NCBI GenBank assembly: GCA_038204425.1
Contig: JBBRCZ010000013.1
Span: forward strand, 1 to 64,000
Direction of reading: 5' to 3'
From: Spirochaetia bacterium
GTDB taxonomy: Bacteria > Spirochaetota > Spirochaetia > DSM-27196 > Salinispiraceae
Length of the DNA stretch: 64,000 nucleotides
Each line of letters starts with the position of its first letter. The first letter of the stretch is position 1. Under the pieces are notes generated by a model. That model was not told the origin of the DNA and ran no database searches. It worked only from the letters and a program-made list of their open reading frames with translations. The translations under genes and the position numbers were made by a program. This document shows, one piece after another, positions 1 to 64,000 of this stretch.

Positions 1-261
1 AGTGATCGGCTCAAAATTAGCGGGCTGTCGGCTACCACGAGTGAACTAGTTGCAATTTTACGCCAACATGTACACAGCAGCGAAGCAATTATGTACATTG
101 AGCAGCTTTTTCAGTTTGGGGATCGAGTCAAGTTTGCCAACGAAAGTGCTAACTATTCAATGAGGCTCAATCAGCTGCATCAACTTGAAGCAGCATTAAG
201 ACACATTGAACACGAACAGCTCATACACCAGGGCAAGGGGAGGGCACATCTTGACATTTGA
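1..261 (+). CDS. 3' end of a bat-operon accessory protein upstream of batA (partial)
   Basis: Frame 1 is open from the window edge to TGA at 259-261 (SDRLKISGLSATTSEL...FGDRVKFANE...). TTxE...DxVKFA resembles the protein usually found just before batA. Overlaps the batA start. Confidence 0.6.
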   Translation, partial: SDRLKISGLSATTSELVAILRQHVHSSEAIMYIEQLFQFGDRVKFANESANYSMRLNQLHQLEAALRHIEHEQLIHQGKGRAHLDI

Positions 262-1249
262 ACAACCAGAAGCTCTGTTTTTGGCCCTTTTGCTGCCGTT
301 GCTAATCTGGCTGCGCCACTTTAGGAGAGCAAGAGCTGCTACCATAACTTTTGCATTTGCTCACGTTGGTTCCGGACGTTTTAAGCCACCAATCACTTGG
401 CAGGCAGTCTTGCATGTAATGCTTGATCTAGTATTTTGGCTTTCTTTGGTTTTTATGATTCTTGCCTTGGCGGCTCCCGCCCAAGTCGAACGACAAAAGG
501 TCTATCTAAACCGCGGCATAGACATAATGGTAGTGTTGGATGACTCACTCAGCATGGCTGCCCAGGTTGAATCGGGCATCTCCCGTTTTGAACAAGCTCG
601 CAAGACCATTAAGAATTTCATTGCCAAGCGAGAAAATGATCCGCTTGGTCTTGTATCTTTTGGGACCGAAGCCAGTCTCGCTCTACCGCCAAGCTTGGAC
701 TACGAAGCCTTTTCCTATGCTCTGGACGATTTGGAAATTATGAGACACGGTGATGGCACAGCAATAGGCATTGGTTTGACACTTGCGGCTGTACATCTAC
801 AAAAGTCTCTTGCTAAGAGAAAAGTGGTAATCTTGGTTACCGACGGAGAGAATAATACCGGTGAAATTAGTCCAGAGATTGCGACCGAGCTTTTGCGCAG
901 CTTGGGCATTGTGGTGCACACGATCGGTGTTGGCGACAGTAGAGCAGTACCGCTGGAATATAGAGACCCACAAACTGGTCGCCAATTGAGGGGTATCTAT
1001 CAGGGTACCCTCAACCAAGATCTTTTGCAGACTATTGCAATTAGTACTGGTGGTCAGTTTTTTATGGCAGGAAACAGTGGTTCTTTAGAGACTGCTTTTG
1101 AAACCATAGATTCTCTAGAAAGAGTTGAGACTCGCATAAGAATTCATGTAGTAAGTAGTTCTCTGGTGCACTTCTTCGTCTTGATCGCTTTGGCGCTTTT
1201 GCTCGTCGACCTTGTGCTACGAAGGCTGATAATTAAGGAGTTGTCATGA
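251..1249 (+). CDS. batA: VWA-domain membrane protein, BatA family
   Basis: N-terminal FEQPEALFL hydrophobic segment, LALAAP, MIDAS motif DDSLSM, DGTAIG, ILVTDGENN, C-terminal TM helix. TTG start at 251 follows GGGAGG. Confidence 0.88.
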   Translation: MTFEQPEALFLALLLPLLIWLRHFRRARAATITFAFAHVGSGRFKPPITWQAVLHVMLDLVFWLSLVFMILALAAPAQVERQKVYLNRGIDIMVVLDDSLSMAAQVESGISRFEQARKTIKNFIAKRENDPLGLVSFGTEASLALPPSLDYEAFSYALDDLEIMRHGDGTAIGIGLTLAAVHLQKSLAKRKVVILVTDGENNTGEISPEIATELLRSLGIVVHTIGVGDSRAVPLEYRDPQTGRQLRGIYQGTLNQDLLQTIAISTGGQFFMAGNSGSLETAFETIDSLERVETRIRIHVVSSSLVHFFVLIALALLLVDLVLRRLIIKELS

Positions 1250-2238
1250 CCATTGAAAGTCCTGGCTTTTTTTGGCTGCTACTCATGTACTTAGTTCTCG
1301 TTCCGGTATTCTTGGCAGAGTATAGGAGAACCAAGGCAGTTTTGTTGTCACTTGGCGGTCGTTGGCTTGAGCAATCTGCCCAGAACACCTTCTTTATTAA
1401 ATGGTTTGTAAGCAGTTTTTGCTATTTTATCTGCCTTTTTTTGCTGGTACTTGCCGCCAGCGGCATAAGCTGGGGCGAGCGACCAATTGAACAAGACCGT
1501 CGAGATATCGACCTGTATTTTGTGGTTGACGTTTCACGCAGCATGTATGCCAAAGATGGCAAGGTGAGCACCCGATTGGATCGAGCCCGCGAAACCATAC
1601 TTCGGCTAAGCCGCGAGATCGCCGGTATAAGGGTGGGTCTGTCAGCATTTAAAGGCAGCTCAAGCTTGCTCCTGCCAATGACTGAAGATCTATTTTCATT
1701 AGAAAACAGTCTTAACTATCTTTCGCCTGATATTTCAAGCATACCCGGCAGCAATGTTAGGGCAGGGCTTGAGCAGGGCGTAAAGTCGCTATCAAAGACT
1801 AACAATAGACATCAGGTTATGTTTTTAATCAGTGATGGAGGCGAACAAGAACAGGACTTGGGCGACCTGGTTGGCCAAATCAGGCATAGCGGAATACTGC
1901 TCTTGGTTCTCGGCTTAGGGTCAGATCAAGCCAGTCCATTGTTTTTGGAGAATGGAACGGCTATCAGGGACAGGGACGGCCAGCAGGTCTATTCCAAGTT
2001 AAACCATGACTACCTTAGTAAGATTGCTCAAAATGCTGATGGCGTCTACCTCGACGAAAGTACCAACAGTGTGGATAGAACCATTCTTGACCTTACCTCA
2101 GGTTTTCAGTCGCGCCAAGAGCGTGAAGGTTTTAGGCTGGAACCAATCAAAAGAGACCGCTTGTTTGTGGTCTTGGCTCTAATTTTTGTTATTGTTGGTC
2201 TGGTGCTACGATCGATACGATGGAGGCAACTGTGGTGA
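1246..2238 (+). CDS. batB: VWA-domain membrane protein, BatB family
   Basis: MIDAS DVSRSM, RLDRAR, LLPMTED, LISDGGE. ATGA overlap with batA. Confidence 0.82.
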   Translation: MTIESPGFFWLLLMYLVLVPVFLAEYRRTKAVLLSLGGRWLEQSAQNTFFIKWFVSSFCYFICLFLLVLAASGISWGERPIEQDRRDIDLYFVVDVSRSMYAKDGKVSTRLDRARETILRLSREIAGIRVGLSAFKGSSSLLLPMTEDLFSLENSLNYLSPDISSIPGSNVRAGLEQGVKSLSKTNNRHQVMFLISDGGEQEQDLGDLVGQIRHSGILLLVLGLGSDQASPLFLENGTAIRDRDGQQVYSKLNHDYLSKIAQNADGVYLDESTNSVDRTILDLTSGFQSRQEREGFRLEPIKRDRLFVVLALIFVIVGLVLRSIRWRQLW

Positions 2239-2834
2239 GAATGCGCCTGCAATTTTATGCATTACTAGTTGGCACTTTTGTTATGCTCTTAACTCAATCT
2301 TGCATCATGGGTCAGTCCCGCTGGGAAATCCTGCAGGGAAATCTCGCCTTTAGCCGCGGTGACTATCACCAAGCCACCTTGCACTATTTGGATGCTCTCA
2401 AAGATAGTACCGAGCACCAAGACTGGATACGTTATAACTTGGGCAACGTCTACCATTCGCTAGGAGAAACGGAAGCTTCAAGCCGCATGTGGAAAAAGAC
2501 TGAGACCAGTCAGGATCAAGAGCTCTTGTTTGCAGTTTTGTTTAACCAAGGTGTAGCCGCCTACGAAGCTGGTAAGTATCGCGATGCTTTAGCGGTCTTT
2601 AGACGAGCGTTAAACCTCAATCCTAAGCATCACGGCGTCAAAGTTAACCTAGAACTCACCCAACAAAAGATTGGCACGTCTCGAGCAGAAACGCCTTCCA
2701 GCGGCAGTACACAAACCGCGCCACCCAAGACCGAAGATAACGCTCGCGTGCTCGACTATGTAAGACTCAAGGAAGAACGCTTTTGGCTTTCATTGCGTAA
2801 AGACCAAGTTGACGCGGGAGAAAACGATTGGTAG
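2235..2834 (+). CDS. TPR protein, BatC-like, probable lipoprotein
   Basis: Hydrophobic leader ending LLTQSC, TPR repeats (YNLGNVY, FNQGVAAY, ALNLNP, NLEL), C-terminal DW as in BatC. Start could be 2220, 2235 or 2241. Confidence 0.75.
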   Translation: MRMRLQFYALLVGTFVMLLTQSCIMGQSRWEILQGNLAFSRGDYHQATLHYLDALKDSTEHQDWIRYNLGNVYHSLGETEASSRMWKKTETSQDQELLFAVLFNQGVAAYEAGKYRDALAVFRRALNLNPKHHGVKVNLELTQQKIGTSRAETPSSGSTQTAPPKTEDNARVLDYVRLKEERFWLSLRKDQVDAGENDW

Positions 2835-2854
2835 TACTACAGTGGTCGCAAGCG

Positions 2855-4921
2855 ATGCATGGTTTCAAAACGTGGCTCATTTTTATCTATTGCCTAGGCA
2901 TGCTCTTTTTGGGACTCACCTCTCTTGCTGCCCAAACTGAGCAAGTTGAAGTACAACTGCCAAGCGAAACCATACGTGCCAATCAACGTTTTACCTTGAC
3001 GCTAAGGATTTCTGACTATGGTATTTCGGTGCCACAGGCCGTCCTGCCTGACTTGGGAGCAGCCTTTACGCTTGTGGCTGGTCCAGAAATTAGTGCTGGC
3101 GAAGGCATAGACCGTCAAGGTAGGCGAAGCAACTATCGTTTTATGCGATTTGTTTTGCGCGCCAATCAAGCCGGCCACTTTGTTGTTCCAAGCTTTGTAG
3201 TCACCTTTGCTAGTCAAGTAATTAATGTACCGGCGACTTTGGTAGAAGTTGCTTCCCAAGACGACGCAAGCTGGGTGCCACCACGATTAGAATGGACCAT
3301 AAGCGAGAACACGGTGTATGAGGGTCAAGCCGTTTTGGTGAGTCTGCGCCTTCGCTTTGTGAGCAAGATTGAGTTTCCCCAGGGGCTAGAATTTGTAAAG
3401 CCACAAGAATTTATGATGGTAGAAGTAAGTGGGCTTGATGCCATAACAAGCGAAACCGTTGCTGCAAATAATTTTAATGTGGTACCGGTTGCCAGTTGGC
3501 TGATAAGTCCCACGAGGCCCGGAGCGTTTGCCTTACCAGAAGCCAAACTCAAGCTAGGCACAAGAACCGTTGCGGTGCGAGCCAGAGCATTTATCGTACA
3601 AGCGTTGCCACCTGGGCTTGAGACCACCGGCGCTATAGGAAAGCTAGAGTTCAAGGTTCTATTTGATCAAAGCAAAGCCGCAATAAATCAAGCCTTTGTC
3701 TTTACTATTAGAGTAGAAGGCGATGGCAACTTGGCCTTGCTTCGCATCCCAGAGCCAGACTTTGGCACTTTGACGGTGCTTGGCAGCGGCGAGAACAAGC
3801 GCTTTGTACCATCTGCCAAGGGCTACAAAGGATTTAGAGAACGATCGTGGAGTCTGAGTTCTCCAATTGCAGGTTTTGCCAGTGTCTATGTACCTGCTCT
3901 ACCGGTACTTACCAGCACTGGAAGCTTGCGGCCTAACCCAGCAACGGTAGCGAGTATACAAGTTTTGTCTAGCCAGTCAGCCAGTTTGGGCAGCGGCCGA
4001 AACGTGCCGCAAACAATAGACACCTCGACTATACATGAGCCGTTTTTTAGGCTCGATCGCTTTCCTGCAAACCTAATTATTCAAGTACCTGTTGGGCTGT
4101 TTTTGGCAGGTATTTTGGTTTTGAGACTGGCACGACCCAAACGACGTAGGACCATTGTAATTCCAAGTATCATTCTTGTGATACTTGCAACACTAACAAG
4201 CATCCTTGTTATAGTTCTGAGCACCATTGATTCTTTGAGCCCAGAGGACCATAGGCAACTAAAACAAGCTCAAAGTCTCGCTGACACCGGCAACTTTGAA
4301 CGAGCCCAAGAAATTTTGCATGCCTTGACTGTCACCTATCCACGCAATGCTGACTTGCATTATCAAACCGGCGTGGCAGCAGCCCGCAACTATTCGCCAG
4401 CATTGTCAATTTTTTATCTAGACAAAGCGCTGAGGCTTCAAAGCGAAAGCCAGCAGTTTGGCGACTATAAGCAAGTTATAGAAGCAGGCTTGTCCCTTGA
4501 ACGTCAGATTCCACTCATGATTACGATACCTGCGCCCGTTTTGACCATTAGCAGTATTGTATTGCTGTCACTGATAAGTCTGGCATTCTTACTCAAAAGA
4601 CGCGGCAAAAAAGCTGGCTTTTGGGTCTTTGTGATGCTGTGCGCAATGCTTTGGATGGTAAATGCCGGTTTGTTGTTTATGCAACTGCAACAAAAAAACA
4701 GCCAAGTAGCCGTATTGTGGGAACCCGGTGGATTTCTTCGTAAGATACCCGAGGCAAGCTCCACGGCATGGTTGCAACTGGCAGGTGGCACTAGCGTAAC
4801 AGTTCTTGCGCGCAGTGATGATTTTCTACTTATTGAGACAGCTTATGGAATCAGAGGTTGGATTGATAGGACCGCACTCTACACGTGGGATAGATTGGTT
4901 TTAGAAACAAGGACGCCATGA
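2855..4921 (+). CDS. BatD-like protein with C-terminal TPR and SH3-like (BatE-like) region
   Basis: Signal peptide, beta-rich BatD-like repeats (VYEGQ, GAIGK, VEGDGNL), TM helices, TPR, and a terminal LRKIP...GIRGWI SH3b-like segment. Fourth gene of the bat cluster. Start uncertain (2828 or 2855). Confidence 0.72.
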   Translation: MHGFKTWLIFIYCLGMLFLGLTSLAAQTEQVEVQLPSETIRANQRFTLTLRISDYGISVPQAVLPDLGAAFTLVAGPEISAGEGIDRQGRRSNYRFMRFVLRANQAGHFVVPSFVVTFASQVINVPATLVEVASQDDASWVPPRLEWTISENTVYEGQAVLVSLRLRFVSKIEFPQGLEFVKPQEFMMVEVSGLDAITSETVAANNFNVVPVASWLISPTRPGAFALPEAKLKLGTRTVAVRARAFIVQALPPGLETTGAIGKLEFKVLFDQSKAAINQAFVFTIRVEGDGNLALLRIPEPDFGTLTVLGSGENKRFVPSAKGYKGFRERSWSLSSPIAGFASVYVPALPVLTSTGSLRPNPATVASIQVLSSQSASLGSGRNVPQTIDTSTIHEPFFRLDRFPANLIIQVPVGLFLAGILVLRLARPKRRRTIVIPSIILVILATLTSILVIVLSTIDSLSPEDHRQLKQAQSLADTGNFERAQEILHALTVTYPRNADLHYQTGVAAARNYSPALSIFYLDKALRLQSESQQFGDYKQVIEAGLSLERQIPLMITIPAPVLTISSIVLLSLISLAFLLKRRGKKAGFWVFVMLCAMLWMVNAGLLFMQLQQKNSQVAVLWEPGGFLRKIPEASSTAWLQLAGGTSVTVLARSDDFLLIETAYGIRGWIDRTALYTWDRLVLETRTP

Positions 4922-5286
4922 AAACTGACTTTGAGGCTTGGCTCGACGCCTATCCTCCCGACGAAAAACACTTAGCAGCAAAAGTTGACAAGCAAGAACT
5001 TACTCATAAAGCAGCCGCATGCAGGCAGGTGCTTGATCTCCATGGTCTCACGCGAGAACAAGCGCGCCTAGCGGTGGATCAAGCTTTAAAAGCAGCCTTG
5101 CAAGATCAGGTCGCAAGTCTCTTAATCATCCATGGCAAGGGTTTGCACTCATCAACAGGGCCAGTTTTAGCGACTTGGCTGCGAGATTATCTTGAGGGAC
5201 ACTCACTAGCAGGAAAAATACAGTCAGTTCCGGCCAAGCAAGGCGGAACTGGCGCACTTGAAGTGTCCGTAAGAAAAAAGAACTGA
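4918..5286 (+). CDS. Smr/MutS2 C-terminal domain protein
   Basis: LDLHG, IIHGKGLHS and GGTGA motifs. Confidence 0.9.
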   Translation: MKTDFEAWLDAYPPDEKHLAAKVDKQELTHKAAACRQVLDLHGLTREQARLAVDQALKAALQDQVASLLIIHGKGLHSSTGPVLATWLRDYLEGHSLAGKIQSVPAKQGGTGALEVSVRKKN

Positions 5287-5333
5287 AATTTCTCTACTGA
5301 AATTTGTCAACTGAAATTTGTCAACTGAAATTT
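5282..5333. repeat. Tandem repeat, 4 x ACTGAAATTT core at 14-bp period
   Basis: Cores start at 5282, 5296, 5310 and 5324, with spacers CTCT, GTCA, GTCA. Confidence 0.9.
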
Positions 5334-5344
5334 CCTAACGAGGT

Positions 5345-5563
5345 CTATCGTTCGCGGTAAATTATTCTTCCTCGTGTGAGGTCGTAAGGAGAGAGGGCCA
5401 CTTTTACTTTGTCGCCGGGTACAATTCTAATATAGTGTTTGCGCATCTTTCCGGATAGGTGGGCCAGAATTAGGTGTCCATTTTGAAGTTCCACTCGGAA
5501 CATAGTATTTGGTAGACTTTCTTTAACAATACCGTCTACCTCTATCGCTTCTTCTTTCGCCAC
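5345..5563 (-). CDS. infA: Translation initiation factor IF-1
   Basis: [11 protein letters not shown]...[10 protein letters not shown]...[11 protein letters not shown]...[13 protein letters not shown] at 5563 preceded by AAGGAG. Confidence 0.98.
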
Positions 5564-5686
5564 TCGCACTCCTTGTTGGGTATCGGACTATAGTATTGGA
5601 ACTGATGGTCTTTGTCAACGGTTGACATTTTGCTGCGATTCATGCAATGTTTCACGGATTTTTTAGCTTATCATGAAGGAGCCTGT

Positions 5687-6043
5687 ATGGATGCTGAATT
5701 TCTTGCGAAAATGAAAAGCAAGTTGCAACAAATGAAGGCCGAAATAATCCGAAATCTTATCCATGAGGACGAGGATTTCAGAGAGATAGCAGCATCACTT
5801 GATCAAAAAGACGTAGTAGATATTGCGAGTACTGATATAGACAAAAAACTCCTGAGTGTTCTTGGTGCCCAAGACGTTAAACGGCTGAGGCTTATTGATT
5901 CTGCTTTGGTTCGTCTTGAGAATGGCAAGTACGGCCACTGTCTAAAGACAGGCAAGGCCATCCCCAAGGAGCGTCTAGAAGCTATACCTTACGCACTCTA
6001 TACCATCGAGTATCAAAACGAACTAGAACGCAGGCGGCGATAG
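5687..6043 (+). CDS. dksA: DksA/TraR-family transcription factor
   Basis: Coiled coil with DxxDxA tip (DVVDIA), ALVRLENGKYG, IPKERLEAIPYA. AAGGAG before ATG 5687. Confidence 0.88.
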   Translation: MDAEFLAKMKSKLQQMKAEIIRNLIHEDEDFREIAASLDQKDVVDIASTDIDKKLLSVLGAQDVKRLRLIDSALVRLENGKYGHCLKTGKAIPKERLEAIPYALYTIEYQNELERRRR

Positions 6044-6080
6044 CGCGTAGAGCTTTATTTCTAGTCTGCAAATAAAATTG

Positions 6081-6108
6081 TAATATCTCTATACCTTTCT
6101 TCCGATCA
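6081..6108 (+). promoter_or_regulatory. Possible sigma28 (FliA)-type promoter
   Basis: TAAT-N16-TCCGATCA, compared with consensus TAAA-N15/16-GCCGATAA, about 20 nt upstream of ATG 6128. Confidence 0.35.
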
Positions 6109-6127
6109 TGTGATTAGGAGGAAGGAT

Positions 6128-6565
6128 ATGGAACATTTAAACGCGATAAGTCCTTCGCCAGTTCATACGGTTTCAATCTCTCAATTGTTGACACCACAGT
6201 TTGTGGGAGGCAAAATTGCACTGCCTGTTGCGCATTTTAGTCCCTTTACTAGTCTAGAACACGTAGAAGGCGTGCCAGCAAAAGACGGCCCTTCTGTTAG
6301 CATAAGCAAACTCCAAGTACTCAATAGCCTAATAGATCAACTGATTCGCATCAAAGACAAGCGAACCTCACAAAATATTCAAGAGCCGACAGACGGCCTG
6401 TCGGACAGTCTGTCGGACAGCGCATTGGACGGCCTTATTGACCAAGCAGCCAAAAAACTGCAGCACTCTTCCACCAACGTACCTCTGGGGACTAGTGCCG
6501 CAATGGGCGTTGATTTTGGTATCCAAACCAGTCAGACTGGTACTGTTGTGAGTTTTCTTGCTTGA
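6128..6565 (+). CDS. Hypothetical protein (spirochaete-type)
   Basis: Strong AGGAGG SD before ATG 6128. HVEGVPA...SISKLQVLNSLIDQL segment. Confidence 0.7.
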   Translation: MEHLNAISPSPVHTVSISQLLTPQFVGGKIALPVAHFSPFTSLEHVEGVPAKDGPSVSISKLQVLNSLIDQLIRIKDKRTSQNIQEPTDGLSDSLSDSALDGLIDQAAKKLQHSSTNVPLGTSAAMGVDFGIQTSQTGTVVSFLA

Positions 6566-7673
6566 TCAGCCGCAAGCCCAAGTTCTGATACTTGGACTTG
6601 CTCTATTTTTCTTTGCACTGGTGCCCCTGATTGGTGCTTTTAGAGTTAGACAACAATGGAGAGACTTTAGGTTAGCGGTATTTGCTTCACTGGACTTGCC
6701 ACTTTTTGGCAGTGAGAGTCCTAGGATTGATTTAAATGCTTCGACGCCGGTGCGGTTTTTTGGCGTCTTAGAAGCGGTAGAAGCCAATGACCATGTCTGG
6801 CTACGAGGTCAGCAAGAGACGGTCCGGGTTCCTCTCAAGAACGAAAAAATCTACATCCTGCCGCCAGAAACGTCACGAGACTTTGTAAACATGGGTTTTG
6901 ATCCGCTTCAATGTATCAAATGGGAAAAAACCGGTGTCTTAACTGAGGGTATGGGCGCCTTTGTGGTTGGAGTGCCTTCTAAAAGTCACGGTTTCCCCTT
7001 GATTGGCAGGCAAAGAGGGCAACGGTTTTTGGTGCTCTTCTATGATGGAAAGCCAGAAGGCGTACTCTCGCGGGTTATCTGGCACGCTCGACAAAAGAAC
7101 GAGTTTTGGAACGATCTAACCCCCAGCTCACTATTGTTGGGTACCATGGCGCTACTTTTCTGTTCGGTATTCCTATCGTCCAACACTACAACTAGGTCCG
7201 AGAGCATCTGGGCTGCTGCCTTTGCGCTAATTCCTTACTTGCCGCTCATTCCTCCGGGTTTAGCTGGCTTTCTGGTCTATCGCGGTTTGTGGCAAAAAAG
7301 CCGACTCTACCGTGCCAAAAAAGACCTTTACTTACTTGCAGAAAGGGCACTCAATTCTGAGCAACTCAGGCTGCATTGTTCTTACCAGAGCCAAGTGCTT
7401 ACGCAATTTAACCAAGACATAGAGGACGGCATGCGCAAGATAGAGCTTTCTGGGCGAGCCAAGGCCACCACTATTAAGTACTTTCCCTTGTTTAGGCGCG
7501 ACCCAGCCGCTGAGTCTTTTTTGATCAAGGGCGCAGACAGTTTGAGCCTAAAACATTTGATGCGTAAAGTTAGTCTGTATGAGATAGCAAGCCTTGGTTT
7601 TTTGAGCGCAGGCTTGCTGATCAATTTTTCTTTAATAGTCTTCTTGGGTGTGCAGCTAGTAAAAAGTTTTTAA
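6558..7673 (+). CDS. Hypothetical multi-pass membrane protein
   Basis: 371-aa ORF with about four hydrophobic segments, overlapping the stop of the upstream gene. Confidence 0.7.
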   Translation: MLDQPQAQVLILGLALFFFALVPLIGAFRVRQQWRDFRLAVFASLDLPLFGSESPRIDLNASTPVRFFGVLEAVEANDHVWLRGQQETVRVPLKNEKIYILPPETSRDFVNMGFDPLQCIKWEKTGVLTEGMGAFVVGVPSKSHGFPLIGRQRGQRFLVLFYDGKPEGVLSRVIWHARQKNEFWNDLTPSSLLLGTMALLFCSVFLSSNTTTRSESIWAAAFALIPYLPLIPPGLAGFLVYRGLWQKSRLYRAKKDLYLLAERALNSEQLRLHCSYQSQVLTQFNQDIEDGMRKIELSGRAKATTIKYFPLFRRDPAAESFLIKGADSLSLKHLMRKVSLYEIASLGFLSAGLLINFSLIVFLGVQLVKSF

Positions 7674-7697
7674 TCTTGTCGCAAAAAATTGCGGCTC

Positions 7698-8225
7698 TTA
7701 TTCTTTTTTCTTGGCAAAATTGACGCTTAGCGTGCGTCCGCGAAACTCTTGATTATTGATGACATCAATTACTGCCTGAGCCTTTTCGTTTTTAATATCG
7801 ATAAACGAATAGTTATCAAGAATTTTGATAGCGCCAATGTCTTCTTTTTCTAGTTTGCAGGTATCAATCAAAAGGCCCATAAGGTCACGCGGGTAGACTC
7901 TTCTGGTGCGTCCTATGCCGACAAACAGGGTGGTCATCTCTTCATTGTTACGGGAGACTGATGGCTTAATGTCTTCTACTACTTTTTCAGGCCGTCTTGG
8001 CGGCGCTGCAGGTCTTCGTTCTTCTTGGATCGGACTGACTTGCACCATGCGCGCCTTCTTGATCAATAGAGCTGCCACATAGCCACGATTAAAAAGTGGA
8101 ACACTTGATCTGAAAATACGGCGTATTTCATTGATTTCACTCGGGTCATTAAGCTGATGTAATTCATCAACCAAAACTTGTAGTGCTGCTTTGAGCGCGG
8201 GCTCATTGAGCTTCACCTTTGCCAT
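7698..8225 (-). CDS. Stand-alone DbpA RNA-binding-domain protein
   Basis: C-terminal TLFVGIGR...VYPRDL...IGAIKILDNYSFIDI matches the DbpA/CsdA RBD. No helicase core. AGGAG SD. Confidence 0.88.
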   Translation of the reverse strand: MAKVKLNEPALKAALQVLVDELHQLNDPSEINEIRRIFRSSVPLFNRGYVAALLIKKARMVQVSPIQEERRPAAPPRRPEKVVEDIKPSVSRNNEEMTTLFVGIGRTRRVYPRDLMGLLIDTCKLEKEDIGAIKILDNYSFIDIKNEKAQAVIDVINNQEFRGRTLSVNFAKKKE

Positions 8226-8235
8226 AAAAACTCCT

Positions 8236-8334
8236 AAAAAAACCGTAGCAAACCCTCTGTATCGTAAAAAAGCCCTTTTTTGCTAGTGTATCACCACTAC
8301 GACAGAGAAAAATACATGATAACTCATGCTACGG
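8236..8334 (-). promoter_or_regulatory. Nested inverted-repeat structure in the leader of the DbpA-RBD gene (candidate cis-regulatory RNA)
   Basis: CCGTAGCA (8243-8250) pairs with TGCTACGG (8327-8334). CTCTGT-AT-CGTA (8255-8266) pairs with TACGACAGAG (8298-8307). On the minus strand the structure is followed by a U-run and then the SD. Confidence 0.5.
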
Positions 8335-8452
8335 CTGAAAATGTGCTATACCAATACATGGCGAGGAACCAAGCATAGAAAAATCTTGGTTCGCACAGTA
8401 AAATATCTACACCGGGTTGATTTGTCAACCTTGCACGCACAAGGAGTTTAAG

Positions 8453-9688
8453 ATGAAGCTATTGAACAAAGCCAAAGTACTTATGCCAAGACCTATAGAA
8501 GTCGTGGCATGGATCATAGTCTTGTCTCTTGTCGCTGTATCTCCTGCTATTGCGGTTGACTTTAGCTTTTCATTTAAGACCGGAGACTCCTACCGAATTC
8601 TCAGTCAAGTGCGCCAAGATGTTTATGTTGATGGTGTTTTTTCTCACGTTGGTGACCAGCTAAATCGCATCGTGGTCAAAGTTGGAGAAGTCAAGGATGG
8701 CAAAGCATTTCACCAGTTGGAGTACAGTAATTCCGCAGAAGCCAGAAACCCAAACCAAGTCTACCAGTTTGACCGTCGTTACAGTGCCACTTTTTGGCGT
8801 GACAAGCGTGGCAACTACCAAATTGATCCTAATCTTTTTGTGCCCACCGTACAGGATGTACCAGTCTTTCCTAACCGCGACCTCAAACCTGGCGACACTT
8901 GGTCGGCTCCAGGCCGTGAAATTCACGACATGCGAGAAGGGCTGGGTATGGCCAAGCCTTTGGTCTTCCCGATGCCTGTCAGTTACCTCTATGAAGGCAA
9001 GGCCACGTGGGAAGGCAAAGAATATGACTTACTGCGTATTGACTACAATGTCTATTATCGACCAGAACAGGCTGACCGCCAAACTTCGCCGGTCAGTCTA
9101 ATTACAGGTTTCTCACGACAGCGCATGTTCTGGGACACCTCAGCCGGGCGGCCTGTTTACTATGACGAGCAGTACGCCATCAATTTGCAGCTCACTGACG
9201 GTCGGCGCGTGTCGTTTGAGGGAACTGCCAACGCAAGAGTACTAGTAGAAAGCAACTTGGAAATAGAAAAAGGGATTGAGCAGCTTAGGCAAGATTTGCG
9301 CAAAAATAAAGTAGAAAACGTATCGGTACGTGAGACGGAGCACGGTATAACCATCGCTATAGAGAATATTCAGTTTGCTCCTGATTCTGCTCAACTGCTG
9401 CCAGGGGAGATCCGTAAGCTAGAAACTATCTCAGGGTTGCTTGCGCGCTGGCCAGATAAGGATTTGTTGATTAGTGGACATACGGCCTTGGCCGGCAACG
9501 AACAGGGCCGGCAAAAACTGAGCGAAGAACGAGCGCAAACGGTCGGCCAATACTTGCTGGACCAAGGGGTGCGCAAACGCGATCAGGTAGTCTTTGAGGG
9601 CCGCGCTGCCAGCCAGCCTCTGGCGGAAAATACCACCGAAGCTGGCCGATCGCGCAATCGACGGGTCGAAATTACTATTCTGAAGTAA
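8453..9688 (+). CDS. OmpA-family protein (C-terminal peptidoglycan-binding domain)
   Basis: Signal peptide, IQFAPDSAQL, ISGHTA, LSEERAQTV, NRRVEITI. AAGGAG before ATG 8453. Confidence 0.92.
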   Translation: MKLLNKAKVLMPRPIEVVAWIIVLSLVAVSPAIAVDFSFSFKTGDSYRILSQVRQDVYVDGVFSHVGDQLNRIVVKVGEVKDGKAFHQLEYSNSAEARNPNQVYQFDRRYSATFWRDKRGNYQIDPNLFVPTVQDVPVFPNRDLKPGDTWSAPGREIHDMREGLGMAKPLVFPMPVSYLYEGKATWEGKEYDLLRIDYNVYYRPEQADRQTSPVSLITGFSRQRMFWDTSAGRPVYYDEQYAINLQLTDGRRVSFEGTANARVLVESNLEIEKGIEQLRQDLRKNKVENVSVRETEHGITIAIENIQFAPDSAQLLPGEIRKLETISGLLARWPDKDLLISGHTALAGNEQGRQKLSEERAQTVGQYLLDQGVRKRDQVVFEGRAASQPLAENTTEAGRSRNRRVEITILK

Positions 9689-9707
9689 CGCTAGTGATAA
9701 ACTTTGC

Positions 9708-10367
9708 CTAGGGATTGATTTTTATGCCCAACTGCAATTGGTCACCAGACACCAGAAAATACGGCCGAGCATCAAACTTTATCCGTCCATCTGCCAGTTT
9801 TTCTTTGGCAAGGTCGTTGGCGTGGCTGGCGGTCAGTTCAAGATACAGACTTCGTAGTACTGATCCTCCAATCCATGCGGCTAGGCTGGGCAAGAGATCA
9901 AGGAAACTGAGTCCATCCCAAGCTGCGTTCACTTGGCTTCTGCTGGCACCAAAATAGTCGAGACTGTCAAACTTAACTTGCGGTGGGAGCAGGGCATAGC
10001 TGCTGGCTATGGTTGCAGCTATAAGTGCCACGTCCAATGACACAAAAAGTACACCGTAGCCGTCTTCATTTTGGCTAAAGTGACCAAGGCCGCCCAAAAA
10101 GTGGGCTTTTTTGCTTATCTGATCTAACCAAGCTTTTTCTTGCTTGAGCACTGAGAGATCGGCCAGCATCTTGAGGAAAGTTGTAGTGCGGATTTCGCCC
10201 AAATACTTAGCGTCAAGACTTGATAGCCACTGATTGACGAGCGCTTCTTCTTTTTGAGTGTATTCTTTGTTTTTTGATTCTTTGGCACCAAGGCCGGTGC
10301 TTGCGAATATAAGTACGACAAGCATCAAGAGTAGGATTTTTGCAGAACTGTTAGTTTTCTTGAACAT
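9708..10367 (-). CDS. Hypothetical exported/membrane protein
   Basis: Signal peptide, GLGHFSQNEDGYGVLF plus hydrophobic hairpin loosely reminiscent of P13/DUF5683-type proteins. AAGGAG SD. Confidence 0.6.
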   Translation of the reverse strand: MFKKTNSSAKILLLMLVVLIFASTGLGAKESKNKEYTQKEEALVNQWLSSLDAKYLGEIRTTTFLKMLADLSVLKQEKAWLDQISKKAHFLGGLGHFSQNEDGYGVLFVSLDVALIAATIASSYALLPPQVKFDSLDYFGASRSQVNAAWDGLSFLDLLPSLAAWIGGSVLRSLYLELTASHANDLAKEKLADGRIKFDARPYFLVSGDQLQLGIKINP

Positions 10368-10407
10368 TAGTAAATCTCCTTGAGGCCAGTATACCATGGT
10401 TTTGCCT

Positions 10408-10436
10408 TTGTGCCTTTTTTGGCTTTATGTTACTCT
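10408..10436 (+). promoter_or_regulatory. sigma70-type promoter, leaderless rsmE
   Basis: TTGTGC-17-TACTCT with extended TG, 6 nt before ATG 10443, no SD. Confidence 0.55.
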
Positions 10437-10442
10437 CAGGTT

Positions 10443-11240
10443 ATGAACTGCGTGATATTTACCAAAGAGGAATGGGGCCAGAACTTGCCCAGCCATGACG
10501 AACGCAGCATACATTTGAGAGAAGTTTTGCGCGTGCAAGCAGGCGACCAGCTTAAGGTTGGGCTGCTTGGAGCGGGATACGCAACTGCGCTAGTCAAGCG
10601 CTGCGATCGCACTGGTACCGAGTTGAGCTTTCCTGCACCTGAGCAGCTAAGCACTTTAGCTGCTGTCGTGCCTGTGCGACTCATCTTGGCTCACCCGCGA
10701 CCGCCAGTGATGCAGCGCCTGCTAAAGGACATCAACGCCCTCGATATCCAAAAAATAGATATTGTACTAGGACAGTTGGCAGAGAAGTCTTACTTTGAAA
10801 GCAAAATTTGGAAGAACAAACACTACGAGTCTTTTCTTTTACAAGGAGCGTGTCAGGGTGGTGTGCCTCGTCTTAGTCAACTAACGCGCCATTGGAGCCT
10901 GCAGGCGGCACTAACTAGCATGCCGGGCACACTTTCTGATGCAAGTCACAAGATAGTATTTGATCTCGGCAGTAAGCTGCCCAGCTTTTTAGATCTGTGC
11001 CACCAGATTGCTCACAGCGCTGGCTTTTCTGAGTTTAGCCAACAACCAGAGATAGTTGTCGCCGTTGGCTGCGAGCGAGGCTGGAGCTATCAAGAACGCG
11101 CCATTTTTGGGCAGGCCGGATTTACAAGCTATTCGTTAGGGTCTAGTATTTTGAGGACCGAGGCGGCCGTCAACCTGGCCTTGGGCATGCTTTGTTTGGC
11201 CCTTACTACTGCCACTAGCAAGCAAAGACAAGCAGAGTAA
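10443..11240 (+). CDS. rsmE: 16S rRNA m3U1498 methyltransferase
   Basis: HLREVLR, SPOUT knot VAVGCERGWS and SLGSSILRTEAA. Confidence 0.9.
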   Translation: MNCVIFTKEEWGQNLPSHDERSIHLREVLRVQAGDQLKVGLLGAGYATALVKRCDRTGTELSFPAPEQLSTLAAVVPVRLILAHPRPPVMQRLLKDINALDIQKIDIVLGQLAEKSYFESKIWKNKHYESFLLQGACQGGVPRLSQLTRHWSLQAALTSMPGTLSDASHKIVFDLGSKLPSFLDLCHQIAHSAGFSEFSQQPEIVVAVGCERGWSYQERAIFGQAGFTSYSLGSSILRTEAAVNLALGMLCLALTTATSKQRQAE

Positions 11241-12454
11241 TGCTGCCAGAAGTATTTCCTCCCAGCGCATCGCGCGTCAAAAAACAGATAGAAGGTCGGG
11301 ACCACGTCTTTGCCTTAGTACTGCCGCCGGGGCTAGAAGAACTTGCGACCAAAGAAGCACAAGAACTCGGACTGACAAGACTTGAAGCCAATAAAGGTGA
11401 CGCTTCGATCTTTGAGTTTGCCGGTCGTATGGCCCAACTTTACCGAGCCAGTACCCAGTTGCGACTCGCCGGGCGTATTTTGCTTCGCGTGGCGGATTTT
11501 CATGCCTCTGCCCGAGAAGAGCTGTTTCGCCAACTCTACAAGATCCCGTGGGAGCTATGGTTGCGACCGGGGCTGTTGCGCGTCGACGCACATATCAAAA
11601 CCAGCCGCATTTCTCACGAGGGTATGGCCAGTCAGACGACCAGCGAGGCAATCATGCGTCGCTGGCTGGCCGCAGGTTTGACCGACGTTGACCAGAGCAT
11701 ACAACACAGAATCATCATTCGACTGGAAGATAACCGTGCATTGGTCAGCATTGACGCCTCAGGTCAAGGTCTCTACCATCGCGGCTGGCGAATCGAGCAA
11801 GCTCAGGCTCCTTTGCGAGAAAACTTGGCGGCAGGAATTTTAAAAGCCGCAGGCTGGCCCGAGCGGGTCTCGGCCCTGCTCGATCCGATGTGTGGATCCG
11901 GTACATTTTCTATTGAGGCTTGGGGAATCAAACACGGCTTAGCTGCCCCCAGCGACAGAAAATGGGCGTTTTTTGACTGGCCTGTCTTTACGCCAAAAAC
12001 ATTTGCCTACCACAGTCGCAGCCAAGAGTCTAAGCTGCCCGACTTCTGCAAAGTACAAGCAATGTGGACAAGTGACCAGGACGCTAATCTTGTAGAAAAA
12101 GCCAAGCGCAACTTCCAACGATACGCTAGTCCCGGGGCCTTAGATGCACCAGTCTTTTCTTGTGCGGACTTTTTTGAGATAGATCCGCATGCTTTGCGGT
12201 CATCTTTGCCAGCCAATGAAAAAAGAGCGCCTTTGTTGGTGCTAAACCCACCCTATGGCTTGAGACTTGAGTCGGGAGACAACAGATTCTTTGAAAGATT
12301 GTACCAAGAGCTTGTAAGCCGATTTACCGGTTGGCGGGTTGCCGTGCTAGCGCTTAGCCACCAAGCACCCCCCGCGGCAATCAAAAGATTTAGACCAGTG
12401 CTTAAACTAAGGCACGGCGGTTTGGACACCAGTGTTTGGTTTTTGCAATTATAG
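11240..12454 (+). CDS. THUMP-domain RNA methyltransferase (RlmL/YpsC-like)
   Basis: PPGLEEL, SIDASGQGLYHRGWR, APLRENLAAG, DPMCGSGT, NPPYG. Confidence 0.9.
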   Translation: MLPEVFPPSASRVKKQIEGRDHVFALVLPPGLEELATKEAQELGLTRLEANKGDASIFEFAGRMAQLYRASTQLRLAGRILLRVADFHASAREELFRQLYKIPWELWLRPGLLRVDAHIKTSRISHEGMASQTTSEAIMRRWLAAGLTDVDQSIQHRIIIRLEDNRALVSIDASGQGLYHRGWRIEQAQAPLRENLAAGILKAAGWPERVSALLDPMCGSGTFSIEAWGIKHGLAAPSDRKWAFFDWPVFTPKTFAYHSRSQESKLPDFCKVQAMWTSDQDANLVEKAKRNFQRYASPGALDAPVFSCADFFEIDPHALRSSLPANEKRAPLLVLNPPYGLRLESGDNRFFERLYQELVSRFTGWRVAVLALSHQAPPAAIKRFRPVLKLRHGGLDTSVWFLQL

Positions 12455-12460
12455 ATTTTG

Positions 12461-12496
12461 ATCAACTTCGCGTTAATCAACTTCGCGTCAATCAAC
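12461..12496. repeat. Tandem repeat, 2.4 x 15 bp ATCAACTTCGCGT(T/C)A
   Basis: Copies at 12461 and 12476 and a partial copy at 12491, between convergent stop codons. Confidence 0.85.
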
Positions 12497-13394
12497 CAGA
12501 CTTGGCGTCAGCCTTGTTCTGGTAGTCTTTGCGCAGCTTTTGAGCTGGGAGACTGGATCGAATACGCTTAAATTGAGTATCTAGATAGCTTGTCATGTCG
12601 CTCTGAAAAGTACTACAGATCATGGCATTGAGTTTTGACCTTGTTATGTCGTCCAGGCCTTCTTTGTCCAAGTTATTTTTAAAAACGAAGACATACATTG
12701 GCTTGCCTTGTACAACTCTTTTAATTGCCAACATGGCGTTGACCATACACATAGTACCCGACAAAAGCAGTTGGATATTGCTCATCTTCTTGTACAAAGC
12801 CATCTCTGGTTCTTTATCAACAAACTCGCAAGAAAAATGGCTAATACTGATGTCTTTGACAAGTCCCTCATACTTGATGCCGTCATGGACCAGATTGAGT
12901 CTATATTTTTCGGAACACAAAAGCCGGATGCTTTTTCTTCTGCCCGCGGCTTGGTTTGCGGTCAACACATCAAGCAAAAGGCTCTGGTTGCGAGATTTGG
13001 AAAAATGCATTGGAATGCAACCACAGTTAATACCAATATTAAAGAGAAACGCTTTTTCGAGTTTTCGGCTGATTTCGGGTGTATGCACATTCTTGTACAA
13101 GACGCCAATGCGAATATTTTCTTGGTACTGTTTTTGAAGGTTTGCAATGTATTCTATCCACTTGGGTATACTCGAGGACTTATCTATCGTAATGAAGAGA
13201 ATCAGCTCCTTAAATATCTTAATCAGGTACTCAATCTTTTGACCCAACTGGAGGTAGGGGTCATCAAGCAGCAGATAGGTTTCGAAACCTTGCAGAAAAG
13301 CGGACTCGACAAATGACTCGGAAATCATTGACAGATCAGGAGTAACAAAAAATACCTTAATACCTTCAGTTCTTTCTATTTCTATTTTTGCCAT
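12492..13394 (-). CDS. Protein with C-terminal PilZ-like domain
   Basis: RRKSIR (RxxxR) followed about 25 aa later by DISISH, a DxSxxG-like variant. Confidence 0.65.
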   Translation of the reverse strand: MAKIEIERTEGIKVFFVTPDLSMISESFVESAFLQGFETYLLLDDPYLQLGQKIEYLIKIFKELILFITIDKSSSIPKWIEYIANLQKQYQENIRIGVLYKNVHTPEISRKLEKAFLFNIGINCGCIPMHFSKSRNQSLLLDVLTANQAAGRRKSIRLLCSEKYRLNLVHDGIKYEGLVKDISISHFSCEFVDKEPEMALYKKMSNIQLLLSGTMCMVNAMLAIKRVVQGKPMYVFVFKNNLDKEGLDDITRSKLNAMICSTFQSDMTSYLDTQFKRIRSSLPAQKLRKDYQNKADAKSG

Positions 13395-13537
13395 GATTAA
13401 TCCTTGTTTTTAAATTGACACACTCCCTGCCCAGACTGGTGATGCTAATTCTAAGCCCTGATAAATGATAACACAAGCAAAAATCTCAAATATGATTGAT
13501 AGACCAACGAGCTTGCAGTACTATCGTGCTAACAGTT

Positions 13538-14260
13538 ATGAACTTAACCGAGTCAAAGAAAATTAAAGAACGGGACTTGTCAGCGCCTGTAAAAGAGTGG
13601 TTTGAGGCGCAGGGCTATCAAGTTTTTGGCGAGGTAAAGCACTGTGACTTGGTTGCGCGCAAGCAAACTGAACTAATAGCAATCGAACTTAAGCTTGGAT
13701 TTTCTCTCGCTTTGGTCTACCAAGGCCTTAGACGACAAGAACACTGCCACACCGTTTACCTCGCTGTTGCGCTAAATAACGGCAAGAGCACTATTCCCAA
13801 ACTCAACGAGGTCAGGCGTCTGTGTATGCGCTTAAAACTTGGCCTCATAGTTGTAAAATTTCTCAAGAGCAAAACCAAGGTCGAGCTTGCTTGTAAACCT
13901 GATGAACTGATAATTAAAAATCGTCCTGCAAAGAGGGCGGCCATAATTAAGGAGATAGACGGACGCTACGCTGAGTTTAACTCCGGTGGCTTGCCATCGT
14001 CTGTTAGAAAGATGTCCGCCTATCGTCAGCGCTCATTGGTGCTTGCATGGTTACTTTCTAGCCTTGATGGCGGCTCGAGTCCTAGTAAACTCATTGAGCG
14101 TGGCGGCGATAGTCGAGCGGGTTTGATGCTCAATGCCAACTACTACGGCTGGTTTGATCACCCTGCCAGAGGACTTTACTCACTTTCTGTTGAAGGAAAG
14201 CAAGCCTTGCTCCACTATATACAAGAGCTAGAAGTGATAAAAAAGAGCTTACTAGCCTAA
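13538..14260 (+). CDS. DUF2161-family putative PD-(D/E)XK protein
   Basis: KERDL..PVK..FE.QGY.V.GEVKHCDLVA, IELK, AYRQ, NYYGWF...RGLY.L motifs. Confidence 0.85.
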   Translation: MNLTESKKIKERDLSAPVKEWFEAQGYQVFGEVKHCDLVARKQTELIAIELKLGFSLALVYQGLRRQEHCHTVYLAVALNNGKSTIPKLNEVRRLCMRLKLGLIVVKFLKSKTKVELACKPDELIIKNRPAKRAAIIKEIDGRYAEFNSGGLPSSVRKMSAYRQRSLVLAWLLSSLDGGSSPSKLIERGGDSRAGLMLNANYYGWFDHPARGLYSLSVEGKQALLHYIQELEVIKKSLLA

Positions 14261-14306
14261 GCCGTAAGATTACCTAGCGACTCAGGTCTAAACTGCATTT
14301 TTTGGA

Positions 14307-14525
14307 TTAAGTAGTCGCAACTTCTTTTTTTTTGCTATTCCAACGACGAGCTTTTTCTAGACAGGTGTCACAAAGCTGGCCTGTCTTGGTTTCAAGACCA
14401 CAGCGTGGACACAGGCCATCTTTTTTGCGGCTCAGGTACAGAGCACGGCGGGCTTCGTTGGCTTCCTCTTGATGTAAAAAATACCAGCGACGATAGCGTT
14501 CGGCGCCTGTAGGATCTTTAGCCAT
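14307..14525 (-). CDS. Small basic zinc-ribbon protein
   Basis: 72 aa with CPRC-x9-CDTC. AAAGGAAG SD upstream of the ATG. Confidence 0.7.
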   Translation of the reverse strand: MAKDPTGAERYRRWYFLHQEEANEARRALYLSRKKDGLCPRCGLETKTGQLCDTCLEKARRWNSKKKEVATT

Positions 14526-14687
14526 GATAGCTTCCTTTTGCCTGGGAGGCGAAACAAGATTTTTACATTACCGATGACGGTAAGCATTCCTATAGTAAAC
14601 AACTAACAGGAGCACTAGAAAGTTACACTAACAGAATGGTATTTGAAAGTAAAGTTTTAGCATTGTCAATTTGGCATATTATGTGAC

Positions 14688-14715
14688 TTTACAAGCCAAA
14701 AATCACGGATATAAT
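14688..14715 (+). promoter_or_regulatory. sigma70-type promoter for galTK
   Basis: TTTACA-16-TATAAT about 50 nt upstream of galT. Confidence 0.55.
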
Positions 14716-14765
14716 GCCTAAAAAAGAACCGCAAGCTGGCCAATACTTTGATCCAAGGAGTTTGT

Positions 14766-15797
14766 ATGAATCTCGAAGACACGCCACATCGTCGCTATAG
14801 TCCATTGACGGGGGAATGGATCTTAGTTTCTCCCCATCGGACCAAGCGCCCTTGGAACGGCAAGATAGAAGCTTTGCCTGCCACGGTGATGCCCAAACAT
14901 GACCCGAGCTGCAATCTATGCCCAGGAAATCCAAGGGCAGGCGGCCAGATTAACCCCGACTACCATGAGCCTTTTGTTTTTGCCAACGACTTTGCGGCCC
15001 TGTTGCCAGACACAGCTCAGGACAGTTTTAACGAGGCTGATTTGCTCAGAGCAGAGGCAGAGTCTGGTGCCTGCAAAGTAATTTGCTTTTCCCCGCGCCA
15101 CGACTTAACCCTTGCACGTATGTCTTTGCCAGAAGTTAGCTCTGTTGTAGATACCTGGAAGCGTGAATACGAGCTGCTTGCCGTCAATAAAGACATCAAT
15201 TATGTGCAGATCTTTGAGAACAGAGGTGAAGTGATGGGTTGTTCCAACCCTCATCCGCATGGTCAGATTTGGTCCAATCGAAGTATCCCCGACATTCCAG
15301 CCAAAGAGGGCGAATGCCAAAACGCTTGGCTGGCCAAACGCGGCACAAGTCTCTTGTTGGACTATCTTGATTTGGAACGAAGCAAGGCAGAGCGACTTAT
15401 ATTCGAAAACGAAGCCTGGACCGCACTGGTGCCTTTTTGGGCAGTCTGGCCTTATGAGACTATGATTGTGCCTCGCTTTAAAATTAGCAACTTGAGCCAG
15501 CTAGAACCAAAACAGGCAGACTTGCTTGCTGACGCCCTCGGGCGCATGACTCGCCGTTTTGATCAGCTTTTTCAAACTAGCTTTCCTTATTCGATGGGCA
15601 TCCACCAAAGCCCTTGTGATGGCAAAGATCATCCTGAGTGGCAATTGCACATTCACTTTTTGCCACCTTTGCTGCGCAGTGCGACCGTCAAAAAATTTAT
15701 GGTAGGTTACGAAATGCTTGCCATGCCGCAGCGCGACATCACTGCCGAAATGAGCGCAGCCAAGTTGCGTTCTGTCAGCGAAGAAGTCTTGGCATGA
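14766..15797 (+). CDS. galT: Galactose-1-phosphate uridylyltransferase
   Basis: HRRYSPLTGEWILVSPHRTKRPW, catalytic GCSNPHPHGQ, KKFMVGYEML. AAGGAG SD. Confidence 0.97.
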   Translation: MNLEDTPHRRYSPLTGEWILVSPHRTKRPWNGKIEALPATVMPKHDPSCNLCPGNPRAGGQINPDYHEPFVFANDFAALLPDTAQDSFNEADLLRAEAESGACKVICFSPRHDLTLARMSLPEVSSVVDTWKREYELLAVNKDINYVQIFENRGEVMGCSNPHPHGQIWSNRSIPDIPAKEGECQNAWLAKRGTSLLLDYLDLERSKAERLIFENEAWTALVPFWAVWPYETMIVPRFKISNLSQLEPKQADLLADALGRMTRRFDQLFQTSFPYSMGIHQSPCDGKDHPEWQLHIHFLPPLLRSATVKKFMVGYEMLAMPQRDITAEMSAAKLRSVSEEVLA

Positions 15798-17035
15798 GGC
15801 CACAGCTAGGTCAACAAAGAAAGGACATGCTAACGCAGTCTTTTGCTAGCTGTTTTGGAAAAGGCACAGAGCTGCATGGAGCACCTTATTCTAATGGCCA
15901 AAGCTTGCGCTTTTTTTCCGCGCCTGGACGAACTGAACTTGGCGGAAATCATACTGACCACAACCAAGGTAAAGTATTGGCGGCGGCCATCAATCTGGAA
16001 GCCTCAGCGGCAGTCGCTGAGCGCAGTGACTCGATCGTTAGGATCGTTTCTAAAGGTTGGCAGCAAGTCTTTTCTGTCGACCTGCAGGACTTGCAAGCAT
16101 ATGTCGAGGAACAGGGAACTACGCAGTCATTGCTGCGTGGCATAGCAGCCAGCTTTGTAAGGCGTGGGCTAAAAATTGGGGGCTTTGACGCTTGGCTTGA
16201 GTCGTCGGTCTTGCCGGGTTCTGGTTTGTCATCCTCGGCGGCTATTGAGGTTTTGTTAGGCTGTATATTTTCGGCACTATTTAATGCTGATAGCGTATTG
16301 CCGTCAGATCTTGCCCTCATCGGTCAAGAGGCTGAGAATATCTACTTTGGAAAACCGTGCGGATTGATGGACCAGATGGCGTGTGCACATGGTGGCGCAC
16401 TGGCTATAGATTTTGGTAATCCCAAACAAGCCAGTATCAAAACCCTCGATCTCAATTTTGCAAATTTTGGCTATCGATTGGCGATTGTGGACACTGGTGG
16501 TTCACACGCCAACTTAACCGACGAGTATGCGTCAATACCAAGTGAGATGAAATCAGTAGCCAAGTTTTTTGGCAAAGAAGTCTTGAGAGAACTTGAGGAA
16601 GATACTTTTTATGCGGCGCTCGCTGAGCTAAAAACTAAGCTCTCTCATCGCGCTATTAGTCGTGCGATGCATTTTTACGGCGAAAATCGCCGCGTTGACC
16701 AAATGGTCTTGGCCTTGGAAAACAAGCAGATCGACACTTACCTCGACTTAGTTAATGACTCAGGTAGCTCATCTAGTCTGCTGCTTCAGAATATAGCGCC
16801 CAGCTCTGGTCGCGCCGAGCAAGCTATTTGTTTAGGGCTGGGGCTCGCACAACGTTTGCTTGGCAAGCAAGGAGCAAGCCGTGTTCATGGCGGCGGGCTG
16901 GCAGGCACTATTCAAGCCTATGTGCCTGATGACAAAGCCGAGAAATTTGAGCGAGAAATGCAGGCGGTTTTTGGCCATGGCAGCGTCTACCTTTTGGATA
17001 TTCGTTTGGGGAGCGCTGGAGAACTGCGCTCCTAG
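15794..17035 (+). CDS. galK: Galactokinase
   Basis: APGRTELGGNHTDHN, GHMP motif PGSGLSSSAA, CGLMDQ, RVHGGG. ATGA overlap with galT. Confidence 0.95.
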   Translation: MRPQLGQQRKDMLTQSFASCFGKGTELHGAPYSNGQSLRFFSAPGRTELGGNHTDHNQGKVLAAAINLEASAAVAERSDSIVRIVSKGWQQVFSVDLQDLQAYVEEQGTTQSLLRGIAASFVRRGLKIGGFDAWLESSVLPGSGLSSSAAIEVLLGCIFSALFNADSVLPSDLALIGQEAENIYFGKPCGLMDQMACAHGGALAIDFGNPKQASIKTLDLNFANFGYRLAIVDTGGSHANLTDEYASIPSEMKSVAKFFGKEVLRELEEDTFYAALAELKTKLSHRAISRAMHFYGENRRVDQMVLALENKQIDTYLDLVNDSGSSSSLLLQNIAPSSGRAEQAICLGLGLAQRLLGKQGASRVHGGGLAGTIQAYVPDDKAEKFEREMQAVFGHGSVYLLDIRLGSAGELRS

Positions 17036-17058
17036 CTCGACCAACTCAGATAGCGCAG

Positions 17059-18747
17059 CTAAGTTTGAGCGTTGTGCCGGCGATCTTTCTTGCGCGCGAT
17101 TATGTTAAAAAGTCTTGTTTTTTCGGGCTCTACTGCTAGCCTGATTTCTATGAGTGCGCCACTGCCTTTGGGAACTCGGTTGTTGGCGCTAATAAAGCCA
17201 CCGCTGCCTTCTACAATGGTTTTGGTGCGCGCTAAACCTAGGCCGACGTGTTTGGAGACAGTCGACGCCTCGGGACGGTCACAATAGAATCTTTTAAAAA
17301 CTGCCTCGTTTTGTCCAGGCGCGAGACCAGGTCCGTCGTCCCATATAGAAATATCTATCCACTGTTGGCTTCGTTTTCTGGTAATTTTGGTCAAATTAGC
17401 TTCTATACCAAAAGCACCTTCCTCGGAACAAAAACTCTGGGCATTGTCCAAGACTTCGTCCAAGGCTCTTGAGAGGTAGCGCGGTGCCATGAGTACCAAA
17501 GCTTTGGGGATTTGTCCCAATTTAAAACGAGAGTCAATTTTTGACCAACGTTGGGCGTAGTTTTGAATCCAAGCCGAGAGTTCAATTTTTTCTCTTTTTG
17601 TTTTTGCAACGTCGAGATCGAGCCGACTGAGTTCACGAGCGGCAACTAAAATATGCAAAAGTTGCTCAGTTTGCAGGCTGATCTGATCTAAGAGTTGGCG
17701 CTCGGCTTCTGTCTGTTTGCTTTGGCGAAGTAGCGCAGTTGCTGATTGGATGGTGCTGAGTGGCGAGTGAGCCTCGTGGGTCAGGTCGCTAGCAAAAGTC
17801 TCTACAAAGTCAGTATGGGACCTTAGACGCACAGCCAAGGTTTGTAGTGATGACGCCAATGAGCGGATCTCTGCCGGACCCCGCATACCGCCAAAGTCAC
17901 CCACTGGACGTCCGGCTGCATTGACAAAATGTTGACTCTGTCGCTTTAGCTTTTTGAGTGGGCGCGTGATGGTTGATGTAAAAATGATGCTAAAGAGTAA
18001 AGCCGCACCAAGGCTTGTCAAAAACACTTCAAAAAATCTGAGTCTGATTTCGTAGAGATTCTGCAGGATGTAAAGGGTGCTTTGGCTAACCAAAATCGCG
18101 CCTTTGATTGGACCTGGCTGCCCTTGGAACTCTGGCCCTCTGATAGGTACCGCACTATACAGTGTAACTGAACGTTGCTTAGCACTCAGCTCAGTATGGG
18201 CCCCATAATAGCCCGTAAGTGCCTTGGCGGTAGCAGGATTCATGATCTGATCCAGATCTGCCAGTTCGTTTGCAGAACTCTCTGGAGCACGCAGTAGCCA
18301 TCTAATAAACCTAAAAGGAAGACTGCCAATAGAATAAAGGAAGGATTCATTCTCGTAGCTGTACCACACAAAGTTGTCTTGTCTTGGCAAACTTGCTGGT
18401 CTGATTGACGCTTGGACCAAACTAGAATCTGCTATGACGCTTGCATTTGCGTCTAAGATTCTAATTCTTGATTGGCTGCGACTGCCAAGGTTTGAGAGGA
18501 TGAATCTGGCTTGGGTCTCAAGTTCTTGTTTTCCCATGGCAAATGACAGTGCCGCGGCACTAATGCGGGCATTTGCCACCATAGCCTGCTCTTGAGAGTA
18601 AAGCAGTTGTTTCTCGTAGGTACGTAGGTATAGAAGTGAAGCAATAGGCAAAAACACCAAAAGAATATTAAACATGAGGATACGAACCGACAGGCGACCC
18701 CAAAAAAAAGAGAACTTTCTCAAGTATGAAACTATCTTGTCGCTCAC
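17059..18747 (-). CDS. Membrane sensor histidine kinase (ChvG/CreC-like, 2 TM + HAMP)
   Basis: Two TM helices, HAMP, H-box DLTHEAHSPL, DNA N-box, DDGPG, FKRFY, GLGLA. Confidence 0.9.
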   Translation of the reverse strand: MSDKIVSYLRKFSFFWGRLSVRILMFNILLVFLPIASLLYLRTYEKQLLYSQEQAMVANARISAAALSFAMGKQELETQARFILSNLGSRSQSRIRILDANASVIADSSLVQASIRPASLPRQDNFVWYSYENESFLYSIGSLPFRFIRWLLRAPESSANELADLDQIMNPATAKALTGYYGAHTELSAKQRSVTLYSAVPIRGPEFQGQPGPIKGAILVSQSTLYILQNLYEIRLRFFEVFLTSLGAALLFSIIFTSTITRPLKKLKRQSQHFVNAAGRPVGDFGGMRGPAEIRSLASSLQTLAVRLRSHTDFVETFASDLTHEAHSPLSTIQSATALLRQSKQTEAERQLLDQISLQTEQLLHILVAARELSRLDLDVAKTKREKIELSAWIQNYAQRWSKIDSRFKLGQIPKALVLMAPRYLSRALDEVLDNAQSFCSEEGAFGIEANLTKITRKRSQQWIDISIWDDGPGLAPGQNEAVFKRFYCDRPEASTVSKHVGLGLARTKTIVEGSGGFISANNRVPKGSGALIEIRLAVEPEKTRLFNIIARKKDRRHNAQT

Positions 18748-18844
18748 CCCATCTTCTCCAATGAGTAAATCCTAAGCTTATTATAACACTAAGGTAGATA
18801 CCAGTCCTATTGAGTTTGGAGGGCTTTGGCTTCTTTTCTTTGTA

Positions 18845-18873
18845 TTGACAGCTGTATCAAGTGCGATTAGCCT
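18845..18873 (+). promoter_or_regulatory. sigma70-type promoter for the aminotransferase
   Basis: TTGACA-17-TAGCCT. Confidence 0.5.
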
Positions 18874-18908
18874 CAGGTCGTGGTAAAACTAAGACAAGGA
18901 GTTGCGTC

Positions 18909-20225
18909 ATGCGAAGGGACATCGTTCATAGTAGTGCCGACGAACTAAAATATGAGATCAGAGAGATAGTTTTGTTTGCGCGCGAGGTAGAAAAATTTGG
19001 AATTGAGATAATTTGGGAGAATATTGGCGATCCAGTCCAAAAAGGGGAGCGCCTACCAGACTGGATTAAGCAGATAGTCAGCAGCTACGCTCTAAAAGAT
19101 CTTAGTTACGCCTACACTGATACCCAAGGTATACCGAGCACTAGAAAATTTTTGGCAGAACAAGTTAATCAGCGTGGTCAGTCGGGGCAGGGTGTTCAGA
19201 TTGACGCCGACGATATAGTATTTTTTAACGGTCTTGGCGACGCGGTAGCCAAGGTTTTTGGCTTTCTCAAACGCGAGGCCCGGGTTCTTGGGCCTTCTCC
19301 AGCTTATTCGACCCTGTCGTCGGCCGAAGCGGCCCACTCTGGCTATCATCATATGACTTATACGCTAGAACCGTCACTCAATTGGCAGCCCGACATGCAA
19401 GACGTAGAAAATAAGGTCAAGTACAACGATGCAATCGCTGGAATTCTTCTGATCAATCCAGACAACCCTACCGGTGCGGTCTATCCCGAGCAAGTTTTGC
19501 GCCAATTTGTTCGCATCGCCCGCGAATACGACTTATTTTTGATCGCGGACGAAACGTACGCCAACATCACTTACAATGGTGCTCAGTTTACCCCGCTTTC
19601 TGAAGTCTTGGGTTCCGTCCCCGGTATGGCCCTACGATCAATATCCAAAGATTTTCCTTGGCCAGGTGCACGTTGTGGCTGGATGGAAGTTTACAATCAA
19701 GCCAAAGATGCCAACTTTGCACGCTACATAAAGACCATCGTTGATGCCAAGCGATTAGAAGTGTGCTCAACTGCCTTACCGCAGATGATAATTCCCGAAG
19801 TCCTTGCCGACCCTCGATTTTCGCTACACCTCAAGCGACGGGCCCAGATGTTTGGCGAGCGAGCAAGGCAAGCTTATGAAACCTTTTTGCCGATTGAGCA
19901 AGTTTCGGTTAGTTTACCTGGTGGAGCCTTGTATTTTACGGTTGTGTTTAAGTCTGGTGTACTAGAAGAAGGTCAGAGCCTCCCGGTGACTGATCCGAAC
20001 CTAAAGGCTTTTATTGAACAGAAAACGCGTGGGCAAGCACTCGATAAGTGCTTTGCTTATTGGCTTTTGGCAAACAGCGGTATTTGCGTTGTGCCACTTT
20101 CGGGTTTTGCCTGCGCCATGCCAGGATTTAGATTGACTTTGCTAGAAACTGACGACCAAAAAAGACAAGTGATTTGGACCACGGTAGCCGACGCAATCAG
20201 ACATTATTTGTCCAGCTGCCGGTGA
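18909..20225 (+). CDS. PLP-dependent aminotransferase class I/II (AlaA/AspC-like)
   Basis: LKYEIRE, ENIGDP, INPDNPTG, ADETY, RSISKDFPWPGARCGW (PLP lysine). Confidence 0.93.
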   Translation: MRRDIVHSSADELKYEIREIVLFAREVEKFGIEIIWENIGDPVQKGERLPDWIKQIVSSYALKDLSYAYTDTQGIPSTRKFLAEQVNQRGQSGQGVQIDADDIVFFNGLGDAVAKVFGFLKREARVLGPSPAYSTLSSAEAAHSGYHHMTYTLEPSLNWQPDMQDVENKVKYNDAIAGILLINPDNPTGAVYPEQVLRQFVRIAREYDLFLIADETYANITYNGAQFTPLSEVLGSVPGMALRSISKDFPWPGARCGWMEVYNQAKDANFARYIKTIVDAKRLEVCSTALPQMIIPEVLADPRFSLHLKRRAQMFGERARQAYETFLPIEQVSVSLPGGALYFTVVFKSGVLEEGQSLPVTDPNLKAFIEQKTRGQALDKCFAYWLLANSGICVVPLSGFACAMPGFRLTLLETDDQKRQVIWTTVADAIRHYLSSCR

Positions 20226-20350
20226 TCACGATTACTTCAGAGGCAGCCAAATTCGGAGTAATTGAGCCGTTAAGGCAGGAGTGAGTGACTACCTGGTTAA
20301 ACCAGTTGCTGACCAAAACTTGTCAGGAAAATTAGAACGGCTGGTGCCTG
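20213..20350 (+). pseudogene. C-terminal remnant of a CheY-like receiver
   Basis: QLPVITITSEAAKFGVIE, then after a 1-nt shift at about 20267 (A)VKAGVSDYLVKPVADQNLSGKLERLV. This is the beta4-alpha5 half of a receiver domain with the conserved T and KP. The N-terminal half is absent. Confidence 0.7.
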
Positions 20351-20617
20351 ATGATTTTGTGCCGCGACGAGACGCACGATTGGGGCATGTCAGGAATTAT
20401 TGGCATCGGAGGAGACACGCATGGCATGGTAGTCTTATCGTTTTCTACCTCGCATCGATTGAGCATAAGTTTGCCTTCAATAGTCAGGGGTGAGTCTCAC
20501 CAAGTCGTTTGGCCACAGGGTGTTCCTATAATTGCTTTGCCCTTTAAAAGTGCAGCTGGTGCCTTTCAGCTATGTCTTGGTCTCGAGAACATTATCCAAA
20601 CGGGAGATCTTGCATAA
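20351..20617 (+). pseudogene. cheX: Internally deleted CheX remnant
   Basis: HDWGMSGIIGIGGDTHGMVVLSF is joined directly to RLSISLPSIVRGESHQVVWP...PIIALPFKSAAGAF. The central helices carrying E-x2-N are missing. Confidence 0.7.
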
Positions 20618-20619
20618 GT

Positions 20620-21002
20620 AAGAATACGGCGGGTGAAGCAGGGGTACTAGTCAATCTTTTAACTAGTGGCAGCGGCAAGCTTTACGAAATTAGTATGCGC
20701 GGCGGAGCTATTTTGCGTTCAGTCAAAGAAAAAGTCTTGAGGACTGAATTCAGTTGCTCGACAGCGCGGGCTCTGACCAGCCTGTTTTGGTGGTTGTACG
20801 CGATGTTGCTGACGAAGCCAAGCTGCGCGAAAGTCTGGACAACGAAGCTCCGGCCCATGGCAAGAGCATGGAAGAAGACATCCGCAAGCAACTAGGCAGA
20901 AACCTAAATAGGAAAGAACTACTCGAGTTTATCATCGGACTTGGCCGAGTCAGACAAGAAATGGAAGAACTCAAGAGCTTGATCCAAAAGGTGCTGAGGT
21001 GA
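20620..21002 (+). pseudogene. Fragmented remnant, possibly of a PAS/CheA-like sensor kinase
   Basis: Broken frames including VLVVVRDVADEAKLRESLDNE (PAS-terminal RDxT-like motif plus coiled coil), directly after the cheX remnant. Confidence 0.35.
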
Positions 21003-21097
21003 GTTGGTGATGGGCAAGTAAACGCTATTGTGAGTTTCAATTGCGCTTGCCTTTGGGAGCAAGTCTCACTTAGACTATCGCCGAAGGGAAGACAAGC

Positions 21098-21547
21098 TTG
21101 AAATCATTAGAAGAAAGCAAACAATACTTGGACGAAATGGCGCAAGAACTGCAAACCTTAATGGACTTTGACATAATGGAAATGTACCGGTTCTTGACCG
21201 ACATTGGTAATAGCATCCCTGCAATCGCCAACGACCGCAAAATTCCTGACAACTTTGTCAAAGGCTGCACATCCAACGTCTACGTTGACGCCGCAATCAA
21301 CAACGGTGGCATACAATACTCGGGTTCGAGTGAAGCCCACATAGTGCGAGGCTATCTGTGCATTCTCATCAATGCACTGAGCGGCTTGGCTCCGGAGCAG
21401 TTTTTGAGCGGTAGTCGATCCATGATAGAAGGCTTTGCCGAGGCAACCAATCTAAAGGCCGCTTTGACGCCGTCACGCGCAAACGCATTTGGCAACATTT
21501 ACGCCCTGATGGCCGAAAAAGCCAAAGCTTTGGGAACTCAAGCATGA
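21098..21547 (+). CDS. SufE-family sulfur acceptor protein
   Basis: VKGCTSNVYV (conserved Cys), SEAHIVRG, LTPSRANAF. Confidence 0.9.
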   Translation: MKSLEESKQYLDEMAQELQTLMDFDIMEMYRFLTDIGNSIPAIANDRKIPDNFVKGCTSNVYVDAAINNGGIQYSGSSEAHIVRGYLCILINALSGLAPEQFLSGSRSMIEGFAEATNLKAALTPSRANAFGNIYALMAEKAKALGTQA

Positions 21548-22266
21548 CTGATGGATTGAATGTTGTCGTATGGAACGAGAACATACACGACCGGCGGGAC
21601 GCCAAGGTCAAAGAGATTTATCCCAAAGGCATTCACGGGACCATTGCTGATTTTTTATCGGAAGACAAGCGATTGACCGTAAGCACTGCCACCATGGATC
21701 AAGACCAACATGGCTTGAGTGACGCCAAGCTTGATGCCTGCGACGTTTTGATTTGGTGGGGGCATATTGGCCATGATCAAGTTGAAGATTTTATTATAGA
21801 TCGTGTACAAGAGCGTGTCTTAGCGGGAATGGGGCTAATAGTTTTACATTCTGCCCACATGTCAAAAATTTTTAAACGCTTAATGGGAACCACAGGCTAC
21901 TTGTCTTGGCGCGAAGATGGTGAACGCGAGAAAATATGGGTGGTCGATCCATCGCATGCGATTGCTCATGGTATTGGCTCAAGCTTTGAACTACAGGAAG
22001 AAGAGATGTACGGTGAGTACTTTGATATTCCCCGCCCTGATGAGCTAGTCTTTATTTCTTCGTTTGCAGGAGGCGAAGTGTTTAGATCAGGGTGTTGTTG
22101 GCAACGTGGACATGGCAAAATATTCTACTTTAGGCCAGGACACGAGACTTTTCCAAGCTACCATGACCTCAACGTTCAGCTTGTAATCAAGAATGCTGTT
22201 TGGTGGAGCAAACCGCGCCTACGACAAACCGAACAACTACGACAGCAAGCGCGTCAGCCGCACTAG
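21544..22266 (+). CDS. thuA: ThuA-family (trehalose utilisation) protein
   Basis: VVWNENIHD, YPKGIHG, DVLIWWGH, LHSAH, EEMYGEYFDIP, YFRPGHE. Confidence 0.9.
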   Translation: MTDGLNVVVWNENIHDRRDAKVKEIYPKGIHGTIADFLSEDKRLTVSTATMDQDQHGLSDAKLDACDVLIWWGHIGHDQVEDFIIDRVQERVLAGMGLIVLHSAHMSKIFKRLMGTTGYLSWREDGEREKIWVVDPSHAIAHGIGSSFELQEEEMYGEYFDIPRPDELVFISSFAGGEVFRSGCCWQRGHGKIFYFRPGHETFPSYHDLNVQLVIKNAVWWSKPRLRQTEQLRQQARQPH

Positions 22267-22297
22267 CGATCCGGTCAAAACCAAAGCCAAGTCTCAA

Positions 22298-22984
22298 TCA
22301 AAGCCCAAGCCTTTGGCGCAAAGCAGCCACATCGGCTAGAAGCTCAGTTGCGCCAGCGTTTTTTAGGGCTTCTTTGTCCCTAAATCCCCAAAGTACAGCC
22401 AGCGCCATAGCTCCAGCATTTAAAGCAGTTTTTATGTCTGCCTCGCTGTCTCCGACAAGCATAGTCTCACTGACAAGCTGGGAGACCTCACCACTAAGAT
22501 CACCTTGGACAATCAGGCTCTCAAGCACTGCAAACAAAGCGTTTGGATCGGGCTTGCGAGCTTGGCCTGCAATCTCACCTCTCACCAAAGAGAACTGCCC
22601 ACCAAAAAAGTGCTCGACAAGCGACTTAGCAATAGGGTCGGCCTTATTGCTGAGCACTGCTAAAAGATGACCAGCGTTTTTGAGCTCACGCACCAATTCG
22701 CTTATGCCAGGATACGGTTTAGTGAGGACAAAGGGTTGGGCGAGATAGTGTGATTTTAAATGCTCGAGCACATTCTGGGCCAAGCTTTGTCGTAGTTGGG
22801 AGTTTTCTATGGCCGAGTTTACAAGCTGCCCAAGACCGTGGCCCACCATGCGTCTGACTACCTCGCGATCATGAGTTGGCAAGTTATGGAAACGCAAAGC
22901 ATCGTTGAGTGCGTTGGCTATGTCATCGAGACTATCCAGCAACGTTCCGTCAAGGTCAAAAACTATACAGCAAGGTGGTTTCAT
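22298..22984 (-). CDS. HAD-family phosphatase (phosphoglycolate phosphatase-like)
   Basis: FDLDGTL, LSNK, KPDP, VGDSEAD, WGF. Confidence 0.92.
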   Translation of the reverse strand: MKPPCCIVFDLDGTLLDSLDDIANALNDALRFHNLPTHDREVVRRMVGHGLGQLVNSAIENSQLRQSLAQNVLEHLKSHYLAQPFVLTKPYPGISELVRELKNAGHLLAVLSNKADPIAKSLVEHFFGGQFSLVRGEIAGQARKPDPNALFAVLESLIVQGDLSGEVSQLVSETMLVGDSEADIKTALNAGAMALAVLWGFRDKEALKNAGATELLADVAALRQRLGL

Positions 22985-23145
22985 AAAGCAACTTTCGCCT
23001 AGCCGGTTGATGTTTATGCTAAAACATGCTTGGCTTAGAGTTTGACTGCATTTTGCAGTTGTGGCGGACAAGCACCACATGCCGAGTGACATGTTGCAAT
23101 CAATAGCGTATATCTATTTTTTGGACAAGTCGGAGGATGCATCCA

Positions 23146-23490
23146 GTGAAGAAAAATGGTTTTCTGAAGTGTGTGATCGTAGCTATTGCTTTGTTTGGCA
23201 TTACATCTTGTGAATATGTGCCACGAGAAGCCGAGTCGGTCGCTCGACTTGAAGCGCTTTTGCAAAAGCTCGAAAAAAACTGGAGCACCGGCAATGGCGT
23301 CGAGCCCTCAACCGTAGAACTGCAAAAAATTAGAGATGCTTGGCAAGATGCGGTTAAGGTGGATCCGGCTATTCTCACCAAAGAGTGGGAGCAACGACGA
23401 GACAACGCTTTGAGCGACGCCCAGCTTTATGTTTTAGTTTTGCTTGACGACGTAACCGACCAAAAAAACAAACAAGGCCGGGAGGAATAG
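23146..23490 (+). CDS. Hypothetical lipoprotein
   Basis: KK plus hydrophobic stretch ending GITSC lipobox. GGAGG SD. Co-oriented with the aminopeptidase gene. Confidence 0.65.
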   Translation: MKKNGFLKCVIVAIALFGITSCEYVPREAESVARLEALLQKLEKNWSTGNGVEPSTVELQKIRDAWQDAVKVDPAILTKEWEQRRDNALSDAQLYVLVLLDDVTDQKNKQGREE

Positions 23491-23493
23491 ACC

Positions 23494-25260
23494 ATGCAAG
23501 GACGAATTGCAATCATTCGCCAGTTGATGAAAGACCAGCACTATGACGCCTATCTAGTGAGCAATTCTGATCCGCACCAAAGTGAATACAGCGCCGAACA
23601 CTTCCATAGTCGTTCTTGGTTAAGCGGCTTTGATGGATCGGTGGGTACCCTCATCGTAAGTCGTGAACAAGCCGGTCTGTGGGTCGATTCTCGCTATTTT
23701 ATCGAAGCAGAACAAGCGCTAAAAGACTCATCCATAACCGTTTTTAAACAAGGACTTCCGAACGTGCTCAGTCCTGCCCAATGGTTAGCAGAAAACTTGA
23801 GTGCTGAACAGACCGTTTCGTTTGACGCACGAACCAGTTCAGTTAAAGCAATACGTGACCTGGAACAAAGCCTAAAGCGGCGTGACATCAAGATAGTTCC
23901 TGGTTTAGACCTAGTGGCCAAAGCTTGGACCGACCAGCCAGCGCTGCCTACTAACCCTATCAGGCCTTTTGAAACTAATTTTGCTTTGGTCAGCCGAAAA
24001 GAAAAACTTGCCAATTTGGTCAAATATCTTGCTGAGGAAAATTTACAGTGCTACCTCTTGAGCGCACTGGATGATATTGCCTGGTTGCTCAATTTGCGAG
24101 GCAGCGACGTGCCCTACAATCCAGTTTTCTTGGCTTGGCTCTTGGTTGGTATCCACGGTTCTACCCTTTTTGTAGACCTAAGCAAGATTAGCGCCGAAAC
24201 CTACAAAGCCTTGAACGACGATGGAATTGACGTGGCCGAGTATGATTCGGTGGGAGCTTTTTTGCAGACGCTGCCACCGGATGACCGGATTCTCTTGCCT
24301 CCAGAAAGTACTTCCATTTTTTGTCTGCAAAATACTTTACATATGAATCAAGTGTTAGAGTCCAGCCCCATAGCAAACACCAAGGCCACTAAGACCGAGA
24401 TGGAACTGGACGCTCTGCGTTCGTGTTTAGTGCGAGACGGTATAGCCTTGGTTCAAGCATTTGCAGCACTAGAACACAGTTTTGAACAGGGAAGTCTGCT
24501 AAGCGAATACTCGGTTTCGCAGAGTATTTTGCAAGAACGCAAAAAGCAGGAGTACTTTGTCAGCGAAAGCTTTGCGCCGATAGTCGCCTATGGAGCCAAC
24601 GCGGCTATTGTGCACTATCGCACCCCCATAGAAGGCTCTGAAACCTTAAAGACCAACGGCGTGCTACTTATTGATACAGGCGCCCACTATAGCGATGGCA
24701 CCAGCGACATCACGCGCGTGCTTGCCCTTGGCACTCCAAGTCCAGCTATGATAAACGCTTATACCTTGGTTCTTAAAGGTCACATAGCGCTTGCAGGAGC
24801 AAGATTTCCGCAAGGGACAAGCGGCGTGCAGCTCGACATTTTGGCACGTAAGTATCTTTGGGATCAGGGCCTAGACTACGGGCACGGCACCTCACATGGC
24901 ATTGGCTTTTGCCTAAACGTCCACGAAGGACCAGTATCTATCTCGCCAAGTGCGACCGCTCTACCCTTAAGGGCCGGCATGGTGTTTTCCAACGAGCCAG
25001 GCTTCTATCAAGTCGGACAATTTGGTGTCCGCATTGAGAACATGATAGTGGTAAAAGAGGACAACAAAGCGCCGGGATTTTTGTGTTTTGAAACAATATC
25101 ACTATGCCCGCTGGAACCTAAGCTAATAGACAAATCTCTGCTCGACGCCGCTGACTTGGCTTGGATTAAAGCTTATCATAAAACGGTAATGAGTGGGCTT
25201 GGTAAACATTTGGAAAGAGATGCACTTAAGTGGCTTAAGGAAAAGATCCGTTTACTTTAA
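23494..25260 (+). CDS. Xaa-Pro aminopeptidase (M24B)
   Basis: DPHQSEY, LWVDSRYF, DTGAHYSDGTSDITR, HGTSHGIG, VHEGP, SNEPG, GVRIEN. Confidence 0.95.
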   Translation: MQGRIAIIRQLMKDQHYDAYLVSNSDPHQSEYSAEHFHSRSWLSGFDGSVGTLIVSREQAGLWVDSRYFIEAEQALKDSSITVFKQGLPNVLSPAQWLAENLSAEQTVSFDARTSSVKAIRDLEQSLKRRDIKIVPGLDLVAKAWTDQPALPTNPIRPFETNFALVSRKEKLANLVKYLAEENLQCYLLSALDDIAWLLNLRGSDVPYNPVFLAWLLVGIHGSTLFVDLSKISAETYKALNDDGIDVAEYDSVGAFLQTLPPDDRILLPPESTSIFCLQNTLHMNQVLESSPIANTKATKTEMELDALRSCLVRDGIALVQAFAALEHSFEQGSLLSEYSVSQSILQERKKQEYFVSESFAPIVAYGANAAIVHYRTPIEGSETLKTNGVLLIDTGAHYSDGTSDITRVLALGTPSPAMINAYTLVLKGHIALAGARFPQGTSGVQLDILARKYLWDQGLDYGHGTSHGIGFCLNVHEGPVSISPSATALPLRAGMVFSNEPGFYQVGQFGVRIENMIVVKEDNKAPGFLCFETISLCPLEPKLIDKSLLDAADLAWIKAYHKTVMSGLGKHLERDALKWLKEKIRLL

Positions 25261-26575
25261 GCAAGTTGAGCAAATCTGCTCTGCTTATTATGCCCCGTAG
25301 CTGACCTTGATCAATCACTGGCGCAAGACCGAGGTCGGTAGAGAAAAACAGGTCTTCTATCTCTTGCAATGTCGACTGTGTGTTGAGCGTCTTGGGGCTG
25401 CGATTCATGTAGGCTTTAACCGGAGCGTGCATGGAATCTGCTTTACGCGCCTTTTGAATTTCTCGCAGTGAGAGCAGGCCAAGCAGATGCGCGTGCTCAT
25501 CGACAACCGGAGCACTGGCATGATTGTGTTCTTCCAAAAACTTGGCAGCTTCTAACATGGTCCAATCAACTCTGAGCGAGTTAACTGACTTGTGCATAAT
25601 ATCTTGAGCTCGCAGCGCTGGTTTGAGACGAATATTAAGCGCGCTTATGAGGTGCTGCATTACCGGAATGTCGTTGCTCTTCTTAAGCAAGGCCGAGGCC
25701 GCTTGGGGGTGACCACCACCGCCAAAAGCAGAAAGAACAAAGGCCATGTCCAAGTCAGGCGATGCACTGCGACTTATGATTAGGTGGCTCTTTTCTTTGA
25801 GCATATTAAAAACGCATACAATAACTTCGGCTTGTTCAAATTCAAACAAACGTTCCACTAGCAGCGCCAAGCCTGGCGCCTGATTTTCGACATCAACTTC
25901 TCCAAGAACTACCGAATGACCGCGCAGCTGCCTACGAGTCATGCTTGCTGCCAACTGGTGCATCAAGACCGAGAGTGCGTTGTCGTAGTATTTAGAAGTT
26001 CCCTTTCTAACAATGGACAGGTCGGCACCAGCATCCAAAAGCCAGGTTGCGGCAGAAAAATCGCGAGAACTTACATTGTTGTGACTAAAGCTGCCGGTGT
26101 CGGCCACAATGCCCGCCAACGCAATAGTAGCCAGCTCAGGACTGATCACAATGTTTTCTCTGGCAAGCAGATGGCACAAAACGCTGGTATTGGCACCAAG
26201 CGCCTCTTGATGAGTCACCGCACCGGGAATATCGCAGCCATCGCTGTGGTGATGGTCGTAGACACTTACATGGGCGGGTAGGGTAAGCCCGCGTTCGAGG
26301 TACTCGTGAATTTGACTCAAACTGCGCGTATCGACCACCACTACATGTTCAAGATTGCTTAAGTCGAGTTCGTTCAGATTGACCAAAGGCAAATGATCTT
26401 GAAACAAATGGTAGAGGCTCTTCGCCAGCGGATGAATTCTTTGAGAGCGAACAAGTGCGTAGTCTGGGTACAAGTAGTGAGCAAGTGCCATACTGCCGAG
26501 GCAGTCCAAGTCCATGTTGCTATGGCCTAAAACAATGCCCTTAACGCTAGTCAAAACTGGTGAAGTGTGGCCCAT
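25235..26575 (-). CDS. DHH/DHHA1 phosphoesterase with C-terminal CBS pair
   Basis: GHSNMDLDCLGS, VVVDT, YDHH, GIVADTG, GGGGHPQAASA, then two CBS domains. Confidence 0.9.
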   Translation of the reverse strand: MGHTSPVLTSVKGIVLGHSNMDLDCLGSMALAHYLYPDYALVRSQRIHPLAKSLYHLFQDHLPLVNLNELDLSNLEHVVVVDTRSLSQIHEYLERGLTLPAHVSVYDHHHSDGCDIPGAVTHQEALGANTSVLCHLLARENIVISPELATIALAGIVADTGSFSHNNVSSRDFSAATWLLDAGADLSIVRKGTSKYYDNALSVLMHQLAASMTRRQLRGHSVVLGEVDVENQAPGLALLVERLFEFEQAEVIVCVFNMLKEKSHLIISRSASPDLDMAFVLSAFGGGGHPQAASALLKKSNDIPVMQHLISALNIRLKPALRAQDIMHKSVNSLRVDWTMLEAAKFLEEHNHASAPVVDEHAHLLGLLSLREIQKARKADSMHAPVKAYMNRSPKTLNTQSTLQEIEDLFFSTDLGLAPVIDQGQLRGIISRADLLNLLKVNGSFP

Positions 26576-26581
26576 TAGCCC

Positions 26582-26610
26582 ATTGTATGGCCAGACTGCT
26601 CAGAATGCAA
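26582..26610 (-). promoter_or_regulatory. sigma70-type promoter, leaderless DHH-CBS gene
   Basis: Minus strand TTGCAT-17-TACAAT, 6 nt before ATG 26575. Confidence 0.6.
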
Positions 26611-26687
26611 GATTATGTGCCAATCAAACATTAACACAGCAACGCGGCATTCTACAACAATGATGTTTAACCTCAGCTTGATCTAGA

Positions 26688-27647
26688 TCATATTTTTTTT
26701 TGCCTCTTCTCCTGAAACATGACGTTGTCAGCGTGAGCAAGCATTTCTTCCAAAGAGTCTGAAAAACTACTCGGGATTTCTATGGTGCCTGACGAAAATG
26801 ATAGGCGGTATTCCGCTTTAAAAGACAATTTGGTCAGTTGGAGTAAGTCATTTAGCCTTGTGGCGAAAACATTAAAACTCTCACTCGTTGTATTGCTTTG
26901 CCACAGTACAAACTCGTCTCCGCCAATTCTTCCGAATATATCAGTGTCGCGCTTGACTTGGTTTGCGCATTTTGAAAAGCAAATTAGTGCTTCGTCACCG
27001 GCAGCGTGGCCGTAGCTGTCGTTTACTCTCTTGAAGTCATTTAGATCAAAGTAAGAAAGACTCGATGTTTGATTCTGTCTTTTGCAGAAATCAAGCCCCA
27101 TTTCTGTGAGTTTAAAAAAACCACGCCGATTTGGTGTCTTGGTTAACTCATCCACAATCGCAAGCCTTATTGACGTAAGTTCAGCCTCTACCATCGCCGC
27201 CAAGTCTTTTAGTATCTCGTTTTCGCTATCGCTTAGCTTTCTAGGCGTGGTATCAATTATGCACAACGTGCCAACTTTCTCTCCATGGACTACCAACGGT
27301 TTGCCAGCGTAGAAACAAATGTTTGGGTCGCCCATGACCAAGGGATTGTCAAAAAAGCGGGGGTCCTTGCTAGCGTCTTGTACCACAAAGACATCGTCTT
27401 CTAGAATCGCATGGCCACAGAAAGAGATATCTCGCTCCGTTTCAGCTACTTCTAAGCCAACCTGCGACTTAAACCATTGTCGATTCTTGTCAATTATTGT
27501 AACAATGGAAATCGGAACCCTAAAGATATTGCTGGCAAGTCTAGTGATTCGATCAAACCTTTCTTCCTGCTCTGAATCAAGGATACCCAGATTTTTGACA
27601 AGATCCAGTCTTTTAACTTCATTTTTTGGGCACTTAGGCGCTTCCAT
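26688..27647 (-). CDS. GAF-GGDEF diguanylate cyclase
   Basis: GAF (FDRITRLA, RQWFKS, SFCGHAI, FYAGKPL), DELTKTPNRR, RDTD I-site, GGDEF. Confidence 0.95.
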   Translation of the reverse strand: MEAPKCPKNEVKRLDLVKNLGILDSEQEERFDRITRLASNIFRVPISIVTIIDKNRQWFKSQVGLEVAETERDISFCGHAILEDDVFVVQDASKDPRFFDNPLVMGDPNICFYAGKPLVVHGEKVGTLCIIDTTPRKLSDSENEILKDLAAMVEAELTSIRLAIVDELTKTPNRRGFFKLTEMGLDFCKRQNQTSSLSYFDLNDFKRVNDSYGHAAGDEALICFSKCANQVKRDTDIFGRIGGDEFVLWQSNTTSESFNVFATRLNDLLQLTKLSFKAEYRLSFSSGTIEIPSSFSDSLEEMLAHADNVMFQEKRQKKI

Positions 27648-28030
27648 TAATAATCCTGCCTTTTCCCTACTATAGTACTCTAATTGTCTTTTGGCAAAAG
27701 CTTGGTCACAGGACTTATAGGCACGCTCGCCATTTTTGCTCTAATAAAAAAGCCCACGGTGTCCGTGCTGACGAAAAAAAAAGCGTTAGGTTTAGATATT
27801 TCGCTTTACAACGAAAATGCCTATGCCATTTTGGATTTTTACCCAGCAACCTGAAAGTAGCTGCTCGAGTTCACAGATAATAGTATTTGCGAAGCACTTC
27901 TTGCGACGACTAAAAGTCATGGCGTCACTATTTTTGCGAAAGAAAAAAGAAAAGCTCATGGTCGCGAGGCAAAGCTGCAAACGGGGGACAGAGCTACCCT
28001 ATCAAATGAGCGCACCATACCTGATTGTTC

Positions 28031-28222
28031 TCAGTAGATCTTTTGCACCCGTCCAACCAAGCCGGACTGCAATCGAACCTTGATGCCATGCGGATGATTA
28101 GCAGAGTTAGTCAGAATGTCCTGTACGAAGCCATCAGTCAGTGTACCCGTGCGTTGGTCTTCTTTTAGGACGATTGCTACTTTGATACCTGGTTTTATCT
28201 CGGTTCTTTGGGTGCCTTGCAT
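28031..28222 (-). CDS. YwbE/DUF2196-family small protein
   Basis: IVLKEDQRTG...ILTNSANHPHGIKVRL..G.VGRV. Confidence 0.92.
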   Translation of the reverse strand: MQGTQRTEIKPGIKVAIVLKEDQRTGTLTDGFVQDILTNSANHPHGIKVRLQSGLVGRVQKIY

Positions 28223-28482
28223 GCGGAATAGTAGCATTTTTTTTGCTGTGGTGATAGCGATTTTTGCCAACATACCTGTCGCAAGAGCGGGTGACAAGTG
28301 ATGTAGATGTTGAGGTTTTGAATTTAACGCTCAAAAGCCGCACCCCAAGCCCATAGTAGCACCACAAAAATTAAAGATAGCAAAAAATTGCTGTCGTTCG
28401 CCTGCCCAAACTATCACTCTCGCTAGCGAATTGTTTCGAGAGTCAATGTACCGGTGTCACCAAAATACATGCCGACAGGTGC

Positions 28483-28740
28483 CTAAGCAGCGTAATTACT
28501 CAAGAGCATCAAGTGCAAGTAGTCAACCAAGTCTGGTGGAGTGGTGCCCTCAATCAAGTGTCCGTTTACAAAGATGCCACACTCTTCTTTGTCGAGCCCC
28601 AAGGCCAAACATCGAACTTCCATCGCCAACTGGCAGCGCAGACGAGCCGAGAGGCAAGAATCAATGCGCATTAGTTCTTCAATAGCATTGCCCGGAGTCT
28701 TGGTGCTGGTGACAATGGTAACGTCAATACAAGTTCTCAT
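28483..28740 (-). CDS. Hypothetical 85-aa protein
   Basis: GGGAGG SD before ATG 28740, preceded by an AT-rich tract. Contains a GIFVNG segment. Confidence 0.5.
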   Translation of the reverse strand: MRTCIDVTIVTSTKTPGNAIEELMRIDSCLSARLRCQLAMEVRCLALGLDKEECGIFVNGHLIEGTTPPDLVDYLHLMLLSNYAA

Positions 28741-28858
28741 GCTGGCCTCCCGATACATCTTGTGTCTATATAGATAATAATTAATCGATATAAAATAATC
28801 AATAATAAAATATCTAATAGGCCGTATTTCTTTTCTTTTTTCTGTTTCTGCTGAAGAC

Positions 28859-28888
28859 AAAAAAGGCCGCCCAGGTACCTGGGCGGCC
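28859..28888 (-). terminator. Intrinsic terminator of the large lipoprotein gene
   Basis: Perfect 24-bp palindrome GGCCGCCCAGGTACCTGGGCGGCC followed by U6 on the minus strand, 30 nt after the stop. Confidence 0.9.
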
Positions 28889-28917
28889 ACAGAAGACTGA
28901 TCTTTGTCAGTGATTAT

Positions 28918-31900
28918 TTAGGGTAACAAAAACTGGAACTTAAATCGGTCATTGCTGCTAGAAAAATCGTCAGTAGTAATCGGGTTGCCGTCGAAGCCAT
29001 CTTGACTCTTCCAGTAGCGGTTAGGATAGAGTTTGAGTGCAAGATAGTAGTAGCCGCCACCAGCTGGTGTCAGTACAAATAGCTCGTCATCACCATTGTC
29101 AACCACTTCGGTCTTGACGTTGTCGTATTGTCCTGCCCGTAGGGCGTGGCCGGTCGCTTGACTTACAAACTTGTAGTAGCTGCCTACTTGGGTCAAGACC
29201 CACTTTTGGTTGGATGCACCGGTGTAGCTTGCATTATAAACCGATGAACCGGCATAGCTGTCGTTTTGTTGAACTTTGCCTGAGTACTTGTTTACGATTC
29301 GATATGTTCCTGCTGTTACAACCCCAGCAACTGTTGTCGATGTGGTACTGGAAGTGCTTGTAGTACTCGAGGTGCTGGAGGTGCTGGAGGTGCTGGAGGT
29401 GCTGGTGCTTGCTAATGTGGTTGAGCTGGTCGAGCTGCTTGTGCTAGTAGTGGAAATTATTGTCGTGCTAGTTGTTCCACCTGATGGGCCGGTAAATCTA
29501 AAGTAGTCAAAGTTTCCAACCCCATCACCACCCTTAAAGACGACAAAGAGATTGTGGACTCCCGACACGGGGCCAAAACTCGTGGCGTAGCTTTGGTAGT
29601 TGTTCCATCCACCAGTGTTTACTTGGGTGTAGGCCTTTACCAGTGTTCCTGTTGTACTGCCTAAGCGGAACTCCACGGTTCTGCCGGTGCTTCCCGACGC
29701 GTAGCGCAAGGTGACACTATTGTAGTTGTTGCTACCAAAGTTGACGTTGTCAAATCTAACCCAGTCGTTGTTGTCCACGTAGGCAATAAAACCGTTGCCT
29801 ACCGTAATTCCTTGCGATGCATGTGCGCTTTCTGCTTCCAATTGCAAGGTAGTTCCAGCTGCTATGGTGGTGCTAGTTGTTGAGCTTGAGCTTGTTGAGC
29901 TGGATGATGTTGAGCTTGTAGACTGGATGCTAGTACTGGTTCCTTGCAAGGTTGAGCTGGTGCTGCCTTGTACACTGGTGCTAGTGCTGCTGACCGTGGT
30001 GCTGGTCGTGCCGCCACTTGGAGGAGCAACTATTAGGTCGTCAATCCAAACAGTGCCGCCGCTTGCACTACCGAGTACTGCAAGTTGGATGCCGTAGTTT
30101 CCGGGTGCAAGATTGCTGTTGTCAGCAAGTGGTAGGGTGAGGCTTATGGTAGCAAAGGTTGCTGTGTTTCCGTCAACGGCTGCTGCTGGCCAGGCCAGGT
30201 TGTTGGGGCCGTAGGTGGCTTGTACCGACGCTGCTTCCACTCCACCTGAAGTATTGGGTGGTGGCAATATTGGTTTGAGAATAAAGACTATCGTATTGTT
30301 GGCACTTGCTGCTCTCACTTTAAAGCTAACCGTGGCACTGGATACGCCAGCTCCAAGTCCTCTGTCAAGCAAGGGGCCTGCCCAGATGCCGCCACTTCCC
30401 GGTGTAGCAATTTTGAATGCCTTGCTTCCCGAAACGCCTTCTTGAGGAAAATCAACGCTCGCACCACCATAAGTGCCATTGTTGTTACCAAATGTTGCAC
30501 TATCTAGGCTGCTGTTGTTGTTAAAATTAAGTGTAAAAGCAACAAAGGTTACAACCGTTGTGCCGCCTCTAACCCTAATAGCGTCTGGTGCAGGAAAAAT
30601 ACCGTCATAGTCGCGAAACCCAATAGTGGTCCCGTTGCCAACATTCAGACCCTTGCCAACTACAAAACTGGAGGAAGAGTTTGGTTCGTAAAAACTGTCC
30701 CAACCTTCGCCACGGAAGTGTAGTCCAGGGTTGGCATCGTAATTGTTAGACAGACTTGCTCCGCTTAGGTTGCTAGTCCAAGGCAGAGTGTTGGTGGCAA
30801 GGTTTTCGCCATAGAAATCTGCGTTATATTTGACGTTGTTGCTTATCGTAACATTGCTGGCTGAGCCAGTTCCCTTGCTGATAACTGCCGTTGCGCTTGA
30901 ACGCATCAGGAAGACGTTGTTCTGTATGGCAATGTTGGACACATTGGCACCAGACGAAATCTGACTAAGTTGAATAGCATTGTTAAACCCAGCAAAGATG
31001 TTGTTCTGGATCTTTATGCTATCATTGCCGCGTGCAACCAAGACGGCCGCGCCATTAGCGCCACCAAAATCGGTGTGGGCAAACTGATTCTCAAATACGT
31101 TTTTACGTACGGTGATTTTCTTTACATCGTAGATCCACATGGCCACGCCAAAGCCCTTGTCTTTAAAGTAGCTGTTGTAAATATCCACACCATTGGTAGC
31201 TACTTCAACCGCTTCCTTGGAGCTTACGCCATCAAGGTCAACCATCTTAATATTGTAAACCTTTAAGTTTTCACCGGCCACTGCTGGGCTAGTTGTAAAG
31301 CCTGGTTGGTCGACGAGAGAAAGCCAGGTATTACAGTCGATGTTATAGAGTTGGTTTCCTGGCCCAATATTCCACAGTTCTACCGAAATGTCTTCGCCCC
31401 ACTGAGCGTCGTTTTCGTTAACTCGGATATAGCAGTCGTAAATTTTGGTATTCTTAAAGTTTCCTGATACGGTAAATTTAATTCCATAACCATAAATGTC
31501 ATTGATGGTGATATCATAAATTTCCGCACCATCAAGGCGACCTATGTTGAGGTTACCAGAAGACCACGATCCGGGGCCTGCTATGTCGTCTTTACCGCTG
31601 TTGGTAAAGTCACAGTCAAAAATCTTGATACCGGTTGCGTAGTTGGAACTGGCAAAAACACGCGCTCCAGAATCGGCATTGTTGAGAAAGTGTATGTTGC
31701 TAATCGAAACATTGTTTCTGGTATTCGATACTATTCCGTTAAAGGTTTTGTTCTTGCCGTCAATTGTAAACCCAGAAACGGTTTGCACAGCACTGTTGCT
31801 TGCTGGTGAAAGTCTGATAAGGTAGCTAGAGTCGTTCTCTGGCCCCTGAGAACTAAGGTTGTTGGAAGTCAAGACCGTACTTGCCTTGCCGGCACCAATC

Positions 31901-32199
31901 AAGTTGATAGCGGCTGGAAGCATAATCTGGTTCTCAACAAAAGTACCAGCGCCAACATTGACGGTGTTTCCGGCGACTGCTACGGTTAAGGCCTTGCCGA
32001 TGCTACGGAAAGGTAGAACAAAACTACCGTTGCCGCTAGAATCGCTTCCGCTGGCCGTGACATAAACGTGGCCCGGAATTGCTGCTCGTGCTGCACTTAC
32101 GCCTCCACTACTATCAAGCGGTGCGTTGTCTAGACTACATGCTGCCAAAAAGGCAAACATGGCCACGACAAGACACAAAGGGATCAAATACTTTTTCAT
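28918..32199 (-). CDS. Multidomain surface lipoprotein: parallel beta-helix, CBM-like domain, Ser/Thr linker, CBM6, Ser/Thr linker, ricin-B lectin
   Basis: MKK...FLAAC lipobox. YVTASGSDSSGNGS..PFRSIGKAL...V.VGAGTF beta-helix start with N-rich repeats. LEAES...DWVRFDNVNFG...TGGWNNY...GVHNLFVVFKG (CBM6). GTYRIVNKYSGK...NQKW (ricin). Confidence 0.88.
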   Translation of the reverse strand: MKKYLIPLCLVVAMFAFLAACSLDNAPLDSSGGVSAARAAIPGHVYVTASGSDSSGNGSFVLPFRSIGKALTVAVAGNTVNVGAGTFVENQIMLPAAINLIGAGKASTVLTSNNLSSQGPENDSSYLIRLSPASNSAVQTVSGFTIDGKNKTFNGIVSNTRNNVSISNIHFLNNADSGARVFASSNYATGIKIFDCDFTNSGKDDIAGPGSWSSGNLNIGRLDGAEIYDITINDIYGYGIKFTVSGNFKNTKIYDCYIRVNENDAQWGEDISVELWNIGPGNQLYNIDCNTWLSLVDQPGFTTSPAVAGENLKVYNIKMVDLDGVSSKEAVEVATNGVDIYNSYFKDKGFGVAMWIYDVKKITVRKNVFENQFAHTDFGGANGAAVLVARGNDSIKIQNNIFAGFNNAIQLSQISSGANVSNIAIQNNVFLMRSSATAVISKGTGSASNVTISNNVKYNADFYGENLATNTLPWTSNLSGASLSNNYDANPGLHFRGEGWDSFYEPNSSSSFVVGKGLNVGNGTTIGFRDYDGIFPAPDAIRVRGGTTVVTFVAFTLNFNNNSSLDSATFGNNNGTYGGASVDFPQEGVSGSKAFKIATPGSGGIWAGPLLDRGLGAGVSSATVSFKVRAASANNTIVFILKPILPPPNTSGGVEAASVQATYGPNNLAWPAAAVDGNTATFATISLTLPLADNSNLAPGNYGIQLAVLGSASGGTVWIDDLIVAPPSGGTTSTTVSSTSTSVQGSTSSTLQGTSTSIQSTSSTSSSSTSSSSTTSTTIAAGTTLQLEAESAHASQGITVGNGFIAYVDNNDWVRFDNVNFGSNNYNSVTLRYASGSTGRTVEFRLGSTTGTLVKAYTQVNTGGWNNYQSYATSFGPVSGVHNLFVVFKGGDGVGNFDYFRFTGPSGGTTSTTIISTTSTSSSTSSTTLASTSTSSTSSTSSTSSTTSTSSTTSTTVAGVVTAGTYRIVNKYSGKVQQNDSYAGSSVYNASYTGASNQKWVLTQVGSYYKFVSQATGHALRAGQYDNVKTEVVDNGDDELFVLTPAGGGYYYLALKLYPNRYWKSQDGFDGNPITTDDFSSSNDRFKFQFLLP
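29369..29404. repeat. 4 x GAGGTGCTG coding microsatellite in the Ser/Thr linker
   Basis: Exact 9-bp repeats encoding (STS)n on the minus strand. Confidence 0.85.
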
Positions 32200-32385
32200 T
32201 GATCGGCTCCTATAAAGGGATAGAAGGCTGGTTAAAGTAGCCTTAGGTATCCTTTCTATTACGAAGCCACTTTTGATTGTCGTGAATGGACAATCAGAGA
32301 AAAAGCATGGATATTCTGTTTGGCAAAAACACCTTTAGCTTGTCTAAAGTGCTAAGCCCTGCGATACTCGCTGCACAGGACGGCA

Positions 32386-33063
32386 TTGATGGCGCTTTCG
32401 GTTTTATATGAAGACGAATCTTTTGTGGCTATCAACAAAGCTGCCAATGTTTTGGTGATCCCTGCCCCAGGCCAAACAAGCCCAACACTTACTGACTTGC
32501 TCAGAGCTCACTATATTTACCAAGAAAGAAAAAGTGCCGGACAGCCGCCGGAGCCTGTAAGTCCGCTTGCCCATCCATGTCATCGCTTAGATCGCGAGAC
32601 TAGCGGCGCCATCCTGTTTGCCAAAGGCAAGGCGGCACAAAAGGCCGCTATGGACTTGTTCTTTAAGCATGAGGTAGAAAAAGTCTACCTTGGCGTAGTC
32701 AATGGTCTGGTTGGACCACGGCAAGGTGTAATCAACAGTCCAATCGAAGCTAAGACCGCCCAAACACACTATAAAGTTTTGCACCGCGCCAGTGGAGTGT
32801 CGGTTATGATGTTTAGAATTATGACAGGTCGAACCAATCAAATTCGAATCCACTGCGCTGCGATGGGCCATGCGCTTTTGGGCGACACTCGTTTTGGGCG
32901 CCGAGCAGAATTTGCACTTGGTTTTGAGCGTTGTGCCTTGCACTCCTTGAGGCTCGGCTTTAAGCAGCCCTTTACTCATTCTGCCGTACGCATCTTTGCG
33001 CCGCTCAGTGATGACCTGCATTTGTTGCTTGCTTCTCTTGGCTTGAACGCGCCGGTTGAGTAA
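32386..33063 (+). CDS. RluA-family pseudouridine synthase
   Basis: LYEDE..VAINK, HRLDRETSG, TGRTNQIRIH, GD, LHS. Confidence 0.93.
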   Translation: MMALSVLYEDESFVAINKAANVLVIPAPGQTSPTLTDLLRAHYIYQERKSAGQPPEPVSPLAHPCHRLDRETSGAILFAKGKAAQKAAMDLFFKHEVEKVYLGVVNGLVGPRQGVINSPIEAKTAQTHYKVLHRASGVSVMMFRIMTGRTNQIRIHCAAMGHALLGDTRFGRRAEFALGFERCALHSLRLGFKQPFTHSAVRIFAPLSDDLHLLLASLGLNAPVE

Positions 33064-33119
33064 GCAATTTTTGAACTAAAAAGCTTGTAGCGCGGGCAAA
33101 AATACGGCACTATGCTGTC

Positions 33120-34262
33120 ATGAAAATGAGTCTTCCTGGTTTTAGACTTGGCCTAATTGGTGGCGGTCAATTGGGGCGCATGATGGCTATTGAGGCGAGA
33201 CGCCTTGGAGTGCATACCACGGTCTTGGACCCCGCTGCCAATCCACCGGCTGCCGGTATTGCGGATGTGCATATTAGAGGCAGTCTTTACGACCATGCTG
33301 CATTGGATAAGCTTGCAGCGAGCGTCGATGTCGTCAGTTTTGAAATAGAACACACCGACGCCGACTACCTTGCAACACTAGAACAAGGTGGCAAAAAGAT
33401 ATTTCCCAAGCCAGCAACGTTGCTGACTATTCAGGACAAACTGCTCCAAAAACAATTTCTTGCCAAGCACGATTTGCCGGTGCCTTCTTTTAGAGCTTTA
33501 GCTCGCTCAGAAATTAAAAATTTTACAAGCGAAGTTTACCCCGTTGTGCACAAAGCTCGCGCCGGAGGCTACGATGGCAAGGGTGTGAGCGTTATTCGTA
33601 GCTGCGACAACCATGACCAGCTCTTAGATGTCGATGGCATGATAGAAGAATACATTGACCTTAAGCTAGAACTGGCTGTTCTTTTGGCCCGGGGTACGGC
33701 CGGCCAAATTTCTGTCTGGCCATTAATTGAGATGGTTTTTGACGAGCGTACACAAATTTGCAGTAGAGTTTGCGCTCCGGCGCGAGTTAGTGAAGCCATT
33801 GCAAAACAGGCAGTGCAAATGTCGGTCGCTGCAATAGAAGCCCTGGACGGGGTAGGAGTTTTTGCAGTCGAACTTTTTATTACCCAGGATGATCGAGTCT
33901 TGATCAACGAAATTGCTCCTCGCCCACACAATAGCGGACACTGGACCATCGAGGGTGCGGTTTGCAATCAGTTTGAACAACACGTCAGGGCAGTTTGCGG
34001 TTTTCCCTTGGGTGACGCACGTCTGCTAAGACCTTCAGTTATGGTCAACCTCTTGGGTGCCGAAGGTGCCCAAGGAAGCCCAATCATGGTCGGTGCCGAC
34101 CAACTTTTGGCAATCCCAGGCTTGCGCTTGCATTGGTACCAAAAAGAAACCGTTGCACCAATGCGAAAGATGGGACACTTTACTATTACTCACGACGATT
34201 TGGAAAAAGCACTGGTACTTGCGCGTAAAGCCGAATATCTTGTAAGTATAGAAGCACGTTAG
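33120..34262 (+). CDS. purK: N5-carboxyaminoimidazole ribonucleotide synthase
   Basis: GGGQLGRM, GGYDGKG, NEIAPRPHNSGH, QFEQH, RKMGH. Confidence 0.97.
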   Translation: MKMSLPGFRLGLIGGGQLGRMMAIEARRLGVHTTVLDPAANPPAAGIADVHIRGSLYDHAALDKLAASVDVVSFEIEHTDADYLATLEQGGKKIFPKPATLLTIQDKLLQKQFLAKHDLPVPSFRALARSEIKNFTSEVYPVVHKARAGGYDGKGVSVIRSCDNHDQLLDVDGMIEEYIDLKLELAVLLARGTAGQISVWPLIEMVFDERTQICSRVCAPARVSEAIAKQAVQMSVAAIEALDGVGVFAVELFITQDDRVLINEIAPRPHNSGHWTIEGAVCNQFEQHVRAVCGFPLGDARLLRPSVMVNLLGAEGAQGSPIMVGADQLLAIPGLRLHWYQKETVAPMRKMGHFTITHDDLEKALVLARKAEYLVSIEAR

Positions 34263-34289
34263 AGATTTGATAGCGCCAAGGAGACCACG

Positions 34290-34901
34290 ATGGAGAAAAA
34301 TCTTACGCATCCGCAAGATCCGCAGTCAAACAACAGTCAGAACGAACATGAGAGCTCGCTTTTAGGCGTTTCGTTAGTTGGCATCATCATGGGCAGTGAC
34401 TCTGACTTGGTGGTAATGTCCGAGGCCGCCAAGATTCTCGACAAACTACAAATCCCCTATGAGCTGACGGTCATCTCAGCACATCGTACACCACTACGCA
34501 TGGTGGATTACGCAAAAAGTGCGCACCTGCGTGGGATTCGCGTGATTATTGCCGGAGCTGGCGGCGCCGCCCACCTGCCTGGCATGGTTGCCAGTCTAAG
34601 TCCCTTACCAGTCTTGGGTGTTCCCATTAAAGGGCGGAGTCTAGATGGTTTAGACAGTCTTTTGTCCATCGTTCAAATGCCAGCCGGGATCCCCGTTGCG
34701 ACACTTGGCATTGGTCAAGCAGCCAACGCTGGTCTCTTAGCAGCCCGTATTTTGGCTACCAGTGATGGCCAAATCCTTAGTCGCATCCAAGAATACCAAG
34801 CCGAACTTGAGGTTATGGTTTTGGCCAAGGCAAATAGACTAGAAAGTGACGGGTGGCAGTTTTATCTCAATTCTATGGGCGACGCCGCACGCAGCCAATA
34901 G
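34290..34901 (+). CDS. purE: N5-CAIR mutase
   Basis: [37 protein letters not shown]. Confidence 0.97.
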
Positions 34902-34941
34902 AGGTTCTTGCAAAAGTCCCTCGTGAAACTGCGCCTGCGAT

Positions 34942-35718
34942 CTAAAACCAGTTTTCTGAATGGACACTTGAAACTGGCAAGCCGTGCATGAGTAGCTTCT
35001 CACGCACGGTGGCAATCATGGCGCTTGAGCCGCAAAGCATAACTCTATCGTTTGCCCGGACTTCTTCTAGACCTGGCCATACGGTTAAGCGACCAAGAAA
35101 TAGTTGTTGCAAAAGCACAGGGTTAAGATCGACAGCGCTTTGCACCTCAAGAGTCGCATCGGGAGCGCTCAGGCAGATAAGCACTTCCATACCAAATTCT
35201 AGATGAGCTTTGAGTATAAGTGGCAAGAAACACAGCTCGTCCAAGCGCCTGACGCCATAAACCAAGACACGCTTTGCAAGCCAATCCTTCTTATCTTTGA
35301 TGGCATGGCGAATGTTTGAGATAAAAGGTGCCACGCCACTTCCGTTGGCAATCCACCAGGTTTTGCCGCTTGGCACTTTGTCTGCTTGCTGACTGTCAAG
35401 CAAAGCAGCATCAATAAAGCTACCGCGAATGTCATGGATGCGGACTGAATCGCCAGGTTTTAGTTGCCACAAATAAGGGCTGAGCTGGCCTTGGTCAACG
35501 CGGTTGTAGAGAACTTCCATGTTAGATTGTGGCTCGGAGCAGATGCTGTAAAGACGCGCACTCAAACTTGCTGCTGATAACGAGGCAAGTTGCCCACTGA
35601 TAAAGCTCGGTTGGTGATCCACGCACAGCAGTCGGCTCGATAGCGAAATGTTTTGATTGCTAAGAACTCGTAAGTGTTGCGGATAGACAATTTTCTGGGC
35701 ACTGTGCTTACTCGTCAT
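34942..35718 (-). CDS. Ferredoxin-NADP+ reductase-like flavoprotein
   Basis: RLYSI FAD motif, GQLS, ANGSGVAPF, YGVR, LCGS, C-terminal ENWF. Confidence 0.85.
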   Translation of the reverse strand: MTSKHSAQKIVYPQHLRVLSNQNISLSSRLLCVDHQPSFISGQLASLSAASLSARLYSICSEPQSNMEVLYNRVDQGQLSPYLWQLKPGDSVRIHDIRGSFIDAALLDSQQADKVPSGKTWWIANGSGVAPFISNIRHAIKDKKDWLAKRVLVYGVRRLDELCFLPLILKAHLEFGMEVLICLSAPDATLEVQSAVDLNPVLLQQLFLGRLTVWPGLEEVRANDRVMLCGSSAMIATVREKLLMHGLPVSSVHSENWF

Positions 35719-35722
35719 GGTA

Positions 35723-36298
35723 TCACGTCACACATTCATACATACGCAAAATCGACCGGCCATACTCTCGTTGGTCGTAGAGATTTAAACCACTTATCGA
35801 TAGCTCTTGCTCACTCTGGGTGGGTACCGCTCGTTGGACCGTGTTTGCTATTTCATCTTCGGCAGGAAAATGCATAAAGATTTTGCTGTTTATGGTGATC
35901 AGACGACTGGCCAACAAGAGCTTTAAAAGTTCTTCTTTAAAAGGGTAGTCAAAGGGTGGATCCAAAAAAATTAGATCAAAACTTTGTCGCCAACTGGTCA
36001 CAAAGCGTTCTACGGGCATAATTGAAAGATCAATCCGTCGCTCGGCCATGCTCAGATTTTCCAGTATAACCCGGCGCTTGCCATTGTCTTTTTCTACGCA
36101 TCGCACCGGATAGGCGCCGCGTGACCAAGCTTCAAGCGCCATAGTTCCTGAGCCGCTAAAGCAATCAAGAAAACTCAAACCACCCAGCTCGCCCAAAATG
36201 GAAAAAAAACTCTCGCGCATGCGATCCATTGCCGGCCTGATAACGCCGGGTGGGCAGGTGATTATGCGACCACGTAGGCTGCCGCCTGTTATTCTCAT
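35723..36298 (-). CDS. rsmD: 16S rRNA m2G966 methyltransferase
   Basis: MRITGG, IRPAMDRMRESFF, LDCFSGSG, FLDPPF. Confidence 0.93.
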   Translation of the reverse strand: MRITGGSLRGRIITCPPGVIRPAMDRMRESFFSILGELGGLSFLDCFSGSGTMALEAWSRGAYPVRCVEKDNGKRRVILENLSMAERRIDLSIMPVERFVTSWRQSFDLIFLDPPFDYPFKEELLKLLLASRLITINSKIFMHFPAEDEIANTVQRAVPTQSEQELSISGLNLYDQREYGRSILRMYECVT

Positions 36299-38448
36299 AC
36301 TTGGCTAGTTCCTTCTTTGTTGTTCTTAAGCGACAGGTCCAGAACATGCTTGAGAGCTTGGTGCTCGCTCTCCTGTAAGAGCGGGTCGGCTTCCAACAAG
36401 TCAAAGGCATCGGCTCGAGCTTGATTCATCAAGGCCATGTCTCTCTTTAGGTCGGCAGCGTGTAGTTTAAGGTAACCAGATTGGCGCAATCCGCGCAAGT
36501 CCCCGGGCCCACGCAAAGCAAGGTCTTGTTCGGCAATAACAAAACCATCGTTTTGTTCTTTTATGATCTTTAGTCGTGCTTTACCTTCGTCCGACAGAGG
36601 CTCTTTGTAGACCAAAAAACAATACGATTGCTCACTGCCGCGGCCAACGCGCCCCCGTAGTTGATGCAGTGCGGCAAGCCCAAATCGTTCGGCGTGCTCT
36701 ATAACCATACAGCTGGCGTTGGGGACGTCAACGCCCACTTCTACCACACTTGTTGCGACCAAAATCTGCACCGTACCGTTGCTAAAGCCACGCATGGCCG
36801 CTTGTTTTTCCTCTTCTTCAAGGCGAGAATGAACCATGGAACAGCTAAATTCAGGAAAGACTTCCTGACTCAACGTTTTAAACATGGCTTGGGCATTTTT
36901 GAGTTCACCTTCAAAGCTCAGTTGACCGCTCTGGGGACCTTCGTCGCTTGAAGCGCTGCCATCGTCAATTAGTGGATAGACAAAGTAGGCTTGCCTGCCA
37001 AGTGCCAGTTGACTGCGTACCCAGTCGTAGACCTTTTTTTCGTTGCCAATGCGGGCTAAGTGGGTTTCTATCGGTTTGCGTTGCGCAGGCAGATCACGGA
37101 TCGCAAAGACTTCCATGTCACCAAATACCGTTAAGGCTAGGGTCTGAGGGATGGGCGTGGCGCTCATCATTAGCAAATTGGGCACTTTGGCCTTGGCACT
37201 CAAGGCTTTGCGTTGCACCACACCAAAGCGGTGTTGTTCGTCGACGATCACTAGGCGCAAGTTGGCATATTCCACAGGATCAGAGAATAAGCCATGCGTA
37301 CCGATTATCAGTTGTGCGTCACCATTTGCCAATGCTGACAACAAGCCAGGTTTGACCTTGTTTGTTAACGTGCCTGCCATTATGGCTACATTAATGCCAA
37401 GCGGAGCCAAAAGACTTGCCGCTTTTTCGGCATGCTGACGAGCCAAGAGAACGGTAGGAACCAAGAGTGCTGCTTGGCCACCTTCGGCAATAACCGCCAA
37501 AGCGGCCGCAAGCGCAACCAATGTTTTTCCACAACCAACGTCCCCCTGCAAAAGCAAGGAAAGTGGCCAAGCTTGTTGCATGAGGGCTAAGATGGTTCCC
37601 AAGGCCGAGTTTTGTCCGGCTGTCAGGTCAAAAGGCAGACCAACAATCAAGTCCTTAACAAGAGCAGGAAATTGCAGCGGTTCAAGTTGCTTGGCAAGTG
37701 TGCTAAGTTTGCTTGGATCTTGGCCAAGGGCTGCTAGTTTTTCTTCCAATACACGTCGAGCGATACCTGCCTGCAGTAAGAAAAGTTCATCATACGCTAA
37801 GCGCTGACGACAAGCTTCGGCCTCGACTGCGCTCTGAGGACCATGGACTTGCGTCAAAGCAAAAGGACGGGCTATCAAGTTGCGCTTTTGTATCAATGTT
37901 GGCGGAAGGTAGTCTTGGATGTGCCGACCGTAGTTGTCGATTGCATAAGCAATAACCTTGCGAAAAAAAGCCTGTCCCAAGTCGTCAAGCAAAGGGTAAC
38001 GCGGCAAGAGCATGCCAAAGTGGCTGACTTGAGCATCCAATTCTTCGTAGTCAAAGGCGCTTAGCTGCGTCTCGCCAAACTTGCGCACGGCCCAACCACA
38101 GAGCCTGATTTCTTTGCCAACACTCAGTTGGCGAGACAAAAAGTCTCTACCAAAACAAACCAAACTGGCTCGTCCGCCAGAATCCTCCACTTGCACCTTG
38201 AGGCTGCGTTTTGGTGGCTTGCCAAAAAACTCGTGACTTTGCACGCAGACTACAGTGTTTATCCAAACGGGCTGCGAACCGCGCACTTGGTCAAGACTTA
38301 CGCTGACAAGGCGATCTTCGTAGTCGCGTGGTAGATGCCACAAAAGATCAACAATAGTGTTGATTTCCGCCTTTTGCAGGACGGCTAAACTGTGCGGACC
38401 AACGCCGCGTACTTTATTGATCGGTTGAATCAAGTCCTCAAGCTGCAT
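36295..38448 (-). CDS. recG: ATP-dependent DNA helicase RecG
   Basis: PRDYEDR wedge, QGDVGCGKT, DEQHRFG, SATPIP, QLRGRVGRG, DLALRGPG. Confidence 0.97.
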   Translation of the reverse strand: MQLEDLIQPINKVRGVGPHSLAVLQKAEINTIVDLLWHLPRDYEDRLVSVSLDQVRGSQPVWINTVVCVQSHEFFGKPPKRSLKVQVEDSGGRASLVCFGRDFLSRQLSVGKEIRLCGWAVRKFGETQLSAFDYEELDAQVSHFGMLLPRYPLLDDLGQAFFRKVIAYAIDNYGRHIQDYLPPTLIQKRNLIARPFALTQVHGPQSAVEAEACRQRLAYDELFLLQAGIARRVLEEKLAALGQDPSKLSTLAKQLEPLQFPALVKDLIVGLPFDLTAGQNSALGTILALMQQAWPLSLLLQGDVGCGKTLVALAAALAVIAEGGQAALLVPTVLLARQHAEKAASLLAPLGINVAIMAGTLTNKVKPGLLSALANGDAQLIIGTHGLFSDPVEYANLRLVIVDEQHRFGVVQRKALSAKAKVPNLLMMSATPIPQTLALTVFGDMEVFAIRDLPAQRKPIETHLARIGNEKKVYDWVRSQLALGRQAYFVYPLIDDGSASSDEGPQSGQLSFEGELKNAQAMFKTLSQEVFPEFSCSMVHSRLEEEEKQAAMRGFSNGTVQILVATSVVEVGVDVPNASCMVIEHAERFGLAALHQLRGRVGRGSEQSYCFLVYKEPLSDEGKARLKIIKEQNDGFVIAEQDLALRGPGDLRGLRQSGYLKLHAADLKRDMALMNQARADAFDLLEADPLLQESEHQALKHVLDLSLKNNKEGTSQV

Positions 38449-38460
38449 GCGATGCCTTGG

Positions 38461-39063
38461 TCAAAAAGGAATGCCGACGCTAAGTGAGGCAAGCAAGTCA
38501 AAGACCAGCTTGACGCCAAGCCAGATTATGACCATCAAAGCACCATAGAGCGCAAGCCCGTTGGCGTAGGCAATTTTTTTGTGCGGACTTAGGCGGTTTA
38601 GGATTGGTGCTATCATGGGCTGCAAAATAGTATCCAGAAAGAACCAGATGCGATTTACCGTTGACGCCTTTACTAAAATGGCCACTAAGCGGATCGCTGC
38701 TAGGACAGCAAAGATAAGAAATAGTGAGCCAATGCTGCTACCAAGCATAGTCAGAATTAGGGCCAAAATGTAGCCAAACCTTGGAACAATTCCGCTCGAC
38801 AAGACCGAAAAGACTTGGACAACTATTTGAAGCAACATAAGTGCAAGAATAGGGCTTAGGTCAAAACCAGCGATCTGAAGAAACTTAAGACTTCTGAACG
38901 GCCTAAGATAAGGCTCAACTAGTTTGTCTATAAATTTTAGGGCATTTGGTCGCGCTGCGCCTTGCATAAACCAACGAGATACAAGGCTGATTAGAACTAA
39001 GACCAAGTAAACGGTCGCGAGAACCGAAACAATTGAGAAGCCAAATCGAGCAAGTTGATTCAT
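38461..39063 (-). CDS. yggT: YggT-family membrane protein
   Basis: EPYLRPFR...FDLSPILA motif, with a duplicated YggT-like unit. Confidence 0.88.
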   Translation of the reverse strand: MNQLARFGFSIVSVLATVYLVLVLISLVSRWFMQGAARPNALKFIDKLVEPYLRPFRSLKFLQIAGFDLSPILALMLLQIVVQVFSVLSSGIVPRFGYILALILTMLGSSIGSLFLIFAVLAAIRLVAILVKASTVNRIWFFLDTILQPMIAPILNRLSPHKKIAYANGLALYGALMVIIWLGVKLVFDLLASLSVGIPF

Positions 39064-39084
39064 TTTTGTAATTCCTTTAGATGT

Positions 39085-42000
39085 TTATACATCGGTGCTC
39101 AATACCAGCTCGGCCTCATCTGCAAGTGGATCTATTTCGTCGGCCTCGCTAGAGTCGGTGCTGTTGGTCCAAAGGTCAGAATCATCTGTCTCGACCATCA
39201 GTTCTTTGTAGTCGAGCTCAACTGCCAAGCGAGATTTTTGCCTAAGCATGGCTGGGTAGATCTTCCAAACCTCGGAAACACAGGGATTGCTTGCCACTTC
39301 GCTGAGTACTTCATTTTGACTCGACGCGAGTAAGCTGCGCGCAGGTCGAATTATAAGTTCTTCACTTGGGTCTGTGTCTTGTTTGAGATGCAAGTAGACC
39401 GGACAGCTGCCACTTTGGCCAAAAAGTGTCGATCTCAAACGGTAGAGCGCTTCGTTGTTGTTGGAACATCCCGTTTTGAGTCGCACATGTAGTTCGCCAC
39501 CTTGGCGGTCCTCAAGATCACCAAGCAGTCTAATCTCTTCCACCACAATCTGGGCCTTGCCACGCTCAAGATCGACCTTGCATATCAAACCAAAAATTTG
39601 GTCCACGACTAGCTGGGACTCAAACTTGTCCAAGTTGTCGGCAAAAAATACTGCTTCAACGTTGCCATTGTAATCTTCGAAATTGGCGATACCCATCCGT
39701 TTGCCGCGCTTGGTTATCACAAAGCGCAGACTGGTAAGTTGAGCTATCAACTGATAACGTTTTTCTGGATCTGCAAAATCAACCCTCGATAGGTCAAGAT
39801 TGGTGGCACGTTCCCAGTCTGAGCGTACGCTGTCCAATGGATGGCCAGAGAAGTAATTGCCCAAGAGTTCTTTTTCTTTGGCCAGTTTTTCTAAAAGTTC
39901 AAACTCTTGGCCATCAAGTGTAACTTCTCGATACTCTTCTTGCGGTGCATCATCAAAGAGCCCACTTTGACCAAACTTTTTACCGTCCTTTTTGGCTAGT
40001 GCGGCAGCCATAATCTGATCGAGCTTGCTCATTGCTGCTTGGCGATTGGGTATAATGCTGTCTAAACAACCAGAATAGATTAGGTTTTCCATGGCCTTGC
40101 GGTTGACTGTTCTTAGGTCCACTCGGTCGAGGAAGTCTTGAATGCTGGCAAAGCTGCCAGCTTGGCGACGTTGGTTGAGGATTTCCTCAACAACTGCGGC
40201 GCCAATACCCTTGACCCCCACGATGCCAAAAACTATCCGACCCTTGTCGACGGTAAAAGTCAGTTGGCTCACGTTTACATCGGGTGGTAAGACTTCTATC
40301 CCCATGGCTCGCGACTCAGTCAAATAGAGGCGAAACTTGTCTGGCACGCTGATTTCGTTGCTAAGGTTGGCTGCCATAAATTGGGCAGGAAAGTTGGCTT
40401 TGAGATAGGCTGTTCGATAACTGACCAGCGAGTAAGCGGCAGCGTGGCTTTTGTTAAAGCCGTAGCCGGCAAACTTATCTAATATATCAAAGATTTCATT
40501 GGCCTTATCGGCGCCAATACTATGCTGTAGCGCAGCGCCCTTGATAAAGGTAGCGCGCTGTTTGTCCATTTCGTCTTTCTTTTTTTTGCCCATAGCGCGA
40601 CGTAGCATGTCGGCGCCACCCAAGGAATAGCCGGCCACTATTTGCGCCGCCTGCATAACCTGTTCTTGGTATACCATAATGCCGTAGGTTTCTTTGAGAA
40701 TACCTTCTAGGCTGGGGTGGGGGTAGCTTATCGCTTTTCTACCCCACTTACAGTCAATAAATTGCGGAATGTATTCCATAGGTCCAGGCCGATAGAGCGA
40801 TGTCAGAGCTATTAAGTCCTCGATGCAGGTTGGTTTGGCTTTTTTAAGCGTGGCTTGCATGCCGTCGCCATCAAACTGAAATACAGCCGAACTCCTTCCT
40901 TCTCCCAACATTTCAAAGGTCTTTTTGTCAGTGTCGGAAACCTTCATTATGTCAAAGTTGGCATCAACAGTTTTGCGGATTAAGGCTTCGGTGTTGGAAA
41001 TCAGCGTCAGCGTCTTGAGGCCCAAAAAATCCATCTTCACCAAGCCACATTCTTCTAACATGTCCATGGTAAACTGAGTAGAAATTGCCCCAGTTTTGGG
41101 GTCACGGAACAGTGGCACGTATTTAGTCAGCTCTTCGCGGCCAATAACTACACCGGCGGCATGAGTAGAAGCGTGACGAGCCAAGCCTTCCAGTCCGATA
41201 GATATGTCAAAAAGCTCTTGGTAAATACCACCTCGTCCATAAAGCTCTTTGACGCCATTGGCCTGTTCGCAAAACGGCCCGCCACTAAGAAATTTCTTGC
41301 GAGTTTCGTCGGCCTTGTCTTTATAAGTTGTAGACCAATAATCGCTTTGCGCTTCGCTGATTAAATCTTTTAGGTGCAGCTTGGCGGCCGTTGGCCCGTC
41401 AGGAATATGCTTTACAATTTGGTTAGCTTCGCCAAAGGAGATATCAATTGCTCTAGCGACATCCTTAATAGCCGCCTTAGGTCTAAGCGTTCCAAAAGTT
41501 ATAATCTGACCAACGCGTTCTTTACCATATTTCTGGGTAACATAGTCAATTACCTCAGAGCGTCTTTCATAGCAGAAGTCTATGTCAAAGTCAGGCATGG
41601 ATACTCGTTCGGGGTTGAGAAAACGTTCAAAGAGCAAGTTGTAGCGGATAGGATCAATGTCAGTGATGTCCATGCTGTAAGCAACAATGCTACCAGCACC
41701 CGAACCGCGCCCTGGTCCAACTGGTATGCCGTGGTCCTTGGCATAGCGTATAAAATCTCCAACTATAAGGAAATAGCCCACAAATCCCATGCGGATAATT
41801 ACATGCAATTCAAAGTCAAGCCGTTCGATCAATGAGTTCTCTGGCAAGTCTCCGTAGCGCTTTTGTAAACCACGGTTGGACAACCAAACAAAGTACCTCG
41901 TGGCTGGATCCTCAATTTGTTGACGAACTTTTTGGCTGTCGTTTGCAAATCTAGTTGCTAAGCGGTCAAGATCAATACTCATCTGCTCGCTTGACTGCAT

Positions 42001-42906
42001 AAGAAAATCAGTCGGAACGTCGTAGTCGGGAAGTAGCGGGCCAGGCAAGTCGAGCTTTAGATTGCATTGCTCAGCTATCAGAAGTGTATTGGACAAGACA
42101 TGAGGAATATGGCCAAACAAAGCCTCCATTTCTTGCGACGACTTGAGGTAAAACTCATTGGAAGAGAACTTAAAGCGACCGGCTTCGTGCCGTTTTCGCT
42201 TGGAACCAATGCACAAAAGCACATCGTGGGCCAGACTATCTTCTTTTTTTAAATAATAACAATCATTGCTTGCCACCAAGGGAAGATCCAAATCTTTGGC
42301 TAGCTCCAAGAGACCTTGGTTTATGATTTTTTGTTCAGTGATTCCGTGGTCAGAAAGCTCCAAAAAAAAGCGGTCTTTGCCAAAAAGCTCACGATAGAAC
42401 TCAGCAGCTTTGCGGGCTTCTTGTACGCGGTTGCTTCTCAACAGACTCGGTATTTCGCCGCCCATACCACCCGAAAGTGCAATGGTATCGGCTGAGTGAC
42501 GACTGAGCAGTTCCTTGTCGATGCGGGGTCGATAATAGAAGCCTTCTGTGTAAGCTGCTGACGACATGAGCGAAATATTTTGGTAGCCATTGCGGTTTTT
42601 GGCTAGCAGGACTATACGGTGATAGCGATTTGCGTTCTCATTGTTGCCTTTCTCTAGCCGGCTACCAAGCGCCAAAAAGAAATCGCAGCCAACAATTGGC
42701 TTAAGGCCAGCCTCAGGCTTATCACTTTTTTGACTCGCTGAGCACTCTTTGTAAAACTTAAGCGCGCCAAAAAGGTTGCCGTCATCCGTCAGGGCAATTG
42801 CTCTTTGGCCCAGCTTTTGAGCAGTTTTTACCAAGCCTGCTACTGTAGCAGATGCGCGAAGCAGACTAAAGTCTGAATGATTGTGAAGATGTACAAACTC
42901 GGACAC
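39085..42906 (-). CDS. dnaE: DNA polymerase III alpha subunit
   Basis: PHP FVHLHNHSDFSLL, GRGSGAGS, PDFDIDF, KMDFLGL, YGFNKSHAAAY, OB fold. GTG start at 42906. Confidence 0.98.
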   Translation of the reverse strand: MSEFVHLHNHSDFSLLRASATVAGLVKTAQKLGQRAIALTDDGNLFGALKFYKECSASQKSDKPEAGLKPIVGCDFFLALGSRLEKGNNENANRYHRIVLLAKNRNGYQNISLMSSAAYTEGFYYRPRIDKELLSRHSADTIALSGGMGGEIPSLLRSNRVQEARKAAEFYRELFGKDRFFLELSDHGITEQKIINQGLLELAKDLDLPLVASNDCYYLKKEDSLAHDVLLCIGSKRKRHEAGRFKFSSNEFYLKSSQEMEALFGHIPHVLSNTLLIAEQCNLKLDLPGPLLPDYDVPTDFLMQSSEQMSIDLDRLATRFANDSQKVRQQIEDPATRYFVWLSNRGLQKRYGDLPENSLIERLDFELHVIIRMGFVGYFLIVGDFIRYAKDHGIPVGPGRGSGAGSIVAYSMDITDIDPIRYNLLFERFLNPERVSMPDFDIDFCYERRSEVIDYVTQKYGKERVGQIITFGTLRPKAAIKDVARAIDISFGEANQIVKHIPDGPTAAKLHLKDLISEAQSDYWSTTYKDKADETRKKFLSGGPFCEQANGVKELYGRGGIYQELFDISIGLEGLARHASTHAAGVVIGREELTKYVPLFRDPKTGAISTQFTMDMLEECGLVKMDFLGLKTLTLISNTEALIRKTVDANFDIMKVSDTDKKTFEMLGEGRSSAVFQFDGDGMQATLKKAKPTCIEDLIALTSLYRPGPMEYIPQFIDCKWGRKAISYPHPSLEGILKETYGIMVYQEQVMQAAQIVAGYSLGGADMLRRAMGKKKKDEMDKQRATFIKGAALQHSIGADKANEIFDILDKFAGYGFNKSHAAAYSLVSYRTAYLKANFPAQFMAANLSNEISVPDKFRLYLTESRAMGIEVLPPDVNVSQLTFTVDKGRIVFGIVGVKGIGAAVVEEILNQRRQAGSFASIQDFLDRVDLRTVNRKAMENLIYSGCLDSIIPNRQAAMSKLDQIMAAALAKKDGKKFGQSGLFDDAPQEEYREVTLDGQEFELLEKLAKEKELLGNYFSGHPLDSVRSDWERATNLDLSRVDFADPEKRYQLIAQLTSLRFVITKRGKRMGIANFEDYNGNVEAVFFADNLDKFESQLVVDQIFGLICKVDLERGKAQIVVEEIRLLGDLEDRQGGELHVRLKTGCSNNNEALYRLRSTLFGQSGSCPVYLHLKQDTDPSEELIIRPARSLLASSQNEVLSEVASNPCVSEVWKIYPAMLRQKSRLAVELDYKELMVETDDSDLWTNSTDSSEADEIDPLADEAELVLSTDV

Positions 42907-42964
42907 AGTTAATGATACTACTGCGTTCGCCAAAGTAGGTAAAGGTCTCGCCAAGTATAAAGTT

Positions 42965-44170
42965 CTAAACTTGACCAGCTTTTGGCATAGGTAAGACAAA
43001 ACTCAAGGTGCTGCCCTTGCCAAGTTGGCTCACTACTTTGAGCTCACCACCGTTGTTAAGTGCAATGTCATTGCACAGTATCAGCCCCAGACCACTGCCG
43101 GTTTCGCCTTCTGTACCGTTGCCGTGTGCGCTCTCAGTCAAAGAAAAGAGCTTTTCTTGTTGAGCGACAGTCATGCCTAGTCCATAGTCTTTTACACTTA
43201 CACAAACCCAATCTTTGTTTGCACTTGCCGCAATCTCTATCTGCCCATCTTTGTAGCTAAATTTGATCGCATTGGAGATCAAGTTACGTACCATGGTGTT
43301 TATCATTGCATCATCGGCCCATACTTCTAAATCCTTTGGCAGCGATGTCTTGAGTCTTAAATTCTTGTGCAAAAGCTGAGGCTCCAAGAGTTTAACGGTT
43401 GCCGCTATCATCGAGTCTATAGTAAGGCGGCTGGCATGGTTCTTATAAGAACCATTTTGCATACTTGACCAAGACAGCAGATTTTCCAAAAGACGATAGG
43501 TTTGTTCGGCTGATTCCTTTAGTACCCTAAGCATCGCCCTCAGATCGTTGGCACCCAGCGTGCCTTCTACTAGCTCTGCTAGTATCGCAGCCGTGCTTCC
43601 GATTGGCCCGCGTAAATCGTGAGCTAATATAGAAAAAAACCTATTTTTGCTTGCGTTGGAAAGGGCCAGCTCTCGGTTAGTTTCTTTCAAAAAGCCTTCC
43701 AGCACTTTGCTTTTGGTTATATCAAAGACTATGCCCGCCACTAAGATTGGCTTTCCTTGCGGGTCTCGCTTGGTAACTACGCCGCGGTCGTAGTACCATT
43801 TCCAGTCACCAGATTTGCAATGAATACGATATTCTACCTCGTAAGCATCACTTTTTCCAAACAGGTGGGAGCGCATATTTTCCATGACTCGTTCGTAATC
43901 CTCAGGATGAAGCTTCTCAGTAAAAAACTCAAAGCCTATCGGGCCATCGATCTCGCTGGGATTGTAACCAAGGGCGGTGGCTTTGAGAGAATTAAAAGTG
44001 ACGCAATTTGAAGAAATATCCCATTGCCAGTGGCCTAAGTTGCCGCTCCACTCATATTCTAGATTGAGCTGTTTTTGGCGCTCAGCTTCGAGCAAAGCTA
44101 GATTGGCTTCCAATTGTTGTACACGTTGGACTAACTGCTCGTTAGGCATAGATTGTAGATCTTCACTCAC
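42965..44170 (-). CDS. Cytoplasmic PAS-domain histidine kinase
   Basis: PAS_3 (LHPEDYERV, EYRI, WYYDRG), ILAHDLRGP, NLISNAIKFS, GSGLGL. Confidence 0.93.
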   Translation of the reverse strand: MSEDLQSMPNEQLVQRVQQLEANLALLEAERQKQLNLEYEWSGNLGHWQWDISSNCVTFNSLKATALGYNPSEIDGPIGFEFFTEKLHPEDYERVMENMRSHLFGKSDAYEVEYRIHCKSGDWKWYYDRGVVTKRDPQGKPILVAGIVFDITKSKVLEGFLKETNRELALSNASKNRFFSILAHDLRGPIGSTAAILAELVEGTLGANDLRAMLRVLKESAEQTYRLLENLLSWSSMQNGSYKNHASRLTIDSMIAATVKLLEPQLLHKNLRLKTSLPKDLEVWADDAMINTMVRNLISNAIKFSYKDGQIEIAASANKDWVCVSVKDYGLGMTVAQQEKLFSLTESAHGNGTEGETGSGLGLILCNDIALNNGGELKVVSQLGKGSTLSFVLPMPKAGQV

Positions 44171-46149
44171 ATGGTACTCCCTGCTTCGGCCGCTACTGTA
44201 AAACTCTTGGTATACTGATTTATAAAATAAAATCGTTCCAGAATGCTATCAACTTCATCACGTCTGGCAATTTGGACTAGTTCTCTAACGAGTGAGTCAG
44301 CTTCGTCTTTGAGTCCGTCCACTTTTTGCCATTCAAAAACTATAGCGGTTTCTCCCAGTCTAATACTGGCAAGTAGACTGAGACGAGCTGCCACTATGAG
44401 CGCTTCAACGGTTTGCAGGCCAGCTAGCTCAGCTGGGCCTTCTATAGTTTCATTTTCTTCAGGCAGCTTAAGTTCCTGATCGGCTTGGGTGCTGCCTCGC
44501 ACCTGAGCTGGTGCGCTTGGGCAGCGTAGCCTAATAAAATCTGCCAAGGCCTTACCCAAACCACCGTAGAGTGCATGCAACTCTTGCAGGCAAGCCAAAA
44601 CGTTTAGTTCTGGCCCTTCGGACTTCTTAACATCCATAATTAGTTGATTATAGCGGTGCTGAGTAAAGTTAGCCAAAGTCGCACTCGCGTTACCAAGTCT
44701 GTCCACAATCAATTTAATGCGGCTTATCTGGGCTGGAATTACGCCGGTCTGAAAAAGCACTAGTTTTCGGCGCGACTGGAGGTTGACGCTGCCAGCTAAA
44801 AGTCCAGAAAAACTATTGATAAAGTGGTCGCAGAAGTCCAAAGCCCACTGAGCAATGCTGTCGTGTGTCCGAGAAAAACTCGGCATCAAATTGTTGGTTT
44901 CGACTTCTTTTGGCGGTTTCTTTTCGTTGCAGAATTGTTCGAGCACCGAAAAGTCTATTTTTGAGGCTGCTGAATACTTAATCTCCTGTGTGTCTTTGTT
45001 CAAAAAAAGGCCAGATTCGGCAGGAATAAAAAAATGCAAACGCAGCGTTTCGTGAAAAAGCAGGCTCAGGTTTTCAAGTCTTTTGACAAGCTGACCAATG
45101 TGGCGATCAATTTCTATCTGGACTTCTTGACTGCAGTCAAACACACCCTCAGGAAAAAAAGAGGCATGGTTGGCAGGTATCATTTCAGAAAGCTCAACAA
45201 AACGATGGCTCTGCAACATCCACAGCGACAAGAGTAAACTCGCGATGGTTTGACTTTTGTCGTTCTTACCAAAAAACTTGCCTAAGGCCTCCTGTACAAG
45301 ATTGTACCTTTCTATTTCTAGACCCAAAGCGCGCCGGGCCGTCTCTACAATTTGTGAAAGCTGCTTGGGACTGTTCTTGTCAGAGAAGAAGACAAGGACA
45401 TGGGGTGCAAGTGCTTTAAAAGGAAGTACTATCCTGTCATGGGGAACTTTTTGCAACTGATAGTTGGTTCGGGAAATGTCAAGCACAAGATTATAGAAGG
45501 CGGACAAACGATTGTAGCTGTTCTTGTCGATGTGCAACCAGCCTCGACGTAGTAAAGGCGGTATGCCGTCCAGCAAAACGCTGATGAGATTTTCTTTTAA
45601 GTTCTTGTTAAACCAGATTTGTGACTGCGGGTCAGCTTTGAGGGTAAAAGGAAACGAGCCTCGCGTGATCGTTTGCATGCTCTCTCCATAGCTTCGGATT
45701 AGACCTTGGTGCCTAAAAAAGTATGCAAAGATCCCGACTGAGTGGGGCTCCACAATGAAGCGACTGCGATTTCTTTTTGCTTGTCGAGCACCGGTGCTGG
45801 TCACGCCCTGGGTCTTTTCAGTATCTAGCGACGCTTTGTCTAAACCATCATCAAGATCGGACTTGAGACTGGATTTTTCTTTTGCGATGGGTCGGGGATC
45901 AGAAACAATTGTTTTCTTTGGCTTGTCGTTGCCATGCGTTGGCGCTTCACCTTCGTCACGGGCGTCAATGGTGGCAATTTTGACAAGTTTCTCAGCAATG
46001 GAGAGTTTGCTTCGGACTATTGCCTCTACCTGCAGTGATTTAGCGTCGCTGCGAGGCTTTTGCAGCAGGACCCCAAGCTTGAATAACTGCGCAGCCTGGT
46101 TGCTGTCGCTAGCTGAAGTATCAAAATCTTCATTGTCTCCATTGTCCAT
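44167..46149 (-). CDS. Hypothetical helical protein
   Basis: Long ORF with a low-complexity N-terminus. Its stop overlaps the kinase start (GTGA). Confidence 0.75.
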   Translation of the reverse strand: MDNGDNEDFDTSASDSNQAAQLFKLGVLLQKPRSDAKSLQVEAIVRSKLSIAEKLVKIATIDARDEGEAPTHGNDKPKKTIVSDPRPIAKEKSSLKSDLDDGLDKASLDTEKTQGVTSTGARQAKRNRSRFIVEPHSVGIFAYFFRHQGLIRSYGESMQTITRGSFPFTLKADPQSQIWFNKNLKENLISVLLDGIPPLLRRGWLHIDKNSYNRLSAFYNLVLDISRTNYQLQKVPHDRIVLPFKALAPHVLVFFSDKNSPKQLSQIVETARRALGLEIERYNLVQEALGKFFGKNDKSQTIASLLLSLWMLQSHRFVELSEMIPANHASFFPEGVFDCSQEVQIEIDRHIGQLVKRLENLSLLFHETLRLHFFIPAESGLFLNKDTQEIKYSAASKIDFSVLEQFCNEKKPPKEVETNNLMPSFSRTHDSIAQWALDFCDHFINSFSGLLAGSVNLQSRRKLVLFQTGVIPAQISRIKLIVDRLGNASATLANFTQHRYNQLIMDVKKSEGPELNVLACLQELHALYGGLGKALADFIRLRCPSAPAQVRGSTQADQELKLPEENETIEGPAELAGLQTVEALIVAARLSLLASIRLGETAIVFEWQKVDGLKDEADSLVRELVQIARRDEVDSILERFYFINQYTKSFTVAAEAGSTM

Positions 46150-46246
46150 AGTCAAACTCTAAATCATAAGCGTCAAGATTTCAAACGAAATAGACTTACT
46201 GTTGCTACTTGCAGGCTGGCATGTTTGGCTGCATAATTTGTACACG

Positions 46247-46789
46247 ATGAGAATATTAAATGCTTCTGCCCAGTGTCTGGTAATCGATATGCAAGAAAGA
46301 CTCTTGCCAGTAATTCATGATTCAAACAAGTTGATCGACAAAGTGCTGCTCTTGCTCGCAGGACTCAAAGTGCTGCAAGTGCCAATCCTTATTAGTGAGC
46401 AGTACCCCAAAGGGCTCGGCCCCAGTTTAGAAAGCATCGCCCGTTGTGTTGAGGCAGGCAAAATATTGCCAAAAATAAGCTTTAGCTGTGTTGACGATGA
46501 GGCGATTTTGTCTACTTTGGTGCAGACCAATCGATGTCATGTGATCGTGTGCGGTGTTGAGGCCCACGTCTGTGTTCAACAAACGGTTGTCGACCTCTTG
46601 GTTCAAGGTTATACACCGGTTGTGCTTGCAGACTGTGTCAGTAGTCGCAATCCAGAGGACTGCAGCGCAGCACTGGAACGCATGCGCCACGAAGGGGCAG
46701 TGATTACGCGCGTTGAGTCACTGCTTTTTGAACTGACACGCTACGCTGGCAGCCAAACATTTAAGTCGATTTCTCATCTGGTAAAATAG
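46247..46789 (+). CDS. Isochorismatase-family hydrolase
   Basis: IDMQERL, SEQYPKGLG, KISFSC, GVEAHVCVQQT. Confidence 0.93.
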   Translation: MRILNASAQCLVIDMQERLLPVIHDSNKLIDKVLLLLAGLKVLQVPILISEQYPKGLGPSLESIARCVEAGKILPKISFSCVDDEAILSTLVQTNRCHVIVCGVEAHVCVQQTVVDLLVQGYTPVVLADCVSSRNPEDCSAALERMRHEGAVITRVESLLFELTRYAGSQTFKSISHLVK

Positions 46790-46847
46790 CAAGTCAGCAT
46801 AGATAGTTAATAGAGTCAGATCTATTACTGACGAAAGGACTCACTTT

Positions 46848-47718
46848 ATGAAAAAACTTAGAGCCATGTTTTTGCTGCTGGCACTGATTTTCTTGGCTAT
46901 TGGGCCACTTGTTGCAGATGAGGGATCTGTTCCTGCCCAGTTTGATTGGACATGGTATGCTCGTATAAAATCTGGTCCCGCATTGGCTTACCTGAGCTCA
47001 GGGGAACTGCAGATGAAGGCCCGCTACAACCAAGAGGGGCGCTTGGTTGAGTTTTGGACCAACTCAGAGGATCTGACCTACAGCGAACGTTTTGATTACT
47101 ACAGCGATGGTAAATTGCAACGTCATAGCCTATGAGCCTTTTTCTCTTCCATCAGTGATCGATGCTAAGGGCAATGCCAGCTTTGCCGAGCCGGTTGGTG
47201 ATACCTTGGTTCTAAGTCAAGTTTTTGATACCAATGGTCGCATGATAGAAAAGTCGCTTTCCGAAAAACTTCCCAGTGCAAAGTTAGTAGCGTATTGGAA
47301 AGTAAGCTACAGTTACGACAAAGACGGTCGACGCATCAAGGTAACTATCTTTATGGCTGCTGACAAAGAAACTAACAGCCCCGAGCGCAACTTGAGCTTA
47401 AATTACACCCACAAGTTTAATACTGGCGGAAGCATAAGTGCTATTTCTGTCAAAAAATCAGCTAGCAATGCTGAGATCTATCTTGACGACTGGTCAATGA
47501 CCGGCGTGAGCATTCGCTATGAAACCGGCGCCGCCATCGGCCCTAGCACAAGCACCACGGCAAGTTCAATGATAGGTGCCAAGGCAAAAGTGTTATGGAA
47601 TGGCACATGGTACGATGCCACTGTTATTGAACAAAAAAATGCCACCTACAAAATCAGATACGACGGCTATGACGCAAGTTGGGACGAATGGGTAGAAAGT
47701 GAGCGAATCACTTTTTAG
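46848..47718 (+). pseudogene. Exported protein with YD-like repeats and C-terminal Tudor-knot/chromo-barrel domain, split by a +1 frameshift
   Basis: The signal-peptide ORF (46848-47135) and downstream ORF (to 47718) join in frame if one C at about 47130 is removed (RHS-YEPF). C-terminus WNGTWYDATV...IRYDGYDASWDEWVESERI. Confidence 0.7.
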
Positions 47719-47757
47719 CCACTAGCATTTTCTAACGCATAGTCACAAACTTATTTA

Positions 47758-49710
47758 CTAGTATTGAGCGTAGTTAAGTTCTATCCATTGGTCGGAATAC
47801 CAGCCGTAGAGTGATCGAAGTTTGAGGCGTTTGAGATCAAAGACACTCACAACGCCTCCGACTGGAACTTGATCCTCTGGGATATGATTGCCGTGACTGT
47901 CCTCACCATAGTAGAACCAATAGGGACCAGGTGTGACTTGGTCACGGTTGTAAGGCCGGAGAAAATTGATAATATCCTGAGCACTGTCAAGGTCAAGTTT
48001 TTTGCCTTCTTGTTCTAAGCGTGCCAAGGTATCGATGAGCGTTCGATTAAGTGCGTCGTACCTAAACTGAAAGTCTTGGTAGTTACCCCCAGCGCTTGCC
48101 AACTTGGCAGTCCATTCGTTCATAGACAAGAGCCTCATTTCTGGCAGCAGATAGTGATTGCTGACGACAAGGATATCAGTTCTTATTTGACGCTCGGGGG
48201 CGAAATACCAAGCGTCAGGCACTACTCGTTCTTTTTGGTCTTTGCCAAACATGGCACGTGGCCCCCAGTCATCTTGTTTCCAAGGGAAGCCAAAATGGTC
48301 AAAGAGAGCAGGATTGTAGTCCATCCAGGCTAGGCTGGGTTTCCAGTTGTTCCAGCGTACCGCCAAGCCCTTTCTAAAGCGACAGGTGGGATGTCTTTTA
48401 ATAAATTTTGGTCTAGGCAATAGTCCCGCTTTGCGAAGCTCGCGCGGTGTGCGGCGCAAGAAATTATTTTTTTGACCTGAGTAGCCTGCTTCCAAAACTG
48501 CAGCTCTTTGTGCCTGCGCATCCGCCACCAAATAGAGCCAGCTCACCCCGCGATGGGTACGTCTGACATTTCTGACGGCTTTTTCAATGCTGCGTGACTG
48601 TTGCACGGTATGACGAACCATCATCAAGGAATTGAGACCTATTTTGGTACTTGAAGTATTGCGGCCATTGACCATGTCTACGCCCATTGCCAGACCATGT
48701 TTATTGAGAGCTGCAACAGCTCCAACCATGCCGGGGCTAGAAAAGCAGAGTACGGGCAGAGGATGCTTAAGAATGATTGAGTCAGGCTTGGGGCCGAGCA
48801 TGCCGTTTGATTTGTACATTATTGGAGCAGCAACATCCCCAAAAACACCGCAAGTGGGAAACATAAAGTCACGCCCCATAAAGGCTTGTCCGTCTCCACC
48901 AGCCGCCTCACCCAAAGCCGCAAAGCCATTGCAGGCAGCAGGATGGACCCAGTTGTTGAGCTTGATGCCAAGGGCACGTAAAATTGGCTCTCCGCCTGCA
49001 TAAACCAAAGACAAAATGATATCAACACCATAGTTGAGCACCATCAGGTCGCGCGTCAGTACCCGGCTGTGTCTGTTGACGCTGTGACTTCCTGCCCAAA
49101 GGCCATAGATCTCAGCTCGTAGTTCTGCAGGTAGGCTAGCTCTGCCAAATGTAGCAAGTCGGTAAATAAAATCTGCAAGCAACATACCTAAGACGGGATA
49201 TTTGCCCTTTAGTCCAGCAAACTCAAAAACTACATTGTCGACGTAGTCTACGCTCATGGATTTAATGTCTTTTTCTGCCAAAAGTCCCAAGAGCAAGCCC
49301 ATCTCAAAGTGGTTGCCCTCCAAATAATATGCTCGTTTGGGTCGCCTAGAGTGGGTATTTACCGCACTTGCGTGGTCAACACATAGGGCATAACTGTTTT
49401 CGGTGGCCTGGTAGTGCCAAGAGCCCGCTTGGTCGTTGTATCCGTCCGCCTTAAACTTGGTCAAAAGTTGCTTTGTAAGCTGCTCTACTGCGACTTGCCT
49501 CTGCGGACTTAGCACCTTGCTTGCATCCTTGGGAACCCAAGCATAGTATTTTTTGATCCATGCCAAGGACAGCCGTCGGTTTATGCCTAGTAAGTCACTA
49601 ATTAGTAAAAAAAGTGTATTGAGCAAAATAAACCCCAACAAAAAAGGAATCGCGAACATGGCGATAAACAAAGTTTTAAAACTAATGTGAGCCTGTATGC
49701 GGCTGGTCAT
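47758..49710 (-). CDS. Membrane-anchored C45/Ntn-hydrolase family autoproteolytic acyltransferase/hydrolase
   Basis: N-terminal TM helix, GNHFEMG, internal AACNGFAA (putative Cys nucleophile), GRDFMF, LNKHGL, VSNHY. Confidence 0.75.
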   Translation of the reverse strand: MTSRIQAHISFKTLFIAMFAIPFLLGFILLNTLFLLISDLLGINRRLSLAWIKKYYAWVPKDASKVLSPQRQVAVEQLTKQLLTKFKADGYNDQAGSWHYQATENSYALCVDHASAVNTHSRRPKRAYYLEGNHFEMGLLLGLLAEKDIKSMSVDYVDNVVFEFAGLKGKYPVLGMLLADFIYRLATFGRASLPAELRAEIYGLWAGSHSVNRHSRVLTRDLMVLNYGVDIILSLVYAGGEPILRALGIKLNNWVHPAACNGFAALGEAAGGDGQAFMGRDFMFPTCGVFGDVAAPIMYKSNGMLGPKPDSIILKHPLPVLCFSSPGMVGAVAALNKHGLAMGVDMVNGRNTSSTKIGLNSLMMVRHTVQQSRSIEKAVRNVRRTHRGVSWLYLVADAQAQRAAVLEAGYSGQKNNFLRRTPRELRKAGLLPRPKFIKRHPTCRFRKGLAVRWNNWKPSLAWMDYNPALFDHFGFPWKQDDWGPRAMFGKDQKERVVPDAWYFAPERQIRTDILVVSNHYLLPEMRLLSMNEWTAKLASAGGNYQDFQFRYDALNRTLIDTLARLEQEGKKLDLDSAQDIINFLRPYNRDQVTPGPYWFYYGEDSHGNHIPEDQVPVGGVVSVFDLKRLKLRSLYGWYSDQWIELNYAQY

Positions 49711-49877
49711 TTTCTACTCCTACACCTAGTGATCAATCAGCGTTGACTTTGGATTGGATGACCTTACAAGCTTCGTCCATGGTTTTGTAAACAGCAAGGT
49801 CTAGATTACCTAGTTTGCCCACTTTTTGAGAACGAGTATTAGTATCACAATAAAGGTAGGGACCAATTTTATCTATC

Positions 49878-50984
49878 TTAGCCAAGGTCTATGCTCTCCT
49901 CATAGAGCACAATTTGATTGCGGCCGTGTTCTTTGGCATAGTAGAGTGCTTTGTCAGCGCGTCGGATTACATCCTCACAGCTGGAATCTTCCGACAAAAA
50001 CTCGGCGATGCCGACGCTAACGGTAATTGAAAATTTTCCATTTTTGCCATCGTCAAAGCTGACCTGCGCCAAAGAATCTTGTAAACGCTGAGCAGGTATA
50101 CGCGAGTTGGCAAGATTGGTGTCCGGTAAGAGCACTATAAACTCTTCGCCGCCATAACGACCTTTGGTATCACAATCTCTAAACAAGCCGGGACGATTGA
50201 GCAACGCTCCGGTACTTCTAAGAACTTCGTCTCCAACTAGGTGGCCATAGCTATCGTTGACATTCTTAAAGTGATCAATATCCAAAATCAGACAGGTAAA
50301 ATTGCCTAAGTGGTCAGAAAGGTTTCCAGTGCTGGTGTAGTTAAAATTGGGGGCCCAATCTTTTTCTATTTCAATTTTGCTATTAGAATATTTATTGGCC
50401 TGTACTAGTCGCCATCTATTGCGTACCGCTCGACGTTTTTCGTGTTCAAAGGCTTCAATCAAGGCTCGGCGATTGAGCAAGTTGGTCAAATGGTCTACGC
50501 GGCTAATCTCAACCAGCTTTTGGTTGAGGATTTCTATTTCTTCTTTTTGCTTCTGCAAGAGATTTGCCTCGACAATGTCCTTAAATGAGTCTTGGATAAA
50601 TGAGTTGAGCCGGGTCAGTAGAATATTTCGATCAAAGAGACTGTCCAAATAGTTAATCAGGTTGCCCTTGGATATGGCAGAACCGGTTTCAAAATAGAAC
50701 AAGTGAAGACCAGCTTGTTTGTAGTTTTTTGCTTGGTCTTGAGAGCTCAATTGTTCAACGAGCAGAATGGTAGAAAGACTGCGGACTCTGGCGAGCACAA
50801 TTGATTTGACTTCTGCCGAAAGATTTACAAAGAGAGCTTCGTCCACGAGCACTATACTTTCGTTGGCTGCAACTTGGTTCAAGCTGAGGTTTTCTAGGCT
50901 TAGTTCGAGCAAATAGTACGAACTTTGTTGTAACAAGCAGTCCTTAATTTCTTGGCTTGCACTACTGAAAAGAATGGTTTTCAT
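49878..50984 (-). CDS. GGDEF diguanylate cyclase with degenerate receiver-like N-terminus
   Basis: DHLTNLLNRR, LDIDHFKNVNDSYGH, RDCD I-site, GGEEF, ADKALYYAK. GGAGG SD before ATG 50984. Confidence 0.92.
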   Translation of the reverse strand: MKTILFSSASQEIKDCLLQQSSYYLLELSLENLSLNQVAANESIVLVDEALFVNLSAEVKSIVLARVRSLSTILLVEQLSSQDQAKNYKQAGLHLFYFETGSAISKGNLINYLDSLFDRNILLTRLNSFIQDSFKDIVEANLLQKQKEEIEILNQKLVEISRVDHLTNLLNRRALIEAFEHEKRRAVRNRWRLVQANKYSNSKIEIEKDWAPNFNYTSTGNLSDHLGNFTCLILDIDHFKNVNDSYGHLVGDEVLRSTGALLNRPGLFRDCDTKGRYGGEEFIVLLPDTNLANSRIPAQRLQDSLAQVSFDDGKNGKFSITVSVGIAEFLSEDSSCEDVIRRADKALYYAKEHGRNQIVLYEESIDLG

Positions 50985-51191
50985 ATTTGTCGAATTCCTC
51001 CATAAAGAATGATAATTCCTTGCTGACTGCGAATGTGCAATTAAATCGAAAATAATGCCAAAAACGTGAGCAAAAACTTTGGAGAAGCCAGTCTCGAGAA
51101 GTCCAGCGGCTAGATTTGCTCTTTTCTCAATGACCAAGAATAGTCTATAATTTGTGACCTTAGCACGTGACAGGCACCGAGGAGTAGGAAG

Positions 51192-52277
51192 ATGAGCAAG
51201 CTTAGAGTAGGAATTTTGGGCGCAACTGGCATGGTTGGGCAGCGTTTTGTAGTGCTTTTGCAACAGCACGCATTTTTTGAGCTAACCTGCTTGGCTGCCA
51301 GCTCCCAGTCTGCCGGCAAGACCTACAGCCAAGCCTTGGCCGGGCGTTGGGCCATGAGTTCTCCAGTTCCAGAAACCGTGGCTTCGCTTGTAGTCTACAA
51401 TGCGGCCAACATCGCTGAGATTGCTGCTCAAGTGGACTTGGTTTTTTGCGCGGTTGATATGAGTAAAGAAGAAACTCTTGCCTTGGAAGAAGCCTATGCT
51501 CGGGCCGAAGTGCCCGTTGTTTCCAACAATTCGGCCGCACGAGGCTTAGATGACGTGCCTATGCTCATCCCTGAGATTAATGCTGGCCACAGTCAAGTAA
51601 TTGACAGCCAACGCAAGCGTCTGGGCAGCAAACGTGGTTTTATAGCCGTCAAACCAAACTGTTCAATCCAGAGTTATGTGCCAGCACTCGAAGCTCTGCG
51701 GGGATTTGGACTCAAAGAAGTATCTGTTTGCACCTATCAGGCGATTTCGGGCGCTGGCAAAACATTTGAAACATGGCCCGAGATGATAGACAATGTAATC
51801 CCATTTATAAAAGGCGAAGAAGAAAAGTCAGAACTGGAACCACTCAAAATTTGGGGTGTTGTAAAGGATGGCAAAATAGTAAATGCACAAAGGCCGCTAA
51901 TCAGTGCCCAGTGTATCCGCGTAAGTGCACTTGACGGGCATTTGGCTGCAGTTTCGGTTCGTTTTGACAAAAAGCCGAGTCGCGAGCAAATAATTGATGC
52001 TTGGCAATCCTTTAAAGGTCCAGCGGGCACTGTTGACTTGCCGCTCGCCCCGAGGCAGTTTATCAATTATTTTGAGCAAGACAATCGACCGCAAACAAAG
52101 TTGGATCGTGATTTAGAAGGCGGCATGGCCATCAGTGTTGGCCGCTTGCGGCAGGACAGCATTTTTGATTACAAGTTTGTCTGTTTGTCACACAATACGG
52201 TCCGGGGAGCGGCTGGTGGTGCCGTGCTTATGGCTGAGCTGCTCTACACGCAGGGTTACTTGAGTTTGGCCAAATAG
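51192..52277 (+). CDS. asd: Aspartate-semialdehyde dehydrogenase
   Basis: GILGATGMVGQ, KPNCS catalytic Cys, TYQAISGAG, HNTVRGAAGG. Confidence 0.97.
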   Translation: MSKLRVGILGATGMVGQRFVVLLQQHAFFELTCLAASSQSAGKTYSQALAGRWAMSSPVPETVASLVVYNAANIAEIAAQVDLVFCAVDMSKEETLALEEAYARAEVPVVSNNSAARGLDDVPMLIPEINAGHSQVIDSQRKRLGSKRGFIAVKPNCSIQSYVPALEALRGFGLKEVSVCTYQAISGAGKTFETWPEMIDNVIPFIKGEEEKSELEPLKIWGVVKDGKIVNAQRPLISAQCIRVSALDGHLAAVSVRFDKKPSREQIIDAWQSFKGPAGTVDLPLAPRQFINYFEQDNRPQTKLDRDLEGGMAISVGRLRQDSIFDYKFVCLSHNTVRGAAGGAVLMAELLYTQGYLSLAK

Positions 52278-54373
52278 TAGCGTGGTGCCTTGTCGTTTGG
52301 ACAGTCGCGACTGAGCTTTTCTAAGACAGTCTTGGCCTGAGCCGTTTGATTGTGCAGGTAGTGGTCTATGGCGCGCTCAAAATCTCGCCGCCCGCGTCTT
52401 TTTTGATGCCATAACTCGCGGCTATCACCATCAAAAAAGTCGTAGATCTTAAAAACCTCGTCCGAGCTATACATCGTAAATTCACCCAAAAATCTTTGCT
52501 GAAAGTCTTCGACGTTTTTGATATGTCTAAGAGTTTGCTCGCTTGCTATTATGTGGCCGCCAAGTGGCCGAGTAAGAGCTTGCATGCGATTGGCAAGTCC
52601 AACTGCTTCGGAAATGATACTGCTTGCCAGATTGCTAAGCTCGCCAATGATGCCAAGCAGCATTGGCCCATGATGCAGCCCGATGCCTAGCTCGAGTGCT
52701 TCTCGGCCCAAGAGCTTTTGTTCTTGATTGATGGTGTCAAACTTGCGTATTAGTTCGATGGCGGCCTCTAACGCTTGACGAGCGTTGCCAGGAAAAAGCG
52801 CCATAAAACCGTCACCAGTAAACTTTTCTGTAAAGCCATGGTGTTTGCGTACAATTGGTCCACTGTACTCCATAAATCGGTTAATAAGGGTAAAGACAGC
52901 TTCGGGTGCCAGGTCTTTGCTAAAGCGAGAAAAATTCTTGATGTCGGCAATCAAAATAGTCCAACTTTGACTACTGTGATCTCCGAGGGAGATTTGACTT
53001 ATGCTCTGGCGTTTGAGAAAGCGTCCAAAGTCTTTAGGGACAAAGCGCAACATAGCTGAGTTGACTTTTTGCAACTGTGCACTGAGTCGCTCGGCTTTGC
53101 TCGCCATCGCAAAATTGCTTTTGGAAATCAGCAAGGCTTGAAAAAAAACAAAAACTATCATGCCATATTTGGCCAAATAGGGGCTGGAGAGCGAGTAGTG
53201 GGGCTTAAGGATGTCATGAATAGTGCAGGCGACAACAATCAGCAGGCCAAAGAAAAATAGCCCAGCGTTCTCCTGTTTTTGGACCATAGAAACAATCAAA
53301 ACAAGAATCATCACCAGACAAACGGCCAGGCTGTAAACTTGAAACCACACTAATAAAGCAGTATAGATCGCCGGTGGAAAGATGATGATGATAACGCTAT
53401 AAGCCAAACAAACGACCACATTGACGGCGTTAATCAAAGTATTGGTTTGATGCGGAAAAATGGTCAAAATAAAACGAACAAAGAGCATAAGCAAGGCAGT
53501 GTAGCTTAAGTAGGAAATCCAAAAAACTGCCCAAGCCGGAAAATCTTTCCACAATATATTGATAAAGACATCGTCAGTTGCCAGGATACGCAAAGCCAGA
53601 GACAGGCAAATAAGCCCAAACCAAAGTGGCGAACGATTGCTGGTTCTGAAGAAGAAAAGAAAAAAGTGATAAACAGCCATAATCGAATAGATGCCAAACA
53701 GGAGAAAACAGACAGCAATGCTCAGGTGCCAGCGCGCATCCATTGTCTCACGTGAGCCAAGTTCCGGCGCGCCACTTAGACCGGTGGTTATGTCGTCAAA
53801 GTTAGATACGTTAAGCACGATAAAATTGCTACCAGCCTGTAAGTTGAGGGCAATCAGCTCGGTTTGCCAAGACATGCGGTGCTGACTTGGGTTCTTTCCG
53901 ATGTGCCCAAACTTGGCAACAAGGATTCCATTGCAATATAGATCGCCGGCCGTACCAATTTGTGGCAGATAAAAAGACAGTTTGGGCACATCTGCTGCAA
54001 GATCAAGACGCATGATATAAGTGCCATAACCGAAGACAGGATTATCAAGGCCACGCTCTGGATCAAACCAAACCATGCCAGGCTTAAGTGCGACAGCGGA
54101 CTGCCTTACTTGTTCAAGATTCGCCGGGCTGAGCGCATCTGCTTCCATCCACTTTCCGCCGACAAAGGCCCAATCGCCGTCAAGTCTCACAACTGATCCA
54201 TAGGCTGCATGCCACTTGCTAAGGTCAACCACCCCAAGCTTGGTCCCCTCGTCGCCGCTAGTGCTTGTGCCAACAGTGCGGTTACTAGTGGCGGATGCTG
54301 GTTTGGGCAATGCCAAGAGTGCAGTAGAACTTAGAAAAAAAACGAGCAGTCCCAAACCGATACGTGAGCGCAT
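52256..54373 (-). CDS. 7TM-DISM class III adenylate/guanylate cyclase
   Basis: Signal peptide, beta-sandwich sensor (LDGDWAF, GYGTY), about 7 TM helices, IADIKNFS, KFTGDGFMALF, GIGLHHG. Confidence 0.88.
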   Translation of the reverse strand: MRSRIGLGLLVFFLSSTALLALPKPASATSNRTVGTSTSGDEGTKLGVVDLSKWHAAYGSVVRLDGDWAFVGGKWMEADALSPANLEQVRQSAVALKPGMVWFDPERGLDNPVFGYGTYIMRLDLAADVPKLSFYLPQIGTAGDLYCNGILVAKFGHIGKNPSQHRMSWQTELIALNLQAGSNFIVLNVSNFDDITTGLSGAPELGSRETMDARWHLSIAVCFLLFGIYSIMAVYHFFLFFFRTSNRSPLWFGLICLSLALRILATDDVFINILWKDFPAWAVFWISYLSYTALLMLFVRFILTIFPHQTNTLINAVNVVVCLAYSVIIIIFPPAIYTALLVWFQVYSLAVCLVMILVLIVSMVQKQENAGLFFFGLLIVVACTIHDILKPHYSLSSPYLAKYGMIVFVFFQALLISKSNFAMASKAERLSAQLQKVNSAMLRFVPKDFGRFLKRQSISQISLGDHSSQSWTILIADIKNFSRFSKDLAPEAVFTLINRFMEYSGPIVRKHHGFTEKFTGDGFMALFPGNARQALEAAIELIRKFDTINQEQKLLGREALELGIGLHHGPMLLGIIGELSNLASSIISEAVGLANRMQALTRPLGGHIIASEQTLRHIKNVEDFQQRFLGEFTMYSSDEVFKIYDFFDGDSRELWHQKRRGRRDFERAIDHYLHNQTAQAKTVLEKLSRDCPNDKAPRYYLAKLK

Positions 54374-54375
54374 GT

Positions 54376-55533
54376 TTACCCCAGTCGTGATTGTAGTATG
54401 GAGCCAAGTTGCTCGGGTCCAATACCTTGGTCCTCTCCCAAGCACCAACCTTTGGCAGCGATGCGCGATACTACCTGATCAACCGCACTTTGGTCGAGCT
54501 TATAGTCGCTCAGGCGAGTACCCAGTCCAAGAGATTCAAAAAATAAGACGGTTCGGCCAATTGCCTCATCCATCAGGACTTCTTCGTCGCCTTGGTCTAG
54601 GCCCCACACATTCTTTGCAAACATAAGTAGCTTGGCCGATTTTTGCTTTTTGCGCACACTGAGAACTCCAGGCAAGACCACTGCCAAGCTACGGGCATGA
54701 TCGAGGCCATATAATGCAGTCAGTTCGTGCCCAATCGCATGAGTAGCCCAGTCTTGTTTGACGCCGACACCAATGATGCTGCTGAGCGCTACGGTACTGG
54801 CCCACATTAAGTTGGCTCGCAGCTGGTAGTCATGGGGTGCAGCAAAAACTCTGGGACCATAGTGGACGAGTGTCTTGAGAATGCCTTCAGCAAAACGGTC
54901 TTGAACTGGTGTGTTTTCGTCACTAGTCAAGTACTGCTCACAGACATGAACAAAAGTGTCTACAATACCGTTGGCGCTCTGGCGATCAGGCAAGCTGTAG
55001 CTTGTCTCAGGGTCAAGAATCGAGAAAACAGGGTAGAGTTTCTGACTAGAGAAGCCCAATTTGTCGGGGATTTCTGAGCGACTAATAACGGCGTTGGTGT
55101 TCATCTCGCTTCCAGCGGCTGGCACGGTCAAGACGGTTGCGATTGGCAAGGCAGTTTGAATCAGACTTGCATCTTTGACCAAGTCCCATGGGTCAAGATT
55201 TGGTTGGCTGACTGCAGCAGCTACCAGTTTGGCAGCATCTATTACGCTACCTCCACCCACAGCGAGTATAAAATCAACATTATTTTCTATAAAGGCATCG
55301 CGTGCTTTGAGGCAGTCACGGTATTCTGGATTGGCGCCGATTCCGCCAAACTCGCAGACTATGCGCTGGCCAAGTGCATCAAGACACTGTTGATAGACCC
55401 CATTGGCTTTTATGCTTCCGCGGCCAAAGAGCAGACCAAGACGAACGTGCTGCGGAACCAAATTAGCGAGCTTTTTTATGCTACCCTTACCAAAAATAAC
55501 TTTTACGGGATTGTAATATTCAAAATCTAGCAT
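54376..55533 (-). CDS. Iron-containing NADPH-dependent alcohol/aldehyde dehydrogenase (YqhD/Bdh-like)
   Basis: YYNPVKVIFGKG, AVGGGSVIDAAK, PAAGSEMN, DWATHAIGHEL, DHARSLA. Confidence 0.95.
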   Translation of the reverse strand: MLDFEYYNPVKVIFGKGSIKKLANLVPQHVRLGLLFGRGSIKANGVYQQCLDALGQRIVCEFGGIGANPEYRDCLKARDAFIENNVDFILAVGGGSVIDAAKLVAAAVSQPNLDPWDLVKDASLIQTALPIATVLTVPAAGSEMNTNAVISRSEIPDKLGFSSQKLYPVFSILDPETSYSLPDRQSANGIVDTFVHVCEQYLTSDENTPVQDRFAEGILKTLVHYGPRVFAAPHDYQLRANLMWASTVALSSIIGVGVKQDWATHAIGHELTALYGLDHARSLAVVLPGVLSVRKKQKSAKLLMFAKNVWGLDQGDEEVLMDEAIGRTVLFFESLGLGTRLSDYKLDQSAVDQVVSRIAAKGWCLGEDQGIGPEQLGSILQSRLG

Positions 55534-55551
55534 GATACTGTTGATTATATC

Positions 55552-56835
55552 ATGTCTTCCTCTGAGCGTTTTGTACTTGACAAATATTTGCGACCAAATC
55601 GAACTTTTTTTTACACCATAATGATATTTGTTATGGCTGGTCTCTTTGCAGGTTTGGCTTGGGACGTCCAACTTGGACTGCTTTCAATCATAATTCTCGA
55701 TCTTGTTGGACTGTTTCTTTTTTTGACCATTGTAGTTTTGTTGTTTCGCGGTAAGCTTGCCCCCAATATAGCCATGTTGATGGTATGGATAACAGTGCTT
55801 CTGATGTTCTATTTGAGTTTTATTTTTTTAAACATAGCTGGTCCCAATAACGATCGAGTACTGATCGAAATGATTAAGAATATTTTTATGACTGCAATTC
55901 TTGGATCGTTAGTAGGGCTTGTAGTCGATCGACGTGGGGCTTTGGTTTTTTTGGCAACTGGACTTGCGTTTATGCTTGCATGTTTGTTTTTTTTGCAGCA
56001 AAGCCGTACGGAGATTCCCAAACTCATTCTCTTGAGTTTGATTTTGTCTGGCACATTGCTGATCGTATTTTATTATCGCTATACACTTGAGGGACTTCTG
56101 CTCAATTTTGGTAAAACTATTGTTGAGACTGCTCGCTACAAAGACCGCGTAGAGGTTAACAATGAGCAAAACCGACCCTTCGTCTACTTTGGCCATAATT
56201 CAGTCGGACTTATTATTGATTTTCGCGAGGACGTAGGTCGATTGACAGGCCTAAACAAGAACCTAGATCGGGAGGCAGATGGCTTCACCAATGCTGCCAT
56301 TTTAAAAGAAATGTCGACCTATATTAAGTCACTCACTCATCGCATAGACTTGGTCACCTACCTGACTAGCTCCAACGCACAAAGGAAGGCTGAGGCGCTT
56401 GATTTTGGACTCTTGCTTGAAGCCGTAGTTTATCCTTTTTTAATCGACCCTGAGTATAGGTCTTGGCTTAGAATAGTCTATTCGATTAGGGCAAGACCCT
56501 TAAGCTGGGATACACGCTACGGGTGGATCCGGCTGTTTGAGTACATTTTTAGATCCGCAATCCAAAAAACAGCGGCCGCTAGCGATAGTCTAAGTGAATA
56601 TCAAATCCGCTTGTACTTAATGCAAGAAGACCAAAACATAGAACTTGAGCTTCGAGAATCCCGACCAATTCTGCTTCCCGATGTAAACAAAGGTGGCGAC
56701 GAAGTAGAAACTTTTTTTGGGCCGCTGCGCAGTTTGCTTTCTGCGATGTCAGCCCGCTGTGAGCTTCTTTTGACAACAGACACAGGGTCTTGTGTTTTGC
56801 GTATAGCTGTGCCAGTTAAGGAACGACTATCATGA
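55552..56835 (+). CDS. Multi-TM degenerate histidine kinase homologue (pseudokinase)
   Basis: About 6 TM helices. Collinear similarity to the next gene, but the H-box reads GLIIDFR, the N-box FEYIFRSA and G1 LRESRP. Confidence 0.75.
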   Translation: MSSSERFVLDKYLRPNRTFFYTIMIFVMAGLFAGLAWDVQLGLLSIIILDLVGLFLFLTIVVLLFRGKLAPNIAMLMVWITVLLMFYLSFIFLNIAGPNNDRVLIEMIKNIFMTAILGSLVGLVVDRRGALVFLATGLAFMLACLFFLQQSRTEIPKLILLSLILSGTLLIVFYYRYTLEGLLLNFGKTIVETARYKDRVEVNNEQNRPFVYFGHNSVGLIIDFREDVGRLTGLNKNLDREADGFTNAAILKEMSTYIKSLTHRIDLVTYLTSSNAQRKAEALDFGLLLEAVVYPFLIDPEYRSWLRIVYSIRARPLSWDTRYGWIRLFEYIFRSAIQKTAAASDSLSEYQIRLYLMQEDQNIELELRESRPILLPDVNKGGDEVETFFGPLRSLLSAMSARCELLLTTDTGSCVLRIAVPVKERLS

Positions 56836-58199
56836 TGCCAAAGCCCTTACGACGTGTGGCAGATCAAGACCAGCTCTTGCCCACAAAACCCTGGCTCTTG
56901 CTCTACTTGAGCTTCCTTTTTGTAGCATTCTTCTTTGGTTTTGGCTCAGGTGAGTTTAGATCATCAATGGTCCTGGTGTCTAACAATGCCGTCAGCATAA
57001 CTGCCTTTTTGCTATTAAGCTTCTTGGGTCTACGCGGTGAGATGAGCTCTTCTCACTCACTTTCATTGATCTTGCTTGAAGCAAGTCGCAATGTCCTATT
57101 TCAGTTTGTAGCTGTGATCTTCTTTTTTCCAGTTTCGCCGGACAATGAGTTTTTCTTTTACATGGTAATACTCATGCTCTCAATGTTTGGCATTATAATG
57201 GGCATCGCTGTATCGGCTTGGATGGGTCTTCTTATTGGTGTTTTGGGCATTCTGGTGCAAGTAACAGTAATCTTTTTTAGGCCTGATCTGCTAGATTTCC
57301 GTGGTGCATTTGTGCAAAACTCAATTTTTATTTGTGGACCAATTTTAGTGGTCTACTATTTCAGATCCTTTATTCAACGTGTTTTTAGTTTGCGCTCTAA
57401 ATCACTAAAAAATATGCAAATACTAAAGGGCCGTGCTGAAGCATGGGAGCAGGAGAATAAGCCGTATCTCCTTTTTGGCAAAAATGCAGCGGGTTTGGTT
57501 CACGATTTTCGCAACTACGTTAACGTGCTTTCGATAAACGTGCAGACGCTTTCAATTGGTATCCAACGTGGTCGCAACCTAGACCCGCAGGCAGTTGGCG
57601 ACATCGCTAGCAAGTTGTCAGAACTAGAGGAGCGAATCCGTCTCGTCAGTTTTTTAGCTGCAAGTACTAAACTGAGTGAAGAAAATGAGAAGCTGTCGAT
57701 CTTGGATCTGCTTGAGGCAGTAGTATACTCGTTTAAAGTCGCTCCCGAGTATCGACATTGGGTTGGGTTCAGCACCGATGTAGAAAAGGGGCTTTACGCG
57801 TTTGCTCCGCGTCAAGTTTTGATGCGTATAGTTGAAAACCTTGTTCGCAATAGCTGCGAGGCAATAATTGCAGACCTACAAGGCGAGGACCCCACACCGC
57901 CGATTAGTCCGCTGGGATCTATTAGTGTATCCGCTCGGCAACAGGACAACCGTGTTGTAATTGAAGTAAAAGATAACGGCCCCGGTGTAACCCAGTGTCA
58001 TGATTGTGGTCATGAGCATGACTGTACCGATTGCAATTGTTTTGCTATTGGTAAGACGAGCAAAAAAAATGGTTCCGGCTTTGGTATGGTAAATGTGTTT
58101 CAAAACGTCCGGGCCTTGAGTGGCAAGGTTCTTTTGGAAACAGAACTAGAAAAAGGAACACGCATCATGGTTGCCTTGCCATGTTTGATTAAGGAGTAA
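56832..58199 (+). CDS. Multi-TM sensor histidine kinase with Cys/His-rich ATP-lid insert
   Basis: About 6 TM helices, GLVHDFRN H-box, ENLVRNSCEA, KDNGPG, CHDCGHEHDCTDCNCF, GSGFGM. Confidence 0.88.
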   Translation: MMPKPLRRVADQDQLLPTKPWLLLYLSFLFVAFFFGFGSGEFRSSMVLVSNNAVSITAFLLLSFLGLRGEMSSSHSLSLILLEASRNVLFQFVAVIFFFPVSPDNEFFFYMVILMLSMFGIIMGIAVSAWMGLLIGVLGILVQVTVIFFRPDLLDFRGAFVQNSIFICGPILVVYYFRSFIQRVFSLRSKSLKNMQILKGRAEAWEQENKPYLLFGKNAAGLVHDFRNYVNVLSINVQTLSIGIQRGRNLDPQAVGDIASKLSELEERIRLVSFLAASTKLSEENEKLSILDLLEAVVYSFKVAPEYRHWVGFSTDVEKGLYAFAPRQVLMRIVENLVRNSCEAIIADLQGEDPTPPISPLGSISVSARQQDNRVVIEVKDNGPGVTQCHDCGHEHDCTDCNCFAIGKTSKKNGSGFGMVNVFQNVRALSGKVLLETELEKGTRIMVALPCLIKE

Positions 58200-58206
58200 G
58201 TGCACC

Positions 58207-58839
58207 ATGATTACGACATCACAGACAAAAAAGAAACTGCTTCTATCCGCACTTGGTATGCTTGCCCTTTGTTTGGCGCCCTACAGCCTGATAGCACAAG
58301 AGCACAAGGTTGAGAGCTACCGTGCCAACGGCGTCCACATAACTGAGGGCTGGATAAGCGCAGAAACCTGGAGTGATAAAGCTCGAAAGATCTTGGCTGA
58401 CTATTCAAAGTATCGCCAGTGGGGACTTCGTTACATGGACGGCAAGGACCAGCATTCTGCCAAATTTTGGGCGCATTTTACCGATTTTGACTACAAATCT
58501 CCCGACTACATGCATGTTATTTTTGATCTTAAACTTGGCTTTCCCTTTGGTGCAAAAGACGCCAAAGCTATCTTTAAGATAGACCATCAAAGAGAGTCAC
58601 AGGGGATCTTTAGATTCGTCTTAGAACGGCCTCCGATTGGTATCAATAATGCGCTCTTGGATTTACGGGTCAAAAAAGGATCACAAGGAAGAGCGGATCA
58701 GTTAGTCTTTAGGCTTGAGATCAAATTCTGGAGCGCGATAGAAGCGATGATGGACTTCAAAATTTTTGACAGAGATATGATTTGGCGTGTGCAACGTATG
58801 CAGGAGAACCTGCGCGACTACGTTGAAGGAAAACTGTGA
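58207..58839 (+). CDS. Hypothetical exported protein
   Basis: Signal peptide and AAGGAG SD. The alpha/beta pattern loosely suggests a START/SRPBCC fold. Confidence 0.65.
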   Translation: MITTSQTKKKLLLSALGMLALCLAPYSLIAQEHKVESYRANGVHITEGWISAETWSDKARKILADYSKYRQWGLRYMDGKDQHSAKFWAHFTDFDYKSPDYMHVIFDLKLGFPFGAKDAKAIFKIDHQRESQGIFRFVLERPPIGINNALLDLRVKKGSQGRADQLVFRLEIKFWSAIEAMMDFKIFDRDMIWRVQRMQENLRDYVEGKL

Positions 58840-59807
58840 CATTCTTTGGCAGTGCCACCAAAGCAGCTTTGTTGCTGTTTTGTATAGCCTTAACGTGCCA
58901 ATCCTGTGGCCCAGCCAAGTCAGACCAGGGCGAGCAAGCGCTCGCATCAGCAGCCAAGTACACCATGAGAGACGATCAAGGTCAAAGCTTTTCTTTTGAC
59001 GTTTTTCCACACAGGATAGTTAGTCTTTGCCTTTTTGTGGATGAAATCCTGCTGGACTTGGTCGACAAGCAGAGCATTTTAAGTCTTACAGCTTTGTCCT
59101 TGGACGCCAACATTTCCAACATTGCCGACTCATCGCGCGGCATAGAGCATCATCTTGGACTCAACGTTGAGGCTTTGTTGTTATACAAACCAGACTTGAT
59201 TCTTGTGGCTGAATGGAGCGAGAAGGACAAAGTAGACCAGTTGAGATTGCTTGGTTTGCCAGTTTTTAGCGTAAGTACTCCACGAAATTTTGAAGAATTA
59301 CGTCGCCTAATAGATCAACTTGCTCTATTGACCGGGGCGCACAAACGATCTGTACAAGTTAAAGCCGCAATAAAAACGCGTTTAGAGCGCATCCAGGCTA
59401 GCCTTAATCAACGTGGCCTAGCCAATACCGTAAGTGCAATGGACTACACACCTTGGTCAAGTGGATTTGGAAGAGGAAGCTCTTGGTCCGAGCTTCTAAA
59501 CAAAGCCGGCATAAAAAATGCCTTACAGGCTTTTCCAGTCGATTCAATTGGGCAGGTAAGTCTTTCTAAAGAAATGCTCTTGCAGCTCGACCCTGACCTC
59601 TTGATTATTCCGGGCTGGGTTTATGGTGATGCCCAAGCTGCCAAGGTTTTTCTCGCCCAGATAGTAAATGATCCAAGTTTGGCGGGGCTTAAGGCGCTTA
59701 AGAACCAACGACTAATTCAGATGCCAGAACGCCTTAAATCAGCGGCCTCACAGTTTATGGTAGATGCTGTTGAGTTTCTCGTCGCTCATGCCTATCCAGA
59801 AAACTAA
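58836..59807 (+). CDS. Cobalamin/iron-chelate ABC transporter substrate-binding lipoprotein
   Basis: Lipobox-like CQSC, PHRIVSL, EALLLYKPDLIL, EMLLQLDPDLLI. Confidence 0.9.
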   Translation: MTFFGSATKAALLLFCIALTCQSCGPAKSDQGEQALASAAKYTMRDDQGQSFSFDVFPHRIVSLCLFVDEILLDLVDKQSILSLTALSLDANISNIADSSRGIEHHLGLNVEALLLYKPDLILVAEWSEKDKVDQLRLLGLPVFSVSTPRNFEELRRLIDQLALLTGAHKRSVQVKAAIKTRLERIQASLNQRGLANTVSAMDYTPWSSGFGRGSSWSELLNKAGIKNALQAFPVDSIGQVSLSKEMLLQLDPDLLIIPGWVYGDAQAAKVFLAQIVNDPSLAGLKALKNQRLIQMPERLKSAASQFMVDAVEFLVAHAYPEN

Positions 59808-59829
59808 GCGCTTGTTACAATAGAGCAGC

Positions 59830-60864
59830 ATGCGCTTTAGACTTCTTCTTTCTTTACTGATTATTATTTTGATAGGTCTGAGCATAGCCTCTTTAGTTTT
59901 GGGCACCTTTCCCTTAAGTCCAACAGACATAGTCAACGCCTTTCTCGTGCAAACTGGCCTCAATGACAGCACTTGGTTGCAAAACAACGACCATATCAAA
60001 AACGCCGTCGCCATAATTTTTTACATTCGTCTGCCTCGGTTATTTGCCGCGCTTGGAGCAGGCTGGGCCTTGGCGCTTGCTGGGACGGTCATGCAGGGGC
60101 TGCTGAGAAATCCTCTGGCAGGACCTGAGATCTTGGGGGTATCTGCAGGTGCCAGTCTGGGAGCAGTCCTGGCAATCGCTTTGGGGATGAGCGCTGTTTG
60201 GGAGGGATCCCTGGCCTCAATGGCAGTTATTGGCTCTCTAGTGACAGGATTTGCGATTTTTTCTGTCGGTGCCAAGGCGCAGCGCGGCAGTCTCTACACT
60301 ATTATTTTAGCCGGCATGGCAATTTCCAGCCTTGTAAATGGAGCCGTTTCTGCGGTGCTGCTCTTTTCAAAAGAGTACGAAGTCAATCAGTTTGTGTTTT
60401 GGACTATGGGCGGCTTAGAGGGCAGGCAATGGTTTCATATTGTGTGGGCCTTTCCCTTAATTGCCTTGTCTAGTTTGGTCTTTTTTGCCTCAGCCAAAAC
60501 CCTCAATCTCTTGCTGCTGGGCGAAGATCAGGCTCATGCCTCAGGACTATCGATTGCCACAAACAAGTTAGTGCTACTGAGCACCACGGCAATTTGCACG
60601 GCTATGGCTATTGTTTTGGCAGGGCCGATAGGGTTCATCGGCCTTTTGGTTCCGCACTTTTTTCGCATGATTGTTGGCTCCGATCACAAAAAACTTTTGC
60701 CACTAACCGCCTTAGGTGGCGCCGCTTTTTTGACCTTTGCGGACCTGATAGGCAGAACATTGTTTTCGCCTCTAGAGATTAAGGCGGGCATCATAACCGC
60801 AATGATTGGCAGTCCCTTCTTTTTAATCTTAGTTTTTAAAAACCGCGCCAGGTCGGGCCTTTGA
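59830..60864 (+). CDS. FecCD/BtuC-family ABC permease
   Basis: IRLPR, QGLLRNPLAGPEILGVSAGA, GPIGFIGLLVPH, GSPFF. Confidence 0.95.
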   Translation: MRFRLLLSLLIIILIGLSIASLVLGTFPLSPTDIVNAFLVQTGLNDSTWLQNNDHIKNAVAIIFYIRLPRLFAALGAGWALALAGTVMQGLLRNPLAGPEILGVSAGASLGAVLAIALGMSAVWEGSLASMAVIGSLVTGFAIFSVGAKAQRGSLYTIILAGMAISSLVNGAVSAVLLFSKEYEVNQFVFWTMGGLEGRQWFHIVWAFPLIALSSLVFFASAKTLNLLLLGEDQAHASGLSIATNKLVLLSTTAICTAMAIVLAGPIGFIGLLVPHFFRMIVGSDHKKLLPLTALGGAAFLTFADLIGRTLFSPLEIKAGIITAMIGSPFFLILVFKNRARSGL

Positions 60865-62090
60865 AGACTCTCGTGTCAGCAAGCAAGTTGAGCTATACTA
60901 TAAATGGTAGGACTATAGTCAGGGACCTCGATATTTCGCTTCATACAGGTGAGCTCGTCGGCCTAATAGGCCCAAATGGCGCTGGAAAAAGCACTGTCCT
61001 AAAACTGCTTTTGGGCCTTATAAAGCCAAGCACAGGAACGGTTCTTTATGAACAAAAACCTCTGACCATTCTTAGTGACAAGCAACGTGCTCAAAGTCTG
61101 GCTTGGTGTGCTCAAGAACACAACCTTAGTCTGACCTGTACCGTCGACCAAATTCTAGAAATGGGACGCTATCCGCATCTTGGACGCTGGGACAGTTTAA
61201 CCATGCACGACAAGCAAATACTGCGACAAGTAAAAAGTTTTGTTGGTCTGGACGACTGGACCAACGCAGATGTCAGTACACTCTCGGCTGGCGAGCGACA
61301 AATCCTAATGTTTGCACGGGCTTTGGTTCAAGACACCCAGTGTTTACTTTTGGACGAACCAAGTTCCAACCTCGACATGGGGACAGAGCATAAACTCTTT
61401 GCCATGATCACTGAGCTTCGACGAGAAGGCAAAGGGATCGTTGCGGCAATCCACAATCTCAACACGGCGGCCGAGTACTGCGACCGTTTGATTTTGATGT
61501 ACCAAGGCTCGTTAGTAGCTGAGGGTACGCCAGCTAAGGTTTTGAGTGAAGAGAACCTACGACGTTACTACGGCATAGAAGTTAAGGTGCAGCTCAACCA
61601 AGTGACTGGCAGCACCTCAATTGTGCATATTCCAAAGCACGTAAAGAACCAAGGCAAACGAGTGCATCTGATTGGTGGGGCAGGCAGCGCTTTGGCCTTA
61701 ACGCGACTTTTAGTGCAAGCCGGTTACCAACTGAGCGCTGGTGTAGCACACGAGTACGACAGTGACGCGCAACTTTGGCACAACCTTCAGATAGAAATGG
61801 TAAAGGTTGCCGCATTCTCGCACATCGACGACTCTTCTTTTGCACAGGCTCACACACTGATGGCTCAGGCCGACTGGGTTGTGCTATGCGCGTTTCCAAT
61901 TGGACCATCCAACCGGCGCAACCTTGTTCTTGCAGCCCAGGCGCGGCGCTTGTTAATTGTCGAAGAAGAGCCAGGCTTTGAGAGGTTTTTTGGGGACCAA
62001 GCAATCAAAAACCAGTTTGACACCCTGGCGCATAAATCGCCAGTTTTGACCAAGAATGCAGTCCTCGCGCATTTAGCCCAGAATGACTGA
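60861..62090 (+). CDS. Cobalamin/iron-chelate ABC ATPase with C-terminal extension
   Basis: GPNGAGKST, LSAGERQ, LLLDEP, HNLN, plus about 150 extra aa (VHLIGGAGS...SAGVAHEYDSD). Confidence 0.92.
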   Translation: MKTLVSASKLSYTINGRTIVRDLDISLHTGELVGLIGPNGAGKSTVLKLLLGLIKPSTGTVLYEQKPLTILSDKQRAQSLAWCAQEHNLSLTCTVDQILEMGRYPHLGRWDSLTMHDKQILRQVKSFVGLDDWTNADVSTLSAGERQILMFARALVQDTQCLLLDEPSSNLDMGTEHKLFAMITELRREGKGIVAAIHNLNTAAEYCDRLILMYQGSLVAEGTPAKVLSEENLRRYYGIEVKVQLNQVTGSTSIVHIPKHVKNQGKRVHLIGGAGSALALTRLLVQAGYQLSAGVAHEYDSDAQLWHNLQIEMVKVAAFSHIDDSSFAQAHTLMAQADWVVLCAFPIGPSNRRNLVLAAQARRLLIVEEEPGFERFFGDQAIKNQFDTLAHKSPVLTKNAVLAHLAQND

Positions 62091-62124
62091 TCTCAAGCAC
62101 TGATACATGCTATAATTACCCACT

Positions 62125-62484
62125 ATGCTGAATGAAATACGTCCGACAAGACAGATCCAAGGTGAAGGATTTAGACGATGGTTTACCGACAGTGACTGTG
62201 ACCTGGTCGTTTGGTATCCTGCGCCGGAAAACCCACAGATAGACGGCTTTCAATTTTGTTGGGACAAACTCAGTAGTGAGCAAGCCCTTACTTGGAATGC
62301 TAAGTCTGGTTTTCGTTATAGTAAGGTTGATTCTGGTGATCATGGTGGCTTTGGATTTAAAAGCACGCCGATCTTGAGAGACGTCGACATGGCCAACGCA
62401 ACTAAGATAAGCGAAACGTTCTTTGCGGTTTCGCAGTCAATTGACCACATGCTACGCAACTTTATCCTGGATCGCTTGCCGTAA
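62125..62484 (+). CDS. Conserved-looking hypothetical protein
   Basis: RQIQGEGFRRWF...DLVVW...GFQFCWDK...ALTW...VDSGD...TPIL. Extended -10 TGcTATAAT 8 nt upstream. Confidence 0.75.
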   Translation: MLNEIRPTRQIQGEGFRRWFTDSDCDLVVWYPAPENPQIDGFQFCWDKLSSEQALTWNAKSGFRYSKVDSGDHGGFGFKSTPILRDVDMANATKISETFFAVSQSIDHMLRNFILDRLP

Positions 62485-62524
62485 TTGTTAGTCAAATTAG
62501 CAAAAAAAGAGGAGTTCTAGAGCA

Positions 62525-62989
62525 ATGACATTTCTATTGTGGCTGATCATTGGCGGCGGACTTCTTGTTGTACAGATGCTTTCTGGCTGGATGGATTTAC
62601 TCTTTGTAGCCTTGGCTGCCGGCTTAACTGCACTACTCTGTGCGCTTTTTCCTGCCTTCGCAAATCTTGTGGTAGTACAAATCGTTTCTTGGGTTGTGCT
62701 GAGCTTTTTTAGTGTGCTCTTTTTTAGGCGAAGGTTCAAAAAAACCTTTGTCGCCAAGAACACAAGTCAGGACAGTGCAATCTCAGACCTTGTGGGTAGG
62801 CAGGCCCAAGTGATTGAAGACATTCGCCCACCAAGCGAGGGCAGGGTAAGCCTCGACGGTACCAGTTGGGCTGCCGTAAGTAACGATACAACCATAAGTG
62901 CTGGCACGACAGTCTTTGTGCATACACACGACAATTTGCTGTTAGAAGTGAGCACAAGACCTCTTGACCACTACTCCTCGAGCAAGTAA
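62525..62989 (+). CDS. NfeD-family membrane protein
   Basis: Three TM helices, then OB fold LVGRQAQV...GRVSLDGTSWAA. GAGGAG SD. Confidence 0.9.
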   Translation: MTFLLWLIIGGGLLVVQMLSGWMDLLFVALAAGLTALLCALFPAFANLVVVQIVSWVVLSFFSVLFFRRRFKKTFVAKNTSQDSAISDLVGRQAQVIEDIRPPSEGRVSLDGTSWAAVSNDTTISAGTTVFVHTHDNLLLEVSTRPLDHYSSSK

Positions 62990-62997
62990 AGAATAAC

Positions 62998-64000
62998 ATG
63001 GACCAGTTTCTCGTCATACTTTCCATAGGCGATCTTGCCGCAGGTGGGGATAAATTCTACCGATTTGAGAACCCTGTAGTGTGGCGCGAACCACAAGAGC
63101 GCACCGAACTGGCAAGGCTACTGGAACAAGACCTGGACTATGCAGCCAAAAACGGACTGTGGTGGGCCGGCGCCTTGGGCTACGGTGCCGCGATAGCCTT
63201 TGAACCAGAACTGCTACAGCAGTCCACACCGTCTCTAAATTCAGTGCAAGCTGTTGATCAAGCCCTAGCAGCCTGGGGATTATTTAAACAACCCAAACTG
63301 GTTGACTTGGCGGATCTGCAATGTCAAGCTGCGCAAGATGCCACTTTTGAGCTTCCTTTCTTAGCTTCGTGGTCGTACGACGACTACCACTTGGCGTTCG
63401 AGGCATGCAAACATGCACTGCAAACTGGCCAGAGCTATCAACTCAATCTGACTATGTCCTTGCAAGGCTCGATACTGCCAGAGATTGACCACCTGCACTT
63501 GTGGCAGCGCTTGTTGACCACAAGCCATGTAGCACACGCCTGTTTTGTAAGACACTCAGGCGGCAGCATAGTAAGTTTGAGCCCTGAGCTGTTTTTCTCA
63601 AAAAGTGGCCACCAATTGCTCTGTAGACCAATGAAGGGCACCGCCACTCGCCAAGATGATGCTTTGTTAGACCAAGAAGCTCGTAGCGCCTTGCAAGCTA
63701 GCCCCAAGAATCGCGCCGAAAATCTAATGATAGTAGATATGATTCGCAACGACTTGGGCAAGATCGCAACAATTGGCAGTGTCCAAGTTTCTAAGCAGTT
63801 TGAGATAGAGAGCTACCCCAGTGTCTACCAAATGACCAGCACCATTGAGGCCACATACGATGGGTTGATGTATACTTTACTGGCGGCACTTTTCCCCTGC
63901 GCCAGCATCACCGGTGCGCCAAAGATCAAGACCATGCAGGTTTTGTCCACGATAGAAGGGCGTGATCGTGCTTGGTACACCGGCAGTGCAGGTTGGGTTA
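62998..64000 (+). CDS. pabB: Aminodeoxychorismate synthase component I (partial, runs off window)
   Basis: Hand translation from ATG 62998: GQSYQLNLT, SLSPELFF, RPMKGT, KNRAENLMIVDMIRNDLG, FPCASITGAPK. Confidence 0.9.
   Translation, partial: MDQFLVILSIGDLAAGGDKFYRFENPVVWREPQERTELARLLEQDLDYAAKNGLWWAGALGYGAAIAFEPELLQQSTPSLNSVQAVDQALAAWGLFKQPKLVDLADLQCQAAQDATFELPFLASWSYDDYHLAFEACKHALQTGQSYQLNLTMSLQGSILPEIDHLHLWQRLLTTSHVAHACFVRHSGGSIVSLSPELFFSKSGHQLLCRPMKGTATRQDDALLDQEARSALQASPKNRAENLMIVDMIRNDLGKIATIGSVQVSKQFEIESYPSVYQMTSTIEATYDGLMYTLLAALFPCASITGAPKIKTMQVLSTIEGRDRAWYTGSAGWV

Follow-up and report, generated by a model that had tools for sequence, protein, structure and literature searches.

The textbook histidine kinase is a homodimer, and the studied heterodimers are, to our knowledge, rare: FasBC, RetS-GacS and ChrS-HrrS. 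DivL carries a His-to-Tyr substitution and several PAS domains and is encoded by a gene unlinked to its partner; RocA is not known to be a tandem paralogue of CovS. The accounts that follow here and below draw on excerpts of the cited papers. In group A Streptococcus, FasB and FasC are encoded in tandem, and a two-hybrid test detected heterodimers of the two but no homodimers (PMC12675982). In Pseudomonas aeruginosa, a DHp-DHp heterodimer of RetS and GacS governs the autophosphorylation of one kinase (PMC8498467). The Caulobacter protein DivL has a kinase fold and controls CckA, its ATPase domain and phospho-site being dispensable (PMC9491836). RocA has a dispensable His and modulates the live kinase CovS in the membrane (PMC7028121). 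The ligand site of six-helix receptors of the CqsS/LqsS type is possibly at the dimer interface (PMC4821796), mammalian adenylyl cyclases are described as pseudoheterodimers with unlike six-helix anchors (10.1101/694877), and cysteines in the ATP-binding domain of SrrB tune autokinase activity via one disulfide (PMC12189002). LvrAB appear in their source as Rec-controlled kinases.

Anatomy of the gene pair

The window, the whole 64,000-nt stretch of DNA that was analysed, carries two adjacent genes on the + strand: gene 1 (P0001, 427 aa; 55552..56835), a six-helix membrane pseudo-histidine kinase whose catalytic residues are gone, and gene 2 (P0002, 455 aa; 56832..58199), a predicted intact orphan six-helix membrane histidine kinase. 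Both ORFs are intact and overlap by 4 nt (ATGA, 56832-56835), as an earlier note on this DNA had described. A ribosome-binding-like AAGGA at 56818-56822 lies 9 nt ahead of the gene 2 start, and this putative site and the stop/start overlap (together 56818..56835, +) suggest that the two genes are translationally coupled. The inspected sequence upstream of gene 1 held no clear ribosome-binding site, and a divergent gene lies 18 bp from its start. Predicted promoters and terminators were about as numerous as expected by chance (8 vs 5.3 +/- 2.8 and 6 vs 4.2 +/- 1.9, respectively). A third gene of the probable operon (58207..58839, +) encodes 210 aa with a hydrophobic N-terminus. Its product had zero Pfam matches above cut-off and scored 0.94 against a cluster in which 48% of the members carry PF03364, a START/SRPBCC-like lead only; the gene is absent beside the 16 other family loci compared. 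None of the genome's 59 receiver-domain matches falls in the window, in agreement with the claim that no response regulator is adjacent, and the nearest (C13:69754) is ~11.5 kb downstream of the pair. Seventeen receiver proteins have no kinase domain listed within 4 kb of their genes.

Contigs of sequencing runs X2 and X3, from two studies, cover both genes almost wholly, their long pieces with zero differing letters; X4 and X5 gave only short pieces over small shares of the genes, also in agreement. The residue losses in gene 1 are thus not assembly errors. Recent transfer is unsupported, the GC contents of 42.4% and 44.4% being the 6.5th and 23rd percentiles of 1,301 long ORFs. The two proteins share 25% identity over 308 columns (BLASTP, E=5e-24). 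The proposal that these paralogues align through the cytoplasmic part stood, but not its restriction to that part, since the phmmer alignment (residues 12-340) takes in the membrane part.

Class I histidine kinases carry the phospho-His motif H-D/E-x-x-N/T in a DHp helix. The predicted phospho-acceptor of gene 2, His224 (57501..57503, +), lies in H-D-F-R-N, which fits this motif, and is nearly invariant in 34 aligned family members. The Pfam scan assigned the ATP-binding domain to PF02518 (HATPase_c, E=1.2e-11), and scan and alignment located the N (ENLVRN), G1 (DNGPG), F and G2 (GSGFG) boxes, all present, at 57834..58085 (+). The fold matches PDB 4q20 (Z 19.2, rmsd 2.1, 142 aligned). Pfam HisKA (PF00512) gave no match for P0002, and 8 of 34 family members match it at E<=0.05. 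Boxes and fold together indicate an intact class I histidine kinase with predicted activity. Between G1 and F lies a Cys4 motif, C389-x2-C392-x5-C398-x2-C401 (57996..58034, +), a candidate metal or redox site. Its four cysteines occur in 37 of 56 intact family members and in 0 of 7 dead-clade members, and gene 2 carries this genome's sole match. The loop (CxxC-x4-6-CxxC between G1 and F) looks like a metal site, and a literature search covering mostly non-subscription papers found no description of it. Neither this motif nor the divergent membrane residues described below had featured in the earlier note.

Gene 1 aligns Ile222 (56215..56217, +) with gene 2 His224, a placement that also holds in the alignment with relatives. 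Its boxes read FEYIFRSA against VENLVRNS and ESRP (56656..56667, +) against DNGPG. The reported losses of the phospho-His, N-box Asn, G1 and G2 are therefore present, and the F box is gone as well. The HMM scan proposed at the outset separated the two proteins in the same way: gene 1, in contrast to gene 2, stayed below every curated Pfam cut-off (best E 0.058) and matched no NCBIfam model at E<=0.01. No PAS domain was found in its Pfam scan or model, and no receiver domain in the Pfam scan, the model or the genome's receiver matches. His215 was considered as a replacement phospho-site and rejected, because all six relatives have Gln or Arg there. The structure model (mean pLDDT 85.9) had histidine kinases as its top Foldseek and VIA matches, DivL (PDB 4q20) being among the structures matched, and its C-terminal domain resembled kinase ATP-binding domains (best Z 14.1, rmsd 3.1, 137 aligned), with a possible bias towards the kinase fold from live kinases in the input alignment. 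Gene 1 is thus predicted to keep the DHp and ATP-binding-domain fold.

An old clade of dead kinases

A full phmmer search found six further dead relatives of P0001, one of them a fragment (P0017). The clade comprises six full-length frames of 416-427 aa, with 23-31% identity to P0001. The phospho-His position holds Met, Gln, Glu, Gln and Arg in five relatives and His in the fragment; the His is lost in 6 of 7 members, and the second N-box Asn, G2 and Cys4 are each lost in 7 of 7. Loss is graded: P0017 has the His, P0013 and P0011 have part of G1, and P0001, P0008 and P0009, the three members of the closer dead clade, carry an invariant ESRP. The seven sequences form one clade (97 SH-aLRT), which persists (94/91) when the ATP-binding domain and two columns of the H box are removed. 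A recent duplication, with P0001 and P0002 as sisters, was rejected (p-AU 4.4e-8). The best-conserved region of gene 1 is the DHp helices (aa 208-275; 56173..56376, +), with 44-54% identity among P0001, P0008 and P0009 compared to 47-67% among three kinase orthologues. The corresponding values were 23-30% and 22-32% for the membrane part, and 17-32% and 36-58% for the C-terminal half of the ATP domain. Tyr212, Ser217, Val218, Arg230 and Met254 are invariant DHp residues specific to the dead clade. Collectively, these comparisons show, at the level of protein sequence, that the dead gene is old and conserved and not a recent relic. The six relatives, their single clade and the rejected recent duplication support the original proposal of a duplicated, then specialised pair with the dead copy kept; at the protein level, the orthologues of gene 1 were neither box-bearing kinases, nor absent, nor decaying.

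Branching is mirrored in the two halves of the family, with P0001 outside (P0008,P0009) and P0002 outside (P0004,P0003,P0020). The top match of gene 1 (P0008) and that of gene 2 (P0003) are each found on an 8,388-bp Logan contig, an equality of length that makes a second dead-live tandem probable. P0011 (8,162 bp), P0005 (14,190 bp) and P0020 (9,777 bp) had no partner on an equal-sized contig among the proteins looked up. The tandem was directly seen in one genome only, that of an uncultured spirochaete, and the comparison includes few sequences. In 98 further genomes from this order, neither a dead-clade member nor adjacent family copies turned up, seven weak matches (<=70 bits) being left aside, and no further member was found in overlapping sets of 40 relatives, 300 and 400 genomes of the class and 400 of the phylum. 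A genome-collection scan returned two loci, both single intact Salinispira kinases; JGI metagenome scans gave 117 and 107 pattern matches with 0 confirmed; and an Atlas search returned generic kinases only. Homologue searches by word index missed nearly everything: P0001 retrieved itself only, and alignment A2 two proteins. There is also a separate degenerate lineage (P0022, P0023, L011), where the family has no second copy in genomes G017 and G032, so dead family members can persist alone. The named species Spirochaeta lutea is among the single-copy, pre-duplication relatives.

Membrane domains and the proposed partnership of the two copies

At the threshold used, the hydropathy scan gave six segments in gene 1 and five in gene 2; the structure models show six membrane-length helices in each, consistent with the approximately 6-TM proteins first described. 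The gene 1 domain (aa 17-176; 55600..56079, +) retains an Asp38/Asp50 pair that is kept in 3/3 close dead copies, lost in 4/4 close kinases and also present in single-copy kinases of the family. Helix 3 of gene 2 carries an E-x-x-R-N motif common to kinases of the duplicated clade, its Glu...Asn occurring in 6/6 full-length kinases of that clade and 0/6 dead copies. By these residues, the dead and live membrane domains are shown to have diverged along different lines, each with its own conserved intramembrane polar residues. The idea that the dead copy alone kept the ancestral membrane domain was only partly borne out, as the membrane-profile scores of dead copies (24-71 bits) overlap those of the close kinases (12-27) and of a second kinase group (39-53). 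The whole gene 1 model matched ImcA (Z 13.4, rmsd 3.9, 188 aligned) and the adenylyl-cyclase anchors (AC5, 6r3q; Z 11.8), both near the helical-bundle background, and no Pfam membrane family was shared with six-helix receptors of the CqsS or cyclase type.

The heterodimer model of the cytoplasmic parts, the one pairing of these proteins that was modelled, scored 0.53, against 0.00 for the best of three controls; the score possibly reflects likeness to solved kinase dimers. Runs agreed in at least 87% of contacts, with partner pLDDT of at least 77. On this scale, 18 of 157 solved complexes passed at <=0.60, and 2 of 215 mismatches passed, both at <=0.60. The model thus lends weak support to a heterodimer of P0001 and P0002. 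Coupling, DHp conservation and this weak model all point towards a dead copy that pairs with or modulates the live one. Because the dead twin retained its membrane and pairing parts, a joint, lopsided receptor is probable; our best reading, held at somewhat under even chances, is an asymmetric heterodimeric receptor that resembles FasBC but has one fully dead subunit. In this view, an orphan six-helix membrane histidine kinase would have been duplicated in tandem long ago, giving two receptor subunits, presumably co-expressed. Gene 1 would supply one membrane domain and half of the DHp four-helix bundle, without ATP binding or phosphate carriage. Gene 2 would contribute the sole His together with the sole ATP site, and a heterodimer would thus require cis autophosphorylation. 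An intramembrane signal, read jointly by the two unlike membrane domains, would set activity, and gene 2 would transfer its phosphate to a response regulator whose gene lies at another locus. A metal or redox input may come in through the Cys4 motif next to the ATP pocket. A bolder form, which we think unlikely, is an obligate twelve-helix pseudo-heterodimeric kinase, made of two unlike six-helix halves as in mammalian adenylyl cyclases: a dead half, lacking both His and ATP site, that retains the ancestral Asp pair, and a cis-acting catalytic half with the new membrane motif and a Cys4 metal or redox switch next to the ATP pocket.

The same contact evidence, namely DHp conservation and the heterodimer model, would suit a gene 1 product that is a dedicated inhibitor or rheostat, whose DHp-DHp heterodimers poison a trans-phosphorylating homodimer and are perhaps released by its own signal, following RetS-GacS logic. 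A kinase acting in trans would be silenced by a subunit that has neither the His nor an ATP site, as in the mechanism described for RetS-GacS (PMC8498467), and the two membrane domains could sense different signals. However, if such a poison were made constitutively, from a coupled gene upstream, the kinase would be wasted unless some signal lifted the block, and the partner kinases themselves changed in both membrane and DHp residues once the duplication had occurred, which fits co-adaptation better than a plain homodimer. We consider this role improbable, if a serious competitor. DHp conservation is equally compatible with homodimers or regulator binding, so gene 1 could instead be an independent homodimeric scaffold or sink for a regulator or another kinase, as with DivL or RocA, the tandem reflecting only origin and shared expression. 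The separate degenerate lineage in genomes without a second family member, the new surface that Tyr212, Ser217, Val218, Arg230 and Met254 could make, and the action of DivL and RocA on non-neighbouring kinases (excerpts of PMC9491836, PMC7028121) all speak for it; gene overlap and coupling, mirrored branching and the probable second tandem favour a retained partnership, and we rate such independence as about as improbable as the inhibitor role.

Long branches, a strongly diverged ATP-binding domain and the absence of the gene 1 clade from the other complete or draft genomes searched would be expected of a decaying, functionless duplicate. That explanation is largely refuted and highly improbable: there are six full-length frames, kinase-like DHp conservation, a new invariant ESRP and a rejected recent origin, and neutral DNA would hardly remain open across such divergence.

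Comparison with described systems

An asymmetric receptor of this kind would matter as a naturally occurring pair in which one half is fully dead: it would directly test whether asymmetry and cis phosphorylation are enough for signalling, and would show what a His-less subunit contributes. Graded dead forms stand next to single-copy, pre-duplication relatives, Spirochaeta lutea included. The twelve-helix version, if true, would be a natural half-site kinase, and its Cys4 switch a new route by which a metal or redox signal could reach the catalytic domain directly; the Cys4 loop is also of interest in its own right, being testable on a soluble domain. Searches on degenerate kinase paralogues and Salinispira kinases, largely among non-subscription papers, gave nothing relevant; the excerpt of PMC8895600 names Salinispira in a figure legend only. 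The claim that this is not a described system therefore holds for the kinase family in the literature searched, but not for the principle, which is known from FasB/FasC, RocA-CovS, RetS-GacS and DivL-CckA.

Gene 1 differs from DivL in having Ile222 and no PAS domain and in adjoining its own paralogue. RocA, like gene 1, is a pseudokinase whose ATP domain has degenerated and which has six putative transmembrane helices (PMC7028121, in part), but it still has His at the phospho-site. RetS and GacS are described as hybrid kinases with receiver domains, RetS dephosphorylating GacS, whereas the pair here consists of plain adjacent paralogues. CqsS and LqsS share six short membrane helices and short loops with both proteins (excerpt of PMC4821796), and the single SrrB disulfide contrasts with the four-Cys CxxC-x4-6-CxxC loop between G1 and F of gene 2. 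In layout the pair resembles the Fas locus, with two membrane sensor-kinase-like genes in one locus, one of them a proposed sensing pseudokinase (PMC12675982, in part). According to that excerpt, fasA lies within the Fas locus and FasC retains an essential His246 and borrows the FasB ATP domain, whereas the spirochaete locus, in a different phylum, has no nearby regulator and its gene 1 has neither His nor ATP site.

Gene pair and its locus

Gene 1 (P0001, 55552-56835, plus strand, 427 aa) and gene 2 (P0002, 56832-58199, plus strand, 455 aa) are intact open reading frames sharing an ATGA stop/start, with an AAGGA site 9 nt upstream of the gene 2 start. Contigs from two studies reproduce the DNA of the pair in long pieces without differences. 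The proteins are 25% identical across 308 columns (E=5e-24), and their phmmer alignment spans residues 12-340. Both are predicted to comprise six membrane helices, a linker helix, a hairpin of pairing helices (DHp) and an ATP-binding-domain fold. Mean pLDDT was 85.9 for the gene 1 model and 86.4 for the gene 2 model, and the top fold matches of both were histidine kinases; the alignment underlying the gene 1 model included live kinases and may bias it towards that fold. Gene 2 has all kinase boxes. In gene 1, Ile occupies the His site, the N-box Asn is lost, ESRP replaces G1, and F and G2 are missing. An Asn four residues past the phospho-His is required for phosphatase activity; in gene 1 this position is Glu226. 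These results bear out the earlier note, which had described overlapping intact genes for paralogous proteins of about six membrane helices, the first without phospho-His, N-box Asn, G1 and G2, and they add the F box and the Asn after the His to the losses. The HMM scan that it proposed returned Pfam HATPase_c in gene 2 and nothing above the cut-off in gene 1. No response regulator is adjacent, as it had also stated: the nearest of 59 receiver-domain matches in the genome lies 11.5 kb away.

A divergent Fe-alcohol dehydrogenase gene (minus strand) starts at 55533, 18 bp from the gene 1 start. In this stretch (55531-55554), the spacer has a minus-strand TATAAT that precedes the dehydrogenase start by 10 nt, and it lies inside a short inverted repeat covering both start codons, so promoters have to overlap coding DNA or yield near-leaderless transcripts. 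The operon probably continues from the pair into 58207-62090, which encodes a 210-aa START/SRPBCC-like protein (a lead only) and then an ABC transporter with a periplasmic-binding protein (PF01497), joined by a 4-nt overlap, and a permease and ATPase that we assign to it on sequence judgement. At 46848-47718, two overlapping reading frames (95 and 208 aa, in different frames), with a repeat-like region followed by a Tudor-knot match (E=1.9e-6), could represent a single gene with a frameshift.

Age and distribution of the dead copy

A phmmer search of gene 1 against 1.84 billion representatives gave 29 matches; besides the query, six were dead or partly dead, among them the three that ranked directly below it. 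These relatives, known from short contigs alone, have Met (P0008), Gln (P0009, P0011), Glu (P0010) or Arg (P0013) at the His site, and the fragment P0017 retains the His with a degenerate ATP site. At the protein level the loss of kinase boxes, whose conservation the earlier note had made a test, is kept among dead orthologues, apart from the His of P0017. In a 72-row tree, which excludes P0027, P0033, P0034 and L059 (fragments or near-copies; P0026 was dropped earlier), dead copies form a clade (SH-aLRT 97) nested in a clade of 14 rows that also takes in two groups of kinases. A 29-row tree built without the ATP-binding domain and two H-box (phospho-His region) columns recovered the dead clade (94/91), its halves (100/99 and 95/93) and the kinases around P0002 (100/100). 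A sister relationship of P0001 and P0002 was ruled out: constraining them as one group cost 83 log units (p-AU 4.4e-8).

Identities among the dead copies P0001, P0008 and P0009, versus those among gene 2 and its close relatives P0003 and P0004, were 44-54% versus 47-67% in the DHp, 23-30% versus 22-32% in the membrane part and 17-32% versus 36-58% in the C-terminal half of the ATP domain. This suggests that selection keeps the membrane and pairing parts of the dead copy while its pocket drifts, with the new, invariant ESRP as an exception. Judged by its sequences, the dead copy arose long ago and has been conserved.

The tandem was directly seen in this genome alone; the search of other spirochaetes that the earlier note proposed did not find it in the 98 further genomes examined from the order. 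Of these, 30 matched the dead-copy profile, and the eight that gave two or three matches had them on separate contigs or far apart. The best relatives of gene 1 (P0008) and gene 2 (P0003) each lie on one Logan contig of 8,388 bp, and from this equal size, the sole indication, they probably form a second tandem. The P0013 contig (2,515 bp) cannot fit both complete genes. No partners for P0011 (8,162 bp), P0005 (14,190 bp) or P0020 (9,777 bp) were among the proteins looked up; they may be filed under another cluster member. The closest named relatives are Salinispira and Spirochaeta lutea, which probably makes the host a member of their group of spirochaetes. Five of seven other host-family genomes have one intact kinase of the pair's type, and two (93% and 57% complete) have none.

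The kinase family is an orphan one: when 17 loci were scanned (L042 plus 16 stretches of 13-14 kb), a single one had a receiver domain. Candidate targets of gene 2 are 17 receiver proteins for which no kinase domain is listed within 4 kb. The window also encodes a 7TMR-DISM adenylate/guanylate cyclase (52256-54373, minus strand; domain match). Cyclase relatives lie near the kinase in locus L075 and, in L077 and L078, sit immediately next to the single-copy kinase in divergent orientation; a functional link is possible. A dehydrogenase relative lies near the kinase in L076. The neighbourhood is partly common to the family, which is compatible with duplication in place.

Cysteine motif and membrane domain

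Between G1 and F, gene 2 carries C-x2-C-x5-C-x2-C (Cys4), with no other match in the genome; the spacing suggests a Zn or Fe-S site, and the complex prediction with Zn (below) yielded no contacts here. Among 67 family rows (76 minus 5 outgroup rows, 2 fragments and 2 near-copies), 56 are catalytically intact, and of these 37 have four Cys, one has five and 13 have none, the rows being kin rather than independent. Cys are absent from the site in 7/7 dead-clade members. All four are retained in a second, independent degenerate lineage (P0022, P0023, L011), seen at L080:5929-7194, at L082:6154-7416 and in P0023, where G2 is lost and the His is lost in two of three. The lone family member in genomes G017 and G032 belongs to this lineage, and in both a related 300-340 aa membrane protein follows it. 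By alignment, a subfamily without Cys4 (L085:5463-6842, L086:5904-7184 and eight related loci) has an unusual G1 box in which His or Trp replaces the Asp, as in EHxG, while its His, N and G2 boxes are intact. Literature searches found no published account of a Cys4 loop between G1 and F; the nearest precedent, in the available text, is the SrrB disulfide (PMC12189002).

Membrane positions 38 and 50 (gene 1 numbering) are mostly Asp in single-copy kinases and are both Asp in the three close dead copies. In the four close kinases position 50 is Asn, and an aligned Asp at 38 occurs in P0004 only. Helix-3 Glu-x-x-(Arg)-Asn occurs in 6/6 full-length kinases of the duplicated clade (Arg in 5/6) and 0/6 dead copies. 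Overall membrane profile scores of the two copies overlap, so we make no claim of sensing by one copy alone. The membrane domain gave two fold leads, both near helical-bundle background: ImcA, at Z 13.4 (rmsd 3.9 over 188 aligned residues), and the anchors of adenylyl cyclases, at Z 11.8 (rmsd 3.8 over 198). In CqsS, a related design, a lipophilic ligand may sit at the dimer interface, according to the text available (PMC4821796). A conventional kinase next to receiver-domain genes (L048, G000:C1:415614-417086; also L015 and L017) has the six-helix domain in common with the pair (E=1.5e-4 to 1.4e-6); in these spirochaetes the domain is a mobile sensing module.

Possible pairing and relation to known systems

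We performed complex prediction on the cytoplasmic parts (gene 2 178-455 and gene 1 176-427, Zn included). Support for the heterodimer was weak: it scored 0.53 versus 0.00 for the best control, with runs sharing at least 87% of contacts and a partner pLDDT of at least 77. This grade, at 0.60 or below, was reached by 18/157 solved complexes; of 215 mismatches 2 passed, and both did so at this grade. Paralogues with solved family dimers can pass by likeness, so the score shifts the odds little. Our leading, still tentative reading is that the heterodimer is the working receptor; with one subunit lacking the His and the ATP site, phosphorylation would occur in cis only. That the heterodimer instead silences a trans-acting kinase homodimer is credible but unlikely. 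Taking both together, the dead copy probably contacts its neighbour kinase in some form. The solitary degenerate members of G017 and G032 speak for a dead copy acting alone, as scaffold or sink, which we consider rather improbable, and a mere relic is very improbable. An obligate, metal-gated pseudo-heterodimer is credible but unlikely.

The gene pair is real and conserved, and literature searches found no description of its family. The earlier note's statement that this is not a described system therefore stands for the family; the principle has precedents. In the portions of the sources available, none of these is a tandem paralogue that has lost the ATP site as well as the His. Among studied layouts FasB/FasC comes nearest, although FasC, unlike gene 1, retains its His and the Fas locus includes a regulator (PMC12675982). 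A DHp heterodimer has its structural precedent in RetS-GacS (PMC8498467), and RocA (PMC7028121) and DivL (PMC9491836) are pseudokinases that tune another kinase.
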